DNA from: Mustelus asterias
Lineage: Eukaryota
Direction of reading: 5' to 3'
Assembly: GCF_964213995.1 (NCBI RefSeq)
Contig: NW_027590629.1
Location: forward strand, 1-64,000
Length of the DNA: 64,000 nucleotides
The position numbers and the translations under genes are program-made. Numbering within the stretch: position 1 is the first letter of the stretch; every line of letters starts with the position of its first letter. Positions 1-64,000 of this stretch are shown piece after piece. The notes under the pieces were generated by a model. That model saw nothing but the letters and a program-made list of their open reading frames with translations. It was not told where the DNA came from and did not search any database.

Positions 1-288
1 CAGAATAAAGAAGGATCAAGTATAACTAACTGATCATTTCTAAATCTCTTCCCATTAAAGATATTTGATTTTGTTTAAAGACTGACTCAATCTCAAATAA
101 GCACCATGGGATGTGTGTTACCCAGTGACTCGATCTGTATTGTTGGTCAGTCACATTTGCAATTCAATGTGATATAGTTCAGAGATATGCAATTCAGAAT
201 GATGACATCTATGTTAAATAAATGTATTGATATTAAATGTTGAATAATGAAACAAATACCGAGTAATATAGACTGAGAATGATGAATT

Positions 289-570
289 TGGCACAGTGGT
301 TAGCACTGCTGCTTCATGGTGTCAGGGACCCAGGTTCGATTCCAGCCTTGGGAAGGAAATCTGTGTGGCATCTGCATATTGTCCCCGTCTCTGTGTACGT
401 TTCCTCAAATGTGCAGGTTAGGTGGATTGGCCATGCTGAATTGCCCCTTGGTGTCATGGGATTAGCAGTGCAAATATATAGGGTTATGCGGATAGGATCT
501 GGTTGGGATTGTTGTCGGTGCAGACTCGATGGACTGACTGGCCTCTTTCTGCACTTTAGGGATTCTATAA
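289..570 (+). mobile_element. tRNA-derived SINE (shark-type family 1)
   Basis: A-box/B-box head (GGCACAGTGGTTAGCACTGCTGC...GGTTCGATTCC), body GATGTGCAGGTTAGGTGGATTGGCCATGCT, tail ...GGGATTCTAT; similar copies occur elsewhere in the window. Confidence 0.8.
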
Positions 571-780
571 TTGAGCAGAAATAATTGCTCCTTTAGACAT
601 TTGCCAGACGGACACTTTTAAATTTTGAAGTTCAATATAAGTTGAGACATCAGGTTGAAAGTAAAAGTTGTCTTCTTGTATTAAGTGGCATGGGCTCTCA
701 GTCTAACTATTGGAACCTGCAGTAACATAGCAGAGTTGAACATTGCCGACAGGCCGATTGGCTGCCCTGTGCTGTCAACA

Positions 781-853
781 GCTTCTGCAGTGTAGTGGTT
801 ATCACGTTTACCTCGCATGTGAAAGGTCCCCGTTCCGAAACCAGGCTAAAACT
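781..853 (+). pseudogene. Degenerate tRNA-Val gene
   Basis: GCTTCTGCAGTGTAGTGGTTATCACGTTTACCTCGCATGTGAAAGGTCCCCGTTCCGAAACCAGGCTAAAAC aligns to vertebrate tRNA-Val(CAC); stems are mismatched and the anticodon reads CGC. Confidence 0.75.
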
Positions 854-1119
854 TGAATGGCAATGTTTCCTGTTCAGTTTGAAGGACGTTTGCAGAATTT
901 CTTGCTGAATTCTATGTGAATCTGGTATCTTATAGGGTTATTTATTCGCTGGCTCTCTTGGCTCTATTCTCTCTCCACAGATGCTGTCACACCTGCTGGG
1001 ATTTTCCAGCATTTCCTGTTTTTGTTTCAGATTCCAGCATCCACAGTTTTTTGCTTTTACTTATTCGCTCTGACTTGGGCCTCAAAATTCATTCAGGACA
1101 AAATACTGGATTCTCATGT

Positions 1120-1272
1120 GAAGAAAAGGATGGCGTATGGGAGGAAACTGGAGCACCCAGAAGAAACCCACATAGAACGTGCAAACTCTGCACAGACAAT
1201 GATCCAAGGATGGGAATCAAACCCAGGTTCTTGACGCTGTGAGGCAGCAATGCTAACGACTGTGCCACACTG
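1120..1272 (-). mobile_element. tRNA-derived SINE family 1, 5' part
   Basis: Reverse complement of the head and body of the 289-570 SINE. Confidence 0.7.
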
Positions 1273-1489
1273 AAGGATCAGCCTGGTGGCAGCTTTACTC
1301 ATGATATCCAGTTACATTAGAGGCAGAATAGAAAGGAAATAAAATTAAAATACTGCGGATGTTGGAATTGTGAAATTTAAACTGAAAATGCTGGACTGGC
1401 AGCATCTGTGGAGAAACCCATTACAATAGATATTTATGATTTTGATTGCTGATTGAGGAGGCAAGGTCCTTTAGGTTTTATTGACGTTT

Positions 1490-1777
1490 TATACTGTGTT
1501 ACACGTTTTTTGAGGCGAAAAAAGCGATGTAAATACCTCTGAGGTTAAGTGACGTCCATCTTTGTGCGGGGCAGACGTGCTCCGTTTGACAAGGTGAAGT
1601 GTCGGAGCCGATGTGCCCCTAACAAAGATGGCTGCGATGTGGGGGCGGGGCAATGGGCTGAGGAGGTTGGGACCGCACATGCGCATTGCTGCGGTTGTGG
1701 TTTGTTGACGGAAGCGCGCGGCTTCTTCTTCGGATCGGAATCAGATTTGAAAGCGGTTAACTGTCGCCGGCGTTGCC
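1490..1777 (+). promoter_or_regulatory. CpG-rich housekeeping-type promoter/5'UTR upstream of the EMC4-like ATG
   Basis: High CpG density, GC box GGGGCGGGG (~1642), YY1-like AAGATGGC (~1625), NRF1-like CGCACATGCGCA (~1674), ETS-like CGGAAG (~1709), Kozak GCCATGG at 1775-1781. Confidence 0.6.
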
Positions 1778-2874
1778 ATGGCGGCAGGGGCGGGGCTTGT
1801 CAACCGTGCGCGCTGGCACAAGTGGACCCTCGAGTTTAACCTGAGCGGCAGCAGCAGCACACTGACCCGGGGATGTGGAACCAACCCAAAACTTCCCAAC
1901 CCCGGGTTTTTCACGCGTCTTTTACCCCTCACCGAGCCCCTCAGCACAAAGCAGCCCCTCAAATCCCCCAGAAACCACTCAGACCCCACTTGGCATCTTT
2001 TCCCAGGTCATGACCCTGAGATGCCCTTTTGGTTTCAGCCCCTCCACCTGATCAGGTGCCAACTGCGGTGGTGGTTGGAGGAACGATTGCTCGTTTCCAG
2101 GGCCGGGTGCTGAACTGGATCTCTCTCAATGTGTTTGTTTTCAAGATACAATTTGGTACATGTGGTGATTTGTCGCTTTGTCCCTCAATGGAGGGCAAGT
2201 GGATTGGCACCCTGATTGACACTAATCCACTTCTGCAGCCCTCCATTCCCCTGGCAGTTTGGTACACGCAACGGCAGTGTGTGTCTGAGGTTTGCCCAAG
2301 CTTTAGTTCATGCTGGCACTATTGTCACCACGTTGGGGTCCTCAACAGAGAGACTCCCTCTTTAAACAAGGTCTTGAAAGGGTGACCAATTTGTGTTTTC
2401 TGTTTCTCACAGGAGCCGTGATCAACAGTGTGGCCAGAGAGACTCCATGTACCCAGTCGCATATTCGGACAAACAGCTACCGGACATCCGCGTCCAAGAA
2501 ACAGACCGGATCCGAGTTGAGAAGGTAAGTTAGATTTGAATGTGTCTTTAGTGTGTGGCTGACAACGCCCCTGGTTTGTCCACAGTGGTGAAGTGCCTTG
2601 GTGAACCACAGCAGCCTGTTTGATAAAGGGACTTATTGAGTTAATTGTTACTTCCAGACCTGTGTATAAGATCAGCATATGGCCTCCCCAAACCGGCCCC
2701 CTTTACTGATACCCTGCTCACTTTCTGTTTTCATCACCTTGGGCCCATTGAAACAGCTGCCCATGAATCTGTTCATCATGTACATGGCTGGCAACACCAT
2801 CTCCATCCTCCCTATCATGATGGTGTGCATGATGGCCTGGAGACCCATACAGGCCTTGATGTCCATGTCTGCAA
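1778..2874 (+). pseudogene. EMC4: ER membrane protein complex subunit 4, 5' fragment (exon 1 1778-~1860, exon 2 2413-2524, exon 3 ~2733-2874)
   Basis: Exon 1 MAAGAGLVNRARWHKWTLEFNLSGSSS, exon 2 [37 protein letters not shown] (ag/gt intact) and exon 3 [45 protein letters not shown] match EMC4. The exon 1 GT donor is missing, the exon 3 acceptor and RCWD codons are deleted, and no downstream exons are seen. Confidence 0.85.
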
Positions 2875-4648
2875 GTGAGTATTGTATTGAATCTGCAGCT
2901 CAGAAACAGCTCTGAACTGGCATCACTTGAATGCAGCTTAGAACAGTGTGCTAAGAGTTGGGTGATTAAGGGACTTAGGGAAGGAAGGGAACGAGGTACC
3001 CTTTTGCTTTCTAATATTCTCAGCCTTTGGGAAGTGATCTTCCTCTTCTACAGGAGAAAGAGCGGCGAGCTATTTGCTGAGTATCTGCAAAGTGACTAAA
3101 GTTTATTCGATGTCTAAGGATCAAAATCGTATAGCAACTGCTGGTAAGGTTAATAAAATATATAAAATCAAAAGTAAAATACATCATTGGATAAAATAAT
3201 TAAATACTTTTTTCGCACACATTAAAGATGGGAGGACAGGTGATGTGTCACAGCTGCAGCGTGTGGGAGCTCCTGGGTGTCAGTTTGATCGAGGGCAAAC
3301 ACATCTGCAGTAAGTGTTTGAAGTTCAAGCAGCTCCGGTTAGAGTTTATGAGCTGGAGGCTGAACTACAGACACTGCGATGCATCAGGGAGGGGGAACAT
3401 TACCTGGATTCTTTACACCAGGAAGCAGTCACACCTCTTAGGACAGGACCTGCTGATTTGGTCAGTGATCAGGGACAGGAGGATGACTGTGAGTGAGGCA
3501 GGTAAGGGGATTCAGGTGGCAGGAGCCTCAGCCTTCACAATTGTCCAACCGGATTGCAGTTTTTTCAGCTTGTTTATGCTGCAGGGTGGATGAGCAAACT
3601 GACCTTGGCACCGTGGTACAGGAAGCCATTCAAGTTGGAGGAGAAAAAGGGAATGTAGGGGTAGTATGGGATGGTGTAATCAGAGGGATTCACACTGTTC
3701 TCTGCAGCAAAGAGCATGAGTCCAGATCGCTGTGTTGCCTTGTGCCAGGGTTCAGGACATCTGCTCAGGTCTGAAGAGGAACTTACAGTATTGTGTCGGA
3801 TCTGCAGCTCAAAAACAGCTGCACGGGGGAGGACCCAGTCATTGTGGTCCATGTAGGTACCAATGACACAGGCAGGACAAAGAAGGAGGTTTTACATGGC
3901 TAGTATGAGGACCTAGGTACCAAATTAAGAAGCAGGATCTCAAAGTTCATAATCTGGATAATTACCTTAACTACTTACTAATTGTCTTAGGACAAATCAG
4001 ATCAAAGAGATGAATGAGTGACTCAAAGATTGGTGTGGGAGGTGGGTTCTGGTTCATGGGGCACTGACACCAGTACTGGGGAAAGCATTTTAAAACTAAA
4101 TAGTAGACAGGGAAACAAATTTGGGGCAAGGAATCAAAGATTTATAGAAATGACTGGATGAAGGGCTGGTTGGCAAATTTGCCGATGACACAAAGATAGG
4201 TGGGAAAGTAAGTTGTGACGAGGACATACGGAGGGTTCAAAAAGACAGAAAGGTTAAGTGAGTGGGAAAATATCTGGTAAATGGAGTAGAATGTGGGCAA
4301 ATGTGAAATTGTCCATTTCGGCAGGAAGAATGAAAAAGAAGCATTTTGTCTAAACGGTGAGAGATTGCAGAGCTCAGAGATTCAGAGGGATCTGGGTGTT
4401 CTAGTACATAAATCACAAAAGGCTAATATGCAAGTAAATCAGTAATTAGGAACACTAATAGAATGTTATCATTCATTGTGAAGGGAATTAAATACAGAAC
4501 TAGGGAGGTTATGCTTCAGTTGTACAGGTCACTAGTGAGACCACGTCTGGAGTACTATGTACAGTATTGGTCACCTTGTTTAAAGAAGGGTGTAAGTGTG
4601 CTGGAGACAGTTCAGAGAAGTTTACCAGACCAATACCTGAAATAATGC

Positions 4649-4829
4649 GGTGATGCTGGCGTTGGACTGGGGTGGGCACAGTAAGAAGTCTCACAACACC
4701 AGGTTAAAGACCAACAGGTTTATTTGGAATTTGGAATCCTTCCGCACCTGACGAAGGAGCAGCGCTCCGAAAGCTCGTGATTCCAAATAAACCAATTGGA
4801 CTTTAACCTGGTGTTGTGAGACTTCTTAC
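4649..4829. mobile_element. Penelope-like element terminal fragment (inverted pair) inserted in the CR1
   Basis: TAAGAAGTCTCACAACACCAGGTTAAAG and its reverse complement flank a hammerhead motif; near-duplicated target CAATACCTGAAAT / CAATGCCTGAAAT. Confidence 0.7.
4745..4779 (+). ncRNA. Minimal type I hammerhead ribozyme motif (PLE-associated)
   Basis: CAC-CTGACGA-A-GGAGC(AGC)GCTCC-GAAA-GC-TC-GTG: conserved core, 5-bp stem II, palindromic AGCT stem III, UH site, CAC/GTG stem I. Confidence 0.7.
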
Positions 4830-5687
4830 AATGCCTGAAATTGATGGGTTGTGTTACGAGGCAAGGTTGGACAGGCTAGGAGTGTATCCGCTGGAGTTCA
4901 GAAGAGTAAATGGCGACTTGTTCCTGCAAGGCCTTGACAGGATGGAGGTAGAGAGGATGTTTCCTCTTGTGGGATAATCCAGAACTAGGGGTCACCGTTT
5001 TAAAAAATAAAGCGTCACCCATTTAAAGTAGAGATGAGGAGAATTTTTCTCCAAGTGTCGTGAGTCTTTGGAACTCTCTCCCTGAAAAGGTGGTGGAAGA
5101 AGAGTGTTTGAATATTTTAAGCAAAGGTGGATAGATTCTTGGTAAGAAAGGAGGTGAAAGGTTATTGGAGGTCAGCAGGATGAAGATTTGAGGTTACGAT
5201 CAGGTCAGAGAGTAAAGACCAGTTCTGCTCAATCACTCCTCATTGCACAGTCCTGTCATCCCAGGAAGCAGTCTGGTGAACGTTTGTTACTCGTCCTCTG
5301 GGGCAATTCTCTGGGTAAGGAGACCCAAACTCTGCAGTGTTCCACATGTGGTTTCACCAAAACTGGATACAATTTCAGAAAGCTTTCCTCACTCGGAAAC
5401 TGCATCCCTGGGGAATAAAGGCTAACAGACCATCTGCATCTCTCCTTAGGGATGCTGCCAGACCTGCTGAGATTTTCCAGCATTTTCTCTTTTGGTTCCT
5501 CATTCAAACAGACGCAGTAATTTGCTTTTATTTGGTTAGAAGTGGGGGATTTACACACAGAATATTCAAATCAAGGAACGGTTTGTCTCTTCTGAATTTA
5601 TGTCCTGGTTTAACAGTGATGATCTTTTTGGAAACTCTATTTACAGGATACAGCAATTGGAAATTGGAACATGGAAAACGTTTTGGG

Positions 5688-5840
5688 GCTGCACAGTGGT
5701 TAGCACTGCTGCCACAGAGCGCCAAAGACCCGGGTTCGATTCCAGCCGCGGGCGATTGTCTGTGTGGAGTTTGCACGTTCTCCGTGTCTGCATGGATTTC
5801 TTCCCGTGGTCCAAAGATGTGCAGGTTAGGTGGATTAGTC
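5688..5840 (+). mobile_element. tRNA-derived SINE family 1 (truncated)
   Basis: GCACAGTGGTTAGCACTGCTGCC...GGGTTCGATTCC...GATGTGCAGGTTAGGTGGATT. Confidence 0.75.
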
Positions 5841-5849
5841 AGTACCTGC

Positions 5850-6312
5850 TCAAAAGATAATCCCAGAAACTACAGGTCAGTCAGTTCAATGCTAGTGATG
5901 GGGAAGATTCCTGAAACAATAATTCAGGACATATTTAGTAGTCACCTGAGTAAATGTGGATGAAGAAGGACAGTGTTCAGAGGAAATGGTGTTTATCGAA
6001 CCTGCTGAAATATTTTGATGAGGTCACAGATACCGTTGTTGAGGATAATGCTGTTAATGTGGTGAACATGGACTTCCAAAAAGCATCAGATAAATTGCCG
6101 CACAGCAGACATCGGAGCACAGATATGACTCGTGGAATAAAAGGGACAGCAGCAGCATTGACACAAAATTGTCTGGGGGACAGGAAACACACAAAATACT
6201 GGTTAATGGATGTTTGGGAGTTCCTCAGGAGCGGGTGTTAACACCCAGCTCTTCCTAATGTATACAAATGACCCAGACCTTGGTGTTCAGGGACAGTTTA
6301 GAAATTTGTGGA
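5850..6312 (+). mobile_element. Old CR1 RT fragment
   Basis: DNPRNYRSVS, CLSNLLKYFDEVT..NMDFQKASDKLPH. Confidence 0.7.
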
Positions 6313-6643
6313 CAGAATCTGTGTGGACCCAGACTGGGTGGCAGGTTTCCTTCCCGAAGGACATTAGTGAACCAGTTGGGTTTTTATGAGAATCCACCAG
6401 TTTTAATGGTCACTTTTCCCTGGAGCCGGCCCCGCAAATGACCAGATTCATTCAGCTCAATTTCACAAACTGCCTTTCTGTTTTTGTGGGTTCTCTCTCA
6501 CCCCATCTTTTTCTGTTTTGAAACAGTTACACAGCATTTTAGAAGAGGAGGATTTGCAGTCGGGAAACTGAAACGAAACATCACATCACAATCTGGTGGA
6601 GTTTTCCAATGTATCATAACCTGAATATCATTTGATTTTGAAC

Positions 6644-7692
6644 ATGGAAGGAACAAGCACCGTTCACAGCGGGGAGAAACCGTACACGTGCTCTCTGTGT
6701 ATGGACGAGGCTTCAGCCAATCATCTGACCTGTTAAAACACAAATGCAGTCAATCCAGGAAGAAACCATGGAAATGCAGGGATTGTGGGAAGGGATTCAA
6801 ATCCCCGTCTGGCCTGGAATGCCATTGGCTCAGTCACACTGGGGAGAGACCGTTCACCTGCTTCGAATGTGGGAAGGGATTCACTCGTCAATCCTACCTT
6901 CTGATACATCAGCGACTTCACACTGGGGAAAGGCCGTTCACCTGTTCTGTGTGTGGGAAGGGATTCATTCAGTCATCCACCCTGTTGAATCACCAGCGAG
7001 TTCACACTGAGGAGAGACCATTTAAATGCTCAGACTGTGGGAAGTGTTACAAATGTTCTGGGGAACTGATGCGCCATCAACGTGTTCACAGCAATGAGAG
7101 GCCATTCACCTGTTCCTTGTGTGGGAAAGGATTTACTCAGCAATACAAACTGCAGACACACCAGCGAGTTCACACTGATGAGAGACCTTTTACATGTACA
7201 GACTGTGGAAAGCGCTTTAAAAGTTCCCAGGACTTGATGCAGCATCAACCTGTTCACACTGATAAGAGACCGTTCAGATGCTCTCACTGTGGGTCTGCAT
7301 TCAAGCGATCGTCTCACCTGACTGTGCACCAGCAAATTCACACTGGGGAGAGGCTGTTCACCTGCCCTGAGTGTGGCAAGGGATTTACTCAGTCATCCGT
7401 CCTTCTGACACACCAGTGTGTTCAAACTGGGGGGAGACCATTCATCTGCTCTGAGTGTGGGAAGGGTTTCCCTTCCTCATCCAAACTTCTGATGCACCAG
7501 CACGTTCACACTGGGGAGAGACCGTTCACCTGCTCTGTGTGTGGGAAGGGATTCACTCAGTCATCCAGCCTGCTGACACACCAGCGAGTTCACACTGGGG
7601 AGAGGCCATTCACATGTGCTGAATGTGGGAAGGGATTTGCTTATTTTTCTGTACTGATGAGACACCAACAAGCTGACAAGCAATTACAATGA
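6644..7692 (+). pseudogene. Tandem C2H2 zinc-finger gene (9 intact plus about 3 degenerate fingers), frameshifted near the start
   Basis: CxxC-x12-HxxxH repeats with TGERPF linkers at 6688-7692. The ATG at 6644 ([17 protein letters not shown]) is thrown out of frame by an extra CT at ~6691-6696 and stops at 6734-6736. AATAAA at ~7800. Confidence 0.75.
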
Positions 7693-7975
7693 TTGGATTT
7701 TGCTGTCAGTGACATCCCAGATTATGTTCGTTGGGGTCTGTTGGATGATGTCAATACATTCCAGCCAGTTGTTTGGGCTAATGTTGTGGATAAAGGTCAA
7801 ATAAATCAGTTTTATATTACTATTTTTATATTGAACACACTGTGTTGCATCTATTTAATGTCTCTAACTCACTTTGGATACTTTTGAAGGGCTCTCCCTC
7901 TCCCCTGTCGTCGCCATCCTCACCTCCAACAACAAGTGTGAGGAGCGCATGGAGCTTCTTTGTCACTAAGATTGA

Positions 7976-8330
7976 GGGGAGGTGATGGCCTAGTGGTATT
8001 AACACTAGACGGTTAACCCAGAAACTCAGCTAATGTTCTGGGTACCAGGTTTCAATCCCACCACGCCAGATGGTGAAATCTGAATTCAATAAAAAAAATA
8101 TCTGGAATTAAGAATTTACTGACGACCTTTGTCAATTGTTGTAAAAACCCATCTGGTTTAATGATGTCCTTTATGGAAGGAAATCTGCCGTCCTTGCCTG
8201 GTCTGGCCTACATGGGACTCCAGAGCCACAGCAATGTGGTTGACTCTAAAATGGCCAAGCAAGCCACTCAGTTGTTCAAGAACGCAGCTCACCACCACCT
8301 TCTCAAGGGCAACTTGCAATAAATGCTGGC
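7976..8330 (+). mobile_element. tRNA-derived SINE family 2
   Basis: Pol III-like head (GGCCTAGTGG...GGTTTCAATCCC) and body GGAAGGAAATCTGCCGTCCTT; antisense relics at ~6330-6460 and ~62220-62420. Confidence 0.6.
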
Positions 8331-8744
8331 CATGCATTCGCCCCTTTGAGCCTGCTCCGCCATTCATTTTGATCATGGCTGATCATCGAATTCAATATTC
8401 TGATTCCCCTTCCTCCCATACCTTTAGCCCCAAGAGTTATATCTAATTTATTCTTGAAATCATATGTATGTGTCTGCATTTTTCTGAGCGTTTGTGTGTC
8501 TATGAGTTTGTCTGTATCTATTTCCGGGATTGATATCAGTTATGGGAATAGATTCGCCTGCATTAAAATATATTCAAATAAGAATAGTAGGAATAAGAAA
8601 AATACAGCCGCACAATCCTCCAACAGGATCCTTCAGGAATCTGAGAATTCAGTGATTTCCCAGGTAGAAGCCATTTACCTCACACCGCCACAAGAGGGAG
8701 CTCCCTCGCTGTGTTTGTATGTTCACTGCAACAGGAACGGGTTC

Positions 8745-8881
8745 CATTACACAGTGAAATGTAACAGAGCAGAAATCCAGGAGAACGGGATTAATTGTTG
8801 GATTACACAGTGATATGTTACAGAGCAGTAATCCAGGAGAACTGGATTAATTGTTGGATTACACAGTGACATGTTACAGAG
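8745..8881. repeat. About 55-bp minisatellite, ~2.5 copies
   Basis: ATTACACAGTGA-A-ATGT-ACAGAGCAG-AATCCAGGAGAAC-GGATTAATTGTTGG repeated. Confidence 0.85.
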
Positions 8882-10184
8882 TGTTAAAATCTGAAATAAA
8901 GCAGTTAACGCCACAAAGAGGCAGAAACAGTGAAACACACAGCTAAACATCCATATGAATCAGGAGCAGCAGTAGACGTTTGAGCTGCTCTGCTCCAGAT
9001 AAGATTCCGGCTGATCTGACTGTGGCCAAAACTCCACTTTCCTCTTTCCCCCCAAACCCTCTGACTCTCTTGTCAATCAAGAATCTATTTAATCAGCCTT
9101 AAAAATATTCAATGACTTTGCCTCCACTGCTCTCTGGGGAAGAGAATTCCACACGCCAAAGGTCCTCTGAGAGAAAAAAACACCTCATTCTCTCTGTCTC
9201 AGACGTCTTAAGTCCAGTTCGTTCTCCAGAGCCACACAGCGAAAGTAAGGGCTGTGAAGAAGGAAGAGAGGGAGGTGGAGAAGAACAGAATGAAAGATCT
9301 GCAAAGTGGCAAAATGTTTCACGGCCCAAGACCAAAGCGAGTGGTAATGGGACAAGTAAAGACACAAAAGATGTTCTGGATGAGGTGTGAATGGCCGGTT
9401 AGCAATAGTCTGAATGCAAAGTAAAGAAAACAAGAGGGAAATGAGGTTATAAAAAAGCAGCAACGAAACACAGAACACAATGGGGGCAGAGATTGTGGTG
9501 TAAAATTGTTGGACTCAGTTTTGTTCTGAAGGTTGTAAAGTGTCTCTTTCAGTTGCTGGAAATAATAATATATTTCCCAGTTCCGATAACAGGTCACATT
9601 CAGTCTGTTTCTCTCTCCACAGAGGCTGCCTGACTTGTTGAGTATTTCCAGCGTTTTCTGCTTTATGTCACAGAGAATGTCTAAGAATTGTTACACCCGG
9701 AAGAGATGTCTCTTCCTCGGGGTAGTCTGGGTGGGGGGATAATGTTCACTCTTTTATATTTGTGTCTGGTGTGAATAATACCTTAGATTAAATGGAGAAG
9801 TTTTTTAAACTGAGGAGAGTAACTGCATTTGGGCGCTGACTTTAAACAACATTAACAAGCCCGGGCTGCTGGAGAAACATTTAGGGATTTGTGAGCAGTC
9901 AGTTCCGGCTGGTTTGAAGTGAAATCCTGTCGGTGCTGCGGCAAATCTGAACTCAAACCAGACAAACTGGAACCGCTGGGTTAGAGATTCCGGGTGTTGG
10001 GATGTGGAGGCTGGGGGAGGGGGAGATGGCGGGAAAACTCTGAGCCTGACTTCAGACAGGGTGAGCGGGGTAAAGGGGAGGAATGACAGGGTTAATGTGG
10101 GAGTCAGGGACAATAGCAGAAGGTGGGAAGCTCTGGAAAGGAGCAATCAGGTAAAGGCCATCAAAGAATGCTTGTTTAAATGAA

Positions 10185-10352
10185 GATAAAAGCAAAATAC
10201 TGCGGGTGCTGGAACCTGAAGCAGAAACAGAAAATGTTGGAAAATCTCAGCAGGTCTGACAGCATCTGTGGAGAGAGAACAGAATGAATGTCTCCACTCT
10301 GGATGATCACAGATGCTGTCAGACATGCTGAGATTTTCCAGCATTCTCTGGT
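10185..10352. mobile_element. Short palindromic repeat (PLE-derived-type family; other copies ~960-1060, 1340-1415, 5450-5530, 9580-9670, 63298-63828)
   Basis: AAAATGTTGGAAAATCTCAGCAGGTCTGACAGCATCTGTG followed by its reverse complement. Confidence 0.55.
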
Positions 10353-10989
10353 TGTGATTAACTGAAGGTTCAGAAGGGAAACAAGCAGCGAGTTCACACG
10401 CACTGAACCTAGGGGGAAGGGGTGACACAGGATAAGGTACAGGCGCAGCTCAGTGAGGCTCTGCAAAGTCCAGCAACCCGTCCACATTGAGAGCTTAGAG
10501 CGCCAAGGGGGAGGGGAAGGAGACACAATTTGGGACACAGCAGGAGGTCACCCCTCCCCCCACTCTGTGGTTCCACATCCCTCCCACACCTGGGCAGAGT
10601 TGGCTCAAGGTGCAGGAAGCTGCAAGCTGAGAGGCTGAGCTGTGAACTGGGCGGGTTGGGGTTTTGAGTGACAGTCCTGGGGCTATTTCAGGACAGGAAC
10701 AGCCACAGATTCCCCCTTTTTTCCTGGGACGTTTCAGTGGAGCTGTGTTGGTGAGTGTTTGTAATCTTTGTCTGGCTATCTCGATAATGGGGGTGGGTTG
10801 TAAATTACTGTGAGTGTTAGACTAAATAACCTCTCCTCGTTCTGCCAGTTCCAGCCTGCAGACTCCATTTCTCAGTCCAGTCTGCTGCTCTGTCTCTGTC
10901 TCTCTGTACTTTGCTGCAGTGCTCCACATTCTGAGCAACATCCAGCCCATTGTTATCACCTGCAAATGGCGACAAACTACCTAACTGTG

Positions 10990-11457
10990 ATTAGCCCTGC
11001 TGCTTCACAGAGCTAGGGACCGGGGTCAATTCCAGCTTTGGTGACTGCGTGGAGTTTGTGCATTGTTCCCGTGTCTGTGTGGGTTTCCTCCGGGTGTTCC
11101 GGTTTTCTCCAAAGATGTGCGGGTTAGGTGGACTGACCATGCTTACAATTGTCCTTTAATGTCCCACGATGTGTAGGTTCTGATTTGATTTATTATTGTC
11201 ACATGCACTGGCATACAGTGAAAAGTAATATTTCTTGCGTGCTATGCAGGCAAAACATACGTTGATAAAGTACATGGGGGAAGGAAAAGCCGAATATATT
11301 GTTGCAGTTACGGGTAGGGTGAAGAGAAAGGACCGTAGGTGGATTAGCAGGGTAAATGCGTGAGGTTACAGGGATAAGGGATAAAGATGCTCAGTCGCAC
11401 GATCAATACGCACTCAATCGGTCGAATGACCTTCTTCTGCATTGCAAGGATTCTATG
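10990..11457 (+). mobile_element. tRNA-derived SINE family 1 with internal insertion
   Basis: Same body as 289-570, interrupted at ~11180-11335. Confidence 0.6.
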
Positions 11458-11920
11458 TTTAGTGAATTACGGTGAACAACCTTTGAATAGAGGGGTTTCT
11501 GGGGCGCAGAGCATTGTGGGAATTGAGACCGCCATTATTCAGTGCCTGAATATTTCATTGCAGACTGAGGGCTAGTCGGCAATCTGAGCCCTCAATTCTG
11601 TTTGTCACTTTACAGTGGCTGCCTAGCCTGCTGAATATCACCAGTGTTTGTACTCTTTATTTCGGATGTAATATCTACAGAGTCTTGTTTCTGTTTTATG
11701 GTTCTGAGATTAGAAACACAGGCTGACAAGTTGGAAGTCGGTTTGAATCAGGTTTCATGTTGGATGCAGAACTCAGTCCTTGTCCTGCTGTGTGTTTTTT
11801 TTTTATTGTTGCTTCACTTTGAACTCTATTCATAATCTGTCTCTGGGTCCTCTCTCAATCCCCTTTTTTTCAATTTCAAATCAATTTAACAGGAACTAGA
11901 AGGAGACAATTTGCAGTCAG

Positions 11921-12515
11921 GAACAAAGAGAACAAAGAACAAAGAAAATTACAGCACAGGAACAGGCCCTTCGGCCCTCTAAGCCTGCACCGACCATACT
12001 GCCCGACTTAACTAAAACCCACTACCCTTCCGGGGACCACATCCCTCTATTCCCATCCTATTCATGTACTTGTCAAGATGCCCCTTCAAAGTCACTACCG
12101 TATCCGCTTCCACTACCTCCCCCGGCAACAAGTTCCAGGCACCCACTACTCTCTGTGTAAAAGATCTGCCTCGTACATCTCCTTTAAACCTTGCCCCTCA
12201 CACCTTAAACCTATGCCCCCTCGTAATTGACTCTTCCACCCTGGGAAAAAGCTTCTGAATATCCACTCTGTCCATGCCTCTCATAATCCTGTAGACTTCT
12301 ATCAGGTCTCCCCTCAACCTCCGTCGCTCCAGTGAGAACAAACCAAGTTTCTCCAATCTCTCCTCATAGCTAATGCCCTCCATACCAGGCAACATCCTGG
12401 TAAATCTTTTCTGTACCCTCTCCAAAGCCTCCACATCCTTCTGGTAATGTGGCGACAAGAATTAAACACTATATTCCAAGTGCAGCCGAACGAAGGTTCT
12501 ATAAAGCTGCAACAT
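11921..12515 (-). mobile_element. CR1 LINE 3' fragment
   Basis: SPHYQKDVEALERVQKRFTRMLPG; (AGAACAA)n tail. Confidence 0.9.
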
Positions 12516-12737
12516 GAACATTAATGAACATGGGACATTAATACGAGTGGTTCAGAGTGACATTCCCTTCCATCCGTTCCTTTTTGTGTAGAAGCAGCTT
12601 ACTCCGGCTCTGTGTTTGCCCAGACTGTCCGGGCAATAAGACTGCAGGAGAGGGATACAGCTATGAATCCACACAATGCCAGTCCATGGTGGAGGGTGTT
12701 GGCAGCACAGTGAGCTGTGGTACATGGGACAGGGTGT

Positions 12738-14952
12738 TAGAACATAGAAAGCCACAGCACAAACAGGCCCTTCGGCCCACAAGTTGTGCTGATCATATCC
12801 CTACCTCTAGGCCTATCTATAGCCCTCAATCCCATTAAATCCCATGTACTCATCCAGAAGTCTCTTAAAAGACCCCAACGAGTTTGCCTCCACCACCACC
12901 GACGTCAGCCGATTCCACTCACCCACCACCCTCTGAGTGAAAAACTTACCCCTGACATCTCCTCTGTACCTACCCCCCAGCACCTTAAACCTGTGTCCTC
13001 TCGTAGCAACCATTTCAGCCCTTGGAAATAGCCTCTGAGAGTCTACCCTATCCAGACCTCTCAACATCTTGTAAACCTCTATCAGGTCACCTCTCATCCT
13101 TCGTCTCTCCAGGGAGAAGAGACCAAGCTCCCTCAACCTATCCTCATAAGGCATGCCCCCCAATCCAGGCAACATCCTTGTAAATCTCCTCTGCACCCTT
13201 TCAATGGCTTCAACATCTTTCCTGTAATGAGGTGACCAGAACTGCGCGCAGTACTCCAAGTGGGGTCTAACCAGGGTCCTATAAAGCTGCAGCATTATCT
13301 CCCGACTCCTAAACTCAATCCCTCGATTAATGAAGGCTAGTACGCCGTACGCCTTCTTGACCGCATCCTCCACCTGCGAGGCCGATTTAAGAGTCCTATG
13401 GACCCGGACCCCAAGGTCCTTCTGATCCTCTACACTGCTAAGAATGGTACCCTTCATATTATACTGCTGCTTCATCCCATTGGATCTGCCAAAATGGATC
13501 ACTACACAGTTATCCAGGTTGAAGTCCATCTGCCACTTCTCCGCCCAGTCTTGCATTCTACCTATGTCTCGCTGCAACTTCTGACATCCCTCCAAACTAT
13601 CCACAACACCACCTACCTTGGTGTCGTCAGCAAACTTACCAACCCATCCCTCCACTTCCTCATCCAGGTCATTTATGAAAATGACAAACAGCAAGGGTTC
13701 CAGAACAGATCCCTGGGGCACTCCACTGGTCACTGACCTCCATGCAGAGTAAGACCCTTCCACAGCCACTCTCTGCCTTCTGCAGGCAAGCCAGTTCTGG
13801 ATCCACAAGGCAACAGCCCCTTGGATCCCATGCCCTCTCACTTTCTCAAGAAGTCTTGCATGGGGGACCTTATCGAACGCCTTGCTGAAGTCCATATAGA
13901 CCACATCCACCGCTCTTCCTTCGTCAATGTGTTTGGTCACATTTTCAAAGAACTCAACCAGGCTCGTAAGGCACGACCTGCCCTTGACAAAGCCGTGCTG
14001 ACTACTTTTGATCATACTAAACTTCTCTAGATGATCATAAATCCTGTCTCTCAGGATCCTCTCCATCAACTTACCAACCACTGAGGTTAGACTCACCGGT
14101 CGGTAATTTCCCGGGCTGTCCCTGTTCCCTTTCTTGAATATAGGGACCACATCTGCAATCCTCCAATCCTCCGGAACCTCTCCCGTCTCCATCGACGATG
14201 CAAAGATCATCGCCAAAGGCTCCGCAATCTCCTCCCTCGCCTCCCACAGTAACCTGGGGTACATCCCATCCGGTCCCGGCGACTTACCAACCTTGATGCC
14301 ATTCAATAGTTCCAACACATCCTCTTTCTTTATGTCCACATGCTCGATCCTTTCTGTCCACCGCAAACCAGCAGTACAACCACCCAGATCCCTTTCCACC
14401 GTGAATACCGAGGTAAAGTATTCATTAAGCACCTCCGCCATTTCTAACGGTTCCGCACAAACTTTTCCCCCTTCACCTTTTAAGGGTCCTATGCCTTCAC
14501 ATCTCATCCTTTTACTCTTGACATATTTGTAGAAAGCCTTGGGATTCTCCTTAATCTTACCCGCCAAGGTCTTCTCATGACCCCTTCTCGCTCTCCTAAT
14601 TTCCTTCTTAAGCTCCTTCCTACATCCCGTATACTCCTCTAAATCCTTAACACCTCCTAGCTCTCTGAACCTTCTGTACGCCTCTCTTTTCTTATTCACC
14701 AGGTTCATCACAACCTTCGTGCACCACGGTTCCCGTACCCTACCAACACCCCCCTGTCTCATCGGAACGTTGTCATGCAGAGCTCCAGACAAACATTCCT
14801 TGAAAATCCTCCACTTTCCTTCGGTACTTTTCCCCAAGAATGCCTCCTTCCAATTTACCCGTCTAATTTCCTCCCTGATGACACTGTATTTCCCTTTACT
14901 CCAGAGAAACACTTTCCTAGCCTGCCTGATCCTATCTCTTTCCAATGCTATC
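12738..14952 (-). mobile_element. Young 5'-truncated CR1 with an uninterrupted 710-aa RT ORF (12813-14945)
   Basis: [35 protein letters not shown] motifs; flanked by a ~35-bp direct repeat. Confidence 0.95.
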
Positions 14953-14987
14953 GTGTTGGCAGCTCAGTGAGCTGTGGTACATGGAAC

Positions 14988-15304
14988 AAGAACAAAGAAC
15001 AGTACAGCACAGGAAACAGGCCCTTCGGCCCTCCAAGCCTGTGCCGCTCCTTGGTCCAACTAGACCAATCGTTTGTATCCCTCCATTCCCAGGCTGCTCA
15101 TGTGACTATCCAGGTAAGTCTTAAACGATGTCAGCGTGCCTGCCTCCACCACCCTACTTGGTAGCGCATTCCAGGCCCCCACCACCCTCTGTGTAAAAAA
15201 CGTCCCTCTGATATCTGAGTTATACTTCGCCCCTCTCAGCTTGAGCCCGTGAGCCCTCGTGATCGTCACCTCCGACCTGGGAAAAAGCTTCCCACTGTTC
15301 ACCC
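14988..15304 (-). mobile_element. CR1 3' end, near-identical to 22215-22540
   Basis: FFTQRVVGAWNALPSRVVEAG; tail repeats. Confidence 0.9.
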
Positions 15305-15385
15305 TGGAAACTGAAAATAAATAACATATCAAAATCTGACAGATTCATCCAATTTATTGTAACTGAATATCAGTGGCTTTTGAAC

Positions 15386-16291
15386 GTGGAAGGAAAAAGC
15401 ACCGTTCACGGTGGAGGGAACCATACATGTGTTTTGTGTGTGGACGAGGCCTCAACCGATCATCTGGCCTGTCAAAACATAAGTGCAGTCACTCTATGGA
15501 AAAAGCGCAGCAACGTGTGGACTGTGAGAAGGAATTCAGTTACCCATCCCAGCTGGAAACTCATCGGCGCAGTCACATGGGGAGACGCCATTCACCTGCA
15601 CTGAGTGTGGAATGGGATTCACTCAGTCATCCAACCTGGTGTTACACCAGCAAGTTCACACTGGGGAGAGACTGTTCACCTATTCCGAGTGTGGAAAGGG
15701 ATTCACTCGGTCATCCCACCTACGTACTCATCAGCATGTTCACACTGGGGAGAAGCCAATCACCTGCTCTGAGTGTGGGAAGGAATTCACTCAATTATCC
15801 CACCTGCTGAGACACCAATGGCTTCACACGGGAAGAGGCCGTTCACCTGCTCTCAGTGTGGGAAGAGATTCACTCAGTCATCCAGCCTGGTGTCACACCA
15901 GCGCATTCACACTGGGGAGAGGCCGTTCATCTGCTCTCAGTGTGGGAAGGGATTCACTCAATCATCTGACCTCCTGACACATCAACGGGTTCACACTGAC
16001 GAAAGACCTTTTAAATGCTCAGACTGCGGGAAGTGCTATAAAAGTTCTAGTGAACTGATGTCCCATCAACGTGTTCACACTGATGAGAGACCATTCGGGT
16101 GCTCTCACTGTGGGGCTGGGTTCAGGCGATCATTCACCTGCTCAGAGTGTGGGAAGGGATGCACTCGGTCATCCAACCCGCTGAGACACCAGCGAGTTCA
16201 CACTGGGGAAAGACCATTCATCTGCTCCGAGTGTGGAAAGGGATTTTCTCAGTCATTCCACCTGCTTAGACACCAAAGAATTCACGAGTAA
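15386..16291 (+). pseudogene. C2H2 zinc-finger pseudogene, paralogue of 6644-7692
   Basis: Start ATG>GTG (GTGGAAGGAAAAAGCACCGTTCAC); fingers spread over three frames; the exon 5' part (~11840-11920) is separated from it by a 3.4-kb CR1 nest. Confidence 0.85.
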
Positions 16292-16479
16292 CCACAGTGA
16301 TTGGAATCTGCTGTTAATCCTATCTATGACTGTAATGTGTTAATTGGGTTTATTTTTGCTGATGTTAATGACCTCCAGCCAGTTGTATGATTTAATATTC
16401 TGAATAAAAGTCAAATAAATTAGCTTTGTGTTCGATACTGTGTTGAATATCTTTAAAATCATCAACATAACTGAATTCC

Positions 16480-16915
16480 TTCTCCCTTTGTCCCTCCTCC
16501 ATCTTCACCTCCCCACAAGTGCTCATGGAGGAGAAACTCATGATCTTCTTTGTCACTAAGTTTGAGACAATCCAATCAGCTGCCTCTGTGGCTTCCCTCC
16601 CTTCCCCTAACCCACTCGACCAAACCTCCTCTAACACTCCCCTTTGTCTGAACACTCATCTTTCTGCGGTTTCTCTCCCGCCTCCCCTCATGTGCTCTTG
16701 AGATCATCTTGTCCATGAGACCCACCACCTGATCCCCCAATCCTATTCCCACTGAGCTACTGGCAGCACGATTTCTCCACATTAGCTGTTATTGTTAATA
16801 GCTTCCTCTCCTCCAAATCATCACCCACTTCTGTAAAAAAACTAATCCTTGGCACATGCCCTTGTAAACTACCATCCCATCTCCCTTTCCTCTCTAAAGT
16901 CCTTGAATGTTTGAA
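16480..16915 (+). mobile_element. L2-type LINE fragment
   Basis: EKLMIFFVTKFETIQS and degenerate PISXLPFLSKVLE-like sequence; a homologous piece follows the first ZNF (7890-7975). Confidence 0.5.
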
Positions 16916-18625
16916 TGCCCACATATTGTGAATTGCTTTACCTTTCTCACAGTGTATAGTAAAGTTTATTTTGTTTGTTCAAAACCTGTGGCATAGAGTC
17001 ATAGAAGTTTACATCTTGTGCCTTTATTCACTTGTTAAGTATCTTGAATATCCACCTTTATCTATTTTATACAAACTCACCCAAATCTAAAAGCAGTTTA
17101 TTGGGAATTGGGTGAACGGAACTGAAGGTGGGTTTCCTGGACAAGATGAGCTGCTAAGAGGAGATGGAATGTTGCAATCCCAGCTGATGTTATTATTGGA
17201 TAGGAAGGTTCAAGAATAAAACCCTGGTCAAGCGACCATAACTTTTACCGTTTTGTTTTAGAAATGTGGATGAACAGAGTCACTGACGGCCAATTTACTT
17301 TTAACAAAAACATTTATTAAACATGAAAATATTGACGTTTTCATTCCATCCACCTGCTGCTGCAGTGAACACACAACACAGTGAGGGGAGCTCCCTCTTG
17401 TGAGGTAATTGGTCCCTACCTGGAAGATCACTGAATTTTCAGACGACTGAAGGATCTTATTGGAGAATTATGCTGCTGTACTTTTCTTGTTCCTATTGTT
17501 TGTTATTTTAATATATTTTAATGCAGATGAACCTATTCACAAACTCGATAACAATCTTAGAAACAGCAACAGGCAAACTCGCAGACACACAAACACATTG
17601 ACAGACACTGGGAAACTCAAACACATATACAGATATGCAGTATCTCAGACAAACAGCTACAGGCAGCTGGCACACACACACAAACACATTCACAGATGCA
17701 CACAGACATGCAGACAAAAATACTCAGACTTACACAAACATGCACATTCACAGACATGCAGACAACTCTTGCCTGCTCCGGCCCGCCCGCAGCTCGGAAG
17801 AAATGAGTCCCGGGGAGGGGTGGGATATTGCCGTGATGTCACGTCCAGCTCCTCCCCGGCGGTTAATTTTTAAATAAAAGAGGAAAAAGCGACTGTTTAG
17901 AAATCCTTGCTGACTTGCACATTATGCACAGTGACAGCTTGATGGGGGGTAGTATAGAATTCTAGTATCTGTCCCTTCATTTTAGTATTACCATAATAAG
18001 TAGACTAGGTTAGGGTAATTATAAAGTGCCTTATATAAAATGAGAATTCACAATGCACCTGGAACAAAATATACGAAGGTATTATAAACTGCAAAGGTAT
18101 TATAAATTGTACACCCACAAAGGGGGAGGAACCTCCATGAGGTTATTAGCTCATTGCCCATGTAGGTTCCTCCCCCTTTACCTAAGAAACCCAACCCACG
18201 TCATTACCAGTAACCAAGGCTATAACTAACACCTGCGAATTTTAATTGATGAAAGGAGTCACTCTTTTGGGGAACCAGGGCCTCCTTTATCAGATTGAGA
18301 GACTGCTCCAGCCTCGCTACCCATGAACGAATTTACTCCCTTAAATAGCAGGTCTATGATTAAATTTGTTTTCGCATATCCTTTCTGTGCCCCATTCTAT
18401 TAACAGAATTCGGCCTACCACAGTGTTTCCCATCATGCTGCATTCAGAATGAAGTTGGTCAAGGCTCACAATATAGGGTTTAAAGTACAGTTTAAGCTTA
18501 TAATAGTTGGTTAATTTGTGGGTGTACAATTTATAATACCTTCGTAGTTTATAATACCTTCGTATATTTTGTTCCAGGTGCATTGTGAATTCTCATTTTA
18601 TATATAAATATATAAGGCACTTTAT

Positions 18626-21600
18626 GGGTGATAGGCCAGTTTGTTGCTTTCGGTGTGGGATGTGGGAGTTCCTGGAAACACCTCGCCGCCCCAAGGTTCA
18701 CATTTGCGCCAGGTGCGTGGAACTGTAGCTCCTGAGGGAACGCGTCAGGGAACTGGAGCAGCGGCTTGATGACCTTAGTCTAGTCAGGGAGAATGAGAAA
18801 CAAATAGACATGAGTTATAGGCAAGTAGTTACACCGGGGCCTCAGGGGGAAGACACGTGGGTCACAGTTAGGAGGAGTAAAGGTCATAAGGGTAACGTAC
18901 CAGAGAGTACTCCAGTGATTGTGTCTCATAATAGGAAGGGCTCGGCGACAGGTGTGAGAGGGGAGGGGAGTGAGCAATTAGTGGTGGGGTCACCTGTGGT
19001 TGTCCCACTCCAAAACAAGTATATTGTTTTGGATAGTGTGGAGGAGGATGACTCTTTAGGGGTAAACCACAGTGACAAGGTCACTGGCACAGAGTCAGGC
19101 TCTGTGGCCCGGAAAGGAAAGAGAGGGGTTAGGAGAGCAATAGTGGTGGGGGACGCGTCAGTTAGAGGCACGGACAGGCGATTCAGTGGGTGCGAACAGG
19201 ACTTCAGGATGGTAGTCTGCCCACCTGGTGCTGGGGTACTGGATGTCTCCGAGCGGATAGGAGGCATATTAAAAGGGGAGGATAAAGAAACGGATGCCAT
19301 TGTAAACATTGGTGCAAATGACGTAGATAGGAAGAGCAGGGGGATCCTACGAGAGCAATTCAGTGAGTTGGGAAATAGACTAAAAAGTAGGGCCTCCAGG
19401 GTGGCAATCTCTGGGCTGCTCCCAATGCCTAGGGCCAGTGAGGCTAGGAATAGGGAGATAGTACAATTGAACGCTTGGCTAAAGGACTGGTCCAGGAGGG
19501 AGGGCTTCATATTCCTGGATCACTGGGAAGTTTTCAAGAGAGGAGGCCAACTGTACAAGAAGGATGGGTCACAACTAAATTGGAAGGGCACGAATATCCT
19601 GGCTGGGAGTTTTGCTAGTGCAGTTTGGGTGGGTTTAAACTAATATGGCAGAGGGGTGGGGATCAAAAAATTAGGTCTACAAGTGTAGAGGCTGAGGACG
19701 AGCTTGGGGCCAGGACAAGGCTGGCAAAGAAGAAGAGCACTCTGGGGGAGGATGACCTCACTGGGCCTGGAGGTCTGGAGTGCATCTACTTCAATGCAAG
19801 GAGCGTAGCAGGTGAGGCAGGCGAATTTAGGGCCTTAATGCTTACGAGGAAATTGGATGTGGTTGCGGTGACAGAGAATTGGTTGAAAGAGGGACAGGAC
19901 TGGCAACTGAATATTCCGGGGTACAAGTGTTTTAGACGAGACAGAGGAGGGGCCAAAAGAGGTGGGGGAGTAGCAGTATTAGTTAGAGAGCATATTACAG
20001 CGGTGCAGAGGGAGGACAATTCAGAGGGGTCGTGTAACGAGTCACTCTGGGTGGAGCTCAGAAACAGGAAGGGCGCAGTCACTTTGTTGGGGGTATACTA
20101 CAGGCCCCCTAACAGCCCAAGGGAAGTGGAAGAACGGATATGTCAGGAGATAATGGATAGGTGCAGGAAAAAATAGGGTTGTTGTAGTGGGAGACTTCAA
20201 TTTCCCTGGTCTCGACTGGAAATCGCGTCGGGCTGGGAGTCTGAATGGGGAGGAATTTGTAAAATGCGTACAGGAAGGTTCTTTGGAACAATATGTAGAT
20301 AGCCCGACTAGAGAGGGGGCTATGCTGGACCTAGTACTGGGGAATGAGCCTGGTCAGGTCTTCATGTGGCAAATAGTGACCACAATTCTGTTAGCTTTAG
20401 GATAGTGATGGAAAAGGATGAGTGGTGTCCCAAGGGTAAGGTGTTGGATTGGGGGAAGGCTAACTTCAGTGGGATTAGGCAGAAATTGGGAGCTCTTGAT
20501 TGGGAGAGGCTGTTTGAGGGTAAATCCACATCTGGCTTGTGGGAGTCTTTTAAGGAACAGTTGTTGGGGCTGCATGATAGGCATGTGCCTGTAAAAAAGA
20601 AGGATAGGAAGGGTAGGATTCGAGAACCGTGGATAACCAGGGAAATTGAGGGATTGGTCAAAAAGAAAAGAGAGGCGTACGTTAGGTCCAGGCAGCGAGA
20701 AACGGAGGGACCTCTGGAGAAATACAAAGGAAGTAGGAAATAACTCAAACGAGGAATTAGAAGGGCAAAAAGGGGTCACGAAATGTCCTTGGCAGACAGG
20801 ATTAAGGAGAATCCCAAGGCATTTTATTCATACGTTAGGAACAAAAGGGTTGTCAGGGAAAAAATCGGACCTCTCAGGGACAAAAGTGGGGAATTATGCT
20901 CAGAGACCAAAGAAGTAGGGGACATCCTAAATGAATACTTTGCATCGGTATTCACAAAGGAGAGGGATGTGTTGACTGGGAGTGTCTCGGAGGGGAGTGT
21001 TGACCGGTTAGCGAAAATTTCCATTACAAGGGAGGAAGTGTTAGGTTTTTAGGGAATATAAAGACTAACAAACCCCAGGGCCTGATGGAATCTATCCAAG
21101 GCTGCTCAGGGAGATGAGAGCTGAAATCGCTGGGCCTCTGACACAAATCTTTGTCTCGTCACTGGGCACAGGTGAGGTCCCAGAGGATTGGAGGATAGCT
21201 AATGTGGTCCCGTTATTTATGAAGGGTAGGAAGGACAACCCGGGAAATTATAGGCCAGCGACGTTGATGTCCGTGGTAGGGAAGGAGAGGATTCTTAGAG
21301 ATAGGATGTATGCGCATTTAGAAAGGAATAAGCTCATTAACGATAGTCAGCATGGTTTTGTGAGAGGGAGGTCATGCCTCATTAACCTGGTGGAGTTTTT
21401 TGAAGAAGTGACTAGAATGGTTGACGAGGGAAGGGCCGTGGATGTCGCCTATATGGACTTTAGTAAAGAGTTTGACAAAGTCCCTCATGGTAGGTTGGTG
21501 CAAAAGGTTGGATCTCATGGGATAAAGAGGGAGGTGGCTAGATGGGTGGAGAACTGGCTTGGTCACAGAAGACAGAGGGTGGTAGTGGAAGGGGTTTTTT

Positions 21601-23497
21601 CCGGCTGGAGGACTGTGACTAGTGGTGTTCCGCAGGGCTCTGTATTGGGACCTCCGCTGTTTGTGATTTATATAAACGATTTGGAAGAAGGTGTAACTGG
21701 GATGATCAGTAAGTTTGCGGACGACACGAAAATGGCTGGACTTGCAGATAGTGAGGAACATTGTCCGAGGCTACAGCAGGATAGAGATAGGCTGGAAATT
21801 TAGGCAAAGAAATGGCAGATGGAGTTCAATCCAGATAAATGCAAAGTGATGCATTTTGGTAGAAGTACCGTAGGGGGGTGCTATACGATAAATGGCAGAA
21901 CCATAAAGGGTGTAGATACGCAGACCTGGGGGTGTGCAAGTCCACAGATCCTTGAAGGTGACGTCACAGGTGGAGAAGGTAGTGAATAAGGCATATGGCA
22001 TGCTTGCCTTTATAGGACGGGGCATAGAGTATAAAAGTTGGGGTCTGATGTTGCAGTTGTATAGAACGTTGGTTCGGCCGCATTTGGAATACTGCGCCCA
22101 GTTCTGGTCGCCACACTATCAGAAGGACGTGGAGGCTTTCGAGAGAGTGCAGAGGAGGTTTACCAGGATGTTGCCTGGTAATGAAGGGCTTAGTTATGAG
22201 GAGAGAGTGGGTAAAGAACAAAGAACAAAGAACAGTGCAGCACAGGAAACAGGCCCTTCGGCCCTCCAAGCCTGTGCCGCTCCTTGGTCCAACTAGACCA
22301 ATCGTTTGTATCCCTCCATTCCCAGGCTGCTCATGTGACTATCCAGGTAAGTCTTAAACGATGTCAGCGTGCCTGCCTCCACCACCCTACTTGGCAGCGC
22401 ATTCCAGGCCCCCACCACCCTCTGTGTAAAAAATGTCCCTCTGATGTCTGAGTTATACCTCGCCCCTCTCACCTTGAGCCCATGACCCCTCGTGATCGTC
22501 ACCTCCGACCTGGGAAAAAGCTTCCCACTGTTCACCCTATCTATACCCTTCATAATCTTGTATACCTCTATTAGATCTCCCCTCATTCTCCGTCTTTCCA
22601 AGGAGAACAACCCCAGTCTACCCAATCTCTCCTCATAGCTAAGACCCTCCATACCAGGCAACATCCTGGTAAACCTTCTCTGCACTCTCTCCAATGCCTC
22701 CACGTCCTTCTGGTAGTGCGGCGACCAGAACTGGACGCAGTACTCCAAATGTGGCCTATACAGCTGCGTCATCAGACTCCAGCTTTTATACTCTATACCC
22801 CGTCCTATAAAGGCAAGCATACCATATGCCTTCTTCACCACCTTTTCCACCTGTGTTGCCACCTTCAAGGATTTGTGGACTTGCACACCTAGGTCCCTCT
22901 GTGTTTCTATACTCCTGATGACTCTGCCATTTATTGTATAACTCCTCCCTACATTATTTCTTCCAAAATGCATCACTTCGCATTTATCCGGATTAAACTC
23001 CATCTGCCACCTCTCCGCCCAATTTTCCAGCCTATCTATATCCTGCTGTATTGCCCGACAATGCTCTTCGCAATTCCAGCTGGGGTTGTTCTCACTGGAA
23101 AGACGGAGGATGAGGGGTGACCTAATAGAGGTGTATAAAATTATGAAAGGCATAGATAGGGTGAAAGGTGGGAAGCTTTTTCCCAGGTCGGTGGTGACGT
23201 TCACGAGGGGTCATAGGTTCAAGGTGAGGGGGGGGGAAAGGGGGGGAGGGGGGAGGTTTAACACGGATACCAGAAGGACGTATTTTACCCAGAGGGTGGT
23301 GGGGTCTGGAATGCGCTGCCAGGCAAGGTGGCGGAGGCGGACACACTGGGAACATTTAAGACTTATCTAGATAGCCACAGGAGTGGAGTGGGAATGGAGG
23401 GATACAAAAGAATGGTCTAGTTTGGACCAGGGAGCTGTGCGGGCTCGGAGGGCCGAAGAGCCTGTTCCTGTGCTGTATTGTTCTTTGTTCTTTGTTC
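18626..23497 (+). mobile_element. Near-full-length CR1 LINE (ORF1 SGNH esterase plus ORF2 APE-RT), multiple frameshifts
   Basis: ORF1 IVVGDASVRG..NIGAND..DGSQLN; ORF2 YFNARS, VAVTENWL, GVYYRPP, MGDFNF, FADD; tail (TTCTTTG)n; CTTTAT duplicated at the ends. Confidence 0.95.
22215..23075 (-). mobile_element. CR1 3' fragment nested antisense in the host CR1
   Basis: ORF 22293-~23075 RT C-terminus; splits host ...GGGTAAA | CTGGGGTTGTTCTC. Confidence 0.9.
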
Positions 23498-23649
23498 TTT
23501 ATAATTACCTTCACCTAGTCTACTTATTATGGTAATGCTAAAATGAAGGGCTGATACTAGAGTTCTATGCTACCCCCCCCCCCCCATCAAGCTGTCACTT
23601 ATTCAATTTTTCTGCCATTTCTTTGCTCCCCATTATAATTTCCCCGGAG

Positions 23650-24020
23650 AGATAATGAGGGGCATAGACAAGGTAGATAGTCAATATCTTTTCCCAAAGG
23701 TAGGGGAGTCTAAAACTAGAGGGCACAGTTTTAAAGTGAGGGGGGGGGGGAGATACAAAAGTGTCCAGAGGGGCATTTATTTCACACAGAGGGTGGTAAG
23801 TGTCTGGAACAAACTACAAGAGGTAGTCGTAGAGGTGGGTACAATTTTATCTTTTAAAAAGCATTTAGATATTTACATGGGTAAGATGGGTATAGAGGGC
23901 TATGGGCCAAATGCGGGCAATTGGGATTAGCTTAGGGGTTTAAAAAAAAGGGCGGCATGGAAAGTTGGGCCGAAGGGCCTGTTTCCATGCTGTAAACCTC
24001 GATGACTCTGACTCTATGAC
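23650..24020 (+). mobile_element. CR1 3' end
   Basis: MRGIDKVDSQYLFP..FTQRVVSVWN. Confidence 0.85.
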
Positions 24021-24262
24021 ATCAACTCAAATCCTTTTAGGACATTCTGAAATGCTGTATTTTAGGAAGCAATGGCAGGAACTAAATGCTTGTATTGTTT
24101 GTGCACATATTCCAACCCGTTCAGCCACAGCAGAATTTAATGGATTTGTAGATGCAGACTAACTTATTTAATCACTATCTGAAACATGTCTCATAATATT
24201 GCGTGCTAACAAAAGCAGACACATGCAGGCTTCGCTCACACTTAATGAGAAGGATCCAAGAG

Positions 24263-24335
24263 TGTTTGTACTCGGTTTCGAAAGTGCAACTTTTCACATT
24301 TGAGGCAAACGCAATAGCTACTACACTACAGAATC
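24263..24335 (-). pseudogene. Degenerate tRNA-Val gene
   Basis: Reverse complement GATTCTGTAGTGTAGTAGCTATTGCGTTTGCCTCAAATGTGAAAAGTTGCACTTTCGAAACCGAGTACAAACA aligns to tRNA-Val. Confidence 0.65.
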
Positions 24336-25221
24336 AGCTGACAGCTTGAATTAAGCCCATTCTTAATTCAAGAAGAAAACCGTTACTTTCAACCTTATTT
24401 CTCAACTTATCTTGAACTTCAAAATTTCAATGCGTTCGTCTGGCAAATATCTAAGGAAGGAATGATTTCTGCTCAATCATTAATGCATCATTCTCATCTT
24501 CCTTCGAATTATCTCAACCAATTCTACTCAGTACTTGACTAGTTATTCAATATTTAACATCAATACATTATTTGACACATGTGTCCTCATATGAATTGAA
24601 CATCTTTGAAATTAAAGATCACTATATTGCAAACATAACTGACCAACAGAAGGGATCGAGTCATGGGCTAATACAGATCCCATGGTGCTTATTTGCGATT
24701 GACCATAGTCAGCTTTTAAACTCAGTCAACTATTTTCAAATTGAAGAGATTTTAGTGCTATCCGTTAGTTAGACTTGAGCATTTTGTTTTTATGGGTGTG
24801 AAAGATTCAGGCGCATAAATTTCGGCCATCTATGCGAAAGTCCAGTAGATCCAAAATGGGTCTAGATTTCATCATCTGTCTGAGCGGTTTCTCCTATTTC
24901 TATGCTCTGAAGAAAGATTTTTAAAAAAGATTCTTCTGGGAAATGTGCGCCATTTCCTCCAGTTCACTTACAGTATCATTTGTGTCTGTCTTTTTGAGCA
25001 CACACTAATATTAGACATGGTTCAGATGGTGATTAACCATGTTAGTCTGCACCGACAAACCCATTAAATTCTGTTGTCGACTGAATGAGATGTTAATATG
25101 TGCACGTTGTCAAAATAGAAAAGTTTCTTTTCTGTCAGCGGCTCAAACAAAATCAGTATTTCTTATTTTACAGAAAGGGTTTGAGGCCGAGTACAGAGCA
25201 AAGATAAAATGGTTGTAACAT

Positions 25222-25975
25222 CTAAATGGGAAAGTGCTTAGGAAATCAGAAACACAAAGGGTATTGGGAGTCATTGTTCAAGATTCTCTTAAAGTTAACA
25301 TGCAGGTTCAGTTGGCAGTTAGGAAGGCAAATGCAATGTTCGCATTCATGTCGAAAGGGCTAGAATACAAGAGCAGGGATGCACTTCTGAGGCTGTACAA
25401 GGCTCTGGTCAGACTCCATTTGAAGATTGTGAGCAGTTTTGGGCCCTATATCGAAGGACGGATGTGCTGGCCTTGGAAAGGGTCCAGAGGAGGTTCACAA
25501 GAATGATCCCTGGAATGAAGAGCTTGTCGTATGAGGAACGGTTGTGGACTCTGAGTCTGTACTCGTTGGAGTTTAGAAGGATGAGGGGGGATCATATTGA
25601 AACTTACAGGATACTGCGAGGCATGGATAGAGTGGACGTGGAGAGGATGTTTCTACTAGTAGGAAAACCTAGAACCAGAGGGCACAACATCAGGCCAAAG
25701 GGACGATCCTTTAAAACTGAGATGAGGAGGAATTTCTTCAGCCAGAGAGTGGTGAATCTGTGGAATTCTTTGCCACAGAAGGCTGTGGAGGCCAGGTCAT
25801 TGGGTGTCTTTAAGACAGAGATAGATAGCTTCTTGATTAATAAGGTAATCAGCGGTTATGGGGAAAAGACAGGAGAATGGAGATGAGAAAATTATCAGCC
25901 ATGATTGAATGGCGGAGCAGACTCTATTGGCCGAGTGGCCTAATTCTGCTCCTATGTCTTATAGTTTTATGGTTT
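25222..25975 (+). mobile_element. CR1 3' fragment
   Basis: LYKALVR, ALERVQRRFTRMIPG, FFSQRVVNLWNSLP. Confidence 0.9.
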
Positions 25976-26227
25976 TATTTCCCAGAAGCACATTTTTAAA
26001 AACTTGTTCTTCATAATAAAGAAATAGGAAAAACCACTCAGGCAGATGAGGAAATCGAGAATCAGTCTGAATCTGTTGCACTTCCATAGATGAACGAGAT
26101 TTAGGCGCAAGAATGTTTCACTCCCAGAATAAAGAGGGATCATGTATAACTAACAGCTCATTCTTAAATCTCTTCCCTTGAAAGATATTTGATGTTAAAA
26201 AATAAGCTGACTGGTTAATCTCAAATA

Positions 26228-26330
26228 TATCCACTCCATCTGACGAAGGAGCTGTGTTCCAAAAGCTGATGGTATTTGCTACCAAATAAACCTGTTGGAC
26301 TTTAACCTGGTGTTGTGAGACTTCTTACTC
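26228..26330 (+). mobile_element. Penelope-like terminal fragment with a decayed hammerhead
   Basis: CTGACGAAGGAGCTGTGTTCCAAAAGCTG; flanked by an ATCTCAAATA duplication. Confidence 0.7.
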
Positions 26331-26620
26331 ATCTCAAATAAGCAGCATTGCATGTGTATTGCCCAGTGACTCGATTTCTTTTGTTGGACAAGCATGTTTA
26401 CGCTTCAATGTTGTGTATTTCAGAGATATTCAACACAGAATGTGTTATGTTGATATTTAATGTTGAATAACTGGATATAATTGGTTGAAACTATTCTACG
26501 GAAGATGAGAATGATGCATTTATGCATTAGCAGAAATCACTGTCCCTTTAGTCATTTGCAGATGAACGCTTTTCAATTTTGAAATTCTAGATAAGTTGAC
26601 ATATAAGGTTGAAAGTAGCC

Positions 26621-26775
26621 ATGATGTTGAGATGCTGGCGTTGGACTGGGGTGGGCACAGTAAGAAGTCTCACAACACCAGGTTAAAGTGCAAAAGGTTT
26701 ATTTGGTAGCACGAGCTTTCGGAGTGCTGCTCCTTCATCAGATGAATGGGGAGCTGGGTTCACAAACAGGGCAAC
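26621..26775 (-). mobile_element. Penelope-like terminal fragment
   Basis: Same family as 4649-4829. Confidence 0.7.
26710..26744 (-). ncRNA. Minimal type I hammerhead ribozyme motif
   Basis: Reverse complement CAT-CTGATGA-A-GGAG(CAGCA)CTCC-GAAA-GC-TC-GTG. Confidence 0.65.
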
Positions 26776-27388
26776 CATTTAATGTAACGATTGTCTTCTC
26801 GCATTGAGGTACATGAAGTCTCAGTCTAGCCATTAGAACGTGCAGCAACAGAGCGGAGCTGAACAATGCAGAGAGACTGATCGTCAGTTCCAGAAATATT
26901 AAATTGAGAATTAGGAAATATAGATTAAATAAATGTATTGATATTAAATGTTGAATGAAGATGTGCAGGTTAGGTGGATGGACATGCTAAATTGCTCCTT
27001 GTGTTGGATGCATTAGACATGGGAAATGAGTCGTGTTACGGGGATAGGACAGGGGAAAAATCCTGATTACGAGACTCTGGCGTCGCTGCAGATTCGCTGG
27101 GCTGAATGGCCTTTTCAGCATGTAGGCAATCTATAAAGCTATGAAACAAATACTGAGTATATTTGGTTGAAATTATTCGCAGGAAGATAAGAATTAAGTA
27201 TTAATGATTGTGCAGAAATATTTGCTTCCTTAATCATTTGCCAGACGAAAGCTTTTTAATTTTAAACTACAAATTAAGTTGAGATATCAGGTTGAACGTA
27301 ACGGATGTGTTTTTCTATTCAGTGACATGGGCTCTCAATCTCACCATACGAACTTGCAGCAACACAATGGAGTTAAGCATTCTAGTCA

Positions 27389-28895
27389 TGATGTGGAGAT
27401 GCCGGCGTTGGACTGGGGTAAACACAGTAGGAGTTTTAACAACACCAGGTTAAAGTCCAACAGAGGAGGATTGCAACAGACACCTCCAGCCACTGAAAGA
27501 TGCCCTCATAAGAACAGGATATGGCGCTCAACTCATCGATCGACAGTTCCGACGCGCCACAGCGAAAAACCGCACCGACCTCCTCAGAAGACAAACACGG
27601 GACACGGTGGACAGAGTACCCTTCGTCGTCAAGTGCTTCCCCGGAGCGGAGAAGCTACGGGATCTCCTCCGGAGCCTTCAACATGTCATTGATGAAGACG
27701 AACATCTTGCCAAGGCCATCCCCACACCCCCACTTCTTGCCTTCAAACAACCACACAACCTCAAATGGACTATTGTCCGCAGCAAACTACCCAGCTTTCA
27801 GGAGAACAGTGACCATGACACCACACAACCCTGCCACAGCAACCTCTGCAAGACATGCCAGATCATCGACACGGATGCCATCATCTCACGTGAGAACACC
27901 ATCTACCAGGTACACGGTACCTACTCTTGCGACTCGGCCAACGTTGTCATAGAAATCATAGAAACCCTACAGTGTAGAAAGAGGGCATTCGGCCCATCGA
28001 GTCTGCACCGACCACAATCCCACCCAGGCCCTACCCCCATATCCCTACATATTTACCCGCTAATCCCTCTAACCTACCCATCTCAAGACACTAAGGGGCA
28101 ATTTTAGCACGGCCAATCAACCTAACCCGCACATCTTTGGACTGTGGGAGGAAACCGGAGCACCCGGAGGAAACCCACGCAGACACGAGGAGAATGTGCA
28201 AACTCCACACAGACAGTGACCCAAGCCGGGAATCGAACCCATGTCCCTGGAGCTGTGAAGCAGCAGTGCTAACCACTGTGCTACCGTGCCGCCCACTGTG
28301 CTACCGTGCCGCCTGATACGCTGCAGCAAAGGATGTCCCGAGGCATGGTACATTGGGGAAACCATGCAGACGCTACGACAACGGATGAGTGAACAGGGCT
28401 CGACAATCACCAGGCAAGACTGTTCTCTTCCTGTTGGGGAGCACTTCAGCCGCCACGGGCATTCAGCCTCTGAACTTCTCCAAGGCAGACTTCATGACAC
28501 ACGACAGCGTAGAGTCGCTGAGCAGAAACTGATAGCCAAGTTCTGCACACATGAGGATGGCCTAAACCGGGATGTTGGGTTTATGTCACACTATCAGTAA
28601 CCCCCACAGCTTGCCTTCTGGACTTGCTGGCTGTCCTGTCTGGAGACAATACACATCTCTTTAATCTGTGCTTAATGCTTCCTCCACTCACATTGTCTGT
28701 ATCTTTAAGACCTGGTTGGCTGCAGAGATTCGCATTCTAATCAGTATTCTGTAACTTGATTTTGTGTCTCTGTGCCCTGTTTGAGAGCAGATTTCCACTC
28801 CATCTGATGAAGGAGCAGCGCTCCAAAAGCTAATGGCATTTGCTACCAAATAAACCTGTTGGACTTTAACCTGGTGTTGTTAAAACTCTTACTGT
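27389..28895 (+). mobile_element. Penelope-like retroelement, 5'-truncated, with GIY-YIG endonuclease and inverted terminal repeat
   Basis: PCHSNLCKTC linker; SCDSANVV | LIRCSKGCPEAWYIGETMQTLRQRM...GLN; inverted ends CACAGTAGGAGTTTTAACAACACCAGG; 17-bp target duplication 27372-27388 / 28896-28912. Confidence 0.85.
27947..28290 (-). mobile_element. SINE family 1 inserted in the PLE endonuclease
   Basis: Full SINE with tail; near-identical to 54480-54678; its 5' 20 bp are tandemly duplicated. Confidence 0.85.
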
Positions 28896-28944
28896 GTTAA
28901 GCATTGTAGTCAGGCCAATTGGCAGAGGCGGGCATTCTGCCACT

Positions 28945-29018
28945 TGTTTGTGGAGTGGATTGATTGTCACGTTCACCTCACACGCTAAAAGTCCCCTGTT
29001 TGAAACTAGGCCGAAACA
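28945..29018 (+). pseudogene. Degenerate tRNA-Val(CAC) gene
   Basis: ...GTCACGTTCACCTCACACGCTAAAAGTCCCCTGTTTGAAACTAGGCCGAAACA; sits at the position homologous to 781-853. Confidence 0.65.
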
Positions 29019-29725
29019 TTCATTTAGTTTTCTCGTGTAGGGTGAGGGAAATCTGTCTGATTTCAGTTAGTTGCTGAACATTATCCGAATCTCGATGTTA
29101 CACCCATTTTAGCTTTGTTCTGGCCTCGGCCTCAAATTGTTTGTGCCAAATAAGAAATGCTGAATTTTTGTGATGCAATGACAGGAAAGAACCGTTCCTA
29201 TTTTGACACCGTGCACATATCAGCAAGTCATTCAGTCTACAACAGAATTTAATGGGTTTATAGGTGCAGACTAACATAGTTAATCACCATCTGAAACATG
29301 TCTCGGGTGAGTGAAGTCTGTATGATTTCAGTTTGGTGCTGAATATTTTCGGAATCTTGATGTTATGACATATTATCTTTGCTCTGACCCCGGCCTCAAA
29401 TGCTTTCTCAAAAATCAGGAATGCTGAATTTTTTGACACAAATTTTACAAAATTGTGTAAATTCTCTAAAACATGTTGAATTTTGTCCAAAACGTATTTG
29501 AGTTTAGCATTTATTTAATGTCCGAATCTTATTAAATGAATTTTGTTTCGTAGAATTTAACTTAAAACAGTCAGTTTCTGTTCATGAATAGTTTCCAAAC
29601 ATTAATTTCTCCAGAGAAGCTGAAAAAATGTTCGTCAGCATTTATCTGAATAAGTGTAAAGCTATTGAAGACATTTTTCATCAAAAGTAACATGGAAATT
29701 GTGAGCATCTTTTAAAGGTTTGCAG

Positions 29726-29797
29726 CGAGCCAAACAGGAATCGAACCTGGAACTGCTGATCCGCAGTCAGACGCGTTATCCATTGCGTCACTGGCCC
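29726..29797 (-). tRNA. tRNA-Arg(ACG)-derived gene with GCG anticodon, probably a pseudogene
   Basis: GGGCCAGTGACGCAATGGATAACGCGTCTGACTGCGGATCAGCAGTTCCAGGTTCGATTCCTGTTTGGCTCG; D-stem and T-stem mismatches. Confidence 0.75.
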
Positions 29798-30735
29798 ACA
29801 TGCAGGTACGTGACGGATGTTGCATGTTGGCCCGATATTTCAAAAGTTTCAGGCAGAAACTTTGTCAAACGTTTGCGTTTACTTGTGAGGAAAAGGTCCA
29901 TCATTGAGGTTGTCTTTATTCATTTGCAATCATCCCTAATTGCCCTTGAATTGAGTTGCTGAGTTAACCTGCCGTGGTGGAATTCAAACTGCTGCCTAAA
30001 GACTATAAGACTACCCAACCACTAACCATTCCCCTCAGAAGATCAACACTCGAATATTACTTGAATGTAATACTTCACACGCATATGGCATTAGCTCTTA
30101 CATATGCCTCAATAGGCATTCAGAACAAAAATGAAATAGAAGTGCTGAGAATCCACTGCACACTGAGAAGGAAACGTGATGCTCCTATTTTGACTCAGCG
30201 CACATTTTATTAGTTCGTGCAGTGGCTACAAGAACAGGTCAGAGGCTGGGAATCCTGTGGCGAATAACTCACCTGACTCGGACAATCGGGAGAGAGATTT
30301 ACTCTGATACCCTGTGCGATCTTTGCAGTGTTAGGTGGGACAGTGTAAAGGAAGATTTATTCTTCCATATACTGTGCTGTATCGGCCTCTGATGAAGCAG
30401 AGCCTTTGCTGTTGAGAATTGCCTGACACGAGAAGGTGACCGACCAGTTCATGTGTCAAATCACCGAGGTTCTCCTCGTTGTTCAATCGTTCTGTCTCTG
30501 GAGTTTATCATAAAAAAGACAGACGTGAAGGTGTCTCTTCACAGATAATTCACTGGGTGGCGCAGAGACTCTATCACTGAACAGCCTTGAGTTCAGCCAT
30601 GTCCCAGACAGGACTGGGGAAAAATGCCTTTCTGGGAAAAGGGGCTCACGTGTAGTCGGGAAAATGGAGCTGTGTCGATGAGCTTTGGCGAAAGGAGTTA
30701 AGAAAAATCAGAATTGGTTGATTTTTCATTCAAGA

Positions 30736-30741
30736 TTTATT
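30736..30741 (-). terminator. Candidate polyA signal for membrane IgM mRNA
   Basis: AATAAA on the minus strand ~450 nt after the TM2 stop. Confidence 0.5.
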
Positions 30742-31193
30742 TAAAATTTTCAGAGAACGTTGAACAGAAGAGTTGCTTTTAAAGTTGACAAAAGTGAACA
30801 TGACGATTTAGCTTCACATTGAGCATAGAACACATCTGCTCCGAGCTGTCCAATATATGTACAACTGTTACACACACAAGAAATATTAAATAGGAGCTAA
30901 ACATATCGGGAAATGAACAATTGTGAATAAGGAATGAGAAAAATCATTGATACATACATGAAATTTAAACTACAGGGAAACTATCAATACAGTTTACATT
31001 ACAAAAAAAATTCCTCGTACATTTCATATTGAAAACTGAAATACCGACCACGCTTGTCTCAGTTAGAGGTGCGGAATGATAAATTGAGAGAATTTTACTG
31101 TTAAGAGTCACTGAGAGCAGATATTGTATTTGAGTCATACGGAGTTCTTAATAATCAGCGAAGGGAAATCGACCGCATCCAAAATTCGACCCA

Positions 31194-31202
31194 TCACTTG
31201 AT
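31194..31202 (-). CDS. IGHM: IgM TM2 exon (IK*)
   Basis: tctctcttttacag|ATC AAG TGA. Confidence 0.85.
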   Translation of the reverse strand: MK

Positions 31203-31340
31203 CTGTAAAAGAGAGATACAATAATGAAGCAGATGTTTATGATGCGGGGCATTAGTGTTAGTTTTTAATCATTGAAACATTTCGAGGTTTTTCCAATCCG
31301 TTCTACCAGTTTGAAATGAGGGTGAATTGTATCATCTCAC

Positions 31341-31468
31341 CTTCACCAGAGTGACAGCCGTGCTGTAGAAAATGCTTAGGAAGAACAGGGCTATGAATGT
31401 GGAAGCGGTGGTCCTGATGTTGCTGTTGTCATCCTTACTGTTTTCAATCCAGATGCTGTCTGTAGAAT
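31341..31468 (-). CDS. IGHM: IgM TM1 exon
   Basis: ag|(D)STDSIWIENSKDDNSNIRTTASTFIALFFLSIFYSTAVTLVK|gtgag; CART-type TF..LF.LS..YS motif; in frame with the cryptic CH4 donor at 37600. Confidence 0.92.
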
Positions 31469-32314
31469 CTATGGGTGTCACAGCCGAGGAAATATAATTA
31501 GATTGCTTTATTTATCCAACATAACTAAATGCTACTTTGTATATTCTCATTTCTCTTTCCTAAGCTATTAATTCAATCTCCAATTGAATTTTCATATTTA
31601 TCAACTATTGAGTTCGTGACACTCAGTAGCCGATCTCTGTAACTATTTTCATACATTCTTACATTCCTCGTACAGACTGTATGGGAAAATATGGCAACTT
31701 TTCTTCAGTATCAGTTCATTTTCCAACGATTTCATCCTACCTATTATTGGAGAATATCATGATGTGTTTCGAGGGAGATTTCTGATCTGATTATTTGTAA
31801 ACTGTGAATGTTTCTATTTAAGAACTCGAATGTGAGTTTCCATCTTGTTTGTTTATCTGTGATGGAAACAGTTGTTACATTATTCACTTAAATCTGTTTC
31901 TCATTGAGAATATTGTTCAGTGTGTTTGTTGACTTATTTTGTTATTGAAACAATTGTTGGAGAATGTGTCTTTTAAAAAAGTAGCTTGAATTATACTTCC
32001 ATCAAAAGCCTGACTTTTGTGTTTGTGTTTGAGTTTGTTTATGTGTGCATTATTACTTGTTTGCGTTCATGTATGTATGTATTAATGTGTGACCCTGTGC
32101 CAATGTGTGTTAATTTGTAAATTCATGCGTCTGTATCTGTGTGTAAATTATGTTTCTCTGTCAATGTGTATATACCAGTGATCTATTGTGTGTTCAAGTC
32201 GCTGTTTATTTAGTAATGTCTATATTATTGAATGTTTATGAGCTCATGCCTGTTAATATATCTGTTAATGTGCTTTTGGTCTTCCACCTATCTGTCAGTG
32301 CAGTAGTGTTTGTT

Positions 32315-32347
<33 letters not shown>

Positions 32348-32391
32348 ATGTGTTTTTATGCTTTGTTAGATCTTTATAAACATGATTTGAT

Positions 32392-35130
32392 ATATAGAAC
32401 ATAGAACAGTACAGCACAGAACAGGCCCTTCGGCACACGATGTTGTGCCGAGCTTTATCTGAAACGAAGATCAAGCTATCCCACTCCCTATCATCCTGGT
32501 GTGCTCCATGTGCCTATCCAATAACCGATTAAATGTTCCTAAAGTGTCTGACTCCACTATCACTGCAGGCAGTCCATTCTACACCCCAACCACTCTCTGA
32601 GTAAAGAACCTACCTCTGATATCCTTCCTGTATCTCCCACCACGAACCCTATAGTTATGCCCCCTTGTAATAGCTCCATCCACCCAAGGAAGTAGTCTTT
32701 GAACGTTCACTCTATCTATCCCCTTCATCATTTTATAAACCTCTATTAAGTCTCCCCTCAGCCTCCTCCACTCCAGCGAGAACAGCCCTGGCTCCCTCAA
32801 CCGGTCCTCATAAGACCTACCCTCCAAACCAGGCAGCATCCTGGTAAATCTCCTCTGCACTCTTTCCAGTGCTTCCACATCCTTCTTATAGTGAGGTGAC
32901 CAGAACTGCACACAATATTCCAAATGTGGTCTCACCAAGGTCCTGTACAGTTGCAGCATAACCCCACGGCTCTTAAACTCCAACCCCCTGTTAATAAAAG
33001 CTAACATACTATAGGCCTTCTTCACAGCTCTATCCACTTGAGTGGCAACCTTTAGAAATCTGTGGATATGAACCCCAAGATCTCTCTGTTCCTCCACAGT
33101 CTTCAGAACCCTACCTTTGACCCTGTAATCCACATTTAAATTAGTCCTACCAAAATGAATCACCTCACATTTATCAGGGTTAAACTCCATTTGCAATTTT
33201 TCAGCCCAGCTTTGCATCCTATCTATGTCTCTTTGCAGCCTACAACAGCCCTCCACCTCATCCACTACTCCACCAATCTTGGTGTCATCTGCAAATTTAC
33301 TGATCCACCCTTCAGCCCCCTCCTCTAAGTCATTAATAAAAATCACAAAGAGCAGAGGACCAAACACTGATCCCTGCGGCACTCCGCTAGCAACCTGCCT
33401 CCAATCCGAAAATTTTCCATCCACCACCACCCTCTGTCTTCGATCAGACAGCCAGTTACCTATCCAATCGGCCAACTTTCCCTCTATCCCACACCTCCTC
33501 ACCTTCATCATAAGCCGACCATGGGGGACCTTATCAAACGCCTTACTAAAATCCATGTATATGACATCAACTGCCCTACCTTCATCAACACACTTAGTTA
33601 CCTCCTCAAAAAATTCTATCAAATTTGTGAGGCACGACTTGCCCTTCACGAATCCGTGCTGACTATCCCGGATTAATCCACATCTTTCTAAATGGTCGTA
33701 AATCCCATCTCTAAGGACCTTTTCCATCAATTTACCAACCACCGAAGTAAGACTAACCGGTCTATAATTACCAGGGTCATTTCTATTCCCTTTCTTAAAC
33801 AGAGGAACAACATTCGCCATTCTCCAGTCCTCTGGCACCATCCCCGTGGACAGCGAGGACCCAAAGATCAAAGCCAACGGCTCTGCAATCTCATCCCTTG
33901 CCTCCCAAAGAATCCTAGGATACATTTCATCAGGCCCAGGGGACTTATCGACCTTCAGTTTATTCAAAACTGTCAGGACATCCTCCCTCCGAACATCTAT
34001 TTCCTCCAGCCTATTAGCCTGTAACACCTTCTCTTCCTCAAAAACATGGCCCCTCTCCTTGGTGAACACTGAAGAAAAGTATTCATTCATCACCTCGCCT
34101 ATCTTTACTGACTCCATACACAAGTTCCCACTACTGTCCTTGACTGGCCCTAACCTCACCCTGGTCATCCTTTTATTCCTCACATAAGAGTAAAAAGCCT
34201 TCGGGTTTTCCTTGATCCGACCCGCCAAGGACTTCTCGTGTCCCCTCCTCGCTCTCCTAAGCCCCTTTTTCAGCTCATTCCTTGCTAACTCAATCGAGCC
34301 ATCTGAACCTTGTTTTCTCATACCTACATAAGCTTCCCTCTTCCTTTTCATAAGACATTCCACCTCTTTCATGAACCATGGTTCCCTCACTCGGTCATTT
34401 CCTCCCAGCCTGACAGGGACATACCTATCAAGGAAATCCAGTATTTGTTCCTTGAAAAAGTTCCACTTTTCATTAGTTCCTTTCTCTGACAGTTTCTGTT
34501 CCCAACTTATGCCCCCTAATTCTTGCCGAATCGCATCATAATGACCTCTCCCCCAATTGTAAACCTTGCCCTGCCGTACGGCCCTATCCCTGTCCATTGC
34601 AATAACAAAATACACCGAATTGTGGTCACTATCTCCAAAGTGCTCTCCCACAACCAAATCTAACACTTGGCCCAGTTCATTTCCCAGTACCAAATCCAAT
34701 GTGGCCTCACCTCTTGTCGGCCTATCCACATATTGTGTCAGGAAACCCTCCTGCAGACACTGCACAAAAACTGCCCCATCCGAACTATTTGACCTACAAA
34801 GGTTCCAATCAGTATTTGGAAAGTTAAAGTCCCCCATGACAACTACCCTGTGACCCCCACACATATCCATAATTTGCTTAGCAATTTCTTCCTCCACATC
34901 TCTATTACTATTTCGGGGCCTATAGTAAACTCCTAACAACGTGACCGCTCCTTTCCTATTTCTAACCTCAGCCCATATTACCTCAGTGTGCAGATCCCCC
35001 TCGAAGTGCCTTTCCGCAGCCGTTAAACTATCTTTGATTAACAATGCCACTCCTCCACCTCTTTTACCAGCTTCCCTACACTTAGTGAAACATCTGTACC
35101 CCGGAACGTCCATCAACCATTCCTGTCCTT
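32392..35130 (-). mobile_element. Young CR1 with an 845-aa open ORF2 (partial APE plus RT) in the CH4-TM1 intron
   Basis: GGGVALLIK, GVYYRP, MGDFNF, SDH, FADD; (AGAACAT)n tail. Confidence 0.95.
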
Positions 35131-35149
35131 GACCGGCCCTAACCTGGGT

Positions 35150-36290
35150 ATGTTAATGTCCTCATTTGTATTAATGTGTGCGTTTGTGTTCTCTTGTCTA
35201 TTGGCATGTTAATGCTTGCATCTACACCTGTGTCTCTGAATATTTTGCCGTCTGTTGATCTATGTATTTGTGTTTCCATGTGTACTCTGTTAACGTGCAT
35301 CTATGTGTTTATGTTTGTGTTTGAGTGTGTGCATCTTTAAATCCATATTCTTTAATTAAGGTTATATTTGCATTCCATGTCCTTCGGTGATTATGCTCGT
35401 GTGCATTTTATATGCTTGCGTTTACATCTGCTTGTTTGTGTGTGCCTGTATACGTGTTTGTGTGCGTTTCCGTGTTTATTTGTGTAGCCATGTTTTTGTG
35501 TCTGTGTGTTTGTATCTGTGTACAATTGTATGCTTGTATGCACATGTGTGTATTCGATGTGCATTTCTAGGATTCTGTGATTTCAGTGTTTGTTTGTGTG
35601 TATACATGAGCATTTGCGTAAGGAATGTATAATGTATGTACCGATTTGCGAACGTCTTTCCATGTCAGGGCTTGTGTGTGTCTGTGTGCATGTGTGCGCT
35701 TGTAAATACGTGTCGATTTTGTTTTTCGTGTGTGCATGTGTGTGTGTTTGCGTGTGTGTGATTCTGCACCTGTGTGTGTTTCTATGTGTATTTCTGTGTT
35801 TACGTGCGTGCTTGTATGTGTGCACGAAAGTGTGTATCTTTGTGTCGCTGCATTTGTTTGTGTGTGCTTGTGTGTCAGACTGTCTGCCTTAATGTTTTTG
35901 TGAATGTGTGCAATTGTGTGTACATGAGTTTGCACTTGTGTGTAATTGTTCGTGTGTTTGCATGTTTACATGGATATATATGTGTTTATTTTTGTACTTG
36001 TTTGTATAGGCTTATGTATCCGCGTATTTCTTAGTTTGAGTATTCGTGTGTATGCCTATATTTGTGTGTGTACATATTTGTGCCCGTGAGTATGCATGTG
36101 TTCGCTTTTGTGTAGGCGCATGCGTGCATTTGTGTCTGTTTATGTGTGTAATCTTTGTGCATGTTTGTGTTTTTCTTTGAGTATATTTATGTCTGTGTGT
36201 ATTTGTGTTTTTGCATGTGTGTATTTGTTTGGGTGTGTGTTTCTGTGTGCGTGCATGTGGATGTCCGTCATGTGTGTGTTGTTTTGTCGT
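35150..36290. repeat. Degenerate TG-rich simple repeat
   Basis: TGTGTG/TATGTG low complexity. Confidence 0.8.
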
Positions 36291-37537
36291 TCGCCTGTAT
36301 ATTTACTATTGTACGAAGTTTCACAGGATGAAAATAATAGACTTTGACCCTGATGGGTGCGAATTATGGAGAATGTTTTCAACATCCTCTGTTGATATTT
36401 CTCTTCTGTGAGGTGCAAGGTGAAATTCGTTGAATTAATGCAACAATTTATTGATCCACATCCAAATCAGGGATAGGTGTATGAACACCCAGGGAGGATA
36501 CAGTCACCAGTTTAAATTCGGATTGTGTGAAATCAATGTTAGCAAACGATGAACAGGGTGTTTAAACTTTGAAAATAACGTTCCATAAATATATATTCCA
36601 CAACATGATTTGCATGTTGGAAGTTTAGAATTTGCAGCCAGAAAGGTGGAGAACTTTTGGTGACTGAGGAATTGCCATAGAAACCCAATCTCTTCCATAT
36701 CTTCAGCTCGGGGATGGGAAGCATTGTGAGTTCATCGTTTCGTTCTCTCATATGGACTGAGCAATTTCCATTTTGGTTTTCTCTGCTGAGGAGCTGTAGA
36801 TACAGTGGATTCACTACTGTCCCTCTTCATCACTGGGAAATTGGGGTAGAGTACATTAACTAATGTCCTTCCCCCTCTTTTTGGGGCGAGTGCTGATACA
36901 GTGGATGAACTACTCTTTGTTGCGAAGCGAGGGTACAGTGCTTTACCTAACGCTGCTTCCACTCTCATTGTAGGTGGAGTGCGGGTACAACCCCCTCACT
37001 TTGCTGGGACAGTGGGATTACTGTGGATTACATAATGCCCCTCCCCTCTCTTTGCTGGAGGAGTGGGAATCCAGTGTGTTAACAGTTTCAATCCCCACTC
37101 TCTCTGATGGGGGATTGGTGCTCTATGTCAGTGTGTGACCCTCACTTCAGTTCCAAGTGGGTGTAGAGCAGCAACTTAAAGCTGACATCAATGTTAATGG
37201 GATGGATAATGAGAGAAGCAGGAACACCAAGATCTAAATATACTGCATTTGTTTATCTGAAATATGAATTCGGTGGATTTCACCTCAGCAGCAGGAAGGT
37301 TGGTGAAGCTATTTTGCATAATTTGGTAATGAATATGCTCTAGTCTGTCTCTAACCCAGGGTGCATGTCTCTGATATCGGAGCACTGATTCTACAAGACT
37401 TGTAAATATGAGACCCAAACCAAAGAGACCTGATAGAAGTAAAACTGGAAAACAATCAAGTAAGCGATTGGGTATTTTCTTCATTGGAGGAAAAGGTTTT
37501 ATTATTTTTATTGAAGTTTCGAATATAACTATGATTT

Positions 37538-37920
37538 TCATTTACATGAATTAACGGTGTCCATCAGTGCAAGAGAAATGTTCACAAAACTGGGTTTACC
37601 GCTGGATTTGTCAACCGTTCTGTTGATGATCTTCAAGGGGATGGCTTCATGTCCCACCACACATGAGTAAGAAGCGCCACTGGACCACTCCTCCGCTGCA
37701 ATGGTTAACAGGCTGTACATGAAGAAGGAGCCATTGCCGTTCTCCGCTACCACCTCGGTGTTCTGATAGTTCCCAGGCTTGTCATTGATGGTCCACTTGA
37801 CGAAGATCTCTCGGGGGGAGAAACCTTTCACTAAGCAGCTGAGGGAGACGAATCTGTGAGAGGAGATTTCTTCTGCCGAGGGCAGGAGGACAGAGACGGA
37901 AGGTTCCTGTGGGTTTTTAA
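37538..37920 (-). CDS. IGHM: IgM CH4 plus secretory tail
   Basis: cag|(V)[55 protein letters not shown]|[19 protein letters not shown]; NIS sequon and penultimate Cys; AATAAA at ~37498-37512. Confidence 0.97.
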
Positions 37921-37981
37921 CTGTAGAAAATGTACAACATGCGTCAATTTCGGAAGCAATGGAACTCCTGGATACAGGTCA

Positions 37982-38400
37982 TCGAGTCATAGAGTTTTAC
38001 AGCACAAAACGAGGCCCTTCAATCCATTGTGACTGCGCCGGCCAAGAAACACCAATCTCTTTTAATTCCATTATCCAGCACTTGCTCCATAGCCTTGGAT
38101 GCATTGGTGTTTCAGGGACTCATTTAAATGTTTCTTAAATGCTGTGAAGGTTCCTGTTCCTGTTCCTACCAGCCTGTTCCTGTTCCTGTTCCTGTTCCTA
38201 CCAGCTTGTTCCTGTTCCTACCAGTTCCTGTTCCTACCAGCCTTTCAGGCAGTGAGTTCCACATTCAAAACACCCTCTGGGTGAAAAAAAGGTTCTCCCC
38301 AAATGCCCTCTCACTCTACCATCCGTTAATTAAATCTATGTCATCTGGTTTTTGACCCTTCCACGAAGGGGAGATGTTTCTGAGTTATCTACCCGATCTA
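37982..38400 (-). mobile_element. Old CR1 3' end containing a (GTTCCT)n expansion (38150-38240)
   Basis: CR1 3'UTR/tail motifs; hexamer repeat. Confidence 0.65.
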
Positions 38401-38830
38401 GAAAGTGTATTTGATGCTGACTTTGAAAGGTTTCCATTTTTCATTTTGGGATTTGCCCAGTTTTTCAGTTCAGAGCAGAGGTTGTTCCAATCAATTTCTT
38501 GGTGAACATTTTGGTCTGAACTAGAAAGTTACTTTTAGTTTACAGCACAGAAAGAGGCCATTCGGCTGAACTGGTCTGTTCTGCTGCTAAACTTAAAATC
38601 ACGTCCCTCCTCCCTTCTTACTCCATCTAAGCGTTGTCTTCTAATTATTGTTACTTCATCTACTTTTCAATTCTCACATCGAATTTATTATCTACAGGCC
38701 CAGAGTGTTTACTATCTGGAACTACCAATCAGAGTAGACGATTAATACACCGAATAGCAAAGATTGACTTAACCACTTACACTGGAAATATACACAATGA
38801 CTGATCTATTGTTTCAATCTGGCCGCTCAC

Positions 38831-39130
38831 CTTCTTCCTTGTGGATCGATAGTCTTAAAGGAATCGGCTGATCCTCATTTCTCGCCACACATTCGAACAC
38901 GTCCCCACTCTGCCAGGCTTGTGTCGAGATGTTTAATTTGCTGACCACACTGCCTGAATGTTGGTCGACAATCTCTGATTTTAAATGCTTCTTTCCTTGG
39001 CTCCAGGACATGTTGAATCCAGCGTGAGCTTTAGAAATGACACATGTTAAGGTCACGGTCGCCTCCAGTAGGAATTGTTCCATGGGCGGAGGCAGGAGAG
39101 TGATCCTGGAATTGGTGCATGAGGGATAAT
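38831..39130 (-). CDS. IGHM: IgM CH3 exon
   Basis: 300 bp, phase 1/1; [41 protein letters not shown]. Confidence 0.95.
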
Positions 39131-39459
39131 CTGTGAAAAGAAATGAAAATCAAACCGAATTTCATCTTCAGAATCAAAACAGCAGTATTCAGCCTTCACT
39201 CGCTGATGTAGAAAAAATAAACTTCGGGATATCAACCTCGAGATGTCGTCTTTAATCGTCTATACTCAATGGAAAGCCAGGTTGGTCTGCGAAAACTATA
39301 CAGTAAAGTCGATGACTCCAGGTATTATTCTAATGAATGAGCATTGCAGCAGTCCCAGTGAAAATATAACATTCCTGATATCGGAAAGGCAATACTAAAC
39401 TCTGATTGATAAATAGGGTGGGTGCACTTTCGAGCACATTATCTTGAAGATGTTAACAT

Positions 39460-42400
39460 TAGAATATATGAACGAGGAGCAGCAGTCGGCCGTCTGGCCC
39501 CTCGAGCTTACTCCGCCATTCAATCAGATCAGGCTCATCTTTTCGTGCACTCAGATCCACTCACCCGCCCGCTCATCATAACCCTTAATTCATTTACTGT
39601 TCAAAAAGCTATCTATCTTTGCCTTTGATATATTCAGCAAAGTCGCCTCAACTGCTTAACTGGGCAGGGAATTCCATAGATTCACAACCCTTTGGATGAA
39701 GAAGTTCTTCCTCAACTCAACCCGATATCTGTCCCCCCCCCCCCCCCCCGCCCCCCCGCCTCCACCTTATTTTGAGGCTGTGCCCCCGAGTTCTAGTTTC
39801 ACCCACCAGTGGAAACCACCTCCCTGCTGCTTATCTTATCTACTCTCTTCATAATCTTACATGTTTCTAAAAGATCCCCCCTCATTCTTCTGAATTACAA
39901 TGAGTATAGTCCCAGTCTACACAGTTTCTCCTCAGAAGACAACACTCTCAATTCCGGAATCAACCCAGTGAATCCTCTTGGCACCCCCTGCAATGCCAGT
40001 TTATCCTTTCTCAAGTAAGGATACTAACGTTGTACACAATGCTATAGCTGTTGCCTCACTTTATAAAGCTGAACTTTATACAGCTGCACCATAACCTCCC
40101 TGTTTCTAAATTCCATCCCTCCAGCCATAAAGGACAAAATTCAATTTGCCTTCTTAATTACCTGCTGCACCTGTCAACCAATGTTTTGCGATTCATGCAC
40201 AAGGACACCCTGATCCGACTGCACAGCCAAATGCAGCAATTTTTAGCCCTTCAATAATAGTCAATTTTGCTGTTAGAACATAGAAGATAGAAAAGCTACA
40301 GCACAAACAGGCCCTTCGGTTCACAAGTTGCGCCAAACATGTCCCTACCTCTTCGGCTTACCTATAAACATCTATCTTACTAACTTCCATGAACTTATCC
40401 AAAAGTCTCTTAAAAGACCCTATCGAATCCACCTCCACCACCACTACCGGCAGCCGATTCCACGCACCCACCATCCTCTGAGTGAAAAACTTACCCCTAA
40501 CATCTCCTCTGTACCTACTCCCCAGCACCCAAAACCTGTGACCTCTTGTGGCAACCATTTCAGTCCTGGGTAAAAACCTCTGAGAATCCACTCTATCAAT
40601 ACCTCTCAACATCTTATACACCTCTATCAGGTCACCTCTCATCCTTCGCTTCTCCAAGGAGAAAAGACCTAGCTCTCTCAAACTATCCTCATAAGGCATG
40701 CCACCTAATCCGATAACATCCTTGTAAATCTCCTCTGCACGCTTTCTATGGCTTCCGCAACCTTCCTGTAATGAGGCGACCAGAACTGTACACAGTACTC
40801 CAGGTGGGGTCTGACCAGGGTCCTATATAGCTGCAGCATTATCTCCCGATTTCTAAACTCATTTCCTCTATTGATGAAGGCCAGTATTCCTTACGCATTT
40901 TTAACCAAAGCTTCTACCTGTGACGCTGCTTTGAGCGTCCTGTGAACCCGGAGCCCAAGATCCTTCTGATCTTCCACACTGCCAAGCATCTTACCCTTAA
41001 TATTATATTCTTTCATCCTATTTGACCTGCCAAAATGCACCACCACACACTGATCTGGGTTGAAGTCCATCTGCCACTTCTCTGCCCAGTCTTGCATTTT
41101 ATCGATGTCTCGTTGGAACTGCTGACATCCCTCTACACTATCCACAACACCACCAAAACTTTGCGTCATCAGTAAACTTGCCAACCCATCCTTCCACTTC
41201 CTCATCCAGGTCATTTATAAAAATCACAAAGAGCAAGGGTCCCAGAACAGATCCCTGGGGCACTCCACTGGTGACCGACCTCCATGCTGAAAAAGACCCA
41301 TCTACAACCACTCTTTGCCTTCTGTGGGCAAGCCAGTTCTGAATCTGCAAGGCAATGTCCCCTTGTATCCCATGCCCCTTCACTTTCTCAATAAGCCTTG
41401 AATGGGGCACCTTATCAAACGCCTTGCTGAAATCCACATAAACTACATCTACCTCTCTTCCCACGTCTATGTGTCTAGTTACATCTTCGAAAAATTCAAT
41501 TAGGCTCGTAAGGCATGATCTGCCTTGGACAAAGCCGTGCTGGCTATTTCTGATCATACTATTCCTCTCCAGATGTTCATAAATCCTGCCTCTCAGGATC
41601 TTCTCCATCAACTTACCAACCACTGAGGTTAGACTCACTGGTCTATAATTTCCTGGGCTATCTCTTCTCCCTTTCTAGAATAACGGAACCACATCCGCAA
41701 TCCTCCAATCCTCCGGAACCTCTCCCATCTCCATTGATGACGGAAAGATCATCGCCAGAGGCTCAGCAATCTCTTCCCTCACCTCCCACAGTAACCTGTG
41801 GTACATCCCATCCGGTCCTGGCGATCTATCTAACTTGATGCTTTACAAAAGCTCCAACACATCCTCTTTCCTAATATCCATGTGCTCAATCATCTCAGCC
41901 CACTGCAAGTCTGCACTGCGACTACCAAGATCCTTTTCCACTGTGAATGCTGAAGTAAAGTATTCATTGAGTACCTCTGCTATTTCTATCGGTTCTGTAC
42001 AGACTTTCCCACCATCACATTTGATAGGTCCTACTCCTCCACATCTTATCTTCTTGCTCTTAACATACTTATAGAATGCCTTGGGGTTTTCCTTTATCCT
42101 GTCTGCCAAGGCCTTCTCATGACCCCTTTTGGCTCTTCTAATTTCCCTCTTATGTTCCTTCCTACTGGTTGTATACTCTTCTATATTTCTAACATTACCC
42201 AGCTCCCTGAACCTTTTGTAGGCTTTTCTTTTCTTCTTGACTAAATTCGTTACAGCTTTCGTGCACCATGGTTCCTGTAACCTACCATAACTCCCCTGTC
42301 TCATTGGAACGTTGCTGTGCAGAGTTCCAGACACATTTTCCTTGGAAATTTGCCACATTTCTTCTGTACATTTCCCTGAGAAAACCTCCTTCCAATTTAT

Positions 42401-42840
42401 GCCTCTAATTTCCTGCCTAATAGCCTCATAATTGCCCTTACTCCAAATAAACACTTTCCTAGCTTGACCGATCCTAGCTCTCTCCAATGCTAATGTAAAG
42501 GAGATAGATTTATGATCACTATCCCCAAAATGCTCTCCCACTGAGAGATCTGACACCTGCCCAGGTTCATTCCCTAATACCAAATCAAGTACAGCCTCTC
42601 CTTTTGTAGGCTTATCCACATACTGTGTCAGGAAGTTTATTCCTACCAACATTGTACTCCATCTGCCAGACCCTTGCCCACTCACTGAAACTATCTATAT
42701 CCCTTTGCAGACTTTCAGTGTCCTCTGCACACTTTGCTCCACCACTCATCTTAATGTCATCTGCGAACTTGTGCACACCACACTTGGTCCCCAACTCCAA
42801 ATCATCTTTGTGAATTGTAAACCATTGCGGTCCCAACACT
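39460..42840 (-). mobile_element. Older CR1 host (39460-40273 and 42636-42840) carrying a nested CR1 (40274-42635) of the same family as 12738-14952
   Basis: Two 3' tails; host RT resumes after 42636 (GPQWFTI..KFADD); nested copy is frameshifted. Confidence 0.85.
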
Positions 42841-43147
42841 GGTCAGTGAGGCAAGCCACAATCACTCCCAGACACCTTTCGTCTCCCCAAATACTATCAG
42901 CACATAATAACGCTGATATCGAGTCCACCTCACTCACTATATGACATCAAAGTAGAGGGAAAAATTACCTGCGGTTCTAATAAAATCCTGAATGCTGAGC
43001 GATTCTAATGCCGCTCTTACACAGAAGGAAACATATGGCAGCAAATTAAAAGTTGTCCGTTGCTATGTACTAACTTCAATAATTCTTGATTTTGATTAAA
43101 ATCAGAGCATACAATGACCAATTCCTCCCTCGGTTTGCATCTCTTAC

Positions 43148-43462
43148 CCAGAGATCCGCTGATGTTCTGACTCTGTGTAAGCCCTTGATGAGTGACCTGG
43201 CAGGTATAGATCGCTTTGCTAAACCATTCCCCAGTGGAGATTGTCAGCCGACTGCTCGCCGAGAAGTTCCTGTTCACTTCCCAGACGGGGGAGGTGACAA
43301 TTCCTGAATCCATGGGTTGTCCATTCTTCAGCCACTTCACCGTCATTGACTTTGGCTGGAAATCGATGATTGAACAGACGATGGTTGCAAATTTGCTGCT
43401 TGTGATTTCTTCACTGGAACTCACGGTAAGGATAACGGTTGGAGGTATGTCATCTTTAGAAC
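43148..43462 (-). CDS. IGHM: IgM CH2 exon
   Basis: 315 bp, phase 1/1; [49 protein letters not shown]. Confidence 0.95.
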
Positions 43463-43670
43463 CTTCAGAAAACACATATTAGTCATTTCCTGCAGAAGAT
43501 GTTGATCAATCAAACTTCTGTTTACATTAGTAACTCACTTGCAGTCAATAGACACTAACCGGGACAATCCGGGGTCCGGATTATGTACATTTCTTTAAAT
43601 GTGTTATAACCAAGACCCTACACAGGTTAACCGCAGCGTTTCTATTTTACACAAGCTGCACAACACTTAC

Positions 43671-43970
43671 ATGGCATTTCAATCCTCTTGACTGAGCCGC
43701 TGTGTCGAACCTCACAGTTGATTTTGCTGCATTCTCCCTCTGGCTCGGTGATGGTTAACTGGCTGCTCAGGGTATAGGTTTCCTTCGTGTTTCTCACTGA
43801 TGGGTAAGTCTTAAACCCAGTGGTGATCGGCTGCCCATTTTTCTTCCAGGTTAGACTGGTGATTTCTGCGGAGTAGTCCATTGCCAAACAGCCGTAGGTG
43901 ACAGAGCCGTTCGTGTTGTGTTGCTGACAGGAGGAGACCAGGCTGTATAGAATGGGTGGAGATGGTGTCG
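43671..43970 (-). CDS. IGHM: IgM CH1 exon
   Basis: 300 bp, phase 1/1; [48 protein letters not shown]. Confidence 0.95.
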
Positions 43971-44689
43971 CTGAGAAAGAATAGCCGATTGAACAAATTA
44001 GACTCCGTTATTTATGTTCGTTAAGCCATCAGACATTTAAACTTTTGACCAGAATTATGAATCTATCCTAATATTTCCCAATAAACCAGACACCACATTT
44101 GAGATTCGATTAGTTCTCTGATTTAGGAACCATCGTCTGTCTGTTCCCTTGTAGAAACTTAAATCTCTTTCTCCGTCTCTTTCACACTGGAGAAAAAACA
44201 CTTTGATGTTATTTGAATGACATAAATTGCATTGGATCAAAAGAGAAAAGCAGATGATTTTCTCTATTCTTTCAGCCACCATTTATTTCTCAATCAACAG
44301 CACCTTGTGATGAGGAAGTTGTCTCTTCATTCATTTCTTAGCAGTTTTGGGAATTGCCGGTGTTCAAACTGACTGATGCCCTCAACTCTCTCCACCTCAT
44401 TACCAGCAAACATCCCAACCCCCCGCCTCCTACTAACCTCCAAACCCCCCAAACAAAGAACAATGACTTTCCTTCAAAAGTACCGTTAGGATGAATACTA
44501 ATGTAATCACCATAAATCTCTCAAATGAGTGCCAATTCAAGTGCTTGAAACATTCTCTAATCTTCGGATCATGCATTAATAGCAGGAGTAGACCATTCGG
44601 TCCCTCGAGCCTCCTCCTCCATTCAGTGACATCATGGCTGAACTGATTGTGGTGTTAACTCCATATTCCAACCCCTCCCCTCAGCCCAA

Positions 44690-45600
44690 TGACCAGCTGT
44701 CGACTCTTCCCGACTCTCTGTTCGATCCTTCAGCTTCCTGCACTGTCCACCGGCTTTCAACGCTTTCCTCCATCTCTCTATGCTCTTTCATGTCTCTCTG
44801 CACGTTCTTGCCCCCTCTACGCTTTCCCCCAGCTCTCTGTCCTTTCTTCCGATTCTCTGCCCTTTCCTCCGGCCTTTTGCACTTGGCCCCGTCTCTCTAT
44901 GCTCTCTCTCTACCCTTTTATCCCGGCTCTCTGCAATTTCCGTCCATCCCCTCTCTGTGCTTTTATGTTTTCCCCCATCCCTCTGCACCTTCGCCCAACT
45001 CAGTGTCCTTTCCTCCTGTTCCTCGCCCTTTTCCAACGCTCTGTGCTCCCCGCCCCTCCCCCCCGACTATCTGTACTTTCGCACGGCTCTCCGCACTTAC
45101 CTCCGTCTCTCTGTCATTGCTCCCAGCTGTCTGTCCTTCCAACCAACTCTATGCCCATTCTTCTGGACCGCTGCCCTTCCCTCAGTCTATATGCCTTTCC
45201 AAGCTGTTCGTTGCCCTGTCCCCCGGCTCTCTGCCCTTTGCCCCGGCTCTCTACTTTTTCTCCCGACAGTCTACCCTTCCGCCCGACTCTGTGCCCTTTT
45301 CCCCGTCTCCCTGTCCTTTCCTCCTGCTCTTTCTCCCGGCTCTCTGTCCTTTCCCTCGGCTCTCTGCCCTTTCACCTGGCTTTCCGTTCTTTACCCGGCT
45401 CCCTGCCCTTTTCCCCATCTCCCTGTCCTTTCCCCAGCTCCCTGCCCTTTCCCCCGACTCTCTACTCTTTTCCCCATCTCCCTGCCCTTCCCTATTGCTT
45501 TCTGCACTTTCCCCCATCTCTCTGTTCTTTTCCCGGCTCTCTGCATTTTCAAGTAGCTCCTTGCCATTTTCCATGGCCCAGAGCCCTTACAGCTCTCTCC
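44690..45600 (-). repeat. Diverged ~18-19-bp tandem repeat, purine-rich on the IgM sense strand
   Basis: Plus-strand unit ~CCCGGCTCTCTGCCCTTT, i.e. AAAGGGCAGAGAGCCGGG on the minus strand. Confidence 0.8.
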
Positions 45601-45659
45601 ACTCCATTGGCATGCTCCTGAAGTTGGGCATCCCTCCGTCTTCAGACCTCGCTTCAGGA

Positions 45660-46465
45660 TGAGAGAGAGTGAGTGAATGTGTATGAGTCTGCGTGAGTGA
45701 GTTAGGTTGAATGAGTTAGGGCGAGTAAGTTAGGGGGAGCGAGGATGGGTTGATGAGGGTGGGTGTGAGTGTGAGTGAGTGTGAGTGAGTGAGGTTGAGT
45801 AAAGGTGGATGAGTGAAGGTGAGTGAGTGAGTGAGGGTAGCTGAGGGAGTGAAGATAATTGAGTGAGGCTAATTGAATGATGCTAAGCCAGTGAGTGCGT
45901 GGGAGTGGGTGAGTCAGGGTGAATGAGTGAGGGTGAGAGACAGTTAGTGAGGGTGAGTGAAGCTGAGTGAGTGAGGGTGATTGAGGATGAGTGCATGTGA
46001 GTGAGTGTCAGCTAGCATGAGTGAGGTTGGGTAAGTGAGTGAGGGTGAATGATTGAAGTTTTATGAGTGAGTGGGGGTGAGTGGGGTGTGTGAGTGAGTG
46101 AGTGTGAATTAGGCTGTGTGGATAAGGTTGACTGAGGGTGTGTGAGTGAGTGAGGATATGAGGGTCAATGATAGTGAAAATGAGTGAGTGTGAGCGAGGG
46201 TGAGTGAGGATGAGTGATTGCGAGTGAGAATAATTGAGGTTGGGTGAGTGGGGGTTAGTTTGCACGAAAGAATGAGTGAGCGTAAGTGAGTGAGGGTGTG
46301 AGCAAGCGAGGGTAGGTGAGTGCGGGTGAGTGTGTGAGGGTGGGTGCCGGTGAGTGGGTGATGGTGAGTGAGTAGGAATTAATGAGGGTAAGTGAGTGAG
46401 TCAGTCAGTGAGAGTGAATTGATTCAGTGAGAGTCAATAAGTAGGATGGGTCAGTAAAAGTGGGT
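45660..46465. repeat. (GTGA)n-rich degenerate repeat
   Basis: GAGTGAGTGAGG motifs throughout. Confidence 0.85.
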
Positions 46466-47151
46466 CAGTGATCATTCACAATTACTCTGATCCCATTATC
46501 AGAATGATTCTCCAGATGATTTTGCCCTCAGTCTCAACTTTCCGTTGCCTGTTGTCCATAGCCGAGCTGGGGACTGCTCCATTCGGCCCCAGCACCTCCA
46601 CCTCCTCCTCTTCCTCTCCATCGATCTTGTCCCGATTCTCCACATTGATCAGCTTTCAGTAACAGGGCTGTGTGAAGTCAGGCAGCAGTGTAAATCACTG
46701 GGCAGCTGCTTTAATGTCGCTGCCTTTCTTTAAGAAACCCATGTCAGTGAACAAATAGACAGGCTGAGGGAGCTGGAAGGGAAGTTTACAGCAAAACCAG
46801 GATGGGCCACACAGAAATGAAACACCAAGTTTACACCAATATTGGGCACCCAGTCGGCGTTAGTCTCAGCCAAGTCCCTCCCTATTGTCCAGTGTAACAC
46901 ATGAAAATCCCTACTTCCGACGTCATGTTGGATGGAATGTCATTGATGAAGCAGTAGAAGCTTGTTTGTCCCAGAACAGTCCTCTGCCGAACTCCTGCAG
47001 TGAAATCTGAACTGAAATGTTTGACCTCCAACAACCATTACCATCTTGCTTTGTGCTAAATATGAGTCCAAACAGAGAAGAGTTTCCCCCTGATTCTTAT
47101 TCACTTGAGTTTTACTTGGGCTCCTCGATCCCGCACTCGTTCAAGTGCCAC

Positions 47152-47490
47152 GGGGGTGGCGCGGTTGCACAATGGTTATCGCTGCTGCCTCAAAACGGCA
47201 GGGACATGGGTTCGATTCCCGACTTGGGTCACTGTCTGTGTGGAGTTTGCAACTCCACCCCGTGTCTGCGCGGATTTCCTCCGGGTGCTCCGGTTTCCTC
47301 TCACAGTCCAAAGATGTGAGGGTTATGAAGATTGGCCATGCTAAATTGCCCTGTAGTATCAGGGGGACTAGCTGGGGTAAATGCATGGGGTTATGGGGAT
47401 ATGGCTTTGGTGGGATTGCTGTTGGTGCAGACTCGATAGGCTGAATGGCCTCCTTCTGCACTGTAGGATTCTATGACTCTATCCTATGAT
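47152..47490 (+). mobile_element. SINE family 1, full length
   Basis: A/B boxes, conserved body, ATTCTATG tail. Confidence 0.85.
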
Positions 47491-47524
47491 GTCAAGGGCA
47501 GTCACTCTGACGTATGTCCGATGG

Positions 47525-48777
47525 AAAGTGTGTGAGAGAGTTTTTGGGTGTATATCTGACGGTGTGTGTTTGTGTGCGAGAGAGAGGGTGAATGTGTGTG
47601 TGAGGGTGCCTGTGTGTGATAGAGTCTGTTTGCACATATGTTAGACAGTGGTCTGTGTGTGCAAGAGGAGAGTGTGTGCGTGAGAGAAACAGCGTGTGAG
47701 ATCGAGAATGTGTGTGTGAGAGAGAATGTGTGTTTGAAGGGTTATATTTTATGTGTGTGAGCGTGTGGCTGTTCTTGAAAGTGTGTGTGTGTGTGTGGAC
47801 TGGTGGGGAGAGTGTGTGTGGGGAGTTTGTGTGAGACACTGCGTCTGTGTGTGATAGAGTGTGTGTTCATGTGGAAGGGAGTGTGTCTGTATGAGATACA
47901 GGGTGTCGGTGAAAGAGATTGTGTGTGTGAGAGGGAGGGTATGTGTGTGGTCTGGAGTGTTGTGTTCATGTGAAAGGGAGTGTGTGAGAGGGAGTGCCTG
48001 TTGGAAAGCAAAATAATATGCTAATGAGTGTGTGAGAGTCTGCATGGGATTGTGTGTGAGTGAGAAACATTTGTGCAATGTGTGTGGGAGATAGGAGCAA
48101 TGTGTGTGTGTGCATGTGTGTGTGTGTGTGAGAGAGAGAGAGGCTTTGTGTGTGGTTTGTGCGTGTGAGAGTGTGTGAAACAAATGCGTGCCTTTGCACG
48201 TGTGAGAGAGTGGTCTGTGTGTGCAAGAGGAGAGAGTGTGGGTGAGAGAAAGAGTGTGTGAGATAGAGAATGTGTGCGCGTGAGAGAGAATGTGCGTTTG
48301 AAGAGTTATTCTTTATGTGTGTGAGAGTGTGTCTCTGTTCTTGAAAGTGTGTATGATCATGTGTAGAGGGGCGGGGAGAGTGTGTGTGAGCGAGAAAAAG
48401 CTTGCAAATTAGACAGAGTGGATGCGTGAGTGTGTGTGTGTGAGATAACTGTTGAGAGAACGTGTGCCTGTGATAGATGGAGTGTTTAAGATAGATACAT
48501 TTTGTATACTTGTGAGAGACGGAGAGACTGTGTGCGAGATTGTGTGCGTGTATGAGAGAGAGTGCTTGTGAAGGATAGTGTTTGAGAGCAAGAATGTGCA
48601 TGTGTGAGATAATGTGTAAGGGAGTGAGAGTGTTAAAGAGAGAGAAATATGTGCCTGTGTGAGAGCGAATGCGTGTGCAAGTGTTCGTATGAGAGAGATA
48701 GAGAGAGAGAGAGCATGTGAATGAGTGTGAGACAGAGTGAGAATGCATGGAAGAGGAAATGTGAGCGAGATAGTGCA

Positions 48778-48810
<33 letters not shown>

Positions 48811-50320
48811 ATATGCGCACGAGAGTGTGAGATTGTGCTTATGTGAGAGACTGAGTGATGGGGGGTGGGGTAATGTAGAATTCTTAGAATGAGGCCCTTC
48901 ATTTTAGTTTTACCATAATAAATAGACTAGGTTAAGGTGCCTTATATATAGTGAGAATTCACAATGTGCCTGAAACAATATAAGCAAAGGTATTATAAAT
49001 TGCAAAGGTATTATAAACTGTATAACCACTAATTAATCAAGTATTATAAGCTTAAACTGTATTTTCAATATATATGTATTGTGCGCCTTGGCCAACTTCG
49101 TTCTGAATGCAGCATGATGGGAAACAGTGGTAGGCAGACCAACTTCCTTTAACAGAATGAAGAAAAGCAGCTTCTGTTATCTGTTTTTGGATATGCGAAA
49201 ACAAGCTTAATCGTAGGCCTGCTATTTAAGGAAATAAATTTGTTCATGGGTAGCGAGGCTGGAGCAGTCTCTCATGCTGATAAAGGAGGCCAAGGTTCTA
49301 GCAAAAGTGTGACTCCTTTCACCAATTAAAAATCACAGATGTTAGTTATGGCCTTGGTTACTGGTGATGATGTGGGTTGGGTTTCCTAGGTAAAGGGGAA
49401 GGAACCTACATGGGCAATAAGCTGATAAGCTCCAATTCCTGTTGATAGGTGGAACATTATTGGCGAAGGTAATAATGTTGAATATTGTGATTTGGCCCTC
49501 CTGTCTGATGATGAGACTAGGCAGGGCATTGAGATGTTCAGAATAATATAATAATTTTACCTTGCAATATTAGGTCAAAAATGACAGTCAATTCTCATTG
49601 ACTGTGTCTCTCCCCTGAAGCATGCATTAGCAAATAAATTTCTTTTCGTTCTTTAACTAGAGACTGTCATTCGCACTCTATGTATTGGTTGAGTGAGGTT
49701 CAACAACTACAGAGCACCCCAGGGGAATCACCTTCAGAAAATTCCTCTTACACACTGTCTGTGTGTAAGAGTGTGTGTTAGAGTGTGTACATGTGTGTGT
49801 GTGTGTGTGAGAGGGTTTGTGAGAGAGCCAGTGTGTGAGAGCAAGAATGTACATGTGTGAGATAGTGTGTGAAAGAGAGAAATAATTATGTGTGTGTATG
49901 AGAGAGAGAGAGAGAGAGAGATGCAAGAGGAATTGTGAGAGTGCATGTGTGAATAAATATGAGACAGCTTGAGCGTGTGACAGAGTATGTGTGACAGAGT
50001 GCATGTGAGTGTGCTGGAAAGAGAGTGTGAGACTGCTTATGTGAGAGTGTGTGTCTGTGTGTAAGAGAGAATGTGTGGGTGTGTGAGTGCTTCCGTGAAT
50101 GGGGGTGTGAGAGATTGATTGAGAGAGCAAGAGTATCTATATATTCGTGTGTGAGAGACGGTATGTGTAATGGGTGTGAGAGAGAGAATGTGTGTGGGTG
50201 TGTGAGAGAGATCGTGTGAGAGAGATAGTAAGTGTGAGTATGTATGTGTGTTTGCATATGTGAGAGAATATGAGAGTGTGCATGTGTGTATTTATGTGTG
50301 TGAGAGTGTGTGATATGTGT
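47525..50320. repeat. TG/AG-rich simple repeat tract, split by the LTR-like insert
   Basis: Low complexity with internal block duplication (~47640-47830 vs ~48205-48390). Confidence 0.8.
48874..49752 (+). mobile_element. LTR-like sequence (~880 bp)
   Basis: TGTA...TACA ends, preceded by a purine/G tract (PPT-like), AATAAA at 49633; homologous to 17930-18625. Confidence 0.6.
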
Positions 50321-50599
50321 ACGTCTCTATCTGGCTGAATCGGTCTCAAAAGTCAGCCTTACCCTCACATTCCACTCTCAGCCTCAATCACTCTCGCAGT
50401 AAGTGGGAGTGACAAGTGAACACAATACGGACCACGGGCCAAGGGTTGGAAAAACATTTAAATCTTTCACAAGTCAATTCTAATTGAATAATTTCCAATT
50501 GCCTCAAAGAGCGAAACTTGTAAAAACTCTAGAAATTTGAAATAATCCACGACAAAGCGACGCACAAGATTACCCGCCCCATCATTCATTCCTTTCACT

Positions 50600-50930
50600 C
50601 TCCCCTTCACTAACAAGCAGTGACAATAGTGTGCATTATATGCAAGATGCACTGCAACAACTCACCAAGACGCCACAGAAAACACTGTCCAAACCCGCTG
50701 CCTTTACATCCTAGCAGGACAAGGGCAGCAGCCAGCCACATATAAACACGACCACCTGCAAGCTCCCCTCCAAGGCACACGCCATCCTGACTTGAAACAA
50801 TATCTCAGTTCCGTCACAGTTGTTGGATCAAAATCCTGGAACTTTCTGCCTAACAACACGGCGGATGTCTGCAGGGCATGGACTGCAGTTTTTCATGTCA
50901 ACACTTTCTCAAGGAGCAATTAGGGGAAAT
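50600..50930 (+). mobile_element. Old LINE 3' fragment
   Basis: Degenerate ACCACCTGCAAG.TCCCCTCCAAG and AAAATCCTGGAAC motifs typical of shark LINE ends. Confidence 0.5.
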
Positions 50931-51419
50931 TAAAAATTCTTGCCGAGCAAATGGCTCTAAAATGCTTTCAGAAGATTAAAACTAAGATGCAAACGAATTG
51001 AACCCTCCAACTGTCATACTAAGCAGGTCAGGGGCTGTTATAGTACGGAGTACAATATAGTAAATCTCCCTTTCCATTTGCTCATCGAACATCCCAAGGC
51101 CGGTACATCACTGGTTAAAAGTCAACCAAATCTCTTTCTACAGTCTGTCTGAAGTTTCTGCTGTTTCTGGCGGTCACATTGTGCTTTAGGGATCTCATTT
51201 CTGAGACGCCGAGTCAAACATTAAATCAGCTTGTCACATTTCTCACAGGTACAAGTTTATTGAAAAAATAAATCAAATTTCACTCCCTGAAATACAGGAG
51301 AAGGAACCAGAAGATTTACAACCAGTCAGGCAGATCCCTGGTCTCAAACACGGTGACCACGCGCACAGAAACAGAACAGACACAAATGGTGCAACAATCG
51401 AGTGCACAGCAGATAGATC

Positions 51420-53040
51420 TGTTCACTCTGCCAATTTCATTCAAACTGTTTGATTCTAATTGATCAACGGTCAACTTACAACAACAGACAAAAACCTATT
51501 TTAAATTAAACTGATATTCATTTCAAAACTCCTTTCGCCTTTTAATTTTTCCTCTGTCTCACTTCTCGAAAACTATGTTAAAATGTAAATTCGCTGAAAA
51601 TAATCAATCAAAAATAACAGATTCAGGACAGTTCAATGTCCCTAACAGAGATACAGTGACACAGTAACAATTCAATGTCCCTGACAGAGATACAGTGATA
51701 CAGTAAGAATTAAACAAACCAAGAAACATTTACATTGAAAATCATTACCTGATTTGATCTAATTTCTTAATTGAATGTAATCAGCAATACATTCGAGGCA
51801 AAACACTTTATCGAGCTAAGCATAGCTGATTAAAGAAATGTTTTGTTTCTGAATTCACTTCCGATATAATTAAATATTCTCTAAAACGGATGATATTTTG
51901 CACGTCAGTGCACAATTCAGGGTCGTTTGTTTTGAATTAATTAGCACCAATATTATATTTTAAGTTATTGTTAATTGCCAGTTAGGTCTCTTGTCAGCTG
52001 ATTTGTGCTCTGCAATATAATCAGTTTTCAATCACTGAGAACTTGCCTTTGCCTCGAACATTGTTCAGTAATTAGTTTCCAATTAAATCTTAAACAATAA
52101 ACTTCAAATGACTGAATGGAAAGATTCAGACATCTGTAATTCATTTGCTTAAATCGAATCACATTGTAATGTTTCTCATTTCCATTTTTACTCCAAATGC
52201 CTTATTATAACCTACAAACGTGTTAAGAATGCATGCTTCTCAATTTGTATATACTGTAACGGCCTGGCAGTTTGAGATAAGTGAAACTGCTTCCTAGATT
52301 TAATAATGTGGACCATCCATATAATTTAATTACTGAACATATTGTTTAATTTTCGAAGATCTGAATTAAACAGTGAAAAACACAATGAGGGCAATTGATT
52401 CAAATCCTCTGCAACACTGAAACATGATGCACAAAATAAGTCCAGACCTTTTCTTCAGTATAATATTTAGTAATAATTAAACATAAGGTTCAGAGAGAAA
52501 TAATTCTTCTATTCTGTCACTGATTCATCCCATAATTCTATTCTGTGTTCAGCAGTAATGGGAGACAAGGTGTTATTGTTAAGTGCAGCGCAAAAATTAT
52601 TTTTACAATATTTATAATATCATTATAATACTTTTATAAAAATAATCTTTTGTAATTTCAAGCATTTACTTGTCAATCTTTAGCCAGTTTCTGTTGACAC
52701 TTTACTACAATTCAAATACAATTATATGAACAATTACTTGATGTTAGCGAATTTACCTGTCAGAAAACATGTGTTCACTCTGTCACATTTATTCAAGCTA
52801 TTTGATTCTAATTTATCAATGGTCAAATTACAACAACAAAAAATCAATAACTTATTTTAAATTAAGCTAATATTCATTTCAAAACTCCCTTCGACTTTTA
52901 ATATTCTCTCCCTGACTGTCGCAAATCTCGAAAACTGGGCAAAAAATGTATCTTTTCGGAAAATGAGCACATCAAATATAACAGATTCAGGGTAGTGTAA
53001 TGTCCCTAACAGAGATACAGTGACACAGTAAGAATTGTAA
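51420..53040. repeat. About 290-bp direct duplication in the J-CH1 intron (51420-51710 vs 52773-53037)
   Basis: Shared GTTCACTCTG..TTTGATTCTAAT..ATATTCATTTCAAAACTCC..AACAGATTCAGG..GTCCCTAACAGAGATACAGTGACACAGTAA. Confidence 0.85.
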
Positions 53041-53149
53041 TCCATATTTACTTTAATATGCAAGCATCAGTTAACATTAATAAAATGCTTTAACATATAT
53101 TTATTTTATTTTTCCGAAACATGTTTGCTTTTTTCTTACAAGAATTTAC

Positions 53150-55160
53150 AAACGTAGTTTGTTTATTTATTTAGCCAGAAAAAGGGTAACTGCTCAGTAT
53201 CACTGCGTTTAAACAATACAGAAACAATTGAGAAACTCTAAACAATTTCACAAATTTTTAAATGAGATTCGTGACTAATTATTTCGGTATCCAATCACAA
53301 ATTACTTGGAAGGAATATGTGGTTGCGCCTGCACAGAAAGAATCTAATAATCGGATATATAAATTGCGAAATAGCAGTGTGTTGTTCTCCAAAACCCATA
53401 TTCAAGTGATTGCGAACTTAATCAGGGAGATAACGATTAATGCAAAGTATCTTGTTACACTGAACACTGCTGTGGAAACAGTATGTTATCATTGAAATAG
53501 TTTCTAGAATTATCACAAAATATTTCCAGCCTAGAAACTTTTCTGGCCATGTTAATTGTGTGCAAAGCCCAGCAGAACTATTAAATCCAAATAATGCGAA
53601 ATACTAATGTGAAATAATCTTTGGTGAATATGGAGTTATATTACCGATTAATAATTGCTTGATTTATATTAATTTTACTATCAAACTTGTTAATGAGAAG
53701 TTTGTGATTGCAGCAACGACTTAGTGTCCGATTGAACATTGTATGTCATGATTTACTTTAATTTGTAAACGTTAGTTAAAATTTCTAAAAATGCTGTGAT
53801 ATCTTTATTTTATTTCTTCCACAACCTGCTTGTTTTCTCCCTTGAAGAATTCTCAAACTCATAGATTGTTTGCATTCAACCAGAAAACGTGTAACCGCTC
53901 AGTGCCACCGAGTTTAAACAATACAGAAACAATGCCGAAACACCAAACCATTTCACATATTTTGAACATTCATAGTGACGCAACCACAGAACCTCCTCAA
54001 AAGAAAACACACCAAAACGCATCAATGAGGGAATGAATCTATTTCACGGAGACGCAGCTCAATTTCCATTCAACAAAATCAAAAATATCATTGCAATAAA
54101 ATCTCAATATCGAATCCAGCAAACCAGCTCGTCACCAAATGTATGAATTACTAAACTAAACAGATATCTGGAATAAGAGCAATAACATTTGTCCAAAAAA
54201 TTAATATTGAAACTTTACCACATTCTATTCATATTGGATCATATTTCAAACAGATTTCAAACATATTTAAACATTTGGATGGTAGAAGCTGCCGCCATCA
54301 GATGCCACTGAGATTAAACATTTCAGGTAACGCAAATTGTGGAAGCAGTGGCAAACTATGTTCTGGACAAATGGCGTAAACCGTGATTTAGTTTAACCTG
54401 CTCATCTGCTTAAATCACTTACGATTTTAAAGAATACAAATGCAATAAAACCTGGCTAATTTCTGTCAGCAGTCATCTTAGAATCTTAGAAATCTTAGAA
54501 ACCCTACAGCACAGAAAGAGGCCATTCGGCCCATCGAGTCTGCACCGACCACAATCCCACCCAGGCCCTATCCCCATATCCTTACATATTTACCCACTAA
54601 TCCCTCTAACCTACACATCCCAGGACGCTAAGGGCAATTTTAGCATGGCCAATCAACCTAACCCGCACATCTTTGGACAGTCATGTGACAAGTAGTTTAA
54701 AACTCGCAGAATGTTTGTATTCAATCACAAAGCGTGTAGCAACTCAGTGTCACCGAGTGTAAACAATGCAGAATTGTCAAACCATTTCACAAATTTTACT
54801 TGTTCAAAGTCACCCAGACAGACAACCTCCTCACCAAAAAAACGCACCACTGAGGGACTGAACCCCGGTTCATGCAGAAGCAGTTCAATTCTACAAACAG
54901 TTTCAACAGAATCAAATTTCACATTGGCAGAAAATCTCAATTTAAAATCCAGCCAATCCGCCCATCACCAAAGTAACTAATAATTAAAATGAGCACAACA
55001 ATGACATAACAAAACCAGACTGTGATTTAGTGGAACATGTTCAAAACATTAAAGCAGAAACATTAGCACGTTTTGTAGATATTGGGTTAGATTTCAAATA
55101 CTTGTGCAGTAGATGGTGCAACTCCCAGCCAGAAGATCACCGAGATTAAACATTGCAGAA
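53150..55160. repeat. Diverged tandem units in the J-CH1 intron (~53150, ~53855, ~54700)
   Basis: Shared CTCAGT.(T/C)CAC.G.GT.TAAACAAT.CAGAA..AAAC.ATTTCACA.ATTTT; the last two also share ..CACCAAA..AGATTTCAAA..GAGATTAAACATT. Confidence 0.7.
54478..54678 (-). mobile_element. SINE family 1 3' half
   Basis: Near-identical to 27960-28143. Confidence 0.85.
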
Positions 55161-55458
55161 ACACCGAACTGTTTAACAAAAGGTAGGCATGCAAAGTAAC
55201 CCAGCCACACAATGTCCTCAGCAGATAAACACAAAATCACAACAACAAGAGACCGAATCACTCAGCATCACCGTTTGTCAATTAACAGTAGAATTCTCTC
55301 ATCCCCATTTTATGCAGAATCATATGAAACATTGTAAAGATTTTCAGCACAGAATCCACCAAACCACATTTCAATGAACGAATAAATTAATAAAATCGAT
55401 AAAAAAATAAAACAAAAGCTCAAGTAAAACAGGAACTAAATAATTATCTGATTCTTAC

Positions 55459-55506
55459 CTGCAGTCACCGTCACCATGGTCCCTTGTCCCCAGTCGTCAA
55501 AGTAGT
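55459..55506 (-). CDS. IGHJ: JH segment (YFDDWGQGTMVTVTA)
   Basis: WGxG motif; donor G|gtaag. Confidence 0.97.
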
Positions 55507-55545
55507 CACAGTGTCACATTCCCTTGGCTGGGTCATACAATAACC
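55507..55545 (-). other. 23-RSS 5' of JH
   Basis: GGTTATTGT - 23 nt - CACTGTG immediately before J. Confidence 0.95.
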
Positions 55546-55876
55546 GTCCCTGCAAAAAAAAATAGACAGAAAAGCCACCATTATTTTAAATATTCACAAA
55601 CCAGAGGAAAAGCAAAGTCAATTAATTTCCATGAAATTATTATTGTATTTGTGGAGACCGTTCGCTCTTCATAATTGACCCGAAAGTTTTATATATCACA
55701 AAGCATCAAATGGACATTTTATTGAAAACGCCAGCTGATAATTGAATAGTTTTCATAAATTTTCCATCCTAATTCTCGCTACTTGTGCAGAGTTGGACAT
55801 AAATAATACAGCACTGCAAATATTTTTGGATTGTAAAACAGAGCACTGACCCAGCCTGGGCCAATTAGTGCTGAGG

Positions 55877-55904
55877 GATTTTTGTATTGACAGTAACTGC
55901 TGTG
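55877..55904 (-). other. 12-RSS 3' of the joined V-D block
   Basis: CACAGCA - GTTACTGTCAAT (12 nt) - ACAAAAATC. Confidence 0.92.
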
Positions 55905-56234
55905 CGGTCCCAGGTATACTGCTGTATACGTCCAATGCACAGTAATAGATGGCGGTGTCTTCAGTCTTCAGGTTCGTCATGTCCAAAACGAAGATATTGT
56001 TTGAAGTGTCTTTGGACGCAGTAAATCGATTCTTAATTGCTGGGGCGTAGTTGTTGCTTGATGAACTATAGTAGTAAACCAACCACTCCAGCCCCTGTCC
56101 GGGAACCTGTCGGACCCAGTGCATGTACGCGCTGCCAAGCTTGAAGCCGTTGGTTTTACAGGTCAGTCTCAGGGAGTATCCGGGATGCCCAGTCTCTGCC
56201 TCTGGCTGAGTCAACACAATCTCCGACTGGACAC
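55905..56234 (-). CDS. IGHV: VH exon fused to D-derived sequence (germline-joined VD/VDD)
   Basis: cag|[54 protein letters not shown], then a 12-RSS. Confidence 0.93.
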
Positions 56235-56374
56235 CTGTAAACACATATCAAAAACCCCGACGATTAATTCTGGTGAAATGATTGCTGACTCTGAGATGAT
56301 TGGTGACATTTCAGAGATAAACTAACGCTGAAACAGTGAGAGCGAGAGACTTGGACAATAAAAAAACTACTCAC

Positions 56375-56420
56375 CGGATAAGAAAGTCAGCAACAAACTG
56401 AGAGAAATCACCGAACTCAT
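56375..56420 (-). CDS. IGHV: VH leader exon (MSSVISLSLLLTFLS)
   Basis: 46 bp, hydrophobic, G|gtgag donor, phase matches the V exon. Confidence 0.92.
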
Positions 56421-56509
56421 CCTTCTGGTGATTTGGGGGAAATGGTTGTGTCAGGAACTCAGTGAACAAACCACCTCCCGGACTGTTGGATTCCGGTCCC
56501 AGTGAACGG

Positions 56510-56520
56510 CATTTAAATAC
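56510..56520 (-). promoter_or_regulatory. TATA-like box of the VH promoter
   Basis: GTATTTAAATG on the minus strand ~90 nt upstream of the leader ATG. Confidence 0.5.
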
Positions 56521-57090
56521 CCGGCAGAAGGGGGTGGCTTTCCAGGCGCCGCCTGTTGATTCCCTGCTGGAGGCGGCGACTGGATCCAGGTCCCACCTTC
56601 CACACCTCAACAGAATGGACTTCCAGATTGACAATAGGTTAATAGTGAAATTGGCATTTTATCTGTGTCGGGATATTTGTGCGGCTGAATATATTCATTG
56701 TATTGTCTCCATTATTTCTAATGGTGATATTGCAGCTCATCTCTTTATTTTAAAAAATAATTTCATTGCAAATATGCTGCTTTTATGACCACGCCCCTAA
56801 CAAGAACACAAATCTAAAAATGATGAAATAACATTTTCGGAAAATAAAGAGACCGTCAGTCTGTGTTGCAACAATTCCGGGTCTCTGTCACATTACAATA
56901 ATGAAACATAATTTATCGGAAGATTTGTTATCGATTTCTGTAACTAAATGTGGGGGATGAACAGAGTGATTCTATTTACAGTGTGGATTGCTATCACTGT
57001 AAAATTTGGGTTTGGAGATGAGAATAAAATCTCACCCAATACAATGTTTCTCCTTATATTTGTCAAACTGCCCCAATCTCGAAGACAGTT

Positions 57091-60000
57091 CTGACCACAA
57101 TTCGGTTACGTTCACCTTAGTGATGGAAAGGGATAGGCATGAACCTCGGGCCAGTGGTTTTAGCTGGGGGAAGGGTAATTATGAGGCTATTAGGAGAGAA
57201 TTAGGAAACATAGGTTGGACTAGGAGATTACAGGGACTGGGAACGTCCGACATGTGGAGTTTTTTCAAGGAGCAGCTACTGCGAGTCTGTGATAGGTATG
57301 TCCCTGTCAGGCAAGGAGGAATTGGTAGGGCTAGGGAACCGTGGTGCACCAAAAAAGTTTCTTTGTTGGTTAAAAAGAAAAAGGAGGCTTATGTTCGGAT
57401 GAGACGTGAGCACTCGGGTAGTGCACTAGAAAGCTTTAGATTGGCTAAGAGGGAGTTGAAGAGCGAGCTTAGAAGGGCTAAAAGGGGACATGAGAAGACT
57501 TTGGCGGATAGGGTTAAAGAGAATCCTAAGGCGTTCTATAGGTATGTCAAGAACAGAAGGTTGGTTAGGGCAAGTTTAGGGCCAGTTATAGATGGCAGAG
57601 GGAAGTTATGTGTGGAACCGGAGGAGATTGGTGAAGCATTGAACCAATATTTCTCTTCGGTGTTCACGCAAGGGGACATGAATATAGCTGAGGAGGACAC
57701 TGGGTTGCAAGGGAGTAGAATAGACAGTATTACAGTTGATAAGGAGGATGTGCAGGATATTCTGGAGGGTCTGAAAATAGATAAATCCCCTGGTCCGGAT
57801 GGGATTTATCCAAGGATTCTCTGGGAGGCAAGAGAAGTGATTGCAGAGCCTCTGGCTCTGATCTTCAGGTCGTCGTTGGCCTCTGGTATAGTACCAGAAG
57901 ATTGGAGGTTAGCGAATGTTGTCCCATTGTTTAAGAAGGGGAACAGAGACTTCCCCGGGAATTATAGACCGGTGAGTCTCACTTCTGTTGTCGGCAAGAT
58001 GTTGGAAAAAATTATAAGGGATAGGATTTATAGTTATTTGGAGAGTAATGAATTGATAGGTGATAGTCAGCATGGTTTTGTGGCAGGTAGGTCGTGCCTT
58101 ACTAACCTTATTGAGTTTTTTGAGAAAGTGACCAAGGAGGTGGATGGGGGCAAGGCAGTGGACGTGGTATATATGGATTTTAGTAAGGCGTTTGATAAGG
58201 TTCACCATAGAACATAGAACATAGAACATTACAGCGCAGAACAGGCCCTTCGGCCCACGATGTTGCACCGACCAGTTAAAAAAAAAAACTGTGACCCTCC
58301 AACCTAAACCAATTTCTTTTCGTCCATGAACCTATCTACGGATCTCTTAAACGCCCCCAAACTAGGCGCATTTACTACTGATGCTGGCAGGGCATTCCAA
58401 TCCCTCACCACCCTCTGGGTAAAGAACCTACCCCTGACATCGGTTCTATAACTACCCCCCCTCAATTTAAAGCCATGCCCCCTCGTGCTGGATTTCTCCA
58501 TCAGAGGAAAAAGGCTATCACTATCCACCCTATCTAAACCTCTAATCATCTTATATGTTTCAATAAGATCCCCTCTTAGCCGCCGCCTTTCCAGCTAAAA
58601 CAATCCCAAATCCCTCAGCCTCTCCTCATAGGATCTCCCCTCCATACCAGGCAACATCCTGGTAAACCTCCTCTGCACCCTCTCCAAAGCCTCCACATCC
58701 TTCCTGTAATGTGGGGACCAGAACTGCACACAGTACTCCAAGTGCGGCCGCACCAGAGTTGTGTACAGTTGCAACATAACGCTACGACTCCTAAATTCAA
58801 TCCCCCTACCAATAAACGCCAAGACACCATATGCCTTCTTAACAACCATATCTACTTGATTCCCAACTTTCAGGGATCTATGCACACATACACCTAGATC
58901 CCTCTGCTCCTCCACACTATTCAAAGTCCTCCCGTTAGCCCTATACTCAACACATCTGTTATTCCTACCAAAGTGAATTACCTCACACTTCTCCGCATTA
59001 AACTCCATCCGCCACCTCTCGGCCCAACTTTGCAACCTGTCTAAGTCTTCCTGCAGACTACGACACCCTTCCTCACTGTCTACCACACCACCGACTTTGG
59101 TGTCATCAGCAAATTTGCTAATCCACCCAACTATACCCTCATCCAGATCATTAATAAATATTACAAACAGCAGTGGCCCCAAAACAGATCCCTGAGGTAC
59201 ACCACTTGTAACCGCACTCCATGATGAATATTTACTATCAACCACCACCCTCTGTTTCCTATCCGCTAGCCAATTCCTGATCCAATTTCCTAGATCACCC
59301 CCAATCCCATACATCTGCATTTTCTGCAGAAGCCTACCATGGTGAACCTTATCAAACGCCTTACTAAAATCCATATATACCACGTCCACTGCCTTGCCCC
59401 CATCCACCTCCTTGGTCACTTTCTCAAAAAACTCAATAAGGTTAGTAAGGCACGACCTACCTGCCACAAAACCATGCTGACTATCACCTATCAATTCATT
59501 ACTCTCCAAATAACTATAAATCCTATCCCTTATAATTTTTTCCAACATCTTGCCGACAACAGAAGTGAGACTCACCGGTCTATAATTCCCGGGGAAGTCT
59601 CTGTTCCCCTTCTTAAACAATGGGACAACATTCGCTAACCTCCAATCTTCTGGTACTATACCAGAGGCCAACGACGACCTGAAGATCAGAGCCAGAGGCT
59701 CTGCAATCACTTCTCTTGCCTCCCAGAGAATCCTTGGATAAATCCCATCCATGGTAGGCTTCTGCAGAAAATGCAGATGTATGGGATTGGGGGTGATCTA
59801 GGAAATTGGATCAGGAATTGGCTAGCGGATAGGAAACAGAGGGTGGTGGTTGATAGTAAATATTCATCATGGAGTGCGGTTACAAGTGGTGTACCTCAGG
59901 GATCTGTTTTGGGGCCACTGCTGTTTGTAATATTTATTAATGATCTGGATGAGGGTATAGTTGGGTGGATTAGCAAATTTGCTGATGACACCAAAGTCGG

Positions 60001-60882
60001 TGGTGTGGTAGACAGTGAGGAAGGGTGTCGTAGTCTGCAGGAAGACTTAGACAGGTTGCAAAGTTGGGCCGAGAGGTGGCGGATGGAGTTTAATGCGGAG
60101 AAGTGTGAGGTAATTCACTTTGGTAGGAATAACAGTTGTGTTGAGTATAGGGCTAACGGGAGGACTTTGAATAGTGTGGAGGAGCAGAGGGATCTAGGTG
60201 TATGTGTGCATAGATCCCTGAAAGTTGGGAATCAAGTAGATAAGGTTGTTAAGAAGGCATATGGTGTCTTGGCGTTTATTGGTAGGGGGATTGAATTTAG
60301 GAGTCGTAGCGTTATGTTGCAACTGTACACAACTCTGGTGCGGCCGCACTTGGAGTACTGTGTGCAGTTCTGGTCCCCACATTACAGGAAGGATGTGGAG
60401 GCTTTGGAGAGGGTGCAGAGGAGGTTTACCAGGATGTTGCCTGGTATGGAGGGGAGATCCTATGAGGAGAGGCTGAGGGATTTGGGATTGTTTTCGCTGG
60501 AAAGGCGGCGGCTAAGAGGGGATCTTATTGAAACATATAAGATGATTAGAGGTTTAGATAGGGTGGATAGTGATAGCCTTTGTCCTCTGATGGAGAAATC
60601 CAGCACGAGGGGGCATGGCTTTAAATTGAGGGGGGGTAGTTATAGAACCGATGTCAGGGGTAGGTTCTTTACCCAGAGGGTGGTGAGGGATTGGAATGCC
60701 CTGCCAGCATCAGTAGTAAATGCGCCTAGTTTGGGGGCGTTTAAGAGATCCGTAGATAGGTTCATGGACGAAAAGAAATTGGTTTAGGTTGGAGGGTCAC
60801 AGTTTTTTTTTAACTGGTCGGTGCAACATCGTGGGCCGAAGGGCCTGTTCTGCGCTGTAATGTTCTATGTTCTATGTTCTAT
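57091..60882 (+). mobile_element. Young 5'-truncated CR1 (57091-58208 and 59749-60882) split by an inverted copy
   Basis: Open RT frames on both sides: ..DKVH | HGRLLQK..; (TTCTATG)n tail. Confidence 0.95.
58209..59750 (-). mobile_element. Inverted near-identical copy of the 3' 1.54 kb of the host CR1
   Basis: Reverse complement of ~57795-58208 plus 59749-60882 with only a few substitutions. Confidence 0.95.
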
Positions 60883-63297
60883 GAAAATAATAATCCCGCC
60901 TGCCTGATAATCAAATAGTGATTTAACAGAGAAGCATAAAGTTAACATCGACTTTTGACAGAGAAGTTAATGAATCGGAACGGACACGGAGATCATTAAA
61001 GTTCTCTTTCAGCATCCAAATCGTTGCAGTTCACTCTATTGGCCATAGGCTGTCTAATATTCACTGGTTTTGGGAACGCAGGATATCAGGACTTTGCGAC
61101 ACGTTATACATTATCGCAAGAAGAAATGTTTTATCTTCCACTGAATCAGGTTATAAACTGAACATTTCTCCGCTCATTGGCAATTGTGAGGTGGACTGTT
61201 AAATAATGGAAATCAGATTATGCTGTACAGCAGTACACGGTGATAATCAGGTATAAGAAACGCTGCCGTTTTAATGAGGTGTCGAACTTTCAGAATATTC
61301 AAGGAATCCCCGCTTTTCAGGGGAGTGTTATGATGTTCTTTTCAAATTACTTCTTTGCATTTTTTGCCATTGCACTGATCTCAATTTACTGGGGAATTGG
61401 GACCATTAACATCTCTGTTTCGCATTTCATGAAGTGGCTAATAAACAGAATTGGAATGACGTTTACTTGGAAGATATACAAATAAAACAGCAACTGGTCA
61501 ATTTATTGTTTTGCGATACTATTTAGTCACGTAAATAACAGAGCATGAATGAAAACATTTGATTGGAATGATTACAATTTACAATGTGTCTTCTTGTGAT
61601 AATGAAACTTTTATTGTTTAAATGGCTGAATCCCCATTTGTCCATTCACGCTAATCTGTCCCGCAGCAATCCAGCCCCCTGCCCAATGTTCAAAGTTATT
61701 TACGGAAGCATCTGGCGTTGTTGCTCAGTAAATCAAAGATCTGTTTCCGCAGTACTGACCGCTTGGCTGCAAGCCAACTTCAAACTCTTCACATTGTCAA
61801 TGGGGCCTATTTGTAAACAAATCTACCCAACAACAGTGCTGGAGGCACTTTAATACTTTTAAGTTGTAAATCTAGATGATTTTTTCACCTCTCTCATGAA
61901 AGGAAATTTATGCAGTTTCTCTGGCACCCTGTTCATAACAATGATGATTTTTTCCAACACATCAGGATGTTGTGATGGATGGATAGAAAGAATTACAGGT
62001 CGACTGAGAGATGACTCAGAGAGAGGATACATGCTGTAATACGTGAACAAGTATGTTTGTGTCTTCTTTCCCTTTAACCTTCCATGGGACGTTTTAGCTG
62101 GTGGAAAGACCAGCACTTTTTGTCTGTCCCAAATTTCCTTGAATCGACTGGTTTTCGAGGACAGTTCTGAACATATTAAAGAGTCAGCCATTTTTCTGTC
62201 CGTCTGGAGTCACATCTTTGCGAGACCAGGTAGTGATGGCAGATTTCCTTCATCGGGGAATCAGAGAGGTTTCCTATGGTCGCCATTAGTACCTATTCCA
62301 GATTTATGAATTGAACTGGAATTCCACTAGCTACAATGCTCCGACTTAAATCCCTGTCCCCACATCAGTGTCCTGGGCCTCAGGATCACTTGCCAAATAA
62401 ATTAATATTACGTCACCATCTGCGCAAACAATAAATGAATGACCGTGTTGATGCAGGAATGAATGACTGTTGAATGAATGATAGTTGTATGAGTATGGGT
62501 TGGATGCCGGGATATTTTGATTGAGGAATCAGTGAGTGGACTGATGGATGCATTGATAGATGGTACTGAAAGATGCTGTTCTACATTCCCATATTTGTGC
62601 TTGATGGGTTCATAAATTGAAACAGCTCCTTTATTCCATTTCTGTCAGTCTAATACCTCCAATCCTTCCAGAGGTCTGGGTGAAATTCAGCCCCAGTTTT
62701 TCGGGAGTAAGTAACGAAGAGAAGGACGAGATATTCCTGCGGCACGGGTGGTTCATTTCTCTGCTGATGCTAAATCTTCATATCCAAGATAGATAGAGGG
62801 AACATGATTAGTTTGAGGAGGGAGGATTGCAATATCTGAAACATGTGGTTCTTTCACGTACAACAAATCAGTCAACATGTCCTCGCCCAAATTAGTGAAG
62901 ATAACGGGCTGAATAGTAAATAATATGGCAACAGAAATATTGTGAGACTCACTGAACAACTCCAAGTGTTACATTATTTCCCAAAACAGTGTAATAATGA
63001 ATCGGAATTTAAAGAATCAGTAAAATCACATGAAGTACAGATAGCTTCATTTATATCATCACTTTGGAAATCATCGCACACTCCAGCTATGTATCAGGAC
63101 TTTCTGTGTGACAATGAGTTGATTACTTGTCAATAAAGCGCAGAGGCTGCTGGTAGCTGCTCATTATCCTCGGTCTGAATGTATTCAATTTCCCATTGAA
63201 TTCTGGGACAGATTTTATTCCTTGTTGACAAAAAGGCCAATACAATGTCAATAAATGTTAATATCAATAAATCATACGAAGCAAAGTTGTATAAAAT

Positions 63298-63828
63298 GAA
63301 ATACTGAAAACAAACAGAAAATGCTGCAAAACCTCAGAATGTCTGACAACATCTGTGGAGACAGAATAGAGCCAACGTTTCAGGTCTGGATGACGCTTCG
63401 GCAGAGTGTTCCTGATGCATTGGAGAGATCATCATTTTTTCTAACAAGGTGTCAGAGAAGCTGCATAACTTTCGTGTGAAATGGGAATAGTTCAAATAGA
63501 TACTGTTTAATTATGTACATTATTTCGAGCCACACACAAGTTGCATCAGTTTACATACCGATCCCAAATATCATAATCAACTTCTCCATGCCAACTAACT
63601 TAATCAACGCCTCAATCACTAACTATATCCGAAAGAAACTTTCTAATCCCTTTCCATCCTCATCATTTCCCAATGTCATCATCTTCAATTCCTCCAAATA
63701 AAGAAGGATCTTCCTGACTCGGAACTTTGACTCTATTCTCTCTCCACAGGTGCTATCAGACCTGTTGAGATTTTCAGAATTTATTGTTTTGTTTCAGTTT
63801 CCAGAATCCGCAGCATTTTGCATTTATC
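63298..63828. mobile_element. Element with inverted termini (PLE-derived type), decayed hammerhead-like motif at 63370-63406 (-)
   Basis: 63298-63385 is roughly the reverse complement of 63720-63828; minus strand CTGCCGAAGCGTCATCCAGACCTGAAACGTT. Confidence 0.5.
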
Positions 63829-64000
63829 AAAATGCAGAATATAATTGGTGAAATAATTGTTTATCTGTATGAATCGATGTTAATTGGTGAACTGGAACAA
63901 CCCCGCCTGGGTATTCCCCTCTAAGACACTCATCAACCTGACTTGGACATATATTACCGCTCCTTTACTGTCCTTGGGTCGGAAGCCAGGAGAACCCTCC

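Follow-up and report, generated by a model that had tools for sequence, protein, structure and literature searches.

Shark IgM heavy-chain genes have the layout V(23)-(12)D1(23)-(12)D2(12)-(23)J, the recombination signal sequences (RSSs) being given as 12-RSS or 23-RSS. Reviews report that some of these clusters are joined in the germline, either partly (VD-J and VD-DJ) or fully (VDJ). Partly joined VD-J IgM clusters were described in Heterodontus francisci by Kokubu et al. 1988 (EMBO J), as cited in reviews; V and D are fused there in inherited DNA, J remains separate with its own RSS and Cmu lies downstream. In the nurse shark, the germline-joined IgM heavy chain IgM1gj, with its predetermined CDR3 (Rumfelt et al. 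2001), is expressed in neonates and is presented as a model for a possible innate-like role at that stage. The nurse shark NS4 light-chain genes coexist in joined and split forms, and a RAG-like recombination in germ cells was argued to be the origin of joined shark genes (Lee et al. 2000, PMC2193156), a view repeated in reviews; the joints of NS4 exhibit trimming and possible P bases. Finally, somatic VDD-J intermediates are common in the nurse shark thymus (Malecek et al. 2008, PMC2435157), and for this reason it matters whether a joined sequence found in an assembly represents germline DNA or a lymphocyte clone.

In this study, positions 1-64,000 of contig NW_027590629.1 of the Mustelus asterias assembly GCF_964213995.1 were analyzed (this whole stretch of 64,000 nt is hereafter referred to as the window). 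A complete cartilaginous-fish IgM heavy-chain minicluster is located on the minus strand, from ~56.5 to 31.3 kb, and comprises one VH, one JH, Cmu1-4 and TM1, all in a single orientation and within a few tens of kb (Table 1). Its variable portion (56420-55459, minus strand) consists of: (i) a leader, (ii) an intact VH exon, (iii) a 31-nt in-frame extension of this exon, (iv) a 12-RSS, (v) a 331-bp intersegment, (vi) a 23-RSS and (vii) JH. V thus runs in frame into D-like sequence, uninterrupted by an RSS, and no free D is present in the cluster. It is very likely that the extension is D sequence joined to VH in the germline, its 3' part being D2 and its middle part probably a remnant of D1. 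The present gene adds one example to a class, the partly joined (VD-J) IgM clusters, that has been textbook matter since 1988; this class, covered by reviews, had been regarded as known in the original prediction as well.

Table 1. Features of the Mustelus asterias IgM minicluster (positions within the window).
Feature	Positions	Strand	Remarks
TATA-like box TATTTAAA	56512..56519	-	99 nt 5' of ATG
Leader exon, MSSVISLSLLLTFLS + base 1 of split Gly codon	56375..56420	-	ATG at 56420, donor gtgagt
VH exon, leader end to FR3 to Cys-Ala	55936..56234	-	Pfam V-set, E=3.2e-18
Junction TTGGACGTATACAGCAGTATACCTGGGACCG, 31 nt in frame, 10 residues + 1 nt	55905..55935	-	fused to V
12-RSS: CACAGCA, 12 nt, ACAAAAATC	55877..55904	-	assigned to D2 (3' signal) from its sequence; 3 mismatches to consensus
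D2-J intersegment, 331 bp	55546..55876	-	exact contigs across it in X1 and X2
23-RSS of JH: GGTTATTGT, 23 nt, CACTGTG	55507..55545	-	1 mismatch to consensus
JH, 48 nt, encodes YFDDWGQGTMVTVTA	55459..55506	-	WGQGT motif, donor gtaaga
Cmu1 exon	43671..43970	-	open, ag acceptor, gt donor
Cmu2 exon	43148..43462	-	open, proper splice sites
Cmu3 exon	38831..39130	-	open, proper splice sites
Cmu4 exon, secretory tail + stop	37538..37906	-	open
TM1 exon, contains TTASTFIALFFLSIFYSTAVTLVK	31341..31459	-	donor gtgaga

The likeness to the partly joined clusters of Heterodontus francisci is close: as in that shark, V and D appear fused in inherited DNA, J is separate and retains its RSS, and Cmu is located downstream (Kokubu et al. 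1988). The Heterodontus accounts also have partly joined clusters coexisting with unjoined and fully joined ones, and short contig ends of unjoined sister clusters were found here among the sequencing reads. Unlike the clusters of Heterodontus, for which a length of 18-20 kb is given (Hinds-Frey 1993), the M. asterias cluster spans ~25 kb and contains LINE insertions. The region upstream of the gene (56368-56652) is common to many paralogous contigs assembled from reads of the same organism. There is no perfect VH octamer (ATGCAAAT) near V, the only two perfect copies in the window being distant (35366 and 36608), and octamers with a single mismatch lie upstream of V at -237 and -353. The leader intron ends with the acceptor ag at 56236-56235, so that the V exon begins at 56234.

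All seven of the coding exons examined are open and have good splice sites, and the Cmu exons encode C1-set domains (Pfam). Within Cmu4, an internal G/GTAAA at ~37600 could serve as the splice site to the TM exon, judged by its sequence. The J-C intron measures ~11.5 kb and includes low-complexity repeats: between 44600 and 50400 these are long and strand-biased, with a strong GC skew and open reading frames (ORFs) of S/L/P or H/T/S repeats. Just 3' of JH, the same intron contains a 94-nt direct repeat (54069-54162 and 54902-54995, 72% alike, 833 nt apart), accompanied by further short repeats with the same 833-nt spacing. LINE reverse-transcriptase ORFs on the gene strand occupy parts of the Cmu2-Cmu3 intron (40358-42839) and of the Cmu4-TM1 intron (32579-35116), the latter being an open frame of 845 aa. 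Another LINE reverse-transcriptase sequence lies just 5' of the V promoter (57797-60811) and includes two pairs of inverted repeats with 100% complementarity, one of 1063 nt (58280-59342/59749-60811) and one of 412 nt (57797-58208/59339-59750). From its layout, this region reads as a plus-strand element broken by an inverted partial self-copy; the inverted repeats are either very recent or a fold-back artefact of the assembly. On the 3' side of the IgM cluster, plus-strand C2H2 zinc-finger arrays are found among LINE copies at 6688-7692 and 15373-16291 (one ORF of 334 aa and a set of overlapping ORFs).

The VH exon contains the conserved Cys, Trp and YYC motifs. A database search with the V exon returned 24 candidates, all of which (24/24) passed E<=0.001, and identity to seven shark VH proteins ranged from 63 to 83%. 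The best matches were a partial model of Scyliorhinus torazame (84%), a sequence of Chiloscyllium punctatum (81%) and Heterodontus HV01 (79-80%), and nothing above 84% identity was found in this protein database search; the V is thus ~80% identical to sequences of carpet sharks, catsharks and horn sharks.

The recombination signals of the cluster are those expected from the original prediction. At the end of V, which closes with TGTGCA (Cys-Ala, 55941-55936, minus strand), no CACAGTG-23 signal follows directly; in its place there are the 31 nt in frame, then the 12-RSS and, where a distance of about 330 bp had been given, 331 bp before the 23-RSS and JH. Of the 6 matches to a 23-RSS in the window, a number reached in 0/100 shuffles, that of JH was the best; for the 12-RSS at <=3 mismatches, the window contained 3 matches where 1.04 were expected. 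When both strands of 55400-57000 were scanned, no RSS was found besides these two. The absence of any other signal in the cluster means that there is no free D, as had been proposed. A heptamer-only scan, in which <=1 mismatch was allowed (the heptamer CACAGCA of the 12-RSS, with 2 mismatches, falls beneath this limit), listed the JH heptamer, a CACAGTA inside the 3' end of V (55938, plus strand) and seven matches with one mismatch, none of which has an RSS partner. The combination of a V-set exon, an in-frame extension, a typed pair of RSSs, a WGQGT-bearing J and Cmu exons is far above what chance would produce. Reinsertion of an excision product was also considered and rejected: back-to-back heptamers gave one match in the window (2 mismatches, 17920), which was equalled in 29/100 shuffles and is attributed to chance. 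A single codon base is left over at the end of the junction, and the first two bases of JH complete that codon; a flush join of junction to JH is therefore in frame.

The composition of the junction was assessed with the aid of sister clusters, i.e. contigs from public runs of the same organism matched to 55000-56700 at 90% likeness (32 of 561 matches listed). Among these, short contig ends present a D2 lying free between heptamers and a V followed by its own signal. A contig of the sample coded X2 follows the present gene from the 12-RSS to 55905, and then contains a 13-nt coding piece and CACAGTG at its short end; flanked by heptamers in this manner, the 13-nt piece reads as a D2 that is still free in a sister cluster. 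It is matched in register at 9/13 positions by the final 13 nt of the junction (55917-55905), compared with <=5/13 in 24 other registers. On account of this in-register match, the 3' end of the junction, together with the 12-RSS and the intersegment, is assigned by sequence to D2 and its 3' flank, and the D2-like character previously ascribed to this end is borne out. The intersegment is also matched by paralogous contigs that are 90-95% alike.

At the other end, four contigs of sample X4 (among the matches listed) share V as far as Cys-Ala; beyond it they have 6 nt followed by CACAGCG, which resembles a heptamer (consensus agreement 0.73). The original prediction had asked whether sister V segments normally bear this extension and a 12-RSS. 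Such an explanation is ruled out, as the sister V ends pass into a heptamer after Cys-Ala and these 6 nt. The first 6 nt of the junction, TTGGAC, share their last three bases with the sister V end, and may be derived from V (which would then reach 55930) or may be N/P bases. Shark D1 is TACAGCAG-like, and the middle 12 nt of the junction, GTATACAGCAGT, are probably the remnant of a D1, here a putative one. The 6-nt palindrome GTATAC occurs twice in the junction (55914-55929), 10 nt apart, at the putative starts of D1 and D2, and ACGT occurs once; the GTATAC pair may stem from the opening of hairpins, as P additions, or from a 5' end common to D1 and D2.

Another history, in which V was joined straight to D2, the 12-18 nt between them are N/P bases or later mutations and the cluster is V-D2-J, is unlikely, yet agrees with several features of the locus. 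Such a join conforms to the 12/23 rule, since the V 23-RSS would pair with the 5' 12-RSS of D2, and D1 would have been lost with the excised DNA; opened hairpins could have left the two GTATAC palindromes and ACGT as P-type additions; and a junction from S. torazame (the protein model P0002, described below) is shorter and has the same (I/V)PG motif without a YSS-like insert. However, at least 12 non-templated bases would be long for a single junction, and the piece between V and D2 is an open reading frame.

A joined sequence of this type could also have originated in a lymphocyte, as a clonal VDD-J intermediate captured by the assembly, and the samples behind the reads are coded, with no tissue stated, which leaves room for such a source. 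Clonal junctions are rare, yet the depth at the junction equals that of its flanks: in X1, a 369-nt contig (record 4, 55597-55965), which covers part of the intersegment, the RSS, the whole junction and the adjoining end of V with 0 differences and 0 gaps, has a depth of 44.9, against 46.4 and 43.8 for exact flanking contigs in the V exon (56085-56241) and the leader intron (56212-56366), respectively. The identical junction recurs in X2, which the same study obtained from a second sample, in a contig of 388 nt (record 13, 55578-55965, 0 differences) with a depth of 4.84, beside a J-side contig with a depth of 5.41. These exact junction contigs extend 30 nt into V (under a bridging rule of 31 letters), the end of FR3 being shared with paralogues, and X1 may come from the animal used for the assembly, as X2 may from that same animal. 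Neither an unjoined version of the locus nor any joint was reported among the X1, X2 and X4 matches listed. In X4, depth was zero across 55570-55797, and in X6, a sample of another organism compared at 90% likeness, no piece across the junction was present among the 32 of 561 matches listed. Parity of depth and recurrence in a second sample argue for germline DNA over a somatic clone. The latter was rejected on these grounds and is considered highly improbable, and the inherited fusion that had been postulated is supported.

Given an inherited fusion, the history and the further use of the gene may be outlined as follows. We infer from the literature on joined shark genes that the fusion of V with D sequence goes back to RAG-type recombination in a germ cell, the product of which was inherited. 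This join would have removed the V 23-RSS, the signals of D1 and the 5' signal of D2, leaving the 3' 12-RSS of D2 facing the 23-RSS of JH over 331 bp. One further 12/23 deletion by RAG, from D2 to J, would then complete the V region in a lymphocyte, and ~10 CDR3 residues after Cys would be inherited. Variation could still arise at the D2-J junction (by trimming and N/P bases), through hypermutation and through the light chain. It had been proposed that only the D2-J junction can diversify; this stands insofar as it is the sole remaining join, but not with respect to hypermutation and light-chain pairing, which would vary the receptor as well. With these three sources of diversity in place, the earlier description of the product as a near-fixed antibody is overstated.

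Of the nurse shark systems, the gene most resembles in structure the VDD-J intermediates of thymocytes and B cells (PMC2435157), in which V-D1-D2 is fused and the D2-J intersegment and JH are intact, with the reservation that D1 is putative here. Unlike those intermediates, which are clonal and lymphoid, the present junction has full single-copy depth and was found in two samples. IgM1gj, too, is an IgM heavy chain that is joined in the germline and has its CDR3 set in advance, but in the description by Rumfelt et al. 2001 its VDJ join is complete, no RAG step is required and Cmu2 is missing, whereas in M. asterias the D2-J join is pending and Cmu1-4 are all present. With NS4 (Lee et al. 2000, PMC2193156) the gene shares the proposed RAG-like origin in germ cells and the coexistence of joined and split forms. 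The NS4 joins, unlike this one, are complete light-chain VJ joins without D, and in the pairs treated in that paper joined and split genes are up to 99% identical, so that the joint can be dissected.

Similar architectures are also visible in public protein records. Three hypothetical-protein or V-region models, P0002 (scyTo_0022151, Scyliorhinus torazame), P0004 (chiPu_0018910, Chiloscyllium punctatum) and P0007 (Rhincodon typus), are apparent read-throughs of germline-joined genes, the last of them reading across a whole VDJ and on into the J intron. As in the M. asterias gene, P0002 and P0004 pass from YYC through a short D-like sequence into a translated 12-RSS, and P0002 shares with it the RSS-encoded peptide AQQLLSIQK. 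Because the same peptide is encoded, the spacer of the 12-RSS seems to be conserved between M. asterias and S. torazame. The two models differ from the present gene in V (76% identity for P0002 and 68% for P0004) and in their junctions, which are shorter or different. Orthology with either is not established, as the V identities are just 76% and 68%.

Whether such a gene is of use to the animal is a separate matter. It is quite possible, though somewhat short of an even chance, that the cluster is a germline-joined by-product without function, intact but hardly or never expressed or selected and awaiting decay. In the text of Lee et al. 2000 (PMC2193156), expression of the germline-joined heavy-chain genes of the horned shark is given as undetected and their significance is doubted; in M. 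asterias, none of the listed runs containing this stretch is recorded as RNA, no perfect octamer lies upstream of V, and LINEs have inserted into two introns. On the other hand, the seven open coding exons, two good RSSs and the in-frame flush join speak against decay, joined genes of the nurse shark are expressed in neonates, and a lack of RNA runs is no sign of silence. The opposite proposal, that the cluster is maintained as a semi-invariant, innate-like IgM heavy chain with a V-D-D join that has become fixed in this species and may occur in relatives too, is rather improbable.

Open-literature matches concerning joined shark IgH genes consisted of reviews, the work on the nurse shark and one linkage paper of 2025; a genome-wide catalogue of which IgH clusters are joined and which are split, drawn from a chromosome-level shark assembly, was not found among them. 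Such a catalogue could date germ-cell RAG events, test the joints for P and N bases and reveal which of the joined genes stay intact. If the M. asterias chain is indeed maintained, a stereotyped early-life CDR3 would be obtained after the lone D2-J step, as in IgM1gj and one step short of full joining, and RAG recombination in germ cells could then be measured, in rate and in selectivity, from this cluster together with other joined clusters of one assembly.
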